Source of the DNA: Vitrella brassicaformis CCMP3155
Lineage: Eukaryota > Protista > Chromerida
Direction of reading: 5' to 3'
Length of the DNA stretch: 64,000 nt
NCBI GenBank assembly: GCA_001179505.1
Contig: CDMY01000475.1
Span: 5,487 to 69,486 of the forward strand
The notes below the pieces were generated by a model. That model was not told the origin of the DNA and did no database searches. It was given only the letters and a program-made list of their open reading frames with translations. Positions 1 to 64,000 of this stretch are shown here, piece after piece (position 1 is the first letter of the stretch; each line of letters starts with the position of its first letter). The translations under genes and the position numbers were made by a program.

Positions 1-199
1 ACACTGGGTCTTTCCAAAGAGAAAAGACTCTGACTCCATCTGCTTGGTCATCAACTACTCTACGAGCAACTTGAGCACGCTATTTATCCGACACGCAACA
101 TGCGTCGAGACGCTGGGGCTCGCCATGAAAGCTCGCATGTGAAATCCATTGCAAAGTGGCAGCAGCAATGGACATCTAAGTACGTGATTAGTTTTGACG

Positions 200-450
200 A
201 CCACCACATCACCGCGCCCAAGTTCCACTGCACGGGGCGGCTGGGCAGGGGCAAGGACTGCATCGTGAACGAGATCACGGCGTTCAGCGCAGGGGAAGCT
301 GGCGCTCAAGACTGCCAACCGCCCAGCCAACAACGGCCTCATACTCGAGGAGCTTGGGATCCTGCAGACCCTCACGGGCCGGACTGGCTGTGCTCTGCTG
401 ACCGGCTCATGAATCCATGCCTCCCAGACATACTTTGCCCTCGATTGAAG
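200..450 (+). pseudogene. Possible degraded protein-kinase N-lobe fragment
   Basis: Frame 1 reads FHCTGRLGRGKDCIVNEI (Gly-loop-like). After a 1-nt shift in the GGGG at 292-295, frame 2 reads GKLALKTANRPANNGLILEELGILQTL (VAxK and helix-C-like), then stops. No introns. Confidence 0.3.
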
Positions 451-498
451 CAAGTGACTCATAGTTCGTTCACATAGGCCGTCTTCGCGCAGACATGT

Positions 499-3400
499 CT
501 ATCTATCGGCTAGGCCTTCCTCGCCGGCCCTTTGGGCGCGGCCAAGTACTTCTGTATCGGCGCCGGGCTGGTGGTCGCTGTCGGGCTGGTCGCCCACTCG
601 CCTCTTGAGTGTGGCGATGGACGACCGCAGCAGCTTCATCGGGAACATGTGGAACAGACACACCAACGAGTCACCTAAAACTCTGCATTTGATGGATGGC
701 ATGCAGAGAAAATTGGAGGTGTCTGTGTGTGTTCCTGTATGTGTGTGTGTGTCTGCATCTTTGTGTCCGATCCTCACCTGTACAGGTCTTCATCTCGGTA
801 GTCGAGGGCGTCAAAACCCTGGATGAGACGGTTGACGTCACGCGGCGGCAGCAGCAGCGTAGGACCACCACCCCTACCCTCATCCCTCACGGCATTGTCT
901 TCCTCCCCCTCCCCCCTCTGGCCCTCCCCGTCCGCTGCTCTGGCTGCGTCCAGCCCCTCTTTGAGCAGCGCCTTGGTCGCATCCGCAGCCACACGCAGGA
1001 ACCGTTCATGCCTCACACCCTGCTGCGCCATCGCCCACAGCAACACAGCCACGTTCTCCAGCCGAATCGTGTCAGATCGACCCTCGTCGTGTGTCCCGTT
1101 GCTGATGTAATAGTGTGCGAGGGTGCTGGTGTTGGGTGATGATGGGATCCGCAAAGCGATGGATGCGGGGGCGTCGGCTCGGTCCAGCCGTAAGAGCATC
1201 TCGTCAGCGATGGCTGTCAGCAGTGATGCGCCATGCTGCCATTGGTCGCCATTGGGTGGGCTCTTGTCCTTCCGCGCTGCCACGCCAAGCGCCAGGGCGA
1301 GATGGCCGAGCTGAACGTCGTGCAGAGTGCCCAATCCTGGACACAGACAGACAGACAGACAGACAGACATTGATGGATGGATGGACGGACGGATGTCCCC
1401 GGCGTGTTGGCTCTCGTGTCTATCACTCACTGCACTGACCGTGTTGCATGGCAGCCTGGCCGACGGCCTCGCAGACCTCCCTGTTGGCCCGGCCCATCTT
1501 GGCCACCGACCACACCATCAGACTCACGTCACGCCTGCATCCACATGAACAACACATACATGCGCCCGCGTCTCCCTCCGGCCGCTCTCGACTCTGCGGC
1601 TCCCTCCCTCACCATACCATGGCCATGTGTGTGCCTTCTGTATGAGCAGCCGCCTGGCCGCCAACATGAGGGGCAGCGGCACACCCACACCCGCACGGGG
1701 AAACGCCGACATCTGACCACATACATCCATACATACATAGAGAGAAAATGGATTTCTCCCCCTCTCAACGCTTCATCTCTCCTTCTCACTCACCAGGAGG
1801 CACAGCCCCCTTGATGTGAAGCTCTCCAGCCGTTTGGCGGCCTCTGCTGATGCGTCGGGGTGGTCATGGTCACTGGCCGCCGGCAGGCTGGGGACGAGCG
1901 CCTCAGCGAATGTGGTGAGCAGGAGGGGGTCGCGCCACGACCCACCACCGCCGGACCGCTGCGCGTGCTCGGCCATGCTCCACGCCAGCTGAGCCAGATC
2001 CTGATCGACGGATGACACCACACACATACGCAGATTAGTGTGTGTATGAGAGAGAATGTGTTTGTGTTTGTGTCTTGGCCATCTTGACCTTTTCGTCGAA
2101 TTCCATGAGGTGTTTGCGTGTCTGTCTGGCGAGCATGGAGAGGAGCGACGAGGGGCATGACCGAATGAGGAGGAGAGAGCTGAAGAGCAGCGCCACCGAG
2201 CCGGCCGGGAACATCTCGACGCTGATAGATAGATAATGAATGGTTGGACGGATGGAGACACAGAAAGAAGAAACAATGGAATTAATACGTCTGTGTGTCT
2301 TGATTGGGCGTGGCGTGTAGCTTGCTGACCTCTCCTCGTCAGCCAGCGATTGCTGCACGGCGCTGCACACCTCAAGGTCGGCGAGGCCCAGCCTCTCCAG
2401 GCCCCACACTGCGAGTGCCATCTCCCTCGGGGATGTGTCGTCGATCTGCCGGATGAATGCAGCCCTCAACATGGCCAGAACCGTCTCGTTGCGATAGTCT
2501 ACACAGACACATCCATCCACATGCACAGCCTCACATCAATGTATCTATCGAACTGGGCGCTCTCCGCCACCCCTTCGCTCACCGCTCGATGCGGCGACCC
2601 ATATGAGCGTCGACACATCGCTTGCCACCCCTGCCTCCTCCAGTCCCTTGGCCAGCTTCTCCCCCACCATCGCCCACACCCCTGCAGTCAGCGCCGCGAT
2701 CTCCCCGCCGGTATCATCATCATCTGGCCCCTGCGTGTGGGTGTGCAGGTGTGTGATGGCGGTCAGCATCTGGGTCAGGTGGAAGAGCGTGAGCGCGTCG
2801 GGCCGCTGCAGCACGGCGCCCAGTGCGAGGGTGAGGTCGTCAGGGGGCAGGCTGTTGAGCTTGCACAACGCCCACAGACTCAGAGTCAGGTCACTCGCCG
2901 GGCCCATGCTCATCCTGACACAGAAAGGGACCACATCTCTCTGTATGTCGGTCAGCTGTCCGTCCGTCCTGCGACGGACTGACTGACCTGCCGATGACGT
3001 GGTGCCGCGCACCGGCGAGGAACATGCGTATGGTGGGGTTGGCGGGGCTGACGGTGCTGCGTGTGAGGCTCCAGAGGGTGAGTGACAGCTCCTTGGTGCT
3101 CAGCTGGTGCAAACCGAGCTGAAGCAGACGCTGGATGCCCACCAGATACACCTCCTCGCGACCCAGACCGCGGCGCGCGTAGATGTACAGAATGCCGCTC
3201 ACTTCCTGCACAGCAACACACGACCCATACCCATTGAGGGATGGAGTGGCTTGCCGGGCCGGCATGGGTGGGGTGGATGGGTCTGTGTTTAGTAGTAGTA
3301 CCCTGCTGGTGCCTTCGTTGAGGAGGGATTCCAAAAAATCCGCGTCAACGAGCTCCCTGTCGGACGGCGCGGTGTGCATTGCAAAGGCCACGATGCGCGG

Positions 3401-4396
3401 CACCAACGGGTCATCCCCACGCAACCTGCGATATGCACACACTCCCGTCGACAATGGTGCTGTGCTGCTGCCCCCGTCCCCTCCCTCCTTGTGTCTCTCA
3501 CTGACCTCTTCCTGACGAGCCTGGCGATCTTCTCCTGCAGCCTGGCCGAGTGCACCCCAATCCTCGCCATGCCCCGCGCCATCCAGAAGGCGCTCATGGA
3601 GGAGCACCACCGGTCCTCCACCCCACAGTAGGCCACCACAACCCTCTCGATCACCCCCAGGGCCAGGGCACCCACTTGACCGTCCTCCAGCAGCATCGCC
3701 CGCCGTGACGCGGCGTCGTCGGCACGCGAAGTGCGGGGGTTCGAGGGGAAATCCAGGAAATGGAGAGAGAGTGCGTCGAGCAGACGGGCCAGCTGGGAGG
3801 GGCGGAGGGAGTCGACGAGGGAGGGGGAGGAGAGGAGGATCTCACACGACTCCAGTAGCAGCACCAACACAGCTGCACCCACCCATGGATTGGGACACAC
3901 ATGAAATGAACCCGCGAGGCATCATTCACACGACTGCATGCCATGCATTCACTGGCATGCATGCCTTTCGCACCCACCGTGTTGGTCTTTGATGTTAAGG
4001 TTATTCTTGACGCTTGGCGTGAGAGAGAAGGCCCGTAGAAGGTTGGCTATAGCGCCGATGAGGTTGGGGTCGTGCCGTGACGAGCAGCGGATGACGTCCT
4101 GCCACAGGCGGCCCTCGATCGTCTTGCTCAGCGCCCGCCACAGCCGAGATCCTCCGTACTGAAGGAGCAGAGCAGCCCACACGGACCAACACACGTCTGT
4201 CTGTCTCTCTGCCTGTGTCATGTGGATGGATAGACGCAAGACGTACGTTGAGGTCTCTGAGTCCGAGCGCCAGGTGCCCCAGGTGTGTCAGGTTCCCCGA
4301 CGCCAGCAGATTTACTTCCGACCCCAGCAGCCAATCCTCCAAATCCTGCGAAACCATCACATACAAACAAGGCAACACCCCATGTCCAGTGTGTTG

Positions 4397-4428
<32 letters not shown>

Positions 4429-5594
4429 CCCGCAACACCCTCTCACTCCCACCTGACCTGAAGGAGCTGTGGCGATTGGTTGCTCTCCCACAGTCTGCCC
4501 AGCGCCCACACGAGCCGCGACACAAGCGCCAGTGGGACGGCCGATGACTGGTTGGTGGCGGGTGCAGGGGATGACGTGGGTATGGTAGGGGACAGAATGG
4601 GGGGCTGCAGGAGGATGCCCTCGTCCTGGGCAGCCTTGAAGGCCTGCGCAAACGTCACCTGGACACAAACACGCCATGCCCACATAGAAGAGGTGGGTAC
4701 GCATCTTTTCTTGCCTAAGTGGCTGTGTCCCCTCACCGCCAGGCTGAATGCCTGTTTGTCGGTCCCCTGGGTGGACACAGCGTCCAGCGACTGCCACAGG
4801 GTGGTCAGGGATCTCTCCCTCTCCACGCGCACGTCACCCCTCTCAACCACCACCCGAGCACTGCCCACGGCACGTGCCTCAAAAACGGCACTTTGCTGCT
4901 TAATCCCACCATCCTTGTGCCCGTTGGCCCACCGCTGGGCTTCTGTCTGTGTGCCGTTCAACCCGCTGCTGTGGGTGGTGGTGGTGGTGGGAGGGGCGAT
5001 GTCTGCGATGCGCTGCTCCATCGACGAGGCGGTGAGCTCTTCGAAGGGCGTGGATGTTCGGGGACCGCGACGGCGCAGCGGAGTGCGGAACACCACCTGC
5101 ACTCACACCACACACAGAGAGCACGACAGACAATGTGCAGATGTAACTAACAGAGAGAGGGCCTTCCTTGTACTCCCTCACTCACTGACCTCCACGGTAG
5201 GTGTGTTGCCGCTGTCGCCATCCCTCGCCCCGATTGTCTCCCGCTCGGCCACCCTCGCGGCCGCCTCCGCCCCGCCTCCCGTCGCCCTCGGTGCGACACC
5301 TTTGCCCTTCCGCCGACCCATTGCGGGCGCATGGCCTCTTCGAGGCACATTGCGCGATGACAGAAAGGCGGCGAGGGCGGCATCGGCACTCAGCCGTCGT
5401 GGGTGCTTCCTCCTGCTTGGGTGGAATGCCGCTGAAGGATGCCTCCTACCGTCGGTCGCATCACTCGCAGGAGGCGACAGATGATGATGCCTGGAAGTAG
5501 CTGCTGCAGTCATGGTATGAAGCAGTGGTAAGAATGCCGTCAAGAGGAACAGGAAGAAGCCGATAGCTGCTGTGCAGGTCGTCAGAGGCCGCAT
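499..5594 (-). CDS. Helical-repeat (OPR/HPR/FASTK-like) putative organellar RNA-binding protein with signal peptide + basic transit-like leader; multi-exon
   Basis: ATG at 5594 gives MRPLTTCTAAIGFFLFLLTAFLPLLH (hydrophobic leader), then an Arg/Ser-rich segment. Repeated helices LSLTLWSLTR, LTLSLWALCKL, MALAVWGLERLG, LAQLAWSMAE, VAVLLWAMAQQG. The last exon joins DEDLYR to VLGDSLV... and ends at TAG 499-501. Confidence 0.75.
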
Positions 5595-5993
5595 GAGATC
5601 ACCGCACCGAACGGCCAGCCCGACGCCCTCATCGCCGCTGACCAGGGGACACCCAACCATCGCCGGCAGATGAGGAACAGACGGCCGCCATCGTGACTCG
5701 CTGACGACGCTCTCGCGGAATGCACTCTGCTATCGGCGCACGCACTGCTGCCCAGATCCGCCAAATTCGCAAGCTGTCTTCGCTTCAGCAGTCGAGGCTG
5801 CGTTGTGCAAAGGCGCTGATATACTGCCAAAGATAGACAGCGTCACTGGCACAAGATCGCCTCTGTGGCTGAGCTCGCAGCTGCCAAGGGGCGGGATCCG
5901 CTGTCTTGTTACCGGAGATCTGGCAGGTTGCGTGTCCATCCGCCATTGGTCCTCATTCATCCGAATGAGCGAAGCAGTGGCCGGCTCCAACAG

Positions 5994-8195
5994 ATGAGCA
6001 GCGGTGAATGGCAAGCCAAACCGGTGCTGCTGCTGCTGCTGCTGACACACATCGCCTTGATCATCTGCTGCGGAGTTGGGAGTCAGTCGAAGGACGTCAG
6101 CATGACAGTCAAACGGACCCATCAGATGACGGGTTTTGTTGCCCCTGTGGGAGGGGCGGAGAGGAGGCGGCGAGCGAAGCATGGCGGCCTCACGGTGCTG
6201 CGGAGCCAGGTAAGCAGAAAAACAAACAAGACAGACGAAAAGATGCACATAATCCAATCCTTTCCTATGTGTGTTTCCTTCCTTTCAGGCAACTGTGCGG
6301 CGTCTGAAGGACAGCCAGGCCACCGCTGCCCCCCACCACACACCCTCCCCGCCCTCCCCGCCCTCCCCCGCACCACCACGATACCATCACCCAGTCAACG
6401 ACACATCCACGACCAGCATCAGACAAGACCCCGTCCCACCGCCTATTCCCCCTCCCTCCCCCTCCGCCCCTCTCTCCAGCACCGAGCTTGAGGAGCTTTC
6501 GCAGAAGGTCGAGGCGGCCCTCAACGAGAAGTACACCATCATGATACCTGGGCCGGGTGCCGGTGGGCCGCCTGCGAGGCCGCTGGCGATGAACCTGGAT
6601 CTGTGGCACTGGCGGGCTGACGCGCTGATCAAGGAGCGGCGGAAGGACAAAGTTACCTTGGGGGTGAGGATACTGCGGCACTGCATCAGCCGGGACCCGC
6701 TGGATCCTCGCGCGTGGCTAATTCTCGCCAACTATGAGATCACTGCGGTCGGTGAGGCAGACCGACAGCAGCCACACATGGATGTATTGCGTTGCGTTGT
6801 GTTGCGTTGTGTTGTGTGCAGAAGAATATCACGGGTGCTCGTTGGCTGCTGGACGAGGGCGTCCGGAACTGCCGCAGGAGTGTCGACGTGCACGTGGCAG
6901 CCGGACGATTCGCACAGAGGGTATGGCACGATGCACGGAACGCTCTTGTCGCCCGTGCCGACCGATGCTGGCATCTGTGTGTGTGTGTGTGTGTAGTTTG
7001 ACAAGGATTACCGCAAGGCGGTGGATCTGTTCAAACGGGCCAGCGAGATCGACCCGAAAGCGTAAGTGACAATTAAAGACAGCGAGAGAGCGAGCAACAG
7101 CTGGACGGGTGTGCTGCATGGCATGTCGTGTGGTATACATACCAGCACCTTGCCGGTGTTGGAGTTGGCCAACCTCCAATTCAACCTCCGAAACTACGAC
7201 AGCGCAAGGTGTGTGATATCCCCACACATATGACCTGACCCATCTCCGCTCGCAGCCTCACCTCGCCTCAACCCACCTCTGCTCTCTTGTGTGTTGGTGG
7301 CGTGGCGTGGCGTGTCAGGCGTGTGTTGTTGGGTGCGTTGCAGCTCGATGCGCGTCACGGTCGTGCGTATGAGATGCTGGGGCGGCTGGAGAGGGAGAGG
7401 GGGCAGCCGGCAGAGGCCGTCCGGTGGTTCACAGAGGGCACACGAGTCGACTCGGACAACATCGCACTCTGGCAGGGCCTCGCTCTGGCCCACGAGGCAC
7501 TCGGGCACGTCGATGAGGCGAGGGACGTCATGCGCCAGGCCACAAGCATGCCCTCATTCAGCAATAACTCATGGCTTTACCAGGTGAGGTGGGCCAGGCA
7601 GGGCAGGCCAGCCGGGCGGGACACACCGAACGAGAGGGTGACCATGAAGATTAGTGCTGTTGTGGTCTTGTGGCTACTTAACTGCACTTACACAGACATG
7701 GGGGTCTCTTGAGAGCCGTCACGGCGACCCTGTTCGAGCAGAGCAGCTGTTCGACAGGGCGCTCAAGCTCGACCCCACACGAGGGGCTGCGTGGCATGTA
7801 GGCATTGCACCAAGGCAACATGGAGGACGCCTCGACAGCAACCAACCAACCCATGTGTCTGTCTGTGTCTGTGTCTGTGTCGATCGATAGTCGTGGGCCA
7901 AGTTGTGTGAGCAGCTGGGTGAGTACGGCCGTGCCCGTATGCTGTACTCCCATGGTGTAGAGGCCATCCCGGCCAACCAGCTGCTGTGGCTGTCGTGGGG
8001 GGAGCTGGAGGCCTCACTCGGGGACAACGACAAGGCACGATCCCTCTACTCGTCAGCCCTCTCACGCAACCCCCGTGGACCCAAGTCAGCCCAGCTCTGG
8101 TGCAGCCTCGGCAAGCTTGAGGGGGCCGTGGTACGCACGCCTCCCTGTCTGTCTTATGCGCCTCCCCCCTCTCCCGCGCTCACACATGAAGGCGT

Positions 8196-8230
<35 letters not shown>

Positions 8231-9229
8231 TGTTGACTGGATGGATGGATGGATGGCAGGGCAACGCGACGCGAGCGCGTGAGTGTTTCGCGACATCCCG
8301 TCAGGTGGCCTACCGTGCTGTGGACCAGGCGCTGTGCACCCTGGCGTGGGCGCAGTTCGAGGCGGCCATGCGCAACCCACCAAAGGCACGGCAGCTGTTC
8401 GAGGAGGCACTCACCGCGCAACGATCACTCAAAAGCATATGGGAAAGGTCATCCACCGAGAGAGAGAGGGAGAGAAGCATATGACCCACACACACATCTG
8501 TCTGTCTGTCTGACGGCATGCCCGGTCCCTCACCCTTCCCGTGTGTTCAGTTACGCGTTGTTTGAGGAGCTGTTGGGCAACGTGGGTCGTGCCATCGAGC
8601 TTCGTCAGCGGGCCACCTCAGCCCTCCGTCGCGACGCCGACTCGCCAGCCAACTCCCTCGCCCTGCAGTGGCTCAAGACGCGAGGAGACACCACAGTCGT
8701 CGACCCCCAGCAGGAGCCCATCGGGACTCTCCTCGACCAGGCCGGCGATTTTTTCAGGAAGCTCCTCACCCCGCCGTCCGCCAAACCGGGCGGGGCGAGC
8801 GGCACGACCGTCAACCTCATGGCTGGCGAAATGGGCCCACAGCAGCAGCAGCACCAGCAACAGCCGTTTTACCCCGCTGTCCCGCTCTCCCCGCCTCAGC
8901 AGGTGGTGCGGCAGCGGGCGAGGCAAAGGCGTGCGAGGCGGGCGAGCCGGGAGGTGCGCATGATGGCCGAGTACGTCCGCACACGGAGCCAGCAACAGAC
9001 ACCAACGGCACAAGAGAAGAACACCCAAAGCTGCAGCAACGAGGTGGTGGTGGTTGACTACAGAGGGGGGTTGGGGTCGGGGTCGGGGGTGGAGAGGAGA
9101 CCCCAGCGGCAGCAGACGGGTGGCCGTGTGAGTGCGAATGGTGCGGTGTTGGTGCGTGAGGGGGCGGGGGCGCCTTCGTCGAAGAAGACAGAGACACACA
9201 GGCAGGAGGAGGTGGCAGATGGGGCCTAG
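5994..9229 (+). CDS. HAT (half-a-TPR) repeat protein, HCF107/Mbb1-like, with signal/transit leader; multi-exon
   Basis: MSSGEWQAKPVLLLLLLTHIALIICCG leader followed by GFVAP. HAT-type repeats such as LWQGLALAHEALGHVDEARDVMRQA, LWLSWGELEASLGDNDKARSLYSSAL and TLAWAQFEAAMRNPPKARQLFEEAL. The GT-AG junctions checked are in frame; stop at 9227-9229. Confidence 0.85.
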
Positions 9230-9711
9230 GGGGTGACCCAACGATCTGTGCATACACAATGTGCAGAGACGAGGGAGGCACAGCAAGGGGTGTGGTGGTT
9301 GGCTGGTTTCTCGAGTGTGTTGGGATGGACAGGACAGCAGCATAGGAGGAAGGAAGGAACCACAGGAAGGGAAGGCCCTATGTGTATGTGTGTCATATAT
9401 GAACACGCACGTGTGCACCGCACATTGCGAGTGGGTCGTGGGGATCCTCGTTAAACGAAAACGTCCCTCCATCAGTCCTCATGCATCCATCCATCCATCC
9501 ATTTATGACGTGAGTCCAAACCGTGGCGTGTGTGGTGTGATGGTCCAAAAGCCCCTAAAACCCCTTACCCCGGCCCGCGCGGTGCCATGGTGTTTTCCCT
9601 AGCCCCTCTCACCCTCCCTCTCTCTCCCTCTCTCTCTTGCTCTCGCGAACAGAGTACTCCCTCCCCTGCCTGTGTCTAGGTTATCAATTATGTGTGTGTG
9701 TGGTAGTTAGT

Positions 9712-12700
9712 CTAGTCGATATCCATGGGCTCTTCCCAGCTGGCTGCCGTGCTGGCGGAGAAGGGCCTCTGGGCGGTGGCACCGATCTTGCCGATGTCGA
9801 ACTCGGCGAACAGCGGGTAATGGTCAGACGGATTCCTGATATATGGATGGGTGGATGGATGGACAGGCACCACACAGCCACACACACATAGAGCAGCACA
9901 TGGATGAGTGCGGCTGTGCATGACCCTGCCTGCCTGCCTGCCTGCCTGCCCCACTCACTCCTGATTGTGATGGTCTTTGCCGAAGTTGGCGTGGATGTAT
10001 GGGAGACCCTTCTTGGCGGCCTCGTCGTTGAGGATCTCGAACCGCGTCACGGCGTGGTACAGGTTCCGCGACACCAGCATGTGGTCCAGCTGAGATCTTC
10101 TCTGAACATACACACACACACACACACAGTCACATCCACGTGTGCGGGTGTTTAGTGTTGTGCCTTTGTCTGCTGTCTGTCTTTCCCTCCTTCATGGAAG
10201 CAGACATAAATACCTGGCGCCAAATGTATGTGTATCGCTCCTGCTGGGGGATCTTCGGAGTGAGAGACCACATCTGCTTGTTGGTGCCCTTACGCTTCCT
10301 GCACAGACACACACCCACACACACAAAGGCGGCCAGGCAGGCAGGTTAATGGAGGGATGGATGGAGACACGTACGTATTGCATTGAATGGCGCGTCTCTC
10401 TCTCTCTGTGTTGCGCTGCACGCATTAACACGGACGTACGCACCCGTTGGCCCCATAGCGAATGATCTGGAACACCCAGCTGGCGGCCCAGTCCTTCTGC
10501 AGGTCTTCCCTTTTTGTTGACAAAGGCAGACACAACACACCAGAGCCTCCCGACCTCATTCCTCCCTCCCTCCCTCCCTCCCTCCCTCGCTCCCTTACGA
10601 TATTTCGAGTTCGCCGGATCGCTCGTCGAGTTCAAAGTAGTCTTCCGGGTTGTATCCGACCTTTACGGTTGGGCTGGTGGCGTTGAAGCCGCTGGTGGGG
10701 ATCTGCAGCGGGTGGGCCGTGCCCTTGGGGTCGTGAATGTGGCGGGCATCGCGCGTCTCCTCCGCCTGGTCGTCGAAATCGTTGAAGTCACCCTGCATGA
10801 GCGAATAGAGGACAACACGGCATTCGTGTGTGTCCGTACGGATGTCTTTGTGTGTGTAGTGCGTGTGTGTGTGTGTGTGAGTGGTGGCCTCACCACCAGG
10901 ATGATCTCGTGATGGTCTGGTATCTCCTTCCTGTGGCCATGGCCGGGAGGAAGCCGTGAGACATCAACAGAATTAAAGCAGACCGGCACATCAATGGAGA
11001 TGTGTGCGGTGCGTTGTATGTGTGTGCAGGTCTGTGTGTGGACGTCCCGTCACACGCACTCGATGATTTCGTCGAGTATGCGGGCCTCCACCTCTCGATA
11101 CATGCAGGAGTTGGAGTCTGCAGAACACACACGAGAAAACCTCTCTCCCTCCCTCCCTCCCTCTGTGTGTGTGTGTGTGTTTGTGTGTGTGGTTACGCGA
11201 TGGGATGGACTTGAGGTGGATGTTGATGACCGAGATCATCTGGCCGTTGACGTTGATGTCCATCCGGGCGTATTTGTTGAGGGCGATCCCCTCGGGTATC
11301 TTGCTGTAGTCGTAGTCCTTCCCACGCTCCACGCCCTTGTACTTCTGACACATCGGGTTCTGTGTGACGGGGAATCCGCCCGGCTTTATCCCGTCAAGCC
11401 TGCAGACACACACACATCCACACAGACATGTGACGTGGATGTGCTGTGGTGGGATGAGCTGGGGGGCGTGTGTGTGTGGTGGTGGGGAGGGTGTGTTGTT
11501 ACTTGGTGACGAGGTCTTTGGTAGGTCTGATGCGCGATGCGAAGCCGACCTGCTGGTTGCTGCGGAAGTCGCCACCCTGCGTAGCGAGCGGCAAGAGAGA
11601 TTAGATGTGCGCTGTGGTACTTCGTGTACCTGGATATGGAACGGATCGAAGCCAATTTGGTCCAAACCAGAGTAGGCCAGCACATCCGACAGACTGCGAC
11701 ACCCATCCAGCTGCAGAAACACAGACAGACAGACAGACAGACAGATGGATAGAGAGAGAGAGAGTGCACCTCTCCGTTCCATCCGTTTCTCCCTCGCCAT
11801 GGACGGCTTACCTCCGAGAAAGTGACCAGGTCGAACCCGAGTTGGGTGTAGAAGTAGTTGAGCCATCGACTCACGTCGTTGATGCGCTTCCACTGGCGCA
11901 TGCAGCCGTCGTGCGCATCACCTTCTACGAACTCGAGGCTAGCGGCGCTCTTGCACGACGGCATGAATTTGGTCTCCGGGCGCTCCCCGTTGGCCACTCC
12001 GCCGAGAGCCTCGGACAAGGGTCGCGTGACGCACTCGGTGACGTCCGGCGACCAGTCCTCGGGGCACTGCATCACCCTCGCGAGTTGTTGCTCGGGCAAC
12101 GTCTGCCACTTAGCGCGGCGGGACAGCGGAGAAAACAGCCACTCGACATTCTGAAACGCACTCGCAAGGAAGCAGACAGGCACCAAATACCTACCAACCA
12201 GTCGGCTCAGATCCATCCATCCATCCATCCATGCAAACCGCCCCAATCCACCCACTCACCCAGTGGAAGAGCCGAAGGATGTTATCCGTCTTGCCGCCGG
12301 ACCTGCCGCGCTTCTTGTTGGCGAGTGGGCAGTCCTCTTTGGGCGGCCGCGGGGTCGCGCCCACGACGGGCTGATTTTCGTCATAGCTGTGCTCCGCGAT
12401 GTGCCGGACAGCGTCCATGCCCGTGTCGATGAGGCTGCTGGCACCGTCGTCCATGAGCACCTCGGCCGTCTGCAGCGGCCTCTCTAACAGATCTACCGGC
12501 AGACCTGCACACACCACATCAAGAAGGGAAGGATGCATCAGCCAAGCCCACCTCAGCCCACCATGGCTATCCATGCCATCGTGTCGGCCAACACAGATAC
12601 GGAGGGGCGGCCCACACCTGCATCCAGCCATCCATCCATGCGATACATCTCTATGTGTCCTTCATCTCCATCCATCTGCCATTTCATTTCCCTCACCCCA

Positions 12701-12793
12701 GTCGTTGGTTTCGCAGTCGGCACCGCGGCACTCCTCGGCAACGGTGGCCAGAAGAGAGGGCAGGGCCAGCAAAACCAACAAAAACGCTATCAT
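9712..12793 (-). CDS. Secreted endonuclease/exonuclease/phosphatase (EEP) family protein, copy A
   Basis: Signal peptide MIAFLLVLLALPSLLATVA. Spliced EEP motifs LRLFHW|NVEWLF, LVTFSEV, VINIHLKS, GDFND, LDHMLVS and PSDHYPLFAEF. Stop at 9712-9714. Confidence 0.9.
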
Positions 12794-13778
12794 TCTTGTT
12801 GATGATGATATCTCGATCTTCGTGTTTGGCTAGGTTGCTGTGAGGGTCGAGACTCTGGCCAGTATTTCGTCCACTTCTTGTTCAGCAGTGATCCGATGTG
12901 CACGCAGCGGCAGTACGTCGCAGGCCAGGCGCTTTTCCCCACTCGCCAACACGCAAAAACGTACATGTACGCAAGTGTATGGGGAGAAACATATATGGTG
13001 CATGGGTGTATGAATGCGCATGTACGGTATGGCCAATACATATGTCGGTTTGACAGGCTGTCAAGCCGCCATTGGGGTGGGCCACCCATTGCCTCACTCA
13101 AAGGTCGGCTGGACGGACCATACATAGTGTAAGGACCCACTACCCACCCTCATCTCGTGGCCAGCCGGGCCGGGATCACGGCCGTCTCCCAAGCGAAGCA
13201 ACACAGGAGGTTATCTGCAGTGATGCAGTGATTCACTGAATGAATGAATGAATGAATGAATGAATGAACGAATGACAATGACCCATCATTGATTGACTCA
13301 TTGCTTGACTGACAAGCACACACTCGTGTGACTCGACTGGCGCCGCGTCACTGCATAATGGCAAGGTGATCCGTTCGTTTCTTGCGGCCGGCCGATCAAA
13401 TCACATTGCAAACTGACTATCGTGACACTCACGTGAGATCACAAAACAGCAGCAGTGCCACCATACGAGCGCAATGAGAACGAATTGTATGTGTGTCATA
13501 TATGAACACACACGTTTGTACCGAACATTGCGAGTGTGTCGTGGGGATCCTTGTTAAACGAAAACGTCCCTCCATCAGTCCTCATGCGTCCATCCATCCA
13601 TCCATCCATCCATCCAATGGCACGGCATGTGTGGTGTGATGGTTTAAAAGCCCCTAGGGCCCCTTACCCCGGCCCGCGCGGTGCCATGGTGTCTTGCCTA
13701 GCCCCTCTCACTCTCTCTCTCTCTCTCACTCTCTCGCGAACAAAGTACTCCCTCCCCTGCCTGTGTCTAGGTTGTCAA

Positions 13779-15264
13779 TTATGTGTGTGTGCGGTTGTAT
13801 TTCAATTCCTCTTTATCAAAATATTCCCCTGCTATTCTCTCTCTGTAATAAAACAGATGTTCCTCATATTTTGCGGGCCTCTGGGCGGTGGCACCGATCT
13901 TGCCGATGTCGAACTCGGCGAACAGCGGGTAATGGTCAGACGGATTCCTGATATATGGATGGGTGGATGGATGGACAGGCACCACACAGCCACACACACA
14001 TAGAGCAGCACATGGATGAGTGCGGCTGTGCATGACCCTGCCTGCCTGCCTGCCCCACTCACTCCTGATTGTGATGGTCTTTGCCGAAGTTGGCGTGGAT
14101 GTATGGGAGACCCTTCTTGGCGGCCTCGTCGTTGAGGATCTCGAACCGCGTCACGGCGTGGTACAGGTTCCGCGACACCAGCATGTGGTCCAGCTGGGAA
14201 CCTCTCTGAACACGCACACACACACGCACACCAAGGTCACATCCACGTGTGCGGGTGTTTACTGTTGTGCCTTTGTCTGTCTGCTGTCTGTCTTTCCCTC
14301 CTTCATGGAAGCAGACATAAATACCTCGCGGAAAATGTATGAGTATCGCTGCTCCTGGGGGATCTTCGGAGTGAGGGACCACATCTCCTTGTTGGTGCCC
14401 TTACGCTTCCTGTACACACACACACACACACACACACACAAAGGCGGCCGGGCAGGCAGGTCAATGGAGGGATGGATGGAGACATGTACGCATTGCATTG
14501 AATGCGTACCTCTCTCTCTGGGTCTCTCTCTCTGTGTTGTGTCTCTCTCTCTGTGTTGCGTGCATTAACACGGACGTACGTACCCGCTGGCCCCATAGCG
14601 AATGATCTGGAACACCCAGCTGACGGCCCAGTCCTTCTGCAGGTCTTTCCTGTCTGTTGACAAAGGCAGACACAACACACCAGAGCCTCCCGACCTTATC
14701 CCTCCCTCCCTCCCTTACGATATTTCGCCCTCTTCAAAGTAGTCTTCCGGGTTGTATCCGAGCTTCACGGTTGGGCTGGTGGCGTTGAAGCCGGTGAAGG
14801 GGATCTGCAGGGGATGGGCCGTGCCCTTGGGGTCGTCAATGTGGCGGACATCGCGCGTCTCCTCGGCCTGGTCGTCGAAATCGTTGAAGTCCCCCTGCAT
14901 GAGCGAATGAAGGACAACAACCACGGCATTCGCGTATGTCCGTACGGATGTCTTTGTGTGTGTAGTGCGTGTGTGTGTGGGTGAGTGGCGGTCTCACCAC
15001 CAGGATGATCTCGTGATGGTCTGGTATCTCCTTCCTGTGGCCATGGCCGGGAGGAAGCCGTGAGACATCAACAGAATTAAAGCAGACCGGCACATCAATG
15101 GAGATAGATGAGTGCGGTGCGTTGGTTGTATGTGTGTGCAGGTCTGTGTGTGCACGTCCCGTCACACGCACTCGATGATTTCGTCGAGAATACGGGCCTC
15201 GACCTCTCGATACATGCAGGAGTTAGCGTCTGCAGAACACACACGAGAAAACCTCTCTCCCTCC

Positions 15265-15301
<37 letters not shown>

Positions 15302-16914
15302 GTTACGCGATGGGATGGACTTGAGGTGGATGTTGATGACCGAGATCATCTGGCCGTTGACGTTGATGTCCATCCGGGCGTATTTGTTGAGAGCGATCCC
15401 CTCGGGTATCTTGCTGTAGTCGTAGTCCTTCCCACGCTCCACGCCCTTGTACTTCTGACACATCGGGTTCTGTGTGACGGGGAATCCGCCCGGCTTTATC
15501 CCGTCAAGCCTGCAGACACACACACACATCCACACAGACATGTGACGTGGATGTGCTGTGGTGGGATGAGCTGGGGGGCGTGTGTGTGTGGTGGTGGGAG
15601 GGTGTGTTGTTACTTGGTGACGAGGTCTTTGGTAGGTCTGATGCGCGATGCGAAGCCGACCTGCTGGTTGCTACGGAAGTCGCCACCCTGCGTAGCGAGC
15701 GGCAAGAGATACTAGATGTGCCTGTGGTACTTCGTGTACCTGGATATGGAACGGATCGAAGCCAACTTGGTCCAAACCAGAGTAGGCCAGCACATCCGAC
15801 AGACTGCGACACCCATCCAGCTGCAGAAACACAGACAGACAGACAGACAGACACACAGATGGAGAGAGAGAGAGAGAGAGAGAGTGCACCTCTCCGTTCC
15901 ATCCGTTTCTCCCTCCCCATGGACTAGCGAATGGGCTTACCTCCGAGAAAGTGACCAGGTCGAACTCGAGTTGGGTGTAGAAGTAGTTGAGCCATCGACT
16001 CACGTCGTTGATGCGCTTCCACTGGCGCATGCAGCCGTCGTGCGCATCACCTTCTACGTATTCGAGGCTAGCGGCGCTCTTGCACACTGTCATGTGTTTG
16101 GTCGCCGGGCGCTCCCCGTTGGCCACTCCGCCGAGAGCCTCGAACAAGGGTCGCGTGACGCACTCGGTGGCGTCCGGCGACCAGTCCTCGGGGCACTGCA
16201 TCACCTTCGCGAGTTGTTGCTCGGGCAACGTCTGCCACTCGGCTCTCCGGGACAGCGGGGAAAACAGCCACTCGACATTCTGAAACGCACTCGCAAGGAA
16301 GCAGACAGGCACCAAATACCTACCAACCAGTCGGCTCAGATCCATCCATCCATGCAAACCGCACCCATTCACCCACTCACCCAGTGGAAGAGCCGAAGGA
16401 TGTTATCCGTCTTGCCGCCGGACCTGCCGCGCTTCTTGTTGGCGTGTGGGCAGTCCTCTTTGGGCGGCCGCGGGGTCGCGCGCCCACGACGGGCTGATTT
16501 TCGTCATAGCTGTGCTCCGCGATGTGGATGAGGCTGCTGGCACCGTCGTCCACGAGCACCTCGGCCGTCTGCAGCGGCCTCTCTAACAGATCCACCGGCA
16601 GACCTGCACACACCACACCACAACGACTGCACAGAAACCGACCCAAGAAGGGAAGGATGCATCAGCCGAGCCAAGCCCACCATGGCTGTCCATGCCATCG
16701 TGTCGGCCAACAGCAGATACGGAGGAGCGGCCAACACCTGCAGCCATCCATCCATCCATCCGATACATCTCTATGTGTCCTTCATCTCCATCCATTTGCC
16801 ATTTCATTTCACCTCACCCCAGTCGATGGTTTCGCAGTCGGCACCGCGGCACTCCTCGGCAACGGTGGCCAGAAGAGAGGGCAGGGCCAGCAAAACCAAC
16901 AAAAACGCTATCAT
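13779..16914 (-). pseudogene. EEP paralog, copy B, with a +2 frameshift in exon 2 and a different C-terminus
   Basis: Same exon set as copy A, but tcgcgcgc versus tcgcgc at about 16478-16483 shifts the frame (VVGARPRGRPK vs VVGATPRPPK) before the NVEWLF exon. Also a 24-nt in-frame deletion. The catalytic motifs themselves are retained. Confidence 0.7.
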
Positions 16915-17434
16915 TCTTGTTGATGACGATATCTCGATCTTCGTATTTGGCTAGGTTGCTGTGAGGGTCGAGACTCTGGCCAGTATTTCGTCCATCCGCA
17001 GTGATCCGATGTGCACGCAGCGCCAGTACGTCGCAGGCCAGGCGCTTTTCCCCACCCGCCAACACGCAGAAACGTACGCAAGGCACTGACCCACACGACG
17101 GCCAGCCAAGCCAAGCCAAGCCAAGCCAACACACCCGACAATTCATTCCTCATTACTACCCGGCCAAGACACCACTAGCTAAAACCCTCTCACGCACAGT
17201 ACAAACAGGCAGACAGGCACGCACTGCACCTCCCTCGCCCCTCCCTCCCACCCGCCCGCCCGCCCTCCCTCACTTGTGTCTATCGTACACACATGTATGT
17301 ATGACATACACACACCATCACATCCACCAAAAAGACATACACTCACTCCACTCACTGCCGCACTGCCGACGCATCGCATCGCACCGCACTGCACCGCACC
17401 GCACCACACGACAGCACTCCACACTACCCCAGGG

Positions 17435-17964
17435 CTACCATTTTCTCCTCAGCACTCTCAAGGAGCTCATGCCGCTGTAGATGAGGAACCCCTTGCCGAT
17501 CCCGCCGCTGGCCGGGCTCTTCTTGGGCGTCATGAAGGACGGCAGGTACTGGTACATGCGCACCTTGGTCGCCCGCATCCCATGCGTCGCCGTCAGATAA
17601 GACGCCTCGCGGTACCTCGTCAGCCTATTCATCGACGAAGAACCCTCGCCGCTGGTATAGTGGATGGCACGGCTCAGCCGTGCCCGCACTCGCCCCAGTG
17701 TCGGCCCAGGGAGATGGATGACACTGCTGTTGTCTGCTGTCGGCGTTTCTGGCGCAGCGGTATCACTATCAGCAGCATCCGATGCGGTGTCGGTGCTGGT
17801 GTTGGTGGGTGCTGATGCCGTATCCTTCTTCTCGCCTGTCTTGCCCGATACATCAACCACAACTGTCTTGCTGCCAGCCGGTGCAGACGAATCCTTGTGC
17901 TGGTCGCCGGCACGTGGCTCGTCAGCCTTGCGTGGGCTGCGGGTCTCCTGTTTGCTGCTTCTGC

Positions 17965-17998
<34 letters not shown>

Positions 17999-18088
17999 TC
18001 CATCGTATGAGTATGTCCAGCTGAAGTACCATACGGCGAAGGAGCCCGCTGCACCGACCGCAACGCCGCGGATGAAGGGTCCCCACAT
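17435..18088 (-). CDS. Hypothetical 217-aa intronless protein with N-terminal membrane anchor and Ser/Thr/Asp-rich linker
   Basis: Uninterrupted ORF MWGPFIRGVAVGAAGSFAVWYFSW..., with a poly-Ser run and no intron-type microsatellites inside. Confidence 0.55.
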
Positions 18089-18660
18089 GACTTGACTGAA
18101 AGTAGGGGATGGGAAGGAGTGACTCGTTCAGCTCAGACAGCGCCTCATGGCTGCGGTGTGTGAGTCAGCAATGGGAGATGAATGATTCCTGAACGGAAGA
18201 TCACAACAGAGCAAACTCATGTCACGTGAGCCCTCGCGCTCACCCCTTCTTCTTGCGTCATTCACTGTGGTGCTTACATTCTTCTTGCGTCATCACCATC
18301 ATCTCCCGGCGCCAAAGCCTTCTTTCTTCATGCGAGCTTAGCTCGCAATCTTGGGTTTTGCCCCTTTGGCGTGGTTGAAGAGATACAGAGGGCTTGTCGT
18401 GGCAACCATAGTATCATTGTTCGTCATTTGATAGCCCGGCTGCCTCCAGCCCGCCTCAAGCAGCACAGATCTCTGCCTCTGCTGACCGACGTGACGCGCG
18501 GAGGATGCCTTGGCCTTGCCGTGTGTTATTATTGGAGCTCACCAGCTGAGCCACCTTGTGCGGGAGGCAGATCGAGTGGCGAACAGCAGATCTTGGACAG
18601 CCGAGCCTCACTCCGAGCCCTCCGTCTTTCTCCTCAGTGTCATACGAGGTGTATTGCAAA

Positions 18661-21600
18661 ATGAGGTGAGTGAGTGAGCGACACCTGCGTGACGTTGGCG
18701 TAGGACCCATCTGCCATCGTCTTCGGACGTCGTGTGATGTGTGTGTGTGTGTGTCAGTGGTCCTGCTCCAGTGGCGAACAGCAGATCCACCACAACAACC
18801 GACTCGCTGGATGAGGCCGACACCAACGGCGAGACCGACGCCGGCCACATGTACAGCCAGCTGCTGCCTGCAGACCTGCGGACGGGTGCCGGCATCTTGT
18901 TGGTCTGCATCTTCAACGAAGAGCCCTATGTGCTGCTGGCACTCAACACAGAATCTGACAAGTGGAGTGACTTTGGAGGTAGGAATGGGCCGAGGGGAGG
19001 GAGACTGGGCAGATGTGTGTGACAATCATTGTTGCCTCGCCTCGCCTCCCCTCTCTGCTGTGTGTGTGTGTTGTGTGCAGGGAAGAAGGGGCCCCATCAG
19101 GCCACGCATCTCGAAATCGCATGTGCTGAGCTCACCCAGCAGACCTCCGGCAGCCTCTCCATGACACCATCGGCACTCAGCGCGGCCGTGCGACACGACC
19201 AGGCCACCCCGTTCCCTTTGGGCCGCCGATCAGGCGACCAGCACTCACCGGCCGACGTCACCTCCACTGCCTATGTGTGTTTTGTGGTGCCCTGGCAGTG
19301 CGGCACCGCCACACTCGGCCATGCCAGCATACACGATCTCACAACAGCCCTCACGAGTCGTCTGCGGGAGGGGGACGGCGGCAGCCACACCAGCAGAATC
19401 GTCGCCATTTCCGTTGGGACCTTTCGCAACATGCTGCTGGGGGATGATGCGGAGGATCAGGACATGGACGAAGTGGATGCCACCGGCACCCTCCGGGACC
19501 ACCTGTATCGCCTGGGGGGCCGGCTCGCGGAGGCGCTGGGGTCAATCGTCCAGTGTGGCAAGTATGTGCCCTGTGAGAGTCTGACGTGTGTGGTGGGCGT
19601 GTCGAGTGCTGGGGATGAGCGTCAGATATGGCAGCATTGCGTCACGCAGCCAACCCTCGCCCGCATCCTCAGCTCGTTGATGCAGCACGTCCCTGCAGGG
19701 TAAGCAAAGCGGGTGCAGCATCACATATGTACCTAAATCACCGTCTGTGGTCTGTCGTGTCTGTGTGCATAATTATGTCAGCAAGGGAATGCTGGCTGTG
19801 AGGGTTGTGGTTCAGCACAAGCTCCTGATGGCGCTGGCGCGTGACGACAGCAAGCAGCCAAGTGTGTCGTTTGAGGAGATAGGTGCGGCGGCGAGTGTGG
19901 CGGGCTGCCATGGTGAGGCCATCGTCAGCGGATGGAAGAGCGTCCCGCCATCCTCACTCGCACTCGCAGGTCAGTCAGCACTGGGTGGGGTGGCTGAGTG
20001 AGTGAGTGGATGACTGGGCAGGGCAGATTGGGGCATCGTTTCTACGTTCTGTGTGTGCCTTCAATGCAGGTGGTGGTGGTGGTGAGGGTGAGGGTCTGAC
20101 TCTGGAGCCCTCCCAGGCCTTGATCGAGCTGCTGACGGCACTGGTGAGGGATAAAGCCCAGCAGATGGCCCGGCGGGCCATGTCACGGCGCATCAAAAGC
20201 GAGGATGACATGCGCAAACACGCCAGCCCCGCTCTTCGGCCATCAGTGCCACAGCCGCACAGCACCCCGCCATACACGGAGCTGCAGCCCGGCTCGCCCA
20301 GCTATGCGGAGCTGCTCCGACTGGCAGAGATCCGCGAGTTCCCGCACCGACCAAAAGTGTACCAGGTGGGGTGCGCTTGACAGCCACAGGACCGTCCAGT
20401 GATTGGTCTTGTCTTCGTCTCTGCTCAGGTCAACATGCCCGCTCGCCGAAGCGGTTTCCGTGCGTATCATGAGGCAAACAACAGCATTGTCCTAACGGCC
20501 TTCGTAAGCTACCAGCCAAGGACGGCAGGGGGATAGAGCCGACACAATCGGCGATGCCTCTCTGTCTCTCTGTGTGTGCTGTGTGTGTGTGTGTGTGGAC
20601 TGTGTTTGTCAGTACGGCTGTGTGTCCATCGACGAGGCACTCATTTTGGCAGAGGACGGGCCCGACGTCAGCCTCGCGACCGACGACGTCATCGAGGGAT
20701 TCTTCGCGCTCTGCCTGCCGTCGGTCGTCTCGGAGGACATCTGCCTTGTCCTCTCCATCGCACCAGGACACGCCTATCAGGGCGTCCCCCACACTCGCAC
20801 CCTGGCGGCCCTGCAGGCCCATGGGTGCGGCAGCGTGCAGACCAACATCGGATTCTACCTCGTCCACAAGGAGCAGGTGGGTATCATATAGACGGGCACA
20901 CCACATGGGACCCACACCACCCGGCCGTGCCATTTTCCTGCCAACATATATTGGGTTGAGTTTTCAGGTGTGTGTGGACTACCTCATCGTCAAGGACCCA
21001 TCGAGCTGCGAGACTTTCCCCGACGCCCTGCAGCCTCCCCCCGAGGAGTCTCGGGCATCCGAGCTGTGGCGGGCGTGGCATCAGGCGGAGCGACGCCGTC
21101 AGGGACACGCCAACAAGGCGGCCTCCAACAAGGACATCTACAGTGCGTGTGAGCAGGAGGTGCAGGACATCCTGGCGCAGGTCGACGGGGCGGCATCATC
21201 TGGTGGTGGCGGTGGGCTGATGCAGCAGGCTCGCCTGCTGGGCGGGCTGTGGCGCCGGCTCGAGTGGGCCGACAAGCACTACCTCGTCCAATCCTTCCCT
21301 GCCATGCGGAAGAAGACCGAGTTCGACGCCTTCATGAACCACTCGTCGCGCAATGTTTGCGTCATTACCGCGGCCACGGGCATCGGCAAGACTGTGGTGG
21401 TGCCACAGTGGACCCTCTCATGGCTGCAGACCCACCGGCCATCCGCCCTGACCGGCCCTGAGAAGGGCAGCAAGAAGCGTGTGGTGGTGCTGGTGCCTCG
21501 TCGGGAGCTCGCCAAGGAGCAAAGCCGCTTTGTGGCCGAGCTGCGAGGCGTCGGCCATGGACCTGGTGGCGAGGTGGGCTACGCCATCGGCTCACACCCC

Positions 21601-24600
21601 TACTACGACAACGAAACATCGCTCCTCTACGCCACGAGCGGGTATTTATTTTTTGCCCGGCATGTTTGTATCTGCACATGTATCTTGGTGTGTGTGAGCA
21701 TGTCATGCTGGCAGGTACTTCTGGCGGCTGACGTCGTCGTCCAGCCCCCAGCAGCTTGCGGCGGACTGGGCAGCTGTCATAGTCGACGAGGTGCACGAGC
21801 GGTGCCCCCAGAGTGACATGGTCATCCACAAGCTGCGGTCGCTCAAGTATGAGCTGGGCGACGATGCGCCGGTGGTCATCCTGCTGAGTGCCACCATCGA
21901 CATCGACTCATATCGGTCCTTCTTTGAGGAAAGCGACGTGCCCTTTAGTGCTATGGAATGGGTTAGTGAGGGTGGGAGGGAGGGAAGCAAAGGCAATAGA
22001 AACCATGCATGGGTCTGGTCTGCGGGAGAGCTGTCTTGCGTGTCTTGGTTGTATGTGTTAATGTGTGTTGTGTGTTGTGCAGCAAGACATGGACACGGTG
22101 TTCCCGGTGGACGTGCAGTATATGCCCATCCCTGAGGTCAAGGCGTGCGAGAAGACACGAGACGAGCTGCAGAAACAAGTGACTACAAAACCTCCACAAC
22201 ACGAGAACCATCCACAGACCATTCATTTATGTGTGTGTCGACAGGGATACTTCCACGGCTTCGCTCAAGCGGTCGTCCAGGCCATCCGCAAGGCGCCGGC
22301 ACTGGTCGACTCCACACACACCACCCCCTCTCGCCGCGCCCCTCGCCGTGGTTGCTTGGTCTTCGTCGCCACGCGCCCACAAGCGGAGACCCTGTGTGTG
22401 GCGCTGCAGCTGGCATTGCGTCAGGAAAAGGACCTGTTTGCTGAGGTCATGCCGTTCCACGCAGGCATGGACAGCCTCGACAAACAACAGGTAGGTACGA
22501 GCGGGCCCGTAGGTGGATCGGATCGTCCGTGGAATTCGCTCTCCCTTGGCCGTCCCGTGCAGGTGTTTGAGGAGGGCCCCACGCAGTCGGGCAGCGGGCA
22601 GGCCTGGCGGATTGTGGTGGCCACGACCATCGCCGAGTCTGGGCTGACGCTGCCGCATCTCGAGCTGGTGGTCGACTCAGGCAGAAAGTTCGTCAACGCC
22701 TTCGATCCCTCCCGACAGATGTTCATCCGAGGGTTTCAATGGATATCCAAGGTGAGCCCACACGCACACCTTCATCCGGCCGTTACTGTCCTCAGCCACA
22801 CCAATCACCGTGTTCTGTGCGTGTGGTCATTAGGCGTCGGCCGTTCAGCGTGCAGGTCGAGCTGGTCGCCTGAAGCCGGGTACGAGTGTCCGTCTGTTCA
22901 GCGAAACGCAGCTCGAGAACTTCCAGGCACGCTGCCCACACCCACAAGGACACACATGCATACAGAGTGTCATAGGATTGCATGCGACCCATGTCTGCAG
23001 ATGTACGACGACCCTGACATCAGCCAGTGTGATCCATCTCAGTTTCTCATTAGCGAGCTGGGCGCCCGGGGGCCAGGCGGTCGGCTGCCACATGCCCATC
23101 GAGCAGATCTTTGCCAAACTCCCCTACAACATCCCTCGCGACGGCCTGTGGACGACGCTCAAGTGCCTGGTCGACTTGGGAATGGTGACGCAGGACATCC
23201 ATATGGGCACCATTGCCCTCAGCGAGCTGGGCAGGAGCATCCACAACCTCCCCGTCGACCCCCGATGGGCCGGCTGCATCCTCTGCGCACACTCACACGG
23301 CTACCTGTCGCCCATGGTGAGGGTGGCCTGCCTCGGAGACCCACTTTCGTTCGACCGGTCCCTCAAGACCGCCAGGCGACTCCGCGACAACGGCTCGAGC
23401 TTCGACGACGGCGTGAGGGGCCTGGCGGACTTCGAGACCGTCCTGGCACTCTACGAGTCGTGGGAAGAAGGCAAGGTCTCCGCCGAGCAGCTCGGCGACC
23501 TCGTGGGTGACTTCGACAAGGCAAGCCGCCCACAACACAGACATCCATTCTCTGGCTTGCTGCTCACGTCTGTCCTTTCCATCTTCGTGTGTGTGCAGGT
23601 TGAGAGTGCGGCGCGAAACATCGAGGCGACCATCTACCGCTCCCACGGCTACATTGAGCCCCAGGGGCACACCGACCGGCTGACCTGTCTCCGCCACGCC
23701 TTCTTCAAGGGCTTCTCAGACCAAGCCTGCTACCCGGACGGGGACGAGGTGCGGCTCGTGCGGCCGCGCACCCACTCCCTCCGCGTGACCCTCGACAAAT
23801 CCCGAACAACACGAGTGTGGTGCGTGACCGACACCATCTACCTCTACACCTTCTTGACGGGCTTCCGCTCCTCGTCCGGCCCCGCCGAGATGGTCACCAG
23901 CGCAGTCGCGAGCGGACTCGTGGCGGTGCCAGCACAGGTAGCTGATTCGTGAGCACACGTCACGCGTGCATGCATGTGCAGATCCGATCCCATATTTGGT
24001 TCTTTCCTCCCTCTCTGTGTGTCTTGGTAAGTGGGTGGAAGACGCCGCATCAGCAGCGGGATGGTTTGACGACTGCAAGCGGGTTTTGGCTAGACGACGC
24101 GACACCGAGCAGCTTACCTTTGACGTCCCCTTCCAGTCTGGTCCACCTGCTGGCAGGGTCCCGCTGTTCCTGAAACACAAGGTAGGGAGGCCATCACACG
24201 AGAGAGAGAGAGAGGGGAAGGCAACCACGAATTCTCATCCCGGTTGTATGTGCCTCCCTCTGTGCAGCTTCCTCTCATCCAGCGTGATTTCGCCTTCGTC
24301 AAGATCCAGAAACCGACCCTGGTCCCCAACAGCAACCACGCCATGCCGACCTTTCATGTGACGGCCCCTCGGGCGGCCCAAGCCGCGGTCACACAGCGCA
24401 TCACTCGCGACATGGACAGCCTCGCGCTGGCGGTGTCGAGGGTCCCTTGGAGCGAGGCCACCGTCGACCTGGCGGGGCTGCGTCAGATCGAGGACACACT
24501 TGTGGATGAGGCCAACCGGCTGCTGGAGCGGAGCAATATCGATCCATATCGGCTGACGGTCAGCCAGACACAGATACAGACACCTATCTGCATCCATGGC

Positions 24601-25307
24601 GATCCCTGCCTCTGATGGATGCGTGTGTGTAGGTGAACGGAACTCCATTGAACCACGCCTGGCACCACATGACGGACCTCTGTGTGCGGTCAATCAAGCT
24701 GGCGCTGCCCTACCTCAAGCGCCGCGCTGAGCGAATGCTAAGCGCACACACAGACACACACGCACACACACACACACACGCGCACAGAGAGAGAGAGAGA
24801 GAGGGAAAGATTGTGTGTGCCCTCCTCTATGTGTCGCGCAGCTGGCCAGCCGGGCCCCCATATATATATCATCGCCCACCCTCCGCCCCCTCGATGGCGG
24901 GCAGGAGAGCCCTGAGGAGTCCTGGCGTCGTGCGATGCTGTGTGACGGGCTGAGGAGCTCTGCGGGCATGCGCGACGACTCGGGCTGGGGCGACTCGGAG
25001 GAGGCTCGTATCATGGCCTGCATATCCCACTTCATCTCGCACCACACGCAAGTAAGCACATGAGACGAGACGTGTGAGCGAATGGGTCTGTCAACGGGTG
25101 GGTGCATGGGGGGAGTGTCTGTGTGTGTGGTTTGTTCAGTTGTTTGTGTATGGCGACTTTGTCGGGCGGTATGTCATTGCCGGCGAGCACCCGGGAACCA
25201 CACTGACCATCGGCTTCGACACCCATCACGGCAAGCCGCCCAACCCCACTCTCTCACCCCCTGTGGGATCTGCCGAGGACGCCATGGAGGAATGGAGTGA
25301 GCACTAA
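18661..25307 (+). CDS. Multidomain protein: degenerate Nudix fold + degenerate PARP/ART-like fold + DEAH-box RNA helicase (RecA1, RecA2, HA2) + C-terminal extension
   Basis: In-frame splicing from ATGAG|gt at 18661 through Nudix-like GAGILLVC...KWSDFGGKKGPHQATHLEIACAELTQQTSG and PARP-like KVYQVNMPARRSGFRAY...LTAFYGC...FYLVHKEQVCVDYLIVK. Helicase motifs AATGIGKT, VLVPRRELA, VIVDEVHER, LSAT, VATTIAESGLT and QRAGRAGR; HA2-like LSELGRSIHNLPVDPRWA. One apparent frameshift at 23068-23072; the 3' end may extend to about 25755. Confidence 0.85.
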
Positions 25308-26529
25308 ATGAGGCGCACACAGGGGGAGGGACCAATGCGAGCAGCGCAACACCTTCTCCCTCTGCCGTGTGTTCTCATCTCAGATCGTGTGGTGGATTGG
25401 GCGTCGAGCAACGATGTGTTTCGCGTAGACGAGATGATGCGCCGCGGCCGACACACGGACGTCTTCCACGTCACGGACCCCATCCGGCCGCTCCCTCTCC
25501 ATCCACCTCACCAACTGCGCATCGCTGCGCGACGAGTGCGGGCACCCCGAAACAGAAATCCAGGCGCTGCAGCTAGGGAGCGATGGGCGTGTGGCGCTGC
25601 GTGTTGGTGACCCCTCTGTGGTCGGCGTGTGCGGGTGTCTGAGTGAGGTGCTGGCACGTGTGCGAGTCAAGTGTGTGAGGGTGGTGAATCCGATGGTGTT
25701 TGGTGGGCAGGAGGGGCGGGAGAGATGGCAAGCACGGGGGTGGACAGTAGAGTAGATGAGATGGGCAGGGGTGGAATTGGAATTGGGGGTCAGGGCTGAC
25801 ACTGGTCTGATATTGTAGCTGGCTCTCTGCCTCCATTCATTCACTCATTCATTCATTCATGCATTCATTGGGGTATGACGTCTGGAGGGCATCCCTCCAC
25901 CCATCCGTCTCTGCCTTGCTGCTTGGAGCTCGTCTGTGGGGCCTCTCCCGCTCTGTCGGTGCTTGTGCGTACGTTCGTGCGGTGCGTCCATATGGGTGGG
26001 TGGGTGTATACAGTGACATTTATACACTTCCGCGCCTCCCTATGTATGTCTTGACATTCATTCGTTCATTCCATCTAGCTATATATCTCCGCGTAGATAG
26101 ATAGATATATATGTATGTGCATACGACGACCGAACAAATGATTCGTACATACGTACGTACGTACGTACGTGTGTCCATGTACGTATTATGTATACATTGT
26201 GTGTACGGGTGTTTTCCTTCGTGTTTCTTTATTTGTACGGATTGATTCCAATGGATTGATTGATGCGTGCTGTGTGTGTGTGTCCTGGATGGACGGATGG
26301 ATGGATGGATGAATGGATAGATGGATCTCCCTCGCTGTCCTTGGAGCAAGATGTTTTATCCGGGAGTGCTCAGCTGCGTGATTCGACGCCAAATGCCAAC
26401 CATATTCACACAAATACACACACACACACGCACTCACACATACGAAAAGAGCTCACCAACAAACCAAAAAAGTCGCTCACGTCTAGCAAAACTATCAATC
26501 AGCGCGGAAAGCATCCGTGCGTCCGTCCG

Positions 26530-27302
26530 TCATATGGTGCGCCTCAGCACGGCCCTGGCCATGCGTCGCCTCCGCCCCCTGCCCTTGCCCTTGCCGCTGC
26601 CCCTGCCCCGCTCATTCTCTGATTTCAGCTTCTGCTCAAACACCAGCTGGGCTTGCCACACCCGGTCTGAGAATGCGCCAAGACCGCCGTTGTTGAGTCC
26701 GGCCGTCCTCGCCGCCCAGTGTGAGGGCCGGCACCAGTTGAGGACCGACGGCGCGGCCACCACACGGTCGTTGAGACCGAAAGGGATGAACGCAACTGAC
26801 GGCGATACGTCACATCACACACACACACGCACACACACACACACACGGATAAGTCCGCCTGCATGCCTTTAAAGGATAGGATTGCTGACTGGCAGTCGCT
26901 TCTTGGCTCACTCACCCGGTGCGCATCTCGAGAACGACGATATGCGATAGCCTGCAGCAACCAAGCACGGCAGTGATGGGTGGAGAACGGAAGACGGATA
27001 GACCGTCATCTCATCGTGCCGGCTTAGCCTCTTCCCCACGCACATCACATACCTCGGCTGCATCACACAGAAACACACAGAGGCATCATCCGGCAACAGA
27101 CAGTCACGCGATCATGATGCCCATTCTCCCGCCCTCCCTCCCTCCATCCGGCCATCCATCCATCCATCCATCCGTTCATTCACTCATTCGGATGTGCGTG
27201 CGCATACCTCAGCGTCACAATGCATCGGACGAGCGGAACGAGGTGATGAAGGCCGACGAGGAGGACTAACAGCAGCGCTGAGCGAGTTGCAAACACATCC
27301 AT
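26530..27302 (-). CDS. Small (133 aa) signal-peptide protein of unrecognised family, paralog 1; 4 exons including a 5-nt micro-exon
   Basis: Exons 27302-27208, 27057-27053, 26951-26916 and 26795-26530 give MDVFATRSALLLVLLVGLHHLVPLVRCIVTLSRGYRISSFSRCAPVAFIPFGLNDRVVAAPSVLNWCRP... All junctions are GT-AG. The model is supported by ungapped homology to 40627-41145. Confidence 0.8.
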
Positions 27303-27598
27303 ACATTCCATCCTGTGCATCGCATTCATCCCCCATTCCTTCTCCTTCGTTCGTACCTTTCCGCCATGGTATCACCACAGCGGCTCATTCTCGCGCCTCC
27401 ACCCATCTATCTACCATCAACGCCGTCAGATCTTGATAAGCTCGCAAATAACGACCGGGCGAAACCCTCGCTGCGGGCCAGGCGGTGTGGCCAGCTTCTC
27501 ATATAGCGGTCGTTTACCCCAACTCGCTGTTTTCGGTTTTCGTTAACCTCGCGGGGCTTACTTTCCCCTTCGACCCTCGGAGGGTGTGGTGCGCCAGG

Positions 27599-30500
27599 AT
27601 GCGTCGTGGTTCGCACCATCAGCATGATCTGTTGTCGCATGAGTACCACGAGGTGACATCTCCCGAGGCGCTGCAGCACCTCCACATCTACTGCAACGCA
27701 CTCACAAACGGACTCAAACACTTGTACACGCACGACTACACAGCTGGTAGGCTCGTGCTCGGATGGCGTCATCGCAGATCTCCCCTCCACCCATTGAAAT
27801 CCATGCGTGTGAGTGTGTGCAGCGTTGGCCTGTGTGGAGGAGGCCCAGGTGGCGGCTTATGGCCTCGGTGATGTCAAGAAGGCCGCAGCCATGGGCAAGT
27901 AAGCACCTGCAGGCAGACAGAGATAAAGGCGGATGTTTTCTCCGTCGCCCCTTCTGTCTGTGTGTCGGTGTGTCAGGTTGATGTCTGTGATATATGGCTA
28001 TAGCGGTTACGGCGGCCATGCGCGTGATGTTCTGACCGAGGTCATCGAGCAGACGGACGACCCCCTGCAGCAGACAGTCATGCTGGCGTCCCTGGCGGCC
28101 GTGGGGACCATCGAAGGCGACCTGCACACGGCACGACTGAGGCTGGAGCAGGTGAGCATCGCCTGGATGCGAAGGTCCTTTCTTCCACGTGTATGTGTAT
28201 GCCTGTTCATGTGCGTATGTATTCAGGCGTTGAAGATATCTCGGCAGGCTGGGAAGGTCCGTGAGCATATCGTGCACGTCCACACACACACGGTTCTTTT
28301 TGTGATGGGTGTCGTGTCATTGGCCAGCATCTGCTGTCGCATGCTGTGCGGAGCGGCGGTGCGGGCAGCCGACTCACGCACGAGATCGCACAGATGCCAC
28401 TTAGAGCCATCACCAAGTTAGCTTCCCACCCATCCCACCACAATGCCTGCCTCACTCTATGTGCTGTCTGTCTGTATGTCAGTGTGCTCTTCGGTGTCCC
28501 TGACATCCGCCTGGCCGTACAGGCGCTCCAGCAGCAAAAGAATGCATACAAGTCAGTACCCACTCTTGATAGATAGATAGATTGGTGGGCGGATTCACAT
28601 GTCATCCAAAGACACACGGGGGGGCGGGCTGACATTGCAGGTCAGTGAGCAGTGGCACGTCTTTGCGTCTATCGCTTGTGGAGGACCTGCTCGGCACCCT
28701 CACCCACCAGGCGGAGATGGCCCAGCGCAGCGACCACCCCCAGGGCCAACACACCACACACACCAAAGACGGAGACACATTCGGTGAGTCGGTGAGCCCG
28801 CCTCATGCACCATATCCACAACACAACACACCACAACACGTTCGTTATCTGCAGATGTCGACCGAGAGGAGGCGATGCAGCTGGCCCGTTCGCAGCGTCT
28901 GCGGTTCAACACTGAGCGACTCCACCTGCTCGCCACGGCGGCGGACACACCGGGGGCCGGACTCCGTGGCTGGGGGCCGGCAGCCCTCTTAGGCCTCACT
29001 GTGACCATCCTACAGTCACCCGAATCAGCCAGTGCAGCCAAGAACGAGCGGAAACGACTGGTGGGTACCCGACATGGCNNNNNNNNNNNNNNNNNNNNNN
29101 NNNNNNNNNNNNNNNNNNNNNNNNNNNNNNNNNNNNNNNNNNNNNNNNNNNNNNNNNNNNNNNNNNNNNNNNNNNNNNNNNNNNNNNNNNNNNNNNNNNN
29201 NNNNNNNNNNNNNNNNNNNNNNNNNNNNNNNNNNNNNNNNNNNNNNNNNNNNNNNNNNNNNNNNNNNNNNNNNNNNNNNNNNNNNNNNNNNNNNNNNNNN
29301 NNNNNNNNNNNNNNNNNNNNNNNNNNNNNNNNNNNNNNNNNNNNNNNNNNNNNNNNNNNNNNNNNNNNNNNNNNNNNNGGGGGGGGTTGGTGGGTGACCC
29401 ATGCAATGGCATGGAGGGAGGGAGGGAGGGACGGAGCAGAGCTGATGAGATGATATGCGTGTGTCCGTGCGGGTGCGGGTGCAGGAGGCCCAGGAGATGT
29501 TGGATTTCGTACGTTCGGTGGTGAAGGGCCACTACTCGGCCGAGACGGCGCCTAGGGGGAAGGGCCAGAAGGGCAGCACCAGCCCTGCTCCAGCGGCCTC
29601 GCTGGGTGACCTCACACAAGACAAACTCAGAGACCTGGTGCGCGGAACATAGCCAGACCATTCATCTCGCGTCCGAACTCTCTCTCACTCTGTGTGTGTG
29701 TGTGTGTGTGTCGCGCAGCTGCGTTGGTCTCAGATGGTTCAGACGTTCCTCAACATCATCGTGGCCTTCATCGAGAGTCCCCAGCACCAGCACCTCCCAT
29801 TCACCGCACAGTCGAGACAGAGCAGCAGCCTCTACGCATCCGTTCTCTCGGGCGAGGCCGACAAGGAGCGCGGCAGCGGCAGCGGCAGAGAGAGCCGGCC
29901 GGGCACCGCTGCTAGTGGTGCTGGTGCCGCCAGTGGTGGTGCAGAAGTCGCCATCGCTGCAGCAGACCCCCTGGCGGCCATCGGTGACACACACACACAC
30001 ACACACACAGAGACAGAGAGAGAGAGAGAGAGAGAGAGGGCACACACACAGGGAGAGAGGGAGAGAGAGCGTTTCTGTCCATCTGTCATCTCATCTGCGG
30101 TGCATCATCTTTCTGTTTGTCTTTGTCTTTGTCTGTGTGTGTTGTCAGCGTTGCGTTTGTGTCTGCGTGAGGGCCTGAAGGGTGTGCGGCACTACCGCAG
30201 CCACGTGATGGAGGCCACCAAGGCCGCTGGACAGACAGACGAGGCCGCCAAGCACCTAGCAGAGCTGGACAAGGTGAGAGAGAGAGAGAGAGAGAGAGAG
30301 AGGGACACGTTGATGCAGGCCTGTGCGTGTGTGCGTATGTGTTCAGGAGGTGGCGTTGTTAGAGTGGGCGTTGCAGCTGCTGCCGAAGCTCATCAAAGGA
30401 GGTGCAGGGGTAGGGGCCGCGGAAACAACAGCAATCGCAGCTGCAGCGATAACATGCCCCGCAACGCAAGAGCTCCAAGACAGGTCGGTGCCCAGGGAGG

Positions 30501-32664
30501 GGAAACACGTGTCCAAACGTCTCGTCTTGTGATGGGTCTGTGTGTGCGCCTAGGCTAAATGGGCTGGTGTGGGTGTCGAGCGAGCGCATTGCTAAGCACC
30601 TGGACCTGGCCAAGGCCCTCGTCAACCAAATGCTCAACCGCCTCAAGGCCATGCTAGAGAGATCACTCTACCGGTCCGTCCGTCCGTCCGTCAGTCAGCA
30701 CGTGGCCGGCGCATCCGTCGGATGCACTCACCTTTTGTGCCGTTGCTCGGTCTGTGTATCGACAAAGCAGTGTGGGGATATCCCGTTTGTGTGCTGCCGT
30801 GAGACAGAGGCGCCGCTACCAAGTGCGGTCGCTCGGGTGCCCACTGCAACTGGTGNNNNNNNNNNNNNNNNNNNNNNNNNNNNNNNNNNNNNNNNNNNNN
30901 NNNNNNNNNNNNNNNNNNNNNNNNNNNNNNNNNNNNNNNNNNNNNNNNNNNNNNNNNNNNNNNNNNNNNNNNNNNNNNNNNNNNNNNNNNNNNNNNNNNN
31001 NNNNNNNNNNNNNNNNNNNNNNNNNNNNNNNNNNNNNNNNNNNNNNNNNNNNNNNNNNNNNNNNNNNNNNNNNNNNNNNNNNNNNNNNNNNNNNNNNNNN
31101 NNNNNNNNNNNNNNNNNNNNNNNNNNNNNNNNNNNNNNNNNNNNNNNNNNNNNNNGGGGGGGGGTCGGTCCGTCTGTCTGTCTGTCTGTCTGTGTGGGGG
31201 AGACAGATGGGCAGCAGCCATCCATCCTGTCTGTCCTCTGTCGTGTATATCAGACGCATATAGCCGTTCACGCGTTGGAGGGGGGCTTCGAAGTGCTCAA
31301 GCTGCACAGCAGAACCAACGGAGTGGTCAGTCAGTCAGACAGACCAGTCCAGGAGCCTCCGTGTCTCTGTCTGTCTGTGTGCCTGCATCGGTCGGTCGTT
31401 TGGTCCATCCATCAGGCGCCACGCTATTTCCGTGTCGAAGACGGCTTTCTCTGGTGGGTAGGCACCACAAGACAGCCGCTCCAGACCTCTCGCAATGTGT
31501 CTGTCCATTCATTTGTCTGTCTGTCACTGACTGCAGTTGGAGCAAGCACCGTGAGTACCTGTTCCAGCAGCCCCACCACCACACCCCGTCCCTCCCCCGC
31601 CCCTCACACTCGCACTTCGAATACGATACCACCGACTTCCACAGATCCCTCTCGCACCCACACATCCACACCCACACCCACCAGCAGCAGCAGCCCTCAC
31701 ACCTCTCCCCATTCACTTCGGGCAGGGGCGACCACCCCCACACACACCCGCCCCATGACGTGGGAATGGCTGTGGGGCGCTGCGGTCCGGGTGCTGCCAA
31801 GGTAGTGCTTCCACGGCGGGTGTCTCTGCAGCAGGTCTGGGGGGTGCGCTATGGGCAGCGGAGCGACAACTTCAGGACGAAAAGCGCCGCCAAGGGATGT
31901 GCACCAGAGTGAGCATGCCAGTGCACTGACTGCAGAGAGAGGGAGGAGGCTACAGATGCAGCGGATGTGTGGGGCCGGGGGTTTGGGCTTCAGGTTGTGT
32001 TTGTCGATATTTCTGAAGCCACCGGGTGACACAGCCGGACAGGCCGGGCGGAAAGGTACACACAGACGTGTCGCATGGAGACAGCAGCGTGGTGTAAAGA
32101 TGGCTGCGTATGGACTGCAGGCAAGAAGGGCGACCCCCATCCGCAGCGGCAGTCCATCGATCTGATCTTCGCCACCTTCCCCAGCCTGTTCCTCTTTGTG
32201 TGCGGCCTGCAAGTGCTCACCAAGACCGTCAACCCACACATGAGCACACTGCCGCCAGGCAGACTGCTCTGGTGTGTACCACACAACACACTCGCAGCCC
32301 GGCTGGCCTTTGTATCTATCTGCTTGTCTCGTGTGTGTGTCTGTGTGCAGGTTGCGTGTGTGGTACTCTCTGTGTCGCAGCTACCCCCACCAGCCGTCGA
32401 TGTCGTTTGTCAAGGTGCTGCTGGCCAAACAGGCGGACATGCAGCACCACACCGCTGCCGCACTGGCGCGGGTGGCAGAGGGGGCAATATGATACGATAG
32501 ATAGCGGACCTTATACGGATGGATGCGTGAGCTTGTGTGTGTGTGTGTGTGTGATGAGGGTGTGGGAGTGGGGGTGCAAAGTGATATTGAACTTCAGCAA
32601 GAAGCTGCCTGCGGTGACGTACGTATTCATTGCATCTCAACGTGCACATAACATGGGCCACTGA
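27599..32664 (+). CDS. Large hypothetical protein with TPR-like helical N-terminus and C-terminal PH domain; spans two assembly gaps
   Basis: Helical exons (LASLAAVGTIEGDLHTARLRLEQALKISRQAG). PH-like strands APRYFRVEDGFLWW, VSLQQVWGVRYGQRSDNF and QSIDLIFATFPSLFLFVCGLQVL. Exon phases were only partly verified. Confidence 0.6.
29079..29378. other. Assembly gap (300 N)
   Basis: Run of n, followed by a G run. Confidence 1.
30856..31155. other. Assembly gap (300 N)
   Basis: Run of n, followed by a G run. Confidence 1.
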
Positions 32665-33296
32665 CTGCGTCATGATGACTATCACACACACGACACAATT
32701 TGTCCGTCAACCCCACCCGCCACTCTCACGACAAGTGTACCCGCCACTTGGGCCAGACTGTGTGAGAGGTCGTCAGCGTCTGCTACGACACAGCATCCCC
32801 TGCCACCAAGTGGGGCCGAGGGTGCGGTGACGAAGCAGACACCGACGAACTCTCACACCAGACCGCGTGCACACACAATACGGCAGCACCACACCACAAC
32901 AGGGGGACATCCATGCAGCAGCCAGGCGACAAGACGACCGACCCATCAATTCGTCAGGCTCGAGGAGGATCCATCCACCGGAAAACACAGCCATCAATCC
33001 ATCCATCGGCGCACACGACGCATCACACCACACCCCAGCACCGCCCGCCATGTCACGACAACACGGCAAGGCAGGTGGATCGAACAATGAATGCTCTCAA
33101 TAAGGGTATACACACACGCCACGCCCGGCTGGGAGGCATCCTCTCGTGTCCTCTTCTCTCGTCTCCTCTCGTCACACACACGACGGCCGGAAAAAACACA
33201 ACCAGATACATATACTGGAGGAAAAAGGACGCCATGCCGTGGCGTGTGGGCGGGAGTGAGGGAGTCGGTCGGTGCCTCTCTCTCACCAATGGGGGG

Positions 33297-33333
<37 letters not shown>

Positions 33334-33604
33334 GAGAGGCATTGTGATGTATCGGTGGCCACTGATTCTTTAAGGCAGGCAGCTAGGCGAGTGAGTGTTG
33401 ATATGCACACAGAGGGACAGACAGGATTGCGGATCATAGGAGGGGATATATGGCCGCGTCATCGGCCTGTCTGTGGGAAGAAAACACGAAACTGCTGACT
33501 GAATAAAAGGGGCAGGCAGGCAGGGCACCAGGCAGCTTCGTGATCGTCAATCACCGCCGCCCTTGTCTGTCCTCCGCCCGCGAGAAATCAAAGAAAAAGT
33601 TTAG

Positions 33605-36147
33605 CTACACGGTCAGCTCCCTGCACACACACACACACACACACGTGTGTGTGTAGGTCCCATCAACATCCCTCTCCCCTCCCTCCCTGCTGCGTACCCA
33701 CCCGTGCATTGGTCTCTTGGGGTCGTTGTAGTTGACCCAGTCGCCAGCAATGGGGGCGAAGAGCAGGTCCTTGGGCACGTTGAAGCCCTCGATGTACTCG
33801 CCCATGTGCTGGCCCGTCTGGGTGATGAGGCGGTCCTGCTCGGGGGGCAGCTCGCCCACCTCCTGGGGCGTCAGCAGAGAGTTGGCCACCAGCCAAGCCG
33901 CGTCCTTGTGCAGCAGCATGTGGCCGTACAGATCCAACAACGGCAGCAACACTGATATATATATGGATGGATGGATGGATGGATGGACGACACACACAGA
34001 CAGAGACAGACACGGGCAGGTGGTGTGTGGGAGTCGGGTTGGGGGTGCTGTGAATGGAATGGTACCTGGCTGCAGTTTGCGCATCTTGGTGTCGAAAACG
34101 ACGTCAGCGAAGGCCTCGAAGCACCGCTTCTCGGCAAAGGCCTCGGCGAGCTCCTGCACCAGTCGCGCCTCCTGCCGCATCCACACCTCGAAGATCTGTC
34201 CCGAGTTGCCGCCCGTCTTGAGCATCGACGCACCCAGCGCACGCCCCTTCATCACCTCTCGCTTCGCAAGCAGCCGCGACACCCTCACCGGCCCCTCACC
34301 GGCCCCGGTGTCTGCGAGCCCCTTTCGGTTCTTCCAGCCCTTCTGCACCCCGTCGAGCAGCTCCTTGGCCACCTTCTGCCACAGCACGCGGTTGTCCCCC
34401 TCCGCCGTGATGCCTGCGTGTGCGCCTGTGATGGCCTCGCCGAAGAGATTGCAGGCGAGGTAGCCCTGCCCCCCGCACCTCTCGCGGCAGATACTGGCGG
34501 TGCGCTCGGCGTGCCACGACATCATGGGTTTGATGGCGCAGCACAGCAGCAGCACCTCGTACCGCAGGGCGTCGATCTGGTCCTTGGGGGCGGCCTTGTC
34601 CTGCCGCAGAGCGTTCAGCTGCGCGTACTTGTGCTTGCACTCGGTCATGAAGAAGGTGAGGGCGTATGTGGCGGCGACGAGGGGCATGAGGGCCTGCTGC
34701 TGCAGCTGGTACTCGGCAATGGCCGTGTCGCTCTTGCCCGTGGGGCCCACGCACAGGCGGCTCTGGGAGTAGCGGACGGCGATCGTGAGGGCCAGTTTGG
34801 TCTGGCCGAGCATCATGGAGGCGATGCACAGACGGCCGCTCAGCAGCTGGTCAGCCTGGATCACGAAACGCTGACGGCGGCCCTGCACCGTGCTCTCGAA
34901 CTTGCCGCCCTTGTGAACCGTCGACACACGATCCAACAGGTGCTCACGGGGAATGCGCACCTGACCACACACACACAGACAGACACACACGCACAGATGG
35001 ACGGCCGGGTGCGGGGATGTGTGTGGCTGGTTGGTCGTCTCACGTACGTCTTGGAAGTGGAGTTTGGCGTTGTCGACGCCGTTGTTGCCTATCTTGAATC
35101 CCATGTCCTCGATGGTGACGCCCTCACACACCCGACGGTCATTGTGGCGGATGCGGACGAGGAAGGGGTGCACCCCCTGGCTCTCGCTGCTCAGGCTGGG
35201 GATAATCAGCTGCGCGAACACCACACACCAGTGGGCGTGCTGCGCCCCGTTGGTTATCCAGTACTTCTGGCTGTCAGCCACACACAAACACAGAGGGAGA
35301 GAGAGGGAGAGAGAGAGGGAAGGCTTTCTCGTCTTGTGTGTTGACTTTGTTTGTCGTGTGTTTGTGTGTTTGCCCACCTGAGTGGCGTGGGGCAGTTGAT
35401 GATGAACTCGTCTGTGTGTGGGTCGTACGTGGCCGTCGTCTGCATCTCCACCGCATTGTTGCCGAACCCCAACTCAGTCAACGCGAAACAACCCACCTGC
35501 ACACACACACACACACACACACACAGAGCCAAACAGACAGACACGCAGTCAGTCGTCGTACGACCCCCAGCCCCCAACACTACCAATGAATTGAATGCAC
35601 TGACTGACGCACCTGATCGAACGTGTCCACATCTGGTATGATGCCATGGTGTTTGTCGGTCCCCAGCTGCAGCAGCGTGCCGCCGAAGAGGTTGAACTGC
35701 ACCGTCAGCTTGGTGGCGGTGCCGGGGTCCCCCAGAATGCCCACTGCCTCGTGCACCGTGAAGACGTTCGCCGGGTTGCGGATGAAGTCCCACACAGACA
35801 CAACGCCGCCCTCACACAGCGTCTTGAGCCGCCTGTAGGCCAACTCTGACCGACCAGTCACCAACACACAACAGAAACACGGCAGGCACTGATTCCTTCC
35901 TCTCTGCCCTGAGGTGTTGTCTTGTGCTGTGCTTGCCTCTGTGGGCGGCGAGGGCGACGTTGAATCTTGGCGTGAAGAGGTCCCTGTGCTGGCGTGCGAT
36001 TCTGAAGATGCGCTGTCTGTTGTCGTGGTTGTCTGCGTCCATGAGGTGCTGCAGCTGCTCCATCACCTCCCTGTCCGACAAGGGGGATGACGCAGAGGCC
36101 GCAGGGCTGACGCTCACGTGAGCCGCAACTATCTCCAATCGATGCAT
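33605..36147 (-). CDS. ACX: Peroxisomal acyl-CoA oxidase with N-terminal PTS2
   Basis: Motifs [55 protein letters not shown] and [12 protein letters not shown]. Starts [11 protein letters not shown] (RLx5HV). Confidence 0.95.
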
Positions 36148-36311
36148 TATCCTCAAGCAACTCACAACTTGCCGACAACGAAAGAGGAGCAGCTAAGGGC
36201 AATCCCAACAATGCAAGAAGCTAAGCTCGCAGACGTGAGGCTCTCACGGGACTCAATCTCTCTCCTTACAGCGTGTAGGAGGCGGAGTGATTATCTATCA
36301 GGTGTCAGGTG
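36148..36311. promoter_or_regulatory. Probable bidirectional promoter (ACX / proB)
   Basis: Divergent ATGs only 164 bp apart. Confidence 0.5.
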
Positions 36312-39300
36312 ATGCAGACGAACGGCGACTGCGCTGCTGCACCTGAGTCGACTGGTGCTCCGGAGGTGACCACCGAAAACGATGGAGTGCAGACCATCGA
36401 AACCGGTCCGTCACACAGAACAGAACACCACAGCAAGCCATCCACGACACGACCAAGGCACCGCATGCAATGCAGCGCATCAGATCAGATTCCCTGACCT
36501 CGTGTGTTGGTGTCCGTCTGGTTGCGTGCGTTGTGTTGCAGGTCCTCGGGGCGAGATGCTCCTCAAGATCCGGACTGACGACGGCGCGGCGGACGAGATG
36601 GCCCGCACCCTCTCGCCCTTCGCCGAGCAGTTCCCCTCGTCGACGACTACGGAGGATCTGTTGATAGTCATCAAGGTGGGCACATCGACGCTGCTCGACT
36701 CGCGCAAGAACCGCCTGTCGCTCGCCAACGTGGGCCGACTGGTCGAACTCATATGCGACCTGCGACTCAAGGGGTTTCAGGTGAGGGAGGGATGGATGCA
36801 TGGATTGATGGAATGACAGACAGGTGATCTATCTGATCGAGGCTCTATCGGCTCTCTGGGCGTGGCGTCTGCTCTGCAGGTGGTGTTGGTGTCATCGGGT
36901 GCTGTGGGGCTTGGGTGCCATCACATGCGCATGAGTCGGCCGTCAACAGTCATCGGCAAGCAGGCTGCAGCCGCCATCGGCCAGGGCAGGCTCATGGTAC
37001 GGACGGACGGACGGACAGACATCTGGATGGATGGATGGATGGGCAGTGTGGATTGCATTCTGATTCATTCTGTGGTGAGTGTGTGTCGTCCATCAGCGGA
37101 TGTACGACGACGCCTTTGCGTACCACAACCAGAAGGTGGCGCAGCTGCTGCTGGCGAGGCAGTGGTTCCTCGAGAAGGAGAACTACGCCCAGTTCCAGGC
37201 CACACTATTCGGTCAGCCCAGCCACCAGTCAGCCAGGTCTCGCGCACGGAAACATGCAATAAGGCAGACAGACAGGTGACGGACGGTTGCTGTGCTGTGT
37301 GTGGCTTGTCTATCGTCAGAGTTGCTGCGTATGGGTGTGGTGCCGATTGTCAATGAGAACGACGCATTCACAAACGACCAGATCCGATTCGGCGTGAGTG
37401 CAGGAGAGGAGGGAGCATCGCGTCTGACTGATCTGTGTGCAGAATCAGATCTGATGTGACATGCCTGTGTCTGTCTGTCTGTCTGCCTGTCTGTGTGACT
37501 GATTGTGTGTCAGGACAACGACACCCTGGCTGCCTATCTTGCCGTCACCATATCGGCACACTGGTGGGTGAGCTGGGAATTCTCACTTGCGCATGACCCA
37601 ACGAGTGATTTGTCCTTATGTTGTGTTAGGTTGTTTCTGCTTACTGACGTGGACTGCCTGTACACGGCCAACCCCCGCAGCCACAGCGACGCCAAGCCCA
37701 TCCCCTATGTGGAGAACATCGACGACCTCCACCGACTCATGACGCAGGACGACAACGCCGGCACGGCATTCGGCACCGGCGGCATGCGCACCAAGATCCT
37801 GGCCGCCCGCATTGCTGTCGCCACCGGCATACACACGGGGCTCTGCAACGGACAAGAGCCCCAGTAGGGAACGCACGCACGAGCTGGCTGGCTGGCTGGC
37901 TGGATGGATGGATGGATCTTTCTTTCTGTTGCTCTGCATGATACACAGGCGGATTCTGGACATGTTGGATTTCGCCGAGGCCCGGGCCCGCCCCCCTTCG
38001 CCCCCTTACCTGATGCTTGAGAACAAAGGCGACCAGCAGCAGCAGCAGCAGCAGTTGGAGCTGCCCGAGTTCCGGCTGCAGGTCAATGGGGAGGACGTCA
38101 GCACTCCGCAACAGAGAGACCACACCGACCCGACTGAACAGGTAGGTGAGACACAGAGAGAGAGGGAGAGCAACCAACACGCACACCCACACCCACACAC
38201 ACACACCCTTGTATGTGAGTGCAGATGTACCCCAAGTTCCACATCGAGGCCTCCGGTGCCTTCCCGGCCCTCTCCGCCTCCCCCTGCCCCTCCCCCGCCC
38301 CTCAGGTCAACGGCTACGGCCCGACCGCTGCTGCCGACTATGGAGAAGGTGAGGATGGTCTGCCTGATGAGGAAGACGAGTCGCCTCAGCGTCGGTTGCG
38401 GCTGCGGCTGCTGACCTCACCCACCAGCCTGCAGCGCAACTACCCCTTCATGGGCACCATCTTCAGGGCAGCCGAATGCAGCCAGTCTATACGCCTCAGC
38501 AGGAGATGGATACTCACTCTCCCGGTGAGCTGGGCAGACACGCAGACAGGGGGAAGGGGGACAGCTGGAGGGAGGGATGGAGGGCCTTTGTGTGGGTTGT
38601 GTCGTGTGTGGGTCAGGTGTCTGGTACGATTTACATTGATGACGGTGCGGCCAAGGCGGTGCTGCTGCAGCACAAGTCGCTCCTCGCTGTGGGGGTCCAA
38701 AAAGTGGAGGTGTGCGCGTCTGTCTGTCTGCACACGTAGACGGCCGGCTGCAAGTGTGTGTGTGTGTGGATGCATTGCATGCCTGTTCTATACTGTCCAT
38801 CAATCAGGGTCGGTTCATATCGATGGAGTCGGTGGCGCTGCGGCGGTACGATGCGCCAGAGCTCGAGGGCGACCTGGCCAGATGCCTCACCAACTTTTCG
38901 GTACGTCCGTTGGTCGGTTCGGCATACACAGACAGCACAGGTGTGTGTGTGTCAACTCAACCATGTCTGTCGGTCTCCATGTGTGTGTGGTTAGAGTGAG
39001 GAGCTGGACAAGATCAAGGGCCTGAAGTCTGAGCACCACGCAGAGGTACTGGGGTACAGTTGCGGACCGGAGGTCGCATTCAGAGACGACATCATATTCG
39101 TAAGCATGGCACACAAACACGCCGAGGTGCGTGGTACATGACGCTTGTATGTGTGATGGATGGTGTGTTGGTCACTATCAGATGAACGTTGATCCGGTAG
39201 AGGAGATCGACCAGGGCGAGACGAGCATAACGGTGCCAACCAGCGTGTCGTCGCCAGCCGTCACCGAGGACATCCAGCACCACCACTCGCCCACGGATAA

Positions 39301-39340
39301 CTTGAAACTCATCGCAGCGGCCAAGACGGGCCGGGAGTGA
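36312..39340 (+). CDS. proB: Glutamate 5-kinase with C-terminal PUA domain
   Basis: Motifs IVIKVGTSTL, VVLVSSGAV, AAAAIGQGRLM, VVPIVNENDA, FGDNDTLAA, LLTDVDCLY and FGTGGMRTKILAA. PUA-like GTIYIDDGAAKAVLLQHKSLLAVGVQKVEGRF. Confidence 0.95.
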
Positions 39341-39652
39341 GGGGGTGCACCCCATCAACATGAACTACGTACGTCCGTCTATGTGTTGTGTGTAGCGTGC
39401 GTACGTACGTGTACTAACCGTGTGCACATGTGGGGCGAATCGTTCGTTTCTCGCGTTTCTATAGATATAGACAGACATACGGGTCATTCAATGACAGACA
39501 GACAGACATGCATGGCGAGGTTTGGTGCATAGCTTGTGGATCGATTTGTGGCGTGTTTTATATATGACGGCAGGCCGACAGACTACCGACGTCATGCATG
39601 ACGGGGACACACGTACGTACAGACAGACGTCGATGCATGTCGATGCATGCAT

Positions 39653-40522
39653 CTACTTCACCACAGTGAGTCCTGCCTCAGCCCCCCCTTGCCTGCAGTG
39701 CACTGCGGAGGGATTCCGGCTCCAACACTGCCCCGGGGGTGATGCCATGCTGCTTGAACCAACCTACAGGCATCTCTAGCCTGATCGATCATGTCATGCC
39801 CACAAAGGGACGTTGTTACGTGTGTGTCGGTGCCTGCACTGCTTATGCTTGCCCCATTTTAGCGTCGCTGCGGTCACTGTACACCCACGTCTCGTCATTG
39901 GCCTTAAGGTGGTGGATCTGCACACACACACACACACACACGCACACTCACAGGCAATTCGGCCGTGTGTCCTTTTGCATCCGTTTACGGTCTTCCCTCC
40001 TCCCTCTGCATACAAACGTACATCAGTGAGCACTCCCGCGGTATCGAAGAAGCCAGCGTCGAGGTCGAGGGGCGTGTCCTTCATCCTGCAACCCAACCAG
40101 TGCAAAACAAAGAAAAACGACGTGTGGCGCGCCGCGCCCACGAATGGTCCGATGTGTTGACGCACACCCACCAGAAGACGCCCCGTCTTGGCCGGCTGTA
40201 GACGAACAGCATACCCGTATTTTCGCCCAGACTCTGCCGCCCCATCAATCCCTCCTGATGCTCCCCATCACTGACGGCGATCTGCCGAAGGGGAAAAGTA
40301 ATGTCATGCCACTCTGTCGTGTGATGCGTACAGACCTGGAGAATGTCATCCATATCTCTCTCCATTGCAATCACTGACCTGCACATGGATTGCGGCGCCT
40401 GAGAGGACAAGAGGGAAACGGCTGGCGAAGGTGGCCGGCTGCCGGTGCACCCGAGCAGACGACAGCGCCCTGGTGTGGCACAGAAAGACCCAGAGGAGGG
40501 AAAAGAGACCGCCAAACCTCAT
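39653..40522 (-). CDS. DUF192 (UPF0127) family protein with signal peptide
   Basis: MRFGGLFSLLWVFLCHTRA leader. IHVQ|IAVSDGEHQEGLMGRQSLGENTGMLFVY...FW|MKDTPLDLDAGFFD...KMG|LEMPVGWFKQHGITPG; the last junction needs the GC-AG intron 39781-39852. Confidence 0.88.
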
Positions 40523-40626
40523 CTGATGGATCGTCATGTAAACACAGCGGCACTGATCATCTGCGACTCCCTCTCGGGCGCATCTGTGACCTTCTGTTCT
40601 GCAGAAGAAGAACATGTCGGGGGTGC
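40523..40626. promoter_or_regulatory. Probable bidirectional promoter or overlapping 5' UTRs (DUF192 / small protein paralog 2)
   Basis: Divergent predicted ATGs 104 bp apart. Confidence 0.4.
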
Positions 40627-41145
40627 ATGAGAGGAGGTCTTCATCCACCATCATCTCGTTCCGTAGCCTTCGGCCTCATCGTTTTCTTTCTCCTCGTTCG
40701 CGTGTCCACTGGCGGCTCTGGCTCGCTGGTGGTGCTGAGCCGTGGTCACCGCAATGGATCCAGCCTCCGATGCGCACCAAACGCCCTGCTGGTGAGTACG
40801 TCACACACACCAATAACACCACTATGAGCGATCTCGAGTCCGTTCCGTGTGCGTTGCATTGCCTTGCAGCCGTTCCTGGTCAATGACAGAGCGGTGAGTG
40901 GGCCAATCGTCTTCAACTGGTGCAGACCGACCAACTACCCCTCTCGCCTGGCGACCTTCACCGGCGGCGGGATCGGCACCTATGTGGGCCGCATCTGGCA
41001 GCGGCAGATCATCGAGATGCGCCGCGAGAGGACCACCGAGGAAGAAGAGCGGGAGGAGAGGCGCAGACAGGCTGAGCAGAGGAGACGGCAGGGCGGCTCG
41101 CGCCGGCAGCTGTTGCTGCGCATGTTTCGGAGAGGGAAGGTGTGA
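40627..41145 (+). CDS. Small (146 aa) signal-peptide protein of unrecognised family, paralog 2; 2 exons
   Basis: Exons 40627-40791 and 40870-41145 give MRGGLHPPSSRSVAFGLIVFFLLVRVSTGGSGSLVVLSRGHRNGSSLRCAPNALLPFLVNDRAVSGPIVFNWCRP... Homologous to 26530-27302. Confidence 0.8.
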
Positions 41146-41684
41146 GGGCATGGGCGGCGAGTGTCCTCCCTACCTGTGGCTCTTTGCTTCTCACGTGCGA
41201 GTGTGTCGATTTCTCGTGTCTAGGAAGCAATTTTCTCGGAGGCGTGGGTTGGGCCACAGAAAACTAAGGAGTGGTCGTGAGTGACGTGACACTGTGTGTG
41301 GATATATTCTTGTTGTCACCGGAAGGACAGGTTGTACGCGCAGCTCATTAAATGCAGGAAGGATGCAAACGAGAAGCATCAAAGTGTCGCACTCCATTCC
41401 CTAACTAACTGCATGCCAACTGATGTCGCACTGCAGTGCTCAAAAAAGGTCAGTCAGCGTCCATCACATCGACAACAAACGCGCACTGCGGCGCACAGCA
41501 GAGGGAGGCTGAATCAATCGCCCGTCGATAAAAGCGAAAAGGGGTGCAGTGACTGACATTGATATTATGAGTACAGGACATCACAGGACAGCACAGCAAC
41601 AGACGGACAATCCCACCTCTCTCTTGCCTTACGTATACACGCACCCATCCATTCACCCACCAGCCCACCAACACATTCATCCAT

Positions 41685-44439
<2,755 letters not shown>

Positions 44440-44556
44440 ACGGGGGAAGGGAGGGAGGGGAGAACTTGATAGTCTTTTTTGTTTCACAGAAGACCCTTCC
44501 TCGAAGTTTCCGGCGCGGGAAGGGAGAGAAAGCGGGAACGCGGCGGCCAAGATCCG
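44440..44556. promoter_or_regulatory. Probable bidirectional promoter or overlapping 5' UTRs (kinase / FDH)
   Basis: Divergent ATGs 117 bp apart. Confidence 0.45.
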
Positions 44557-45954
44557 ATGTGGCGACGTTCACTTTCATCATTCGGATTCTCGGGCCAGGC
44601 CCTTCACTCCTGTTTCTTCCCCAGAACGTCCGTTTGCACACGCCCGTTCGCCACCAGCATGAAGGAGAAGGTCGTCTCTGTGCTCTACAAGGGCGGCGCC
44701 GCCGGCCGTGAGAACAAGCGCATTCTGGGCTGTGTCGAGGTAGGAACGCGCACACACAGCGTCGATTGGTGTCACTCACTGTGTCTATGGTTGTGCTGAT
44801 TTAGAATGAGCTGGGCTTGCGCAGTTTTGTGGAGAGCAAGGGAGCTGAATTCGTCGTGACGAGCAGCAAGGATTACCCCAACTCGACGCTGGGTGGGTCG
44901 AGACTGACAGATCTCACGCATGACCGTCCGTCATTTCTACACTCTACTGCTTGTGTCAACAGACAAGCATCTCCCGGACGCTACTGTGGTGATATCTCAG
45001 CCCTTCTGGCCCGCCTACATCACGGCCGAGCGAGTCGCCAAGGCGCCCAACCTCAAGCTAGCTATCACAGCAGGTGTTGGCAGCGACCACGTGGACCTCG
45101 CCGCTGCATGCGAGAAGAACATCACCGTGGCCGGTAAGTCAAATAGACGGACGGCAGAGGTGACATGATGGATGTACGGTGTGCTGTCCTGCTGCTGTGG
45201 TGTCAGAGGTGACGGGTTCGAATGTGGTGTCGGTGGCTGAGCACGTCGTTATGATGATTCTCTCCCTCGTCCGCAACTACCTGCCCTCCCACGAGATCGC
45301 CACCAGCGGCGGGTGGGACATCGCCGAGTGCGCCTCACGCGCCTATGACTTGGAGGACAAACACGTCGGCACTGTGGCCGTGGGTAAGTGGGGGGAGACC
45401 TGCCAACGATCACACAATACGTAACAGATACTGGTGGGTCTGAGTGTGTGTGTGCCTGTAGGTCGCATTGGTCATCGCGTGTTGAAGCGTCTCGTGCCGT
45501 TCGATGTGCATTTGCACTACTTTGACCCGTTCAAGCGTCTATCGCCCGAAGACGAGAAAGCGGTAAGCACGCAACATGCCCACCGGGGGCTCGCTGGATT
45601 TGCCATGGCCGCTCTCTCTTTCTCGTGTCAGTTGAACGTGACGTATCATGCGACCCTCGAGTCCATGCTGGCGGTCTGCGATGTCATCACTATCAATGCC
45701 CCTCTGCACCCGATGACAGAGAACCTATTCGACAGTGCCATGATCGCCAAATGCAAGAAGGGAGTCTACATCGTCAACACTGCCAGGTCTGCTCGGCACA
45801 TACACACAGCTGCACAGAGACGGATGCATGGATGTCTCCCCCTTTGCAGAGGCAAGATCGTCAACGCTCAGGCGATGGCCGATGCGGTTGCTGCGGGTCA
45901 TGTCGCTGGCTATGCGGGCGACGTGTGGTTCCCACAGGTCCCCACACGTGCACG

Positions 45955-45989
<35 letters not shown>

Positions 45990-46323
45990 TGAATCGTTTT
46001 TTGACTCTGTGTTTTGGTGTGGGCAGCCTCCACCCAAGGACCACCCGTGGCGCACAATGCAGTGGAACGGCATGACTCCACATTACTCCGGCACCACACT
46101 CGACGCACAAGCCCGTTACGCTGCTGGGACGAAGGAGGTCAGGACGAGCACCAAACATACAGAGGTGCCTGACTGGATGATCCACTTGCCCGTTTGTGTG
46201 TGTCAGATTCTTGAGAATTACTTCGACGGGAAGCCGCAGCGCCAGGAGTACCTGATCGTCGATGCCGGCAAGATCGTATCACCCGCGTACACTAAGGGCA
46301 ACACTACCACTGGCGCCAAATAG
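44557..46323 (+). CDS. FDH: NAD-dependent formate dehydrogenase, probable mitochondrial presequence
   Basis: Motifs [67 protein letters not shown] and [19 protein letters not shown]. Leader [11 protein letters not shown]. Confidence 0.97.
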
Positions 46324-47141
46324 ACAGACAGATGCATACAAGAGACACAGCCGACACACAACCGGTGATAATTAGAATCGGTTCCACACACGCATGAATG
46401 GTGAAATGGCAAGGGGGATCAAAGAAAGGAGGCACCGCAACTCTTCCTTTTTTTTTGGTTTTTGGTGTGTGTTTTTCCAAGTCGGATGTTTGAATGGTCT
46501 GCTGCTGGATAGGCCTCCATTTCTCCATAGTGTTATGTATACATACACGGTGCTTCACCTGCATGCCATGCATGGATGCGCTGTACGTGTGCCAAGTTGT
46601 GTGTTTTTCTGCCGATCAACTCGATCGGTGCACTGCCTGGTGTGTTATTGAAAGAAAGGTATGAATGAATGAATGAACGGTCCTCTCACTTGGTTACTCT
46701 GGCAACACGCGATGCGAGAGCATCGACTTGGCAAAGCGATCTGTGGATGTCTCCCTACTTCTTGGGTTTTTCATGTGTTGGGCGTACTTGCCGTCAACCA
46801 GCGTCTCTGATTACATACACACAGCACTGCGTCATTCTGCCGGTGTGCATGCCTCGCCAGAATGTGGCTGTGTGGGGACGGGTGATCGAGATGCGGGAGG
46901 CAGTGGTGGTTCAACAAAACTCACGTGCGCTGACGACGCTGTAGATTTTCCTCCTTGCATGTGTCGTGCTGCATGGATGAGGGGCATGCGAGCGACTCTG
47001 AGGTACAGTGCATCTGCTCATCGACACATCGAAGAGGCATTGTTGGCAAAGCGAGATGAGAACGATCAGGAGGAGCTGCATTTACGATGGGGGCAGGGGG
47101 GGTGTCTGGGACTTTCCTTCTATCTGACTTGTTCAATTGCG

Positions 47142-50100
47142 ATGGGCGGCGGGCAGTCCACGTGCGGAGAACTTCGAGCACAACGTGCTCACCTCCTCGT
47201 CGACTCGCAGGCACCCTCACGCCCACAGAAGCCTCGCGTGAAGCGGCCCCGGATCAGCGGGAAGCGCCTTGCCGCTTCCGGTCGCGAGCCTCTCCTCGGC
47301 TCCGACAGTGTCTTGGAAATCGACGAAAACGGGGCGTATCTGGTGAGGCGACACAGTCAGCCTCTCTTTTGCCGTGGATGTGGTCTTTGGTTCCCATCGG
47401 TGCAGGGCCCTCTGGCAGTGGGGCAGAGGAGCGGATGGGCGGTGCAGCAGACCGCAGATCACTTATACGAGGGTATGCATAGCCATGATTGAGATCCATT
47501 CACACATCTTCTCGTCTCTTGCGTGTGTCTTTGAACACACACCTCTTCAGGCGAGTTCGAGTCATCAAAGAAACATGGGTGGGGGGCACTGACGTGGCTT
47601 CATGTCAAAGACGCAGTGCAGGTGACATACTTTGGTGACTTCGAGAGTGATCTGCCCAGCGGTGAATGAACGCATTTCCATATGGACATCGATTCTCGCC
47701 CTCTCATTTCCTGTGCTTACCTGCTTCCACTCAGGCAATGGTGTGCTGGTGCATCCCAAGGGTCATCTTATTACCATCACAAAGGAAGGAGCCCGGTTCC
47801 TCTTCGACCGCAGATCTCCCTGCACCCCCCTGAAGACCACCTATCGACAGCCATTGCCTTCCAGCAGTGGCCCCACGGCACTCCTCTCTCAAGCGTCAAC
47901 CCGTGAGTCGCTCAGCAGCCCCATGCACAAGCCCCTTTCCCCCAAGCTCAGTCCATCGACTCGGTTCCATCTTCCCAAGTTCCTCGTCCGAAGCCAAGCA
48001 ACACGGATAGGTTTCGCTGGTGTCCGATTCTTGAGTGGCGGCAAAGATGACAGCAAGGAGCCACCGTCTCTCTCCGGCCTCCGCTCAAGCGACAGTGAAA
48101 TGTCAGTCGGCCAGCAGTCATTTTATCGACAGCTGCAGCGCGACGGAGCCGTCTTTATTCACGACAACGACAGCAACAGAAAGGGGCAGCGAAAATACGA
48201 GTCAATGCCAACGCCAAACGAGGACGGCTTCATTGACATTGGCGAGCACTACGAGAGGGATTTTCTGGCGCTACCTTACATCAATGCGCCAACAGAGGAG
48301 AAGTCCAAGAGCATAATCGCCGAGGCCTCAGCGGCAAAGGCGATTGAGTGAGTACCACACACATAGCAAGGGATGCCGGTCGATTGTATTGACTCTCCTT
48401 CTTTTGTTTGTTGCTTTCTATTTACGTGGACGCCGACACATCTGAGCCAGTTCCTGCAATCTGTGTCTTTACCATTCTCCGCCCACGCCCTGCGTCGCGT
48501 GTCAATCGATGGGGTGGCTTTCATCAACGCGACACAACACGGTGACAACACAAGCGAGACACAGGGCAAAGTTCTCATTGGTAGAGGATTTGTGTTGTAT
48601 GTATCAGATTTGGTGGCCTGGGGCTGCCCAGCCCAAGACAGTAAAGCTCTCGACATCATCAAAAGGTGGTTATCAGCAAGGGTGACAAGGTGCCTGGACA
48701 CTAAGAGGCAAGCCCGCATCCTACAGTCTGGCAGGACAAGACACAAGTAGCTTCCCGTTGATTGCTTTCAGGCTCACATCGCAGCAATGTCCAGATGAAG
48801 CGACTACTCGAAGGCCAAGTCGTCTGCCACTCTCTCTCCCCCGATGTCTTCAGCGTGCATCGGCACTCCGAGCGAGCCGCCCACTTCGGCGCAGCTCCAT
48901 GCAGGAGACATGCCACTTGACGTCTCTCCTCAACCGTAACGGCGTGAAGGTCATCCCCAAGGAGTACCTGATGGGTATCATGAATACAACACAAAGAAGA
49001 GCACAAGAGACACACGTGTGCACATGTGTGTTTCAGGTAATAAGTCCATCGTCAAGGAGACGGACACCATCAGTATTTACAATGAATGCTGGAAGGGCTG
49101 GTCGGATGATCCTGTGGCGGACGGGAGGCCACAAATCGGGTACAATCGATGGGCGCTGCCTAGGAGACAGTCAATTGCGGTGACGGTGAAGTGCTTCAAA
49201 GCTGATCTGGAGACCAGGTCAGTTTCGGCAGTTGAGCTACATGCAAATTCTGCTGCGGCTTCAAGTTATGTGTTTATGTCTGTATGCAGACAGCACAGCA
49301 TGGCTGCCTTCAGGAAGGAGCTTGAGGCACTGCTGACGGTGGGGTGCCATCTTGAGGACGATGCGGCACCAAAGGATGTCGTGAGGCTGCTGGGTGTGGT
49401 CAAAGAAAGGAAGACGGTAACCAGAATAACAGAATAACAGACAGACACTGCAGACACTGTGAATGCTAGCTGTCGGCATCCTGTCGCTATATTTGTCTCT
49501 GTGCATCAGACCCTCATCAAGCATCGTCGCCATTCAAATGGCAAGGCCAATGAGGAGAGCCAGGTCAGTCAAGGCGGGCCGCTTTGCAATGATGACTGGC
49601 TCACTGCATACGATGTCATGTCACTGTCAGTGCTTCACCAAGTTCAGCCTTGTTTTCGAGCGTCAAAAGAGCCGACTGTCTACCTTCCTACGCAGCCGAC
49701 AACAACGCGGCAAGAAGGCGGGCGTCGGCCGTGTGTTTGGTTGCTGCGGGTGGGGAGTGAGGTCAGCTGTGGATCGCATGACCGCATTCGGCAAGGCCGA
49801 GCTGCTCGGGGGCATTTGCAGGGGGATGACCAGGCTGCACAAATGTGGTGTGATCCATGGCAGACTCAGCAGGTGAGGGCGTGAGGAGGGGAAAATTTTA
49901 GAGGGACCGCAATACAATCTGGAATGGTCTTGTATCGCAGTGACTCGATATTCATCAACAAAGACAACACGCCAATGATTGGCGGATTCGACGATGCATG
50001 GGTCGAGGTAAGGACCGTAAGGATGTCTTTGATTTAGGCTGTGCACATCATGTTCTTCTTCTTCCTTATTTAGAGCAATTCGACTTTCAAAGCCCCCCCA

Positions 50101-50670
50101 GCCCAGCCCAACCTCACAGTCTCTCCAACCGTCATCCTAGATCGCCGCTCTCACAAGCCACCTCGCCGGGCCTCACAGAAGGCCCTCTTTGCCCGAGTCG
50201 ATTCTACTGGCGATCCTCGCTACACTGCGCCGGAGGTGCTTCGTGGCGAGGGCTTGACGGAGGCGGCAGATGTGTATTCCTTCGGTATGATCATGGGGGA
50301 GGTCTTCTCGAGAAGCAGGCCTTTTAATGGTACTTGATTGCAGACGCTTAAAGGCATGGCTTCCCTGATTGTATGTGCATATGTCCGTCACTATGTGTGT
50401 GTCTCTCCTTCAGAAAACTCAGATGCTGCTGTTGTGTGCGGGCGAGGATACTCTCAGTTGCTGACCGCCCCATCGACCATCGCCGAGGCAGTGCCTGCGC
50501 CCTTGCGAGAGATGTACGATGCCTGCCGCAGGACAGATCCGAACGCCAGGCCATCCTTCAGCTGCTTGCTCGATGCCCTACAAGCTATTGTATATGCTGA
50601 CGAAGCCACGGACACACTCGGAACCTTCATGGGTGTAGAGTACTTTTGGGATGATTGGGAGCTGGTATGA
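47142..50670 (+). CDS. MORN-repeat + TKL-like pseudokinase (start uncertain)
   Basis: MGGGQST start. Three MORN repeats after splicing (YLGPLAVGQRSGWA, LYEGEFESSKKHGWG, TYFGDFESDLPSGNG). Kinase fold VIPKEYL...IYNECWKGW, VTVKCFK, IHGRLSSDS, IGGFDD, TGDPRYTAPEVL, DVYSFGMIM and RPSF. Continuity needs a GC-AG intron at 48708-48771. Confidence 0.72.
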
Positions 50671-50988
50671 GTGGGTTGTGCTTCGCTTGTTTCTTGTGCA
50701 GTGGAGACATAAGCCGTGTGTAAGGCAGTCCGGTTTGTTATGAATTGTGGGCAACAAGTCTGTCTGTCTTGCCCGCTTTGTCTCTCTGTTGAAGGGGGTT
50801 GACGCACAAGAGAGAGGGAGGGAGGGAGGGATCTGTATTTTGAGTGCACGCTTCTCGCCGTGTCGCTTCGCGTGTACATCAGCTTAATCGATCAGAGGCC
50901 TCCTAGTGCCGTTTGTCTGCCTGTGAGACCTTGACTCGCTGCACGGCTATGGATAACGTGTGTATGTTTGCGCTTCAAAATAGTGCTG
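48716..50988 (+). repeat. Source of a local duplication: 48716-49175 and 50893-50988 are copied contiguously at 54046-54600
   Basis: Direct sequence comparison shows high identity of both blocks. About 1.7 kb (49176-50892) is absent from the copy. Confidence 0.93.
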
Positions 50989-51545
50989 AGGTACCTGGCC
51001 TCCTCAGCCGGGCCGTCGGCCCCACTGCAGCCTACACACATACACACACACACACAGCCACAGTGGGCATCTATCGCCCCGCCACACAGGCTCTCGCACC
51101 TGTCTGCTCGGCCGCTCCTTGAGCTTGAAGATCCTGAACTCGGGCGCATGTGGTGCCGGCGTGGCCTTGGGCTTATTGACGGACCGCTCGGTGGGCTGTT
51201 AGGCGGACGGCCCCATGAGGCGGTTGTCGCGGTGTGCGCGGGGTCGGTCGCAGATGATACATCGCAAAGAGGGATGGATCGTGTGTGCGCAGTGCAGTGA
51301 TGGATGCGTCCGCTTCAGAACATCGTGGTAGGCGGCACAAGAACGACTGATGCCAAGCAAACAGAGCCATGCCGAGCACTGGGGCCGCTGTGTTTACGTG
51401 ATGCACGGCACACTATTAAAAACACTAACGGCGGCACCAAAACAGGGCATCAGCAGGCAGCCAGCTCACCTCTCGCCAATCATCACTGGTGAACGTGTTC
51501 ATTTCAGGTGGAGGCAGGGCGGCAATTTGCTATTCCGTGGTGTCT

Positions 51546-53096
51546 ATGTCCCACCATGGTAGTCTGCCTGCCCCAGACCTGCCCCTTCACCCGCCCCCCT
51601 TCATAGCCACCTCCTCCCGCCCCCCTCACCCACCCCCCTTCATCACCAAGCGCTCGCGCGACGCCGGCCGGCCAGGCTACATCGCTCTCTGCTCGCCCAA
51701 TGGGCTCAGCAGCTGGCAGGACTGGCGCACCAAGCACGAGGAGCAGGGCAGGAGCGACATCGCCAATGACAACTTCTCCTTCCGCAGGGCGCAGCCCAAC
51801 AGCGACTACTATAGTGAGGAGGAGAACTGCTGGATCTTCCAGACCCGCCGATCCAACCAGTATTGCAGCCTGCGGTGCCGCGTCCGCCTCCACGCCAATT
51901 TTCCCTTCTTGGTATGGACGTGCGGCGAGTGCCATCTGTGCCGCGGGGGCGGGGGGGAGCGCCTCTCGTGCAACAGACGGAGGCTGTTCGGCAACGCCCT
52001 GATGGACGACAACGCGGCGGCGAGGGCGCAGCGGATTGTGTGTCTGTGTGGGCGGATCTATGACAGCAGCAAGTTCTACAAGGAGCACATGAGCCTGTGG
52101 CACGACCCTGGGATGATCGCCACCAAGGGGCCCGACCATATGCTCGCCGGACTCGGTGAGACGGGCGGCACACAGGCACACGCACACATACGCAGAGAGG
52201 GAGGGAATATTAGTTTCAGCGTGTGCATGTGCCGTATTGGTGTTGATCACCGACAGAGATCCTGAAGACCTATGACAGCACCAGGGGCAGCGGCAAGCAG
52301 TACCTGGAGCTATTCGAGATCAAAGACGTCAGTCACCCTGGTCAGACACACAGTTCTCTGTGCTGTGCGGCACCCATCTTGCTTGCCTACATAAATGGTG
52401 CGTTGTGTTCTTGTGTATCAGACTACAACACCAAATTGCACGCGAGCGACATCATTGGCTTTTTCGAGGACCGGGGACTCACTCCCGATGTGCGCCGGAA
52501 ACACACGCAGCAAACCACACTCAGCACAGCACAGCAGAGATACGCTCTCACGCACTCTGTCTCTTCTTTCCCCTTCAGTCACAGATGCAGACGACGTTGA
52601 TGTCGACGATGCACCCCTTGCAACGGTCAGAGGCCTTCAACGCCTTCCTCCCACAGTACAAAAGCAACAACCAAGCACTATTACGACAAGCCGCGTCCTC
52701 ACGCGTCAGCAGTGGTGTCAGGGGGCCACCACAGACGGGCAACGCCTCCTCGCAGCCACCATACCCCCACTCCCACTCGCACCAGTGCTGGTCGCAGCCC
52801 CCATTCGCCCCTCTGCCCGCGTTGGCGCCCTCGACGCCAGACGGCCTTCACGGCAAGGACATGAGCGAGCAGGGTGGCTCTGGGTGGTCCAGTGCTGCCG
52901 GGGGGGAGGGGGGCCGGGAAGGCGACCAGCATGAAGGAGGGGGCGATCAGGGGCCACTTCTTAATGCAGCGCTGCCTCACAGCCCGGTCGGCAGGGGCGT
53001 CAAGACGGAGGCACACGCTACTGCTGCCGACGGCACCAAGGTCGGATCAGAGATCAGAGACAACACGGCACCCAGCACCTATCATGCACTGGCTCT

Positions 53097-53127
<31 letters not shown>

Positions 53128-54250
53128 CCTGCCTGCCCTTCTAGCAGATGGACCAGTCGTCTCCGCCGATATCGACAATGTCGTCAGCCTTCACCCCGCC
53201 CCTCCAAAGGCAGCCCTACCCCTCTCACAGCCGGCCATCCCGCCCAGGCAGCGACAGCAGCAACGTCCTTGGATGTCCAGACAGCGATATGCTCGAGCCA
53301 ATGGCCATCATAGGCGGCGACTCGCAGACGGACTTCTTCGGCGGCGTGCGCGTCAAGGAGGAGCTGATGGACGGCAGCGACGATAATGTGGTGGGCCTGG
53401 GCGGCCTTGGCGACCGTGGGTTTGGAGTGATGAGTCCAATGGGCGATGCTGCCACGAGAAGATGCTCACCCAGGGTAAGGATTGGGATGGTGGGAAGGAG
53501 GCAGCAAGCAGAGGTCCATTGTGTGTGTATGTGTGTGGTGTGAGTCAGTCGAGTTCTGCAGCCGTCAGCAGCAGCAGGAGCAGCACGACGTCGCCCGATC
53601 CAGGGCCGGCCCTCACTTTGGTGCGGATGCGCAAGGCCAACGGTGGCAAGGCGCTCTCCCGTTACGTCCCGAATACCACCACCATCGGCGACCTTACAGA
53701 CGACTACAACCCATTCAGGCCGCACGCCTGCATTGTCAGGCCCTGCTTCGACACAACAGCCACAGCCACAGCCACAACCGCTACCGACACCAAAACCACC
53801 GCCAGCAACACAGCCAGCAGCAGCTCCGGCAGTGGGGGCGAAAACGGTGAGGGCGGCGAGAGCAGCAGTGGCAGTGGCGGGGAGCGGGGCGTGTCGGGCC
53901 CCGCCTTCGCGTCTGACCCGAACACGACGCTGCCGTGCCCCATCGACCGCACCACCACTCTCCACCAGATGTGTCGGCATTACAGCCAGCCGGTGGAGGG
54001 GCCCCTGACGCTCATATTCGACGAAGACGACACCGAGGGCTGGTGGCATCCTACAGTCTGGCAGGACAAGACACAAGTAGCTTCCCGTTCATCGCTTTCA
54101 GGCTCACATCGCAGCAATGTCCTAATGAAGCGTCTACTCGAAGGCCAAGTCGTCTGCCACTCTCTCTCCCCCGATGCCTTCAGCGTGCATCGGCACTCCA
54201 TGCGAGCCGCCCACTTCGGCGCAGCCCCATGCAGGAGACATGCCACTTGA
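51546..54250 (+). CDS. Hypothetical Cys/His-rich (Zn-finger) protein with Pro/Ser-rich middle and duplication-derived C-terminus (alternative end 54518)
   Basis: MSHHGSLP start. Motifs YCSLRCRVRL...WTCGECHLC and CLCGRIYDSSKFYKEHMSLWH (C-x-C-x12-H-x4-H). Microsatellite introns with in-frame junctions. Confidence 0.65.
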
Positions 54251-54600
54251 CGTCTCTCCTCAACCGTAACGGCGTCAAGGTCATTCCCAAGGAGTACCTG
54301 ATGGGTACCATGTGTGCAAGAAGAGCACAAGAGACACACGTGTGCATGTGTGTGTTTCAGGTAATAAGTCCATCGTCAAGGAGACAGACACCGTCTCCAT
54401 GTACATTACATGCTGGAACGGCTGGTCGGAGGATCCTGTGGCGGACGGAAGGCCACAGATCGGGTATAATCGGTGGGCACTTCCCAGAAGACAGTCCATC
54501 ATTCCAGAGGCCTCCTAATGCCGCTTGTCTGCCTGTGAGACCTTGACTAGCTGCACGGCTATGGATAACGTGTGTATGTTTGCGCTTCAAAGTAGTGCTG
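54046..54600 (+). repeat. Internally deleted copy of the pseudokinase N-lobe region and its downstream flank
   Basis: Matches 48716-49175 and then 50893-50988. Confidence 0.93.
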
Positions 54601-54921
54601 CTTCTCATTCCTGAGGCGATTAATCAGTAGCCACATCGAGGCCCACCCATGCATGACGCATCAGCTCAACCGTGTCCCTTCATGCATTGATGGCCAATGA
54701 CAACCAAAGCAACACACGAACCCATCGGGGTCACTGCCCATTCACCATCTCACTCATCGTAGCAATCTCACAGGCGGCTGTCAAGAATGGAGCACTTCAG
54801 CGTGCCCTATTCGTAGTGAGCAGCATGGATAGTGGACCATTGTGTGGGGTGGTTAGAGGACAGCCAGTCGCAGAACAACAATCGCCACGCCATCGCCAGC
54901 ACCGTTGTCTCCTTCCATCCG

Positions 54922-57408
54922 TCACAGTGCCGATGTGTCCACAGAAAAGTCATTGGCACTCATCTGGTCGATGCGACTCAACACCTGCGCACAAGCCACA
55001 CACACACGCATGGAGCAGCTCCATGCACAAGTATCTTTCCCCATGCTCACTCACCTGGCCCATTCTGTTGAGCTCTCCGAGTGTCTGCTGCTGTCTTGCG
55101 ATCTCCTCCACCTCTTCCTTGGACATCGGGCCGGCGCGCTGGCTCAGCTGCTGCACTGACTGCTGGTGGATGGCGGCCAAAGCAGCCGCATTTGGCTGCA
55201 CACACACGGCCAGCCAACAGAGAGGATGGTATATGATTCGTCGTGGTGGGCATAGGTATGCATTTCTCACCGCCATGTAGTTGGCTGATGTGTCGGGGTA
55301 TGCTGCCGTGACGGTCTCGCCCATTTCCCTGACACTCTTCTTGACGGGCAGCCCCGCCGCCCGCCGGGCCTCCTGCTCGTCGAGCTCCGCCTGCTTCTGA
55401 CGCACAGTGTGCTCCATCTGGGCTGCCTGCCACATACCCTGGGACTGATAGATAGACACATACACACACAGGCAGGGAGAGGGAGGGGGGAATGTGCGTT
55501 CGATCCATCTGTTGGCGTGGGTTTGGTCTGTTTGTTGTGTGTGGGAATGTTACCGCAGCGCCGCCGATTGTGTCCTGTATGTTTGTGAGTCGGCGATCGA
55601 CGGCCGCGTCAAAGTCCTTCTTGAGATCCTTGTCGTCACTTCTCTGAGCCCTGCATGGACGCGATGGAGAGGGGAAGGAGAGATGCGCGTGGGTTGGTGT
55701 CTGTGCTGTGTGATGGTGTGTTGTGTTGTGTTACCTGGGGTTTGGGTTGTCGTATGCCCATTTGACAGTGATCATCTCGTCTTTCCTGTCGAGCCACTGA
55801 TCCATCATGGCCACCTTGGCGAACTCGGCCGCAGCCCTGACGACCCAACCCCACCCCCCACACACACAGACAGACAGGCCATGGCAAATGGATGGATGGA
55901 TGTATGGGTGTGGATAAGTGAGTGAGGGCGTGCAAGTGCTACCCACCTGTATTCGTATTCGACGAATGCGATGTTCTTGTTGGGGATGACGCGCATATGG
56001 ACAATGGGACCTGCAGACAGACAGTACACACCACAGTCAGTTATGAAGGGGCTTTAGGTCCGTTCGTTCATTCACTGCCCCCCGACTCACTCACCCCACA
56101 TGGAGAAGTTCCGCCTGACGCTCTCCTCCAAGACGGCATACCCATCAGGGAGGCCACTGACATAAACAAACAAACAAACACACACACGTGAATGAGAAAC
56201 CTATATGCTCATCCCTCCCTCGCTCCCTGGCTCCCCGATGAGCTGAGCTACCCACCCACCGGTCCATTTTGAGGTCTCCGATGAAGAGCGTCCTGCAGTC
56301 CTTCTCAAAGGTCCCCACACCGCCCATATCGTCGCGGTGCTTCATGTGCCGCTCGCGCCCGAAGATGTCGTGAGTGTTGTCCAGGTGCTGGTTGTCCTCG
56401 CGGGTCGGCACACGGTGGTAGTACCGGCACTCGCGGCCCAACATGCAGCAACCCTACACACAGACAGACAGACAGGCAGGCAGGCGACACCATAACATGG
56501 GGGCATTGTGGCTGGGTGAGAGATTGGATGGGTATCCCATTCCGCGTACCCTGGCGAAGTAGTAGCAGAAGGCCGGGAATTCGGTTTCGGGCTGCGTGTC
56601 GGCCTTGGTCCAACCAGAGTCACTGAGCAGACACACAGATGGGTTCATATGCTGGCCTGGCTTGGCGCGCTGCGTGGGTGCGGTGCGGTGCGCACGTGTA
56701 TGGGTTGCATCTGGTGGAGGCCGGCTCGCGTTCCTTTCGGTCGAAGCGGTCGCTTGCGTACTTGCCGTACCAGATGTTGTAGTCCTCAGCACCTGAATCA
56801 TTGCACCATCATACACACATAAGTGGCCACATGCAGGCTGGCTGGCTGGCTGGCTGTGCCTGTCGTTCTCTCTCCCTCGCCCTCTGCCTCTCCCTCCTCT
56901 GCCCACCCACCCACCTTGTGTGTACGAGTATTTCTTGAACTCTGCCTGCGCCTGCTTCCTGGCAGGCCTGCCCAGCTGCGCCGCGGTGGGTATCCTTTCG
57001 TACTCGAGCACAATGGGATCATATCGGTACTTGGACTCGTAGTCGGCATCGGCAGCGTCGTCCTTCTTCCTCTTCTTGCCCCCACCCTGCTCGTCGTCCC
57101 CAGACGCCGACACGTGGCCTGCCGTCGGCTCACCAGCAGCAGCAGCATCTGACCAACAGAGAGCGGATGAATGGCAGTGTGTCTCATGCATCAAGCCTTC
57201 CTGCGTGATGCCATCTCTCACCTGCCGGTTTCTCGCCCTCTCCCGTTGCCTCAGTGGGCTGTCCATTGGCTGTGGGTGGCGCCTCTGGATCTGTCCATGA
57301 CATCTCGCCTGTGGCGACGTTGTAGAAGTAGGGATTCTGGCTGTTGGGGTCGACGAACTGCACCCAGAGCGGCTTGGCAGCTCCCGTCATCGACGGATCC
57401 TCTGACAT
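54922..57408 (-). CDS. CWC2: Pre-mRNA splicing factor Cwc2/RBM22-like (Torus, CCCH, RRM) with N-terminal WW domain
   Basis: WW: LWVQFVDPNSQNPYFYNVATGEMSWTDP. Cwc2 core: GRPARKQ, YNIWYGKY, DSGWTKAD, FCYYFARGCC..G.ECRYYHRVP, DIFGRERH...RDDMGGVGTF, RTLFIG, IAFVEY, AEFAKVAM..QWL and VKWAYDNPNP. Confidence 0.92.
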
Positions 57409-57647
57409 GGCGGAAAATCGAATGGATGGGGACGGTCAACAACAGACTGCTGCTAATAGACTTCCCAGAAGCCAAAGCTGGCCTCAGAAGCTCTGCGCGC
57501 TTAGCTCAGAGATGTGCGAGCTTTTCCCCTCCTGATGGCCCTTTTTTCCCTACTGGCCTACCAGGCAGTGCACCCCACCACGGTCAGCAAATACAACTGT
57601 CACTTGCCCATGAATCGTTGCTGATCTGTGTGTGTTGATCTCTGCAG

Positions 57648-58406
57648 ATGACGAGCTTCGTGCGTTTGAATGTCGGCGGTCGTGAGTTCAGTGTGGCGAA
57701 GTCCACGTTGTCACGCCACCCCGACACGCTGCTGGGGCAGCTGGTGACCAACGAGTCGACGGCCGAATACCAGCAGATCCAGCAAGGCCAGCCCGTCTTC
57801 ATCGACGCCGACCCCTCTCTCTTCCCCTGTGTGGTCGACTACTACCGACACGGCACGCCGATACTCATCGACAGCTCAGTCGACAAACGCAAGCTGATGC
57901 GCGAGATGCGATTCTTCGGAATCAACGTCAGCCAGAGTGATATGGAGATGTCGGAAGAAGACCAAGCACTGCAAAAGGACGGGGTGGCTCGACGGATGGC
58001 TAACAAGATCGCATATGCAATCCTGGGTCGCGTGCCCCGTCCAACACCCCCCAACAGTACATACGTTCGGAGCCTTCAGGACCACGTTGTCGCCGCGTGT
58101 GAGTGGGTGGGGCCTGATGCGGACTGGCTGAAGGTGGTCAGCTCGAAGGATGACGTACATCTGATCAAGCATTCCATTCTGATCGGAATGGTGTCTGAGG
58201 AGCTTGACAAGATGATTGCGCCCAAGTATAGGTCAAATGTGATTTTTCATTGGGAGCCGAAGATGCACGATCACTTTTATATGGAGGTGAAGTTCTTGAC
58301 GGTACGTGCGTCTGTCTGCACCTCACGAGTGCCGGGCCACACGCCAACGATCAAAGGATGTGTGTATTGTTTGCGTTGTTTGCCGTGCTCTCAGAATGAG
58401 GTGTGA
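57648..58406 (+). CDS. BTB/POZ (KCTD/T1-type) domain protein
   Basis: VRLNVGGREFSVAKSTLSRHPDTLLG...VFIDADPSLFPCVVDYYRHG...EMRFFGI. One intron near the end (FLT|NEV*). Confidence 0.85.
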   Translation: MTSFVRLNVGGREFSVAKSTLSRHPDTLLGQLVTNESTAEYQQIQQGQPVFIDADPSLFPCVVDYYRHGTPILIDSSVDKRKLMREMRFFGINVSQSDMEMSEEDQALQKDGVARRMANKIAYAILGRVPRPTPPNSTYVRSLQDHVVAACEWVGPDADWLKVVSSKDDVHLIKHSILIGMVSEELDKMIAPKYRSNVIFHWEPKMHDHFYMEVKFLTVRASVCTSRVPGHTPTIKGCVYCLRCLPCSQNEV

Positions 58407-58788
58407 GTATGTTCGTTGCCCTCTCAGCGAAGAGCTGATCCTTCTATTGCACCCCCGTGTCCATAGATATTCGGTGCGTGTCTTTCCATATGTGTGCCTT
58501 TTCTGACTCAGCAGACGACCAGGCAGGCCCAGGGGACTGGTCTGCCGTGCACTTTGCCTGCACCACACAGCAGCGAGTTATGTGTCTCTGTGGGTGATGG
58601 CGATTGTGTGTTGCCTGTTTAGACTGTGCGTGTGCAAGAGCTACATGCATTCGTTGTTTCATGCAATGAGTGTTCGTGTGTGCCTGAAGTACGAATGTAG
58701 CCACTGGGAAGGAATCCAGAGACGTTAACGTTCGCCCAACCGTCCCAGCCGGATTTACCTGTGTGGCGAGGTTTAGCTCTATCTTTCC

Positions 58789-60192
58789 ATGGCGTCGGTG
58801 TTTCAGCTGTCCATCCCATGTGTTGAGGCCACCCTCCACGCATGGACCAACGACATCTCCTCGTCCGTCCCCTCGTTCGTCCCACGCTGCGCCCTCACCG
58901 GCTCCATCCCCTCCCGGCCCTGCATGACACGCAACAACACCTATGACGCCCCAGCCATCGAAGACTACATTAACACATGTGTAAGCAGCTGTTCCCTCCG
59001 CACACATGGCACGGAAGAAATGGAGGCTCGGAATGGCTGTGTGGGGGGTGATGCAGGGCAGCTCGCCCATGACGTCCATGCCCCTCAAACTGAGCGACCT
59101 TCGTCCCGACCACACGGCTCGTCGGGTCATCCAGTGCTGGGCGGTGGAGGAAATGGGCAAGCAGGGCATCGCCACTTCATACGCACCACCCGGCTTCCCC
59201 AACGTGGCGGGGCCGTGGCAGCCGTCCAGGGACCATGGCAGCGAGGCCGTGGTCTCGCCTGCGGTGCGTCGGCGTCTGATGGGGGATGAGTGGGTGTCGC
59301 CGGAGCCGTATGGGTATCCGGCTGAGTTTGGGGGTAAGGGGGGTAAGGGCGGGGAGGGGCTGCTGGGACCGGTGCCGACAAGGGGGCTGACGGGAGATGG
59401 GGCTGGGCTGCTGGGACCTGCGCCGGCCAAAGACACAAAGGAGGACGGCAAGGCAGGTACGCAGGCGGTCGGATGGATGGATGGATGGATGGATGGAAGG
59501 ACGGTTGGTGTGGATGTGCGTCGTTTGTTGTCTGTACATTGGTGTGTGTGGTCAGGTGTAAGTGTTGGTGATGGTTTCTCTCCTGCCGCTGAAGAACTAC
59601 ACGGCATGCACCACAACCACAATAGTTTCAATAAGGGTACATGTGCCCATACATGTGATCCCCTTTGGCCTGCGTTGCGTTGCATCCACCACCCGTCACC
59701 TTTCAGGTCGTTCCATCCGCCAGGGCCGACACAAGGGCGCCACCCTCGCCGCCAAGCACCCCATGTACCAACACCAGCAGCACAAGCACAACACCCACAT
59801 CCAGGACGCCAATCGCAGTGCACCAGCGGCACCGCCATTCGGCAGTCTGTTCGGTGGGGGAGGCAAGGAGAGTAAGGCTGCTGGTGCTGGCGGTGGTGGG
59901 GGTGGCATCTTCGGGTCGGCGGCTGGTGGGTCTGGTAGCGGGTGCTCGAGCGCTGGTGTGGGGAGCAGCATCAGCAGCATATTCGGAGAGGGTGAGCTGG
60001 ATACCGATTCATTCATGTGACCTGTGATGGCTCTCATCAATGTGTGTGCGTTGTGTGTTCGTGTCTGCCTGCCGTCGATTAGGTGTGTCGTTGTCATCCA
60101 TCGCTGTGCCGACTGTATTTCGCTTCACGGGCGCCGACACACAGGGGGGGAGTGGTGCAGCGCTGAATGGCATGCAGAACGGCACCACATAG
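58789..60192 (+). CDS. U-box domain protein (putative E3 ligase) with Gly-rich C-terminus
   Basis: Spliced U-box RCALTGSIPSRPCMTRNNTYDAPAIEDYINTC|GSSPMTSMPLKLSDLRPDHTARRVIQCW. Later exons are in phase to TAG 60190-60192. Start uncertain. Confidence 0.75.
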
Positions 60193-60639
60193 CTGTCGGC
60201 ATGAGTATCGACACTTGGTATTGTGCATGCGCTCGCGTGATGGCTGGGGGGAGAAGTGTGTGCCGGGTTGTGGGAGGGCAGGGAGGGGCCATTCATTGTT
60301 TGTTTCAGACCGACACTTTTTGCTGCTTTGCTGTGTTGACTTTGACTGACTGCCTGGCTGATACGATACGTCACCTCCCGTGTGCGCCTGTCCGTCCGTA
60401 TGACCTATGAAAGAATGTCGTGCCTACCTACCTAAACGGCATAACAAACCAAACCTTCGCCCTCTCTCGTACTGGAAAAAGCCTGGCCAAATCCCTCACC
60501 TCTGCTCTCCCTTCCCACACACTAATCATTCACACACACACACACACACAATACACGAAGAGACCGACCGCAAAAACACCAAAAACGCCAATCCTGCTTG
60601 CCCGTCTGCCGATTCATGTCTGTATCAGCATCAGTCAAG

Positions 60640-62453
60640 TCAGCCAGTGGCTTGGCCAGGGGAGAGAGTAGGTCGGGGAGGCCGGAAGGGCGTGAAATCG
60701 GCCTCATACCGCGAGCTTTCGTTGCCCTCCCCGGGCAGCTGGCCCCCTCTTTCTGGGTAGCCCAGTATCTTGAACAGCTGCCGTCGCGTCCACTTGGCAA
60801 TGAGCTTGACGGCCGCACTGTGGACGGGGTCGCTCAGGTCGATGTTAGGCACGGTGAGCTTCAGCTCATCGAGCAAGGGTGTCTCCATGGCCCTCACATT
60901 CTCCACCGCCCACGCACAGTCAATGGCGAGGGGGTCCTCTATGGCGGCCGCTCGGGAGGGGAAATGGCGGTCAGCATAGTCCTTGACACGGTCCTCCAGA
61001 AACTCGATCGTGCCCAGACGGAAGGCCGCCTCTTCTTCGGCGTGCTCGGCGGCCACGGGGGGCAGAAACCCGTATTGGGCGATGTATCCCTCCTCACCTC
61101 CCCAGAGGCCGTAGTCGTGGCTGAGAGGCACACCTGCCGCGATGGGGCCCGAGGCACCGATGAGGACCATCTGTGTGTCGTCCTCGTCACCCTTGTCATC
61201 CTCGTCAGTATCAGCAGAGATGAATTGGACGTTGGGCGAGTGGTGGTGGTTGACCATGTCGAACAGGGGCACGAGGGCGGGCACCGCGGCGCCGATTGTG
61301 GGGTGGTTGACCTTGACCGATCGCGTCACCGCCAGACGGTGAACGGCATTGTACTCTGCCTCGCTGAACTCCAGCTACAGACAGACACACACCGCACAAC
61401 ACAGGCAGCACAGACAGACAGGTGGGTGGGAATGCGCACACACAGACACAAGATCCATCTGGTGAGTGAGTACCTGAGATCGCTTGTCTGCCGGCAGTGC
61501 CTTGAGTAGCGCCGATATGCGGCCGTAACAGATCTGGTCGATGAGCTGCAGCATCGACACAGCATGCTGCAGTCCCTTCCCCTGCCCCGGAGTCCAGGGC
61601 ATCATCTCCCGGGGCCAATCAGCCTGCGTACATTTACACACATACACAGGCACGTCCACACGCGGACCCGCCGAACCCATTGTTGTCTAGATCATACTGG
61701 CAGGATGGGTGGGTCGGGAAGAGACTCCAGGTAAGGCCGATAGAAGGAGGAAGTGGTGTTGCGCAGCTCATACAGCAGGGCAATCGTCAGCCTGCATATC
61801 ACATACACACACACATCAGTTGGCCTGTCTGTCTCTGTAAGGCTGCCTGCATGACTGCATGACTGCCTGCCTGCGTCCACACAAAAGACGTCACGTGTAC
61901 ATACCGTGCGTCCCATGTTTGGGTGGTGAGCTCCTCCATCAGGGCACTGTCACCGCTTGCCTTAGCCACATCCGCCACACCCGCGGCCAGCGGGGTGCTC
62001 ATGAACTGCTCGTCATCCGCGCCGCACACACGAGTGAAACTGTGGGTGTGGTGTCAGCCAGTCAGTCAGCCAGCCAGGCATGCGGCCGCCCTTAATCCTT
62101 ACGTGATGCAGAGTTTCAGAGGAATCTCCGCCCACACCTCTCCGTCGGCCAGAGGCTCCACAGCCACCAAACCTGCACCACATCCATCCGCCCATCCTTC
62201 CCGTGAATGGGCGGATGTCAGCCCGGCTACCCCCTCATCCATTTTGCCCGCTCTGACCTCTGATGACTTCGTTGGCGTCATCTGACGGCTCGTTCTGTAT
62301 CTGCACCTTGTTCACCTTGCCTCCGTGGCCCTCCACCCACTGCACGAGCTGGGGCTCCATGGCCACGAAGGACGCAGCACGGCCGGACGGCAGCAGCTGT
62401 GTGACGATGAGTGGTAGAAGGAGGATGGCAAAGGCAGATCCGACCATGGCCAT
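60640..62453 (-). CDS. SET-domain (Rubisco LSMT/SETD3-like) methyltransferase with signal peptide
   Basis: MAMVGSAFAILLLPLIVTQLL leader. Motifs LVQWVEGHGG, GAGLVAVEPLADGE...IP, FYRPYLESLP, LVPLFDMVNHH, HDYG and QYGF. Confidence 0.88.
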
Positions 62454-62645
62454 TTGGTCTTCAGAAGCTTGTGGTTTCAGCCCGAAGTAGACCAGATGCC
62501 GTCGACTGCATGAACGCATGTCAATCACACAGAAGAGCATTTTGATCGTGTTTTCACGTCATCCAAATCATGGACTTGCCTTTTTCGAAGCTGAGCCTTC
62601 CTCGTCGCCCCTTCCACCTCTTTTTCCCTTGTCAGAGGCTGCGAG

Positions 62646-62799
62646 TGTTGGGGTAGATCCCGCCGTGTAATGCAACTGCATGCTGAGAACCCTGAGCACT
62701 CCGAACTGTCCCTCCTTCTCGTGAACCGTCCCTCTGGCTCATCTGTTGCCTTAACGGGCAACGACAGCGATCCTCCACAGCCACTCTCATCTACCGACA
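62646..62799 (+). mobile_element. Putative 5' LTR (154 bp, TG...CA)
   Basis: Begins TGTTGGGTAGAT and ends ATCTACCGACA (near-perfect terminal inverted repeat). It is followed by TGGGCGCAGCA (PBS candidate) and then gag. Confidence 0.6.
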
Positions 62800-62977
62800 T
62801 GGGCGCAGCAAATCGTTCTGGCTGTCGCTGCTGAGCCAAAGATCTGCCCAGATCTTCGTCACCCCATCGTCCATTCGACCTCCCTCGGTCTTCCCTCAGA
62901 CCCCCACACTCGCCGCTCGACTCCCGTCGACTCCCCTCGCCTCCTGACCAAGCTCCGCCACGAGATCTACGATCACC

Positions 62978-64000
62978 ATGAGCGACTACATCAAGCTCAG
63001 CACCAGCGATGTACCAACCTTCTCCGGAGATGAGAAGGACTACCCTGATTGGGTACGGTGCTTCCGCACCATGCTGGGGTTCGAGGAATCGGCCCTACTG
63101 CGGGACACGGCGCTCGATGAGCACGTGCCTATCTCGATGCAGCAGACGAAGCTCGAGGAGCTTCTGACGCGTGAGCAGGAGATCGAGGACAAGGTCATCA
63201 CCGCCGAGTATACCAAGGAGGCCAAGGAGGGAGAGCTGAAGCAGATGCACAAGCAGCAGGAGAAGCTGAGGGCATCCATTCAAGCGGCCAAGCGGCTTTA
63301 CACGCTGCTCGCCTTCGCCTGTAAGAACAGCTCCGCCAAGTACATCCTCGAGCAATACGAGGAGGGCGTCAAGGACACCTACGACGAGTTCGACGGTGTG
63401 CTGGCCTTCAAGAGGCTCAAGGCAAAGATGGAGTCCAACCCCGCCTTCGCCGAATTCTCAGCGTAACGTGAGTTCGACGCGTTCGCCTGGGACCTCAAGA
63501 AGTCGGCCCTGGACAACAACGCCGAGTTCAAGCGTCTGGCTGGCAAGGTCAATGCGCAGAAGGAGGTGCTCACGGCCACAGCGCTCAAGCACGCCTACAT
63601 CAAGGTGGTGCCGACAGCCTACAAGCTGCCGATCAGCGAGAAGATCATCAAGAGCAACGTCACCCTCGACGACGCCATGGAGAGGGTGCGCAAGCTCAAG
63701 ACAGCTGCAGCGATGATCAGGGCATCGCCTGGGCAAGACGCGAGTATGGGCGTCGGTGCGGCCACCACGCCAATGGACGTCGACGAGGGCGCAAGGGCGG
63801 CCAGTGATGGTGAATCCATCAACTGCAAGTACTGCCTCAACGACGGCCACCACCACTCGGACTGCAAGCGGCTGACGCACGACAACATGATGTACGGCAT
63901 CACCCTCTTCCCGAGCAGCCACCGCATGAAGCGCGCTGCAGAGCTGCTCAACAGCCACCTCGAAGAGGTCGAGCGCAAGGAGAAGGAGCGAGTTATCAAG
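62978..64000 (+). mobile_element. gag: LTR retrotransposon Gag ORF, intronless, with one in-frame TAA (63464-63466); runs off the window end
   Basis: PTFSGDEKDYPDW N-terminus, DGVLAFKRLKAKME, PMDVD, and CCHC knuckle CKYCLNDGHHHSDC at 63824-63865. The frame stays open on both sides of the stop. Confidence 0.88.

What the first reader, a model, noticed from the sequence alone, without database searches (positions are those of the whole stretch)
26530..41145. Unrecognised family of small signal-peptide proteins: two paralogs 14 kb apart on opposite strands
Seen: 26530-27302(-) and 40627-41145(+) align without gaps over 68 aa, with 34 identities by hand count (IVTLSRGYRISSFSRCAPVAFIPFGLNDRVVAAPSVLNWCRPSHWAARTAGLNNGGLGAFSDRVWQAQ vs LVVLSRGHRNGSSLRCAPNALLPFLVNDRAVSGPIVFNWCRPTNYPSRLATFTGGGIGTYVGRIWQRQ). 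Both have a hydrophobic N-terminal signal, two invariant Cys (RCAP, NWCRP), a GGxG turn and a highly charged Arg-rich tail. The DNA is too diverged to look like a repeat and the intron positions differ, so the conservation is at protein level. Neither appears whole in the ORF track. Inference: an old, selected family of secreted or plastid-lumen micro-proteins (disulfide-stabilised core with polycationic tail; wall, adhesion, antimicrobial or signalling roles are possible).
Basis: partly seen in the sequence, partly recalled or inferred. Interest (0 to 1): 0.8.

Follow-up and report, generated by a model that had tools for sequence, protein, structure and literature searches.

The report
Vitrella-only family of small signal-bearing proteins
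The two small genes are real paralogs in a five-gene family found only in the alga Vitrella brassicaformis; the proteins have a signal-like start, a conserved 68-residue core and a long positively charged helix, and they are an ordinary lineage-specific orphan family of unknown function.

Summary
Genes A (26530-27302, minus strand) and B (40627-41145, plus strand) align without gaps over 68 residues with 34 identities. Their last exons alone give BLASTP E=1e-18, and there is no DNA-level similarity. Both assembly gaps lie between the genes, not inside them.

The genome is Vitrella brassicaformis CCMP3155. It holds five members: A and B here, and C, D and E on other scaffolds. A profile search of 1.84 billion protein representatives found only these Vitrella proteins plus one spurious repeat protein. 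Pfam, PDB, the ESM Atlas and a JGI metagenome scan gave nothing.

B versus C has dN/dS of about 0.16, with DNA similarity confined to exons and two 3'UTR blocks, so the family is under selection. All five start with a hydrophobic segment ending in small residues just before the core. Four of five carry an NxS sequon. The tails have net charge +7 to +12 and fold as one long helix in AlphaFold2. The core gets no confident fold.

The first "invariant" Cys is Gly in C, and nothing supports a plastid-lumen location. Gene A needs a 5-nt microexon that the public annotation lacks. D is transcribed but frame-broken. No transcript was found for A or B. Function is unknown; a secretory-pathway protein is the best guess. 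Interest is low.

The parts
27208..27302 (-). Gene A exon 1. It encodes a hydrophobic N-terminus (MDVFATRSALLLVLLVGLHHLVPLVRC) followed by IVTL. In-frame ATGs also lie at 27311, 27320 and 27329. The donor is GAG|GTATGC.
   Evidence: reading frame supported by the match of (I)VTL to C's LVTL and B's LVVL
27053..27057 (-). Gene A 5-nt microexon CCGAG (acceptor CAG|, donor |GTATGT). It restores the frame and supplies Ser-Arg-Gly of the family motif L-S-R-G.
   Evidence: It is the only frame-restoring AG|..|GT segment in the 256-nt interval, and it encodes exactly S-R-G. It is not used in the public model P0002. No transcript evidence.
26916..26951 (-). Gene A exon 3, encoding (G)YRISSFSRCAP.
   Evidence: also part of public model P0002
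26530..26795 (-). Gene A last exon: the second half of the core (AFIPFGLNDR..NWCRP..GGLG..RVWQAQ), then a basic tail (net charge +11) and the TGA stop.
40627..40791 (+). Gene B exon 1: a signal-like N-terminus (h-region SVAFGLIVFFLLV, c-region STG) and the first half of the core (LVVLSRGHRNGSSLRCAPNALL). The donor is CTG|GTGAGT.
   Evidence: equals residues 1-55 of P0001
40870..41145 (+). Gene B exon 2: the second half of the core (PFLVNDR..NWCRP..GGGIG..RIWQRQ), then an Arg/Glu-rich tail (net charge +7) and the stop.
   Evidence: residues 90-142 form one helix, pLDDT 81-97
41146..41345 (+). Gene B 3' flank, with two blocks shared with paralog C (GCGAGTGTRTCGRTTTCT, and GGTGAGTGACRTGAC...TATTCTTGTTGTCA).
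   Evidence: meaning unknown
29079..29378 (.). Assembly gap (300 N) between the two genes, inside neither.
30856..31155 (.). Assembly gap (300 N) between the two genes, inside neither.

Best explanation
A and B are two of five paralogous genes (A-E) of a family restricted to Vitrella brassicaformis and its close relatives.

Each gene encodes a protein of about 130-185 residues in three parts:
1. An N-terminal hydrophobic segment ending in small residues (STG, SVG, AHA, VCG, VRC).
2. A conserved core of about 68 residues that starts right after it: L-x-x-L-S/N-R-G-H/Y/F-R-N-x-S ... C-x-P ... N-D-R ... P ... W-C-R-P/A ... G-G-x-G-x-F/Y-x-x-R-x-W-Q-x-Q.
3. A 40-45-residue Arg/Glu-rich C-terminal helix with net charge +7 to +12 and an Arg-rich end.

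Shown here: the family is real, is under purifying selection, and has no detectable relative or known domain.

Inferred: the N-terminus is a cleaved signal peptide, so the proteins enter the ER. There the conserved Asn-x-Ser could be glycosylated and the two Cys (where both are present) could pair. The mature protein of about 110 residues would then be secreted or stored in a secretory compartment, where the polycationic helix would bind an anionic partner such as wall polymer, membrane surface or polyphosphate.

The confidence figure is for the whole statement. That the family is real and Vitrella-only I put at about 0.9. The secretory route I put at about 0.55. The binding role is a guess.
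For: - Paralogy: BLASTP E=1e-18 for the last exons alone. Own-genome searches find five loci and no more.
- Gene models: homology-guided exon models have canonical GT-AG introns. The public model of E (P0006) equals my exon model exactly, and B equals P0001.
- Selection: B versus C has dN/dS 0.16 at dS 1.1, in core and tail alike. B/C DNA similarity is limited to exons plus 3'UTR blocks. D compared with its metagenome ortholog has no indels in 330 coding bases, against indels in the introns and flanks.
- Restriction to Vitrella: the HMMER profile against 1.84 billion representatives finds only A-E plus one spurious repeat protein. The word search finds only Vitrella and one ENA relative. The JGI metagenome scan is blank.
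- No known domain: Pfam; PDB; Atlas.
- Signal-like start: the maximum Kyte-Doolittle score over 11 residues is 2.6-3.6 in all five. UniRef names B 'Secreted protein'.
- An NxS sequon is present in B, C, D and E.
- AlphaFold2 gives an N-terminal helix and a long C-terminal helix with pLDDT 81-97 in both B and E.
Against: - No signal-peptide predictor was available. C and E (if E starts at its second Met) have no positive n-region, and D and E have hydrophobic stretches of 22-28 residues, closer to a membrane anchor.
- Long Arg/Glu-rich single helices are more typical of cytosolic or nuclear proteins than of secreted ones (general knowledge).
- One Cys is not conserved (C).
- No transcript or transcript-derived ORF for A, B, C or E was found.
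- The public models of A and C lack the signal.
- D's real mRNA separates the signal half and the tail half into different frames.
- The core has no confident predicted fold.
Confidence: 0.5

Rival explanations
1. The hydrophobic N-terminus is an uncleaved signal anchor (N-terminus out, C-terminus in the cytosol). The proteins would be small, N-terminally anchored membrane proteins of the ER or another organelle. Their conserved core and polybasic helix would face the cytosol and bind acidic lipids, RNA or ribosomes, or another cytosolic partner.
For: - Positive charge is massively concentrated C-terminal of the hydrophobic segment (net +7 to +12 in the tail alone), and the n-region has charge 0 in A and C, and in E from its second Met.
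- D and E have apolar stretches of 22-28 residues.
- The tail is predicted as a long Arg/Glu-rich helix, a feature common in cytosolic proteins (general knowledge).
- One Cys is dispensable.
Against: - A, B and C have h-regions of only 11-13 residues followed by small residues at -3 and -1, the pattern of cleaved signals.
- The conserved NxS sequon in 4 of 5 members would be useless in the cytosol.
- UniRef's automatic name for B is 'Secreted protein'.
Confidence: 0.25
2. The family is decaying. The copies are transcribed or silent relics that no longer make the full protein, and the conservation seen reflects past selection.
For: - D's mRNA is frame-broken: ORF 506-877 and ORF 826-1110 of L034 are in different frames.
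- The public models of A and C lack the signal and part of the core.
- No transcript-derived ORFs were found for A, B, C or E.
- By my hand count on the D versus metagenome-ortholog alignment, the two downstream exons carry about four amino-acid changes against two silent ones.
- Earlier notes of this scan report other frame-broken transcribed genes in this genome.
Against: - B and E have intact ORFs with canonical introns, and both are annotated whole.
- A, B and C have intact homology-guided ORFs.
- B versus C has dN/dS 0.16 at dS of about 1.1, which means long-standing purifying selection on at least one of the two.
- A's frame is restored by the single possible microexon, which encodes the family motif.
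- D's ortholog in a relative is in frame.
Confidence: 0.1
3. The core is a very diverged member of a known domain family that sequence methods and shallow-alignment structure prediction missed.
For: - Only five sequences were available for the profile and for AlphaFold2, so sensitivity is limited.
- The ESM Atlas feature search reports that relatives may be missed.
Against: - Pfam at E<=10 gives only inconsistent sub-threshold matches to the charged tail or to the signal region.
- PDB phmmer is blank.
- The exhaustive HMMER profile search is blank outside Vitrella.
Confidence: 0.07

Closest known systems
Lineage-restricted small secreted proteins of alveolates, such as apicomplexan dense-granule (GRA-type) proteins (comparison from general knowledge, not tested as homology)
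   Same: Small size; a hydrophobic N-terminal signal; no homologs outside a narrow lineage; a small paralogous family; predicted helices rather than a recognisable globular domain.
   Different: No sequence similarity. Vitrella is free-living. No localisation data. A long Arg/Glu-rich polycationic helix is not a defining feature of those proteins.
Other orphan secreted families of Vitrella noted by this scan (six-cysteine peptide precursors: s1-197180, s1-201706, s1-242738)
   Same: Same genome; small spliced genes; signal-like starts; Vitrella-only; several dispersed or paired copies.
   Different: Those families are built on six-cysteine modules. This one has at most two Cys (one of them dispensable), a non-Cys conserved core and a long charged helix. 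I did not compare the sequences directly.
ER/K-type single alpha-helix or charged coiled-coil segments (general knowledge)
   Same: The C-terminal 40-50 residues alternate Arg/Lys with Glu and are predicted as one uninterrupted helix with high confidence.
   Different: The tails here are strongly net positive (+7 to +12), not balanced, and sit behind a signal-like N-terminus. This is a resemblance in composition and predicted shape only.
Cysteine-stabilised secreted peptides (defensin-like)
   Same: A signal-like start, small size and a cationic character.
   Different: Only two Cys, about 24 residues apart, the first absent in paralog C. No Cys framework and no confident compact fold.

Membership tests
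Any Pfam-A family | The whole-protein score reaches the family's gathering cut-off. | tested here: not met
   The best matches are 8.9-14.9 bits against cut-offs of 23-35, each on the charged tail or the signal region, and none is shared between paralogs.
Eukaryotic cleaved signal peptide (secretory protein) | An n-region, a hydrophobic h-region of about 7-15 residues, and a c-region with small uncharged residues at -3 and -1. | tested here: inconclusive
   Hand analysis only. A, B and C have h-regions of 11-13 residues, followed by VRC, STG and SVG. D and E have stretches of 22-28 residues ending in AHA and VCG. The n-region is positive only in B, in D (MRRG) and in the annotated E. No SignalP was available. 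UniRef names B 'Secreted protein'.
Chromerid plastid-targeted protein (bipartite leader) | A signal peptide followed by a poorly conserved transit-peptide-like stretch, often starting with Phe (general knowledge). | tested here: not met
   In A-D the conserved core L-x-x-L-S-R-G begins 1-5 residues after the predicted cleavage site. There is no Phe at +1. E has a Gly-rich spacer, not a Ser/Thr-rich basic transit peptide.
Cysteine-stabilised secreted peptides | A conserved framework of four or more Cys forming disulfides. | tested here: not met
   There are two core Cys at most, and the first is Gly in paralog C. The AlphaFold2 core has pLDDT below 50, so no geometry can be read.
Single alpha-helix / charged helix segment | A long uninterrupted helix of alternating acidic and basic residues. 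| tested here: met
   AlphaFold2 predicts helix 90-142 in B (pLDDT 81-97) and helix 142-178 in E (pLDDT 84-97). This is a prediction only.
Transposable-element or repeat-borne ORF | Copies share DNA similarity that extends beyond the ORF into the flanks. | tested here: not met
   All-against-all blastn of the five loci finds no similarity except the B/C exons and 3'UTR blocks. Intron positions differ between copies.

The most novel reading that the evidence does not exclude
The conserved 68-residue core is a new fold or binding motif. The family would then be a Vitrella-specific class of secreted polycationic proteins with a defined role, for example in building the sporangium or cell wall, or in antimicrobial defence in the coral-associated niche. 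A alone would depend on one of the shortest functional microexons (5 nt).
Probability: 0.12. Interest if true: 0.45.

Novelty: new member of a known kind. Interest (0 to 1): 0.2.

Why it matters
The direct value is modest. The finding defines a five-gene, species-restricted family that the public annotation lists only as unnamed or uncharacterised proteins (UniRef auto-names B 'Secreted protein'). It suggests corrected gene models for two members: A, by a 5-nt microexon, and C, by its signal exon. It shows that one member (D) is transcribed but frame-broken. Chromerids are the free-living sister lineage of apicomplexan parasites, so catalogues of their lineage-specific secretory proteins help in asking which secretory inventions came before parasitism. 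This family, however, has no counterpart in parasites, and this scan has already found several other orphan signal-bearing families in Vitrella.

Tried and rejected
- Pfam on exon translations and on the public proteins: nothing consistent.
- PDB sequence search: nothing.
- Word-based protein search with B's exon and with a family alignment: only Vitrella proteins, MMETSP ORFs of D, and one ENA relative.
- Exhaustive HMMER profile search: one extra hit, a 920-residue 'fibroin heavy chain-like' protein of the European hare. I rejected it as spurious because a single weak 29-residue match (pairwise E 0.003) is summed over eight identical repeats.
- Weak own-genome hits at C198 and C462: inspected and rejected.
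- AlphaFold2 of B and E: the core is unresolved. I therefore ran no fold search, because a low-confidence model plus a single long helix gives meaningless matches.
- Transcript look-ups for A, B, C and E by exact product: none on record.
- A -1 frameshift signal at D's frame break, by eye: no canonical slippery heptamer in the right frame.
- Literature: no paper on this family; the search for the ENA sample id was blank.
- All searches used exon references or proteins returned by the databases.
Full report
**Source and gaps.** The window is G000:C475:5487-69486 of a 72.7-Mb, 1064-scaffold assembly. The proteins it encodes are deposited as Vitrella brassicaformis CCMP3155, which matches the assembly described by Woo et al. 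2015 (PMC4501334). The only N runs are at 29079-29378 and 30856-31155. All exons of gene A (26530-27329) lie left of the first gap, and all exons of gene B (40627-41145) lie right of the second. Neither gene model crosses unread sequence. Only the spacing and relative orientation of the two genes depend on the scaffold joins.

**The observation.** The last exons alone give BLASTP E=1e-18. blastn with 7-base words finds no DNA similarity between the loci. For the A/B last-exon core, the proportion of synonymous differences (pS) is 0.69, which is saturated, and dN is 0.49.

B has two exons (40627-40791 and 40870-41145) and is identical to the public protein CEM15974.1 / A0A0G4FPN7 (P0001, 146 aa), which UniRef calls 'Secreted protein'.

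A has four coding pieces:
- 27302-27208
- a 5-nt microexon, 27057-27053 (CCGAG)
- 26951-26916
- 26795-26530

**The microexon in A.** It therefore has no signal and no L-S-R-G.

I enumerated every AG|...|GT segment of up to 35 nt in the 256-nt interval that restores the frame without a stop. There is exactly one, and it encodes Ser-Arg-Gly, the motif that every clear paralog has at that place; E has Asn-Arg-Gly. Given one candidate, the chance of those three residues is about 0.01 by my estimate.

The public annotation used Augustus with TopHat2 intron hints (PMC4501334). That such a pipeline would miss a 5-nt exon is my inference.

**The family.** Six-frame searches of the whole assembly with each last exon and with a family profile find five loci and no more:
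- A and B in this window.
- C on C182 (L004:1329-1454, 1501-1562, 1633-1834).
- D on C392 (L006, minus strand).
- E on C906 (L007, minus strand).

The public model of E (P0006, 184 aa) equals my exon-by-exon model exactly. The public model of C (P0003, 204 aa) replaces the signal exon and PLLVNDR with unrelated sequence and is probably wrong.

B and C are closest (61% identity over the columns shared by all five), and A and D come next at 43%. The window therefore holds one member of each of these two closest pairs.

Shared features of the family:
- A hydrophobic N-terminus, with maximum Kyte-Doolittle score over 11 residues of 2.6-3.6.
- The core motif L-x-x-L-S/N-R-G-H/Y/F-R-N-x-S ... C-x-P ... 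N-D-R ... P ... W-C-R-P/A ... G-G-x-G-x-F/Y ... R-x-W-Q-x-Q. E lacks the W-Q-x-Q.
- A 39-45-residue tail with 14-20 Arg+Lys against 3-9 Asp+Glu.

The first Cys is Gly in C. The Asn-x-Ser sequon is present in B, C, D and E but not in A.

Intron positions:
- The phase-0 intron before P-F/L-L-V-N-D-R is shared by B, C, D and E.
- A's intron lies 11 bases upstream of that position.
- D and E share a phase-2 intron nine codons after the W of W-C-R.
- C has its intron four codons upstream of that one.

**Selection.** B versus C gives dN/dS 0.16 at dS 1.1, the same in core and tail. B/C DNA similarity is confined to the three exons and two 3'UTR blocks. D has an ortholog on a 4-kb ENA metagenome contig (L033, sample ERZ893784) that is about 90% identical over 2 kb. 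In that comparison the coding pieces are 97-100% identical with no indels, while the introns and flanks are 90-96% identical with indels.

**Distribution.**
- The profile of the five members against 1.84 billion representative proteins returned the Vitrella proteins and one 920-residue repeat protein of a hare. I discard that hit because one weak 29-residue match is counted eight times.
- The word-based search of 5.8 billion clusters returned only Vitrella entries: two MMETSP ORFs of D (P0004, and a transcript ORF identical to P0008) and the ENA relative.
- A pattern scan of JGI metagenomes confirmed nothing.
- Pfam, PDB and the ESM Atlas gave nothing usable.

The family is, as far as these data reach, confined to Vitrella and a very close relative.

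**Structure.** AlphaFold2 run on the nine-row family alignment gives the same picture for B and E. There is an N-terminal hydrophobic helix. The first two thirds of the core have pLDDT below 50. A short helix follows W-C-R-P, and then one long helix starts at G-x-F/Y-x-x-R and runs through the tail with pLDDT 81-97. No disulfide geometry can be read, and I ran no fold search on such models.

**Expression.** Exact-product look-ups found no transcript contig for A, B, C or E.

D is transcribed. A Logan assembly of run ERR558152 (L034) is 100% identical to the genome, and it confirms three of D's introns, including the two I had predicted from homology. But that mRNA keeps the 155-nt stretch between R-V-C-A-P and A-L-A-I-N-D-R as exon. 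As a result, the signal plus the first half of the core (ORF 506-877) and the second half plus the tail (ORF 826-1110, equal to the public 94-aa P0008 and an MMETSP ORF) are in different frames. In the metagenome relative the same stretch is in frame, but its amino-acid sequence there is unrelated to D's. D in CCMP3155 is thus a transcribed, frame-broken copy.

**Mechanism.** What is shown is a selected, lineage-restricted family with a three-part architecture.

My preferred reading, at about 0.55, is a cleaved signal peptide and passage through the ER, ending in secretion or storage, with the polycationic helix as the part that sticks to an anionic partner. The points in favour are:
- the short h-regions and small -3/-1 residues of A, B and C;
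- the core starting immediately after the predicted cleavage site;
- the conserved sequon;
- the automatic 'Secreted protein' label.

The main rival, at about 0.25, is an uncleaved N-terminal anchor with the core and helix in the cytosol. It is favoured by the strong positive charge on the C-terminal side, by the long apolar stretches of D and E, and by the cytosolic flavour of Arg/Glu helices. Decay of the family (0.1) and a missed known domain (0.07) remain possible. Plastid-lumen targeting has no support.

**Verdict.** It is, however, an ordinary kind of thing: a small orphan family of signal-bearing proteins in a genome where this scan has already found several such families. The disulfide-core idea is weakened, and the functional proposals are untested.

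Noticed in passing
L006 (G000:C392:66140-69211, minus strand) and L034 (Logan ERR558152 contig): Paralog D is transcribed, but its mRNA puts the signal plus first half of the core (ORF 506-877 of L034) and the second half plus tail (ORF 826-1110) in different frames. The ortholog on metagenome contig L033 is in frame. This is another transcribed frame-broken Vitrella gene, like those in earlier notes s1-215994 and s1-226939.
   Followed up: yes
window 26916-27367 (-); L004:1329-1562: The public gene models of A (CEM15968.1) and C (CEL93661.1) lack the signal exon and part of the conserved core that homology with B, D and E predicts. They are probably mis-predicted: in A through a missed 5-nt microexon, in C through a wrong upstream structure.
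   Followed up: partly
window 41146-41345 and L004:1835-2040: B and C share two conserved blocks in their 3' flanks: about 18 nt some 50 nt after the stop, and about 45 nt some 130-190 nt after the stop, the latter containing GGTGAGTGAC and TATTCTTGTTGTCA. A has a similar CGTGAGCGAC further downstream of its stop. This may be a shared 3'UTR element or a UTR intron.
   Followed up: no
window 33605-35377 (-): A long ORF between the two genes matches acyl-CoA oxidase and acyl-CoA dehydrogenase domains (PF22924 at E=2.9e-34). It is unrelated to the family.
   Followed up: no
L033 (ENA ERZ893784, k147_2978959, 4061 nt): A metagenome contig about 90% identical over 2 kb to the Vitrella D locus. A close relative of V. 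brassicaformis is therefore present in that environmental sample and could supply orthologs.
   Followed up: partly
window 27130-27200 and 26810-26840; L006 and L007 flanks: (GGAT)n and (GT)n microsatellites sit inside or next to the introns of several family members.
   Followed up: no
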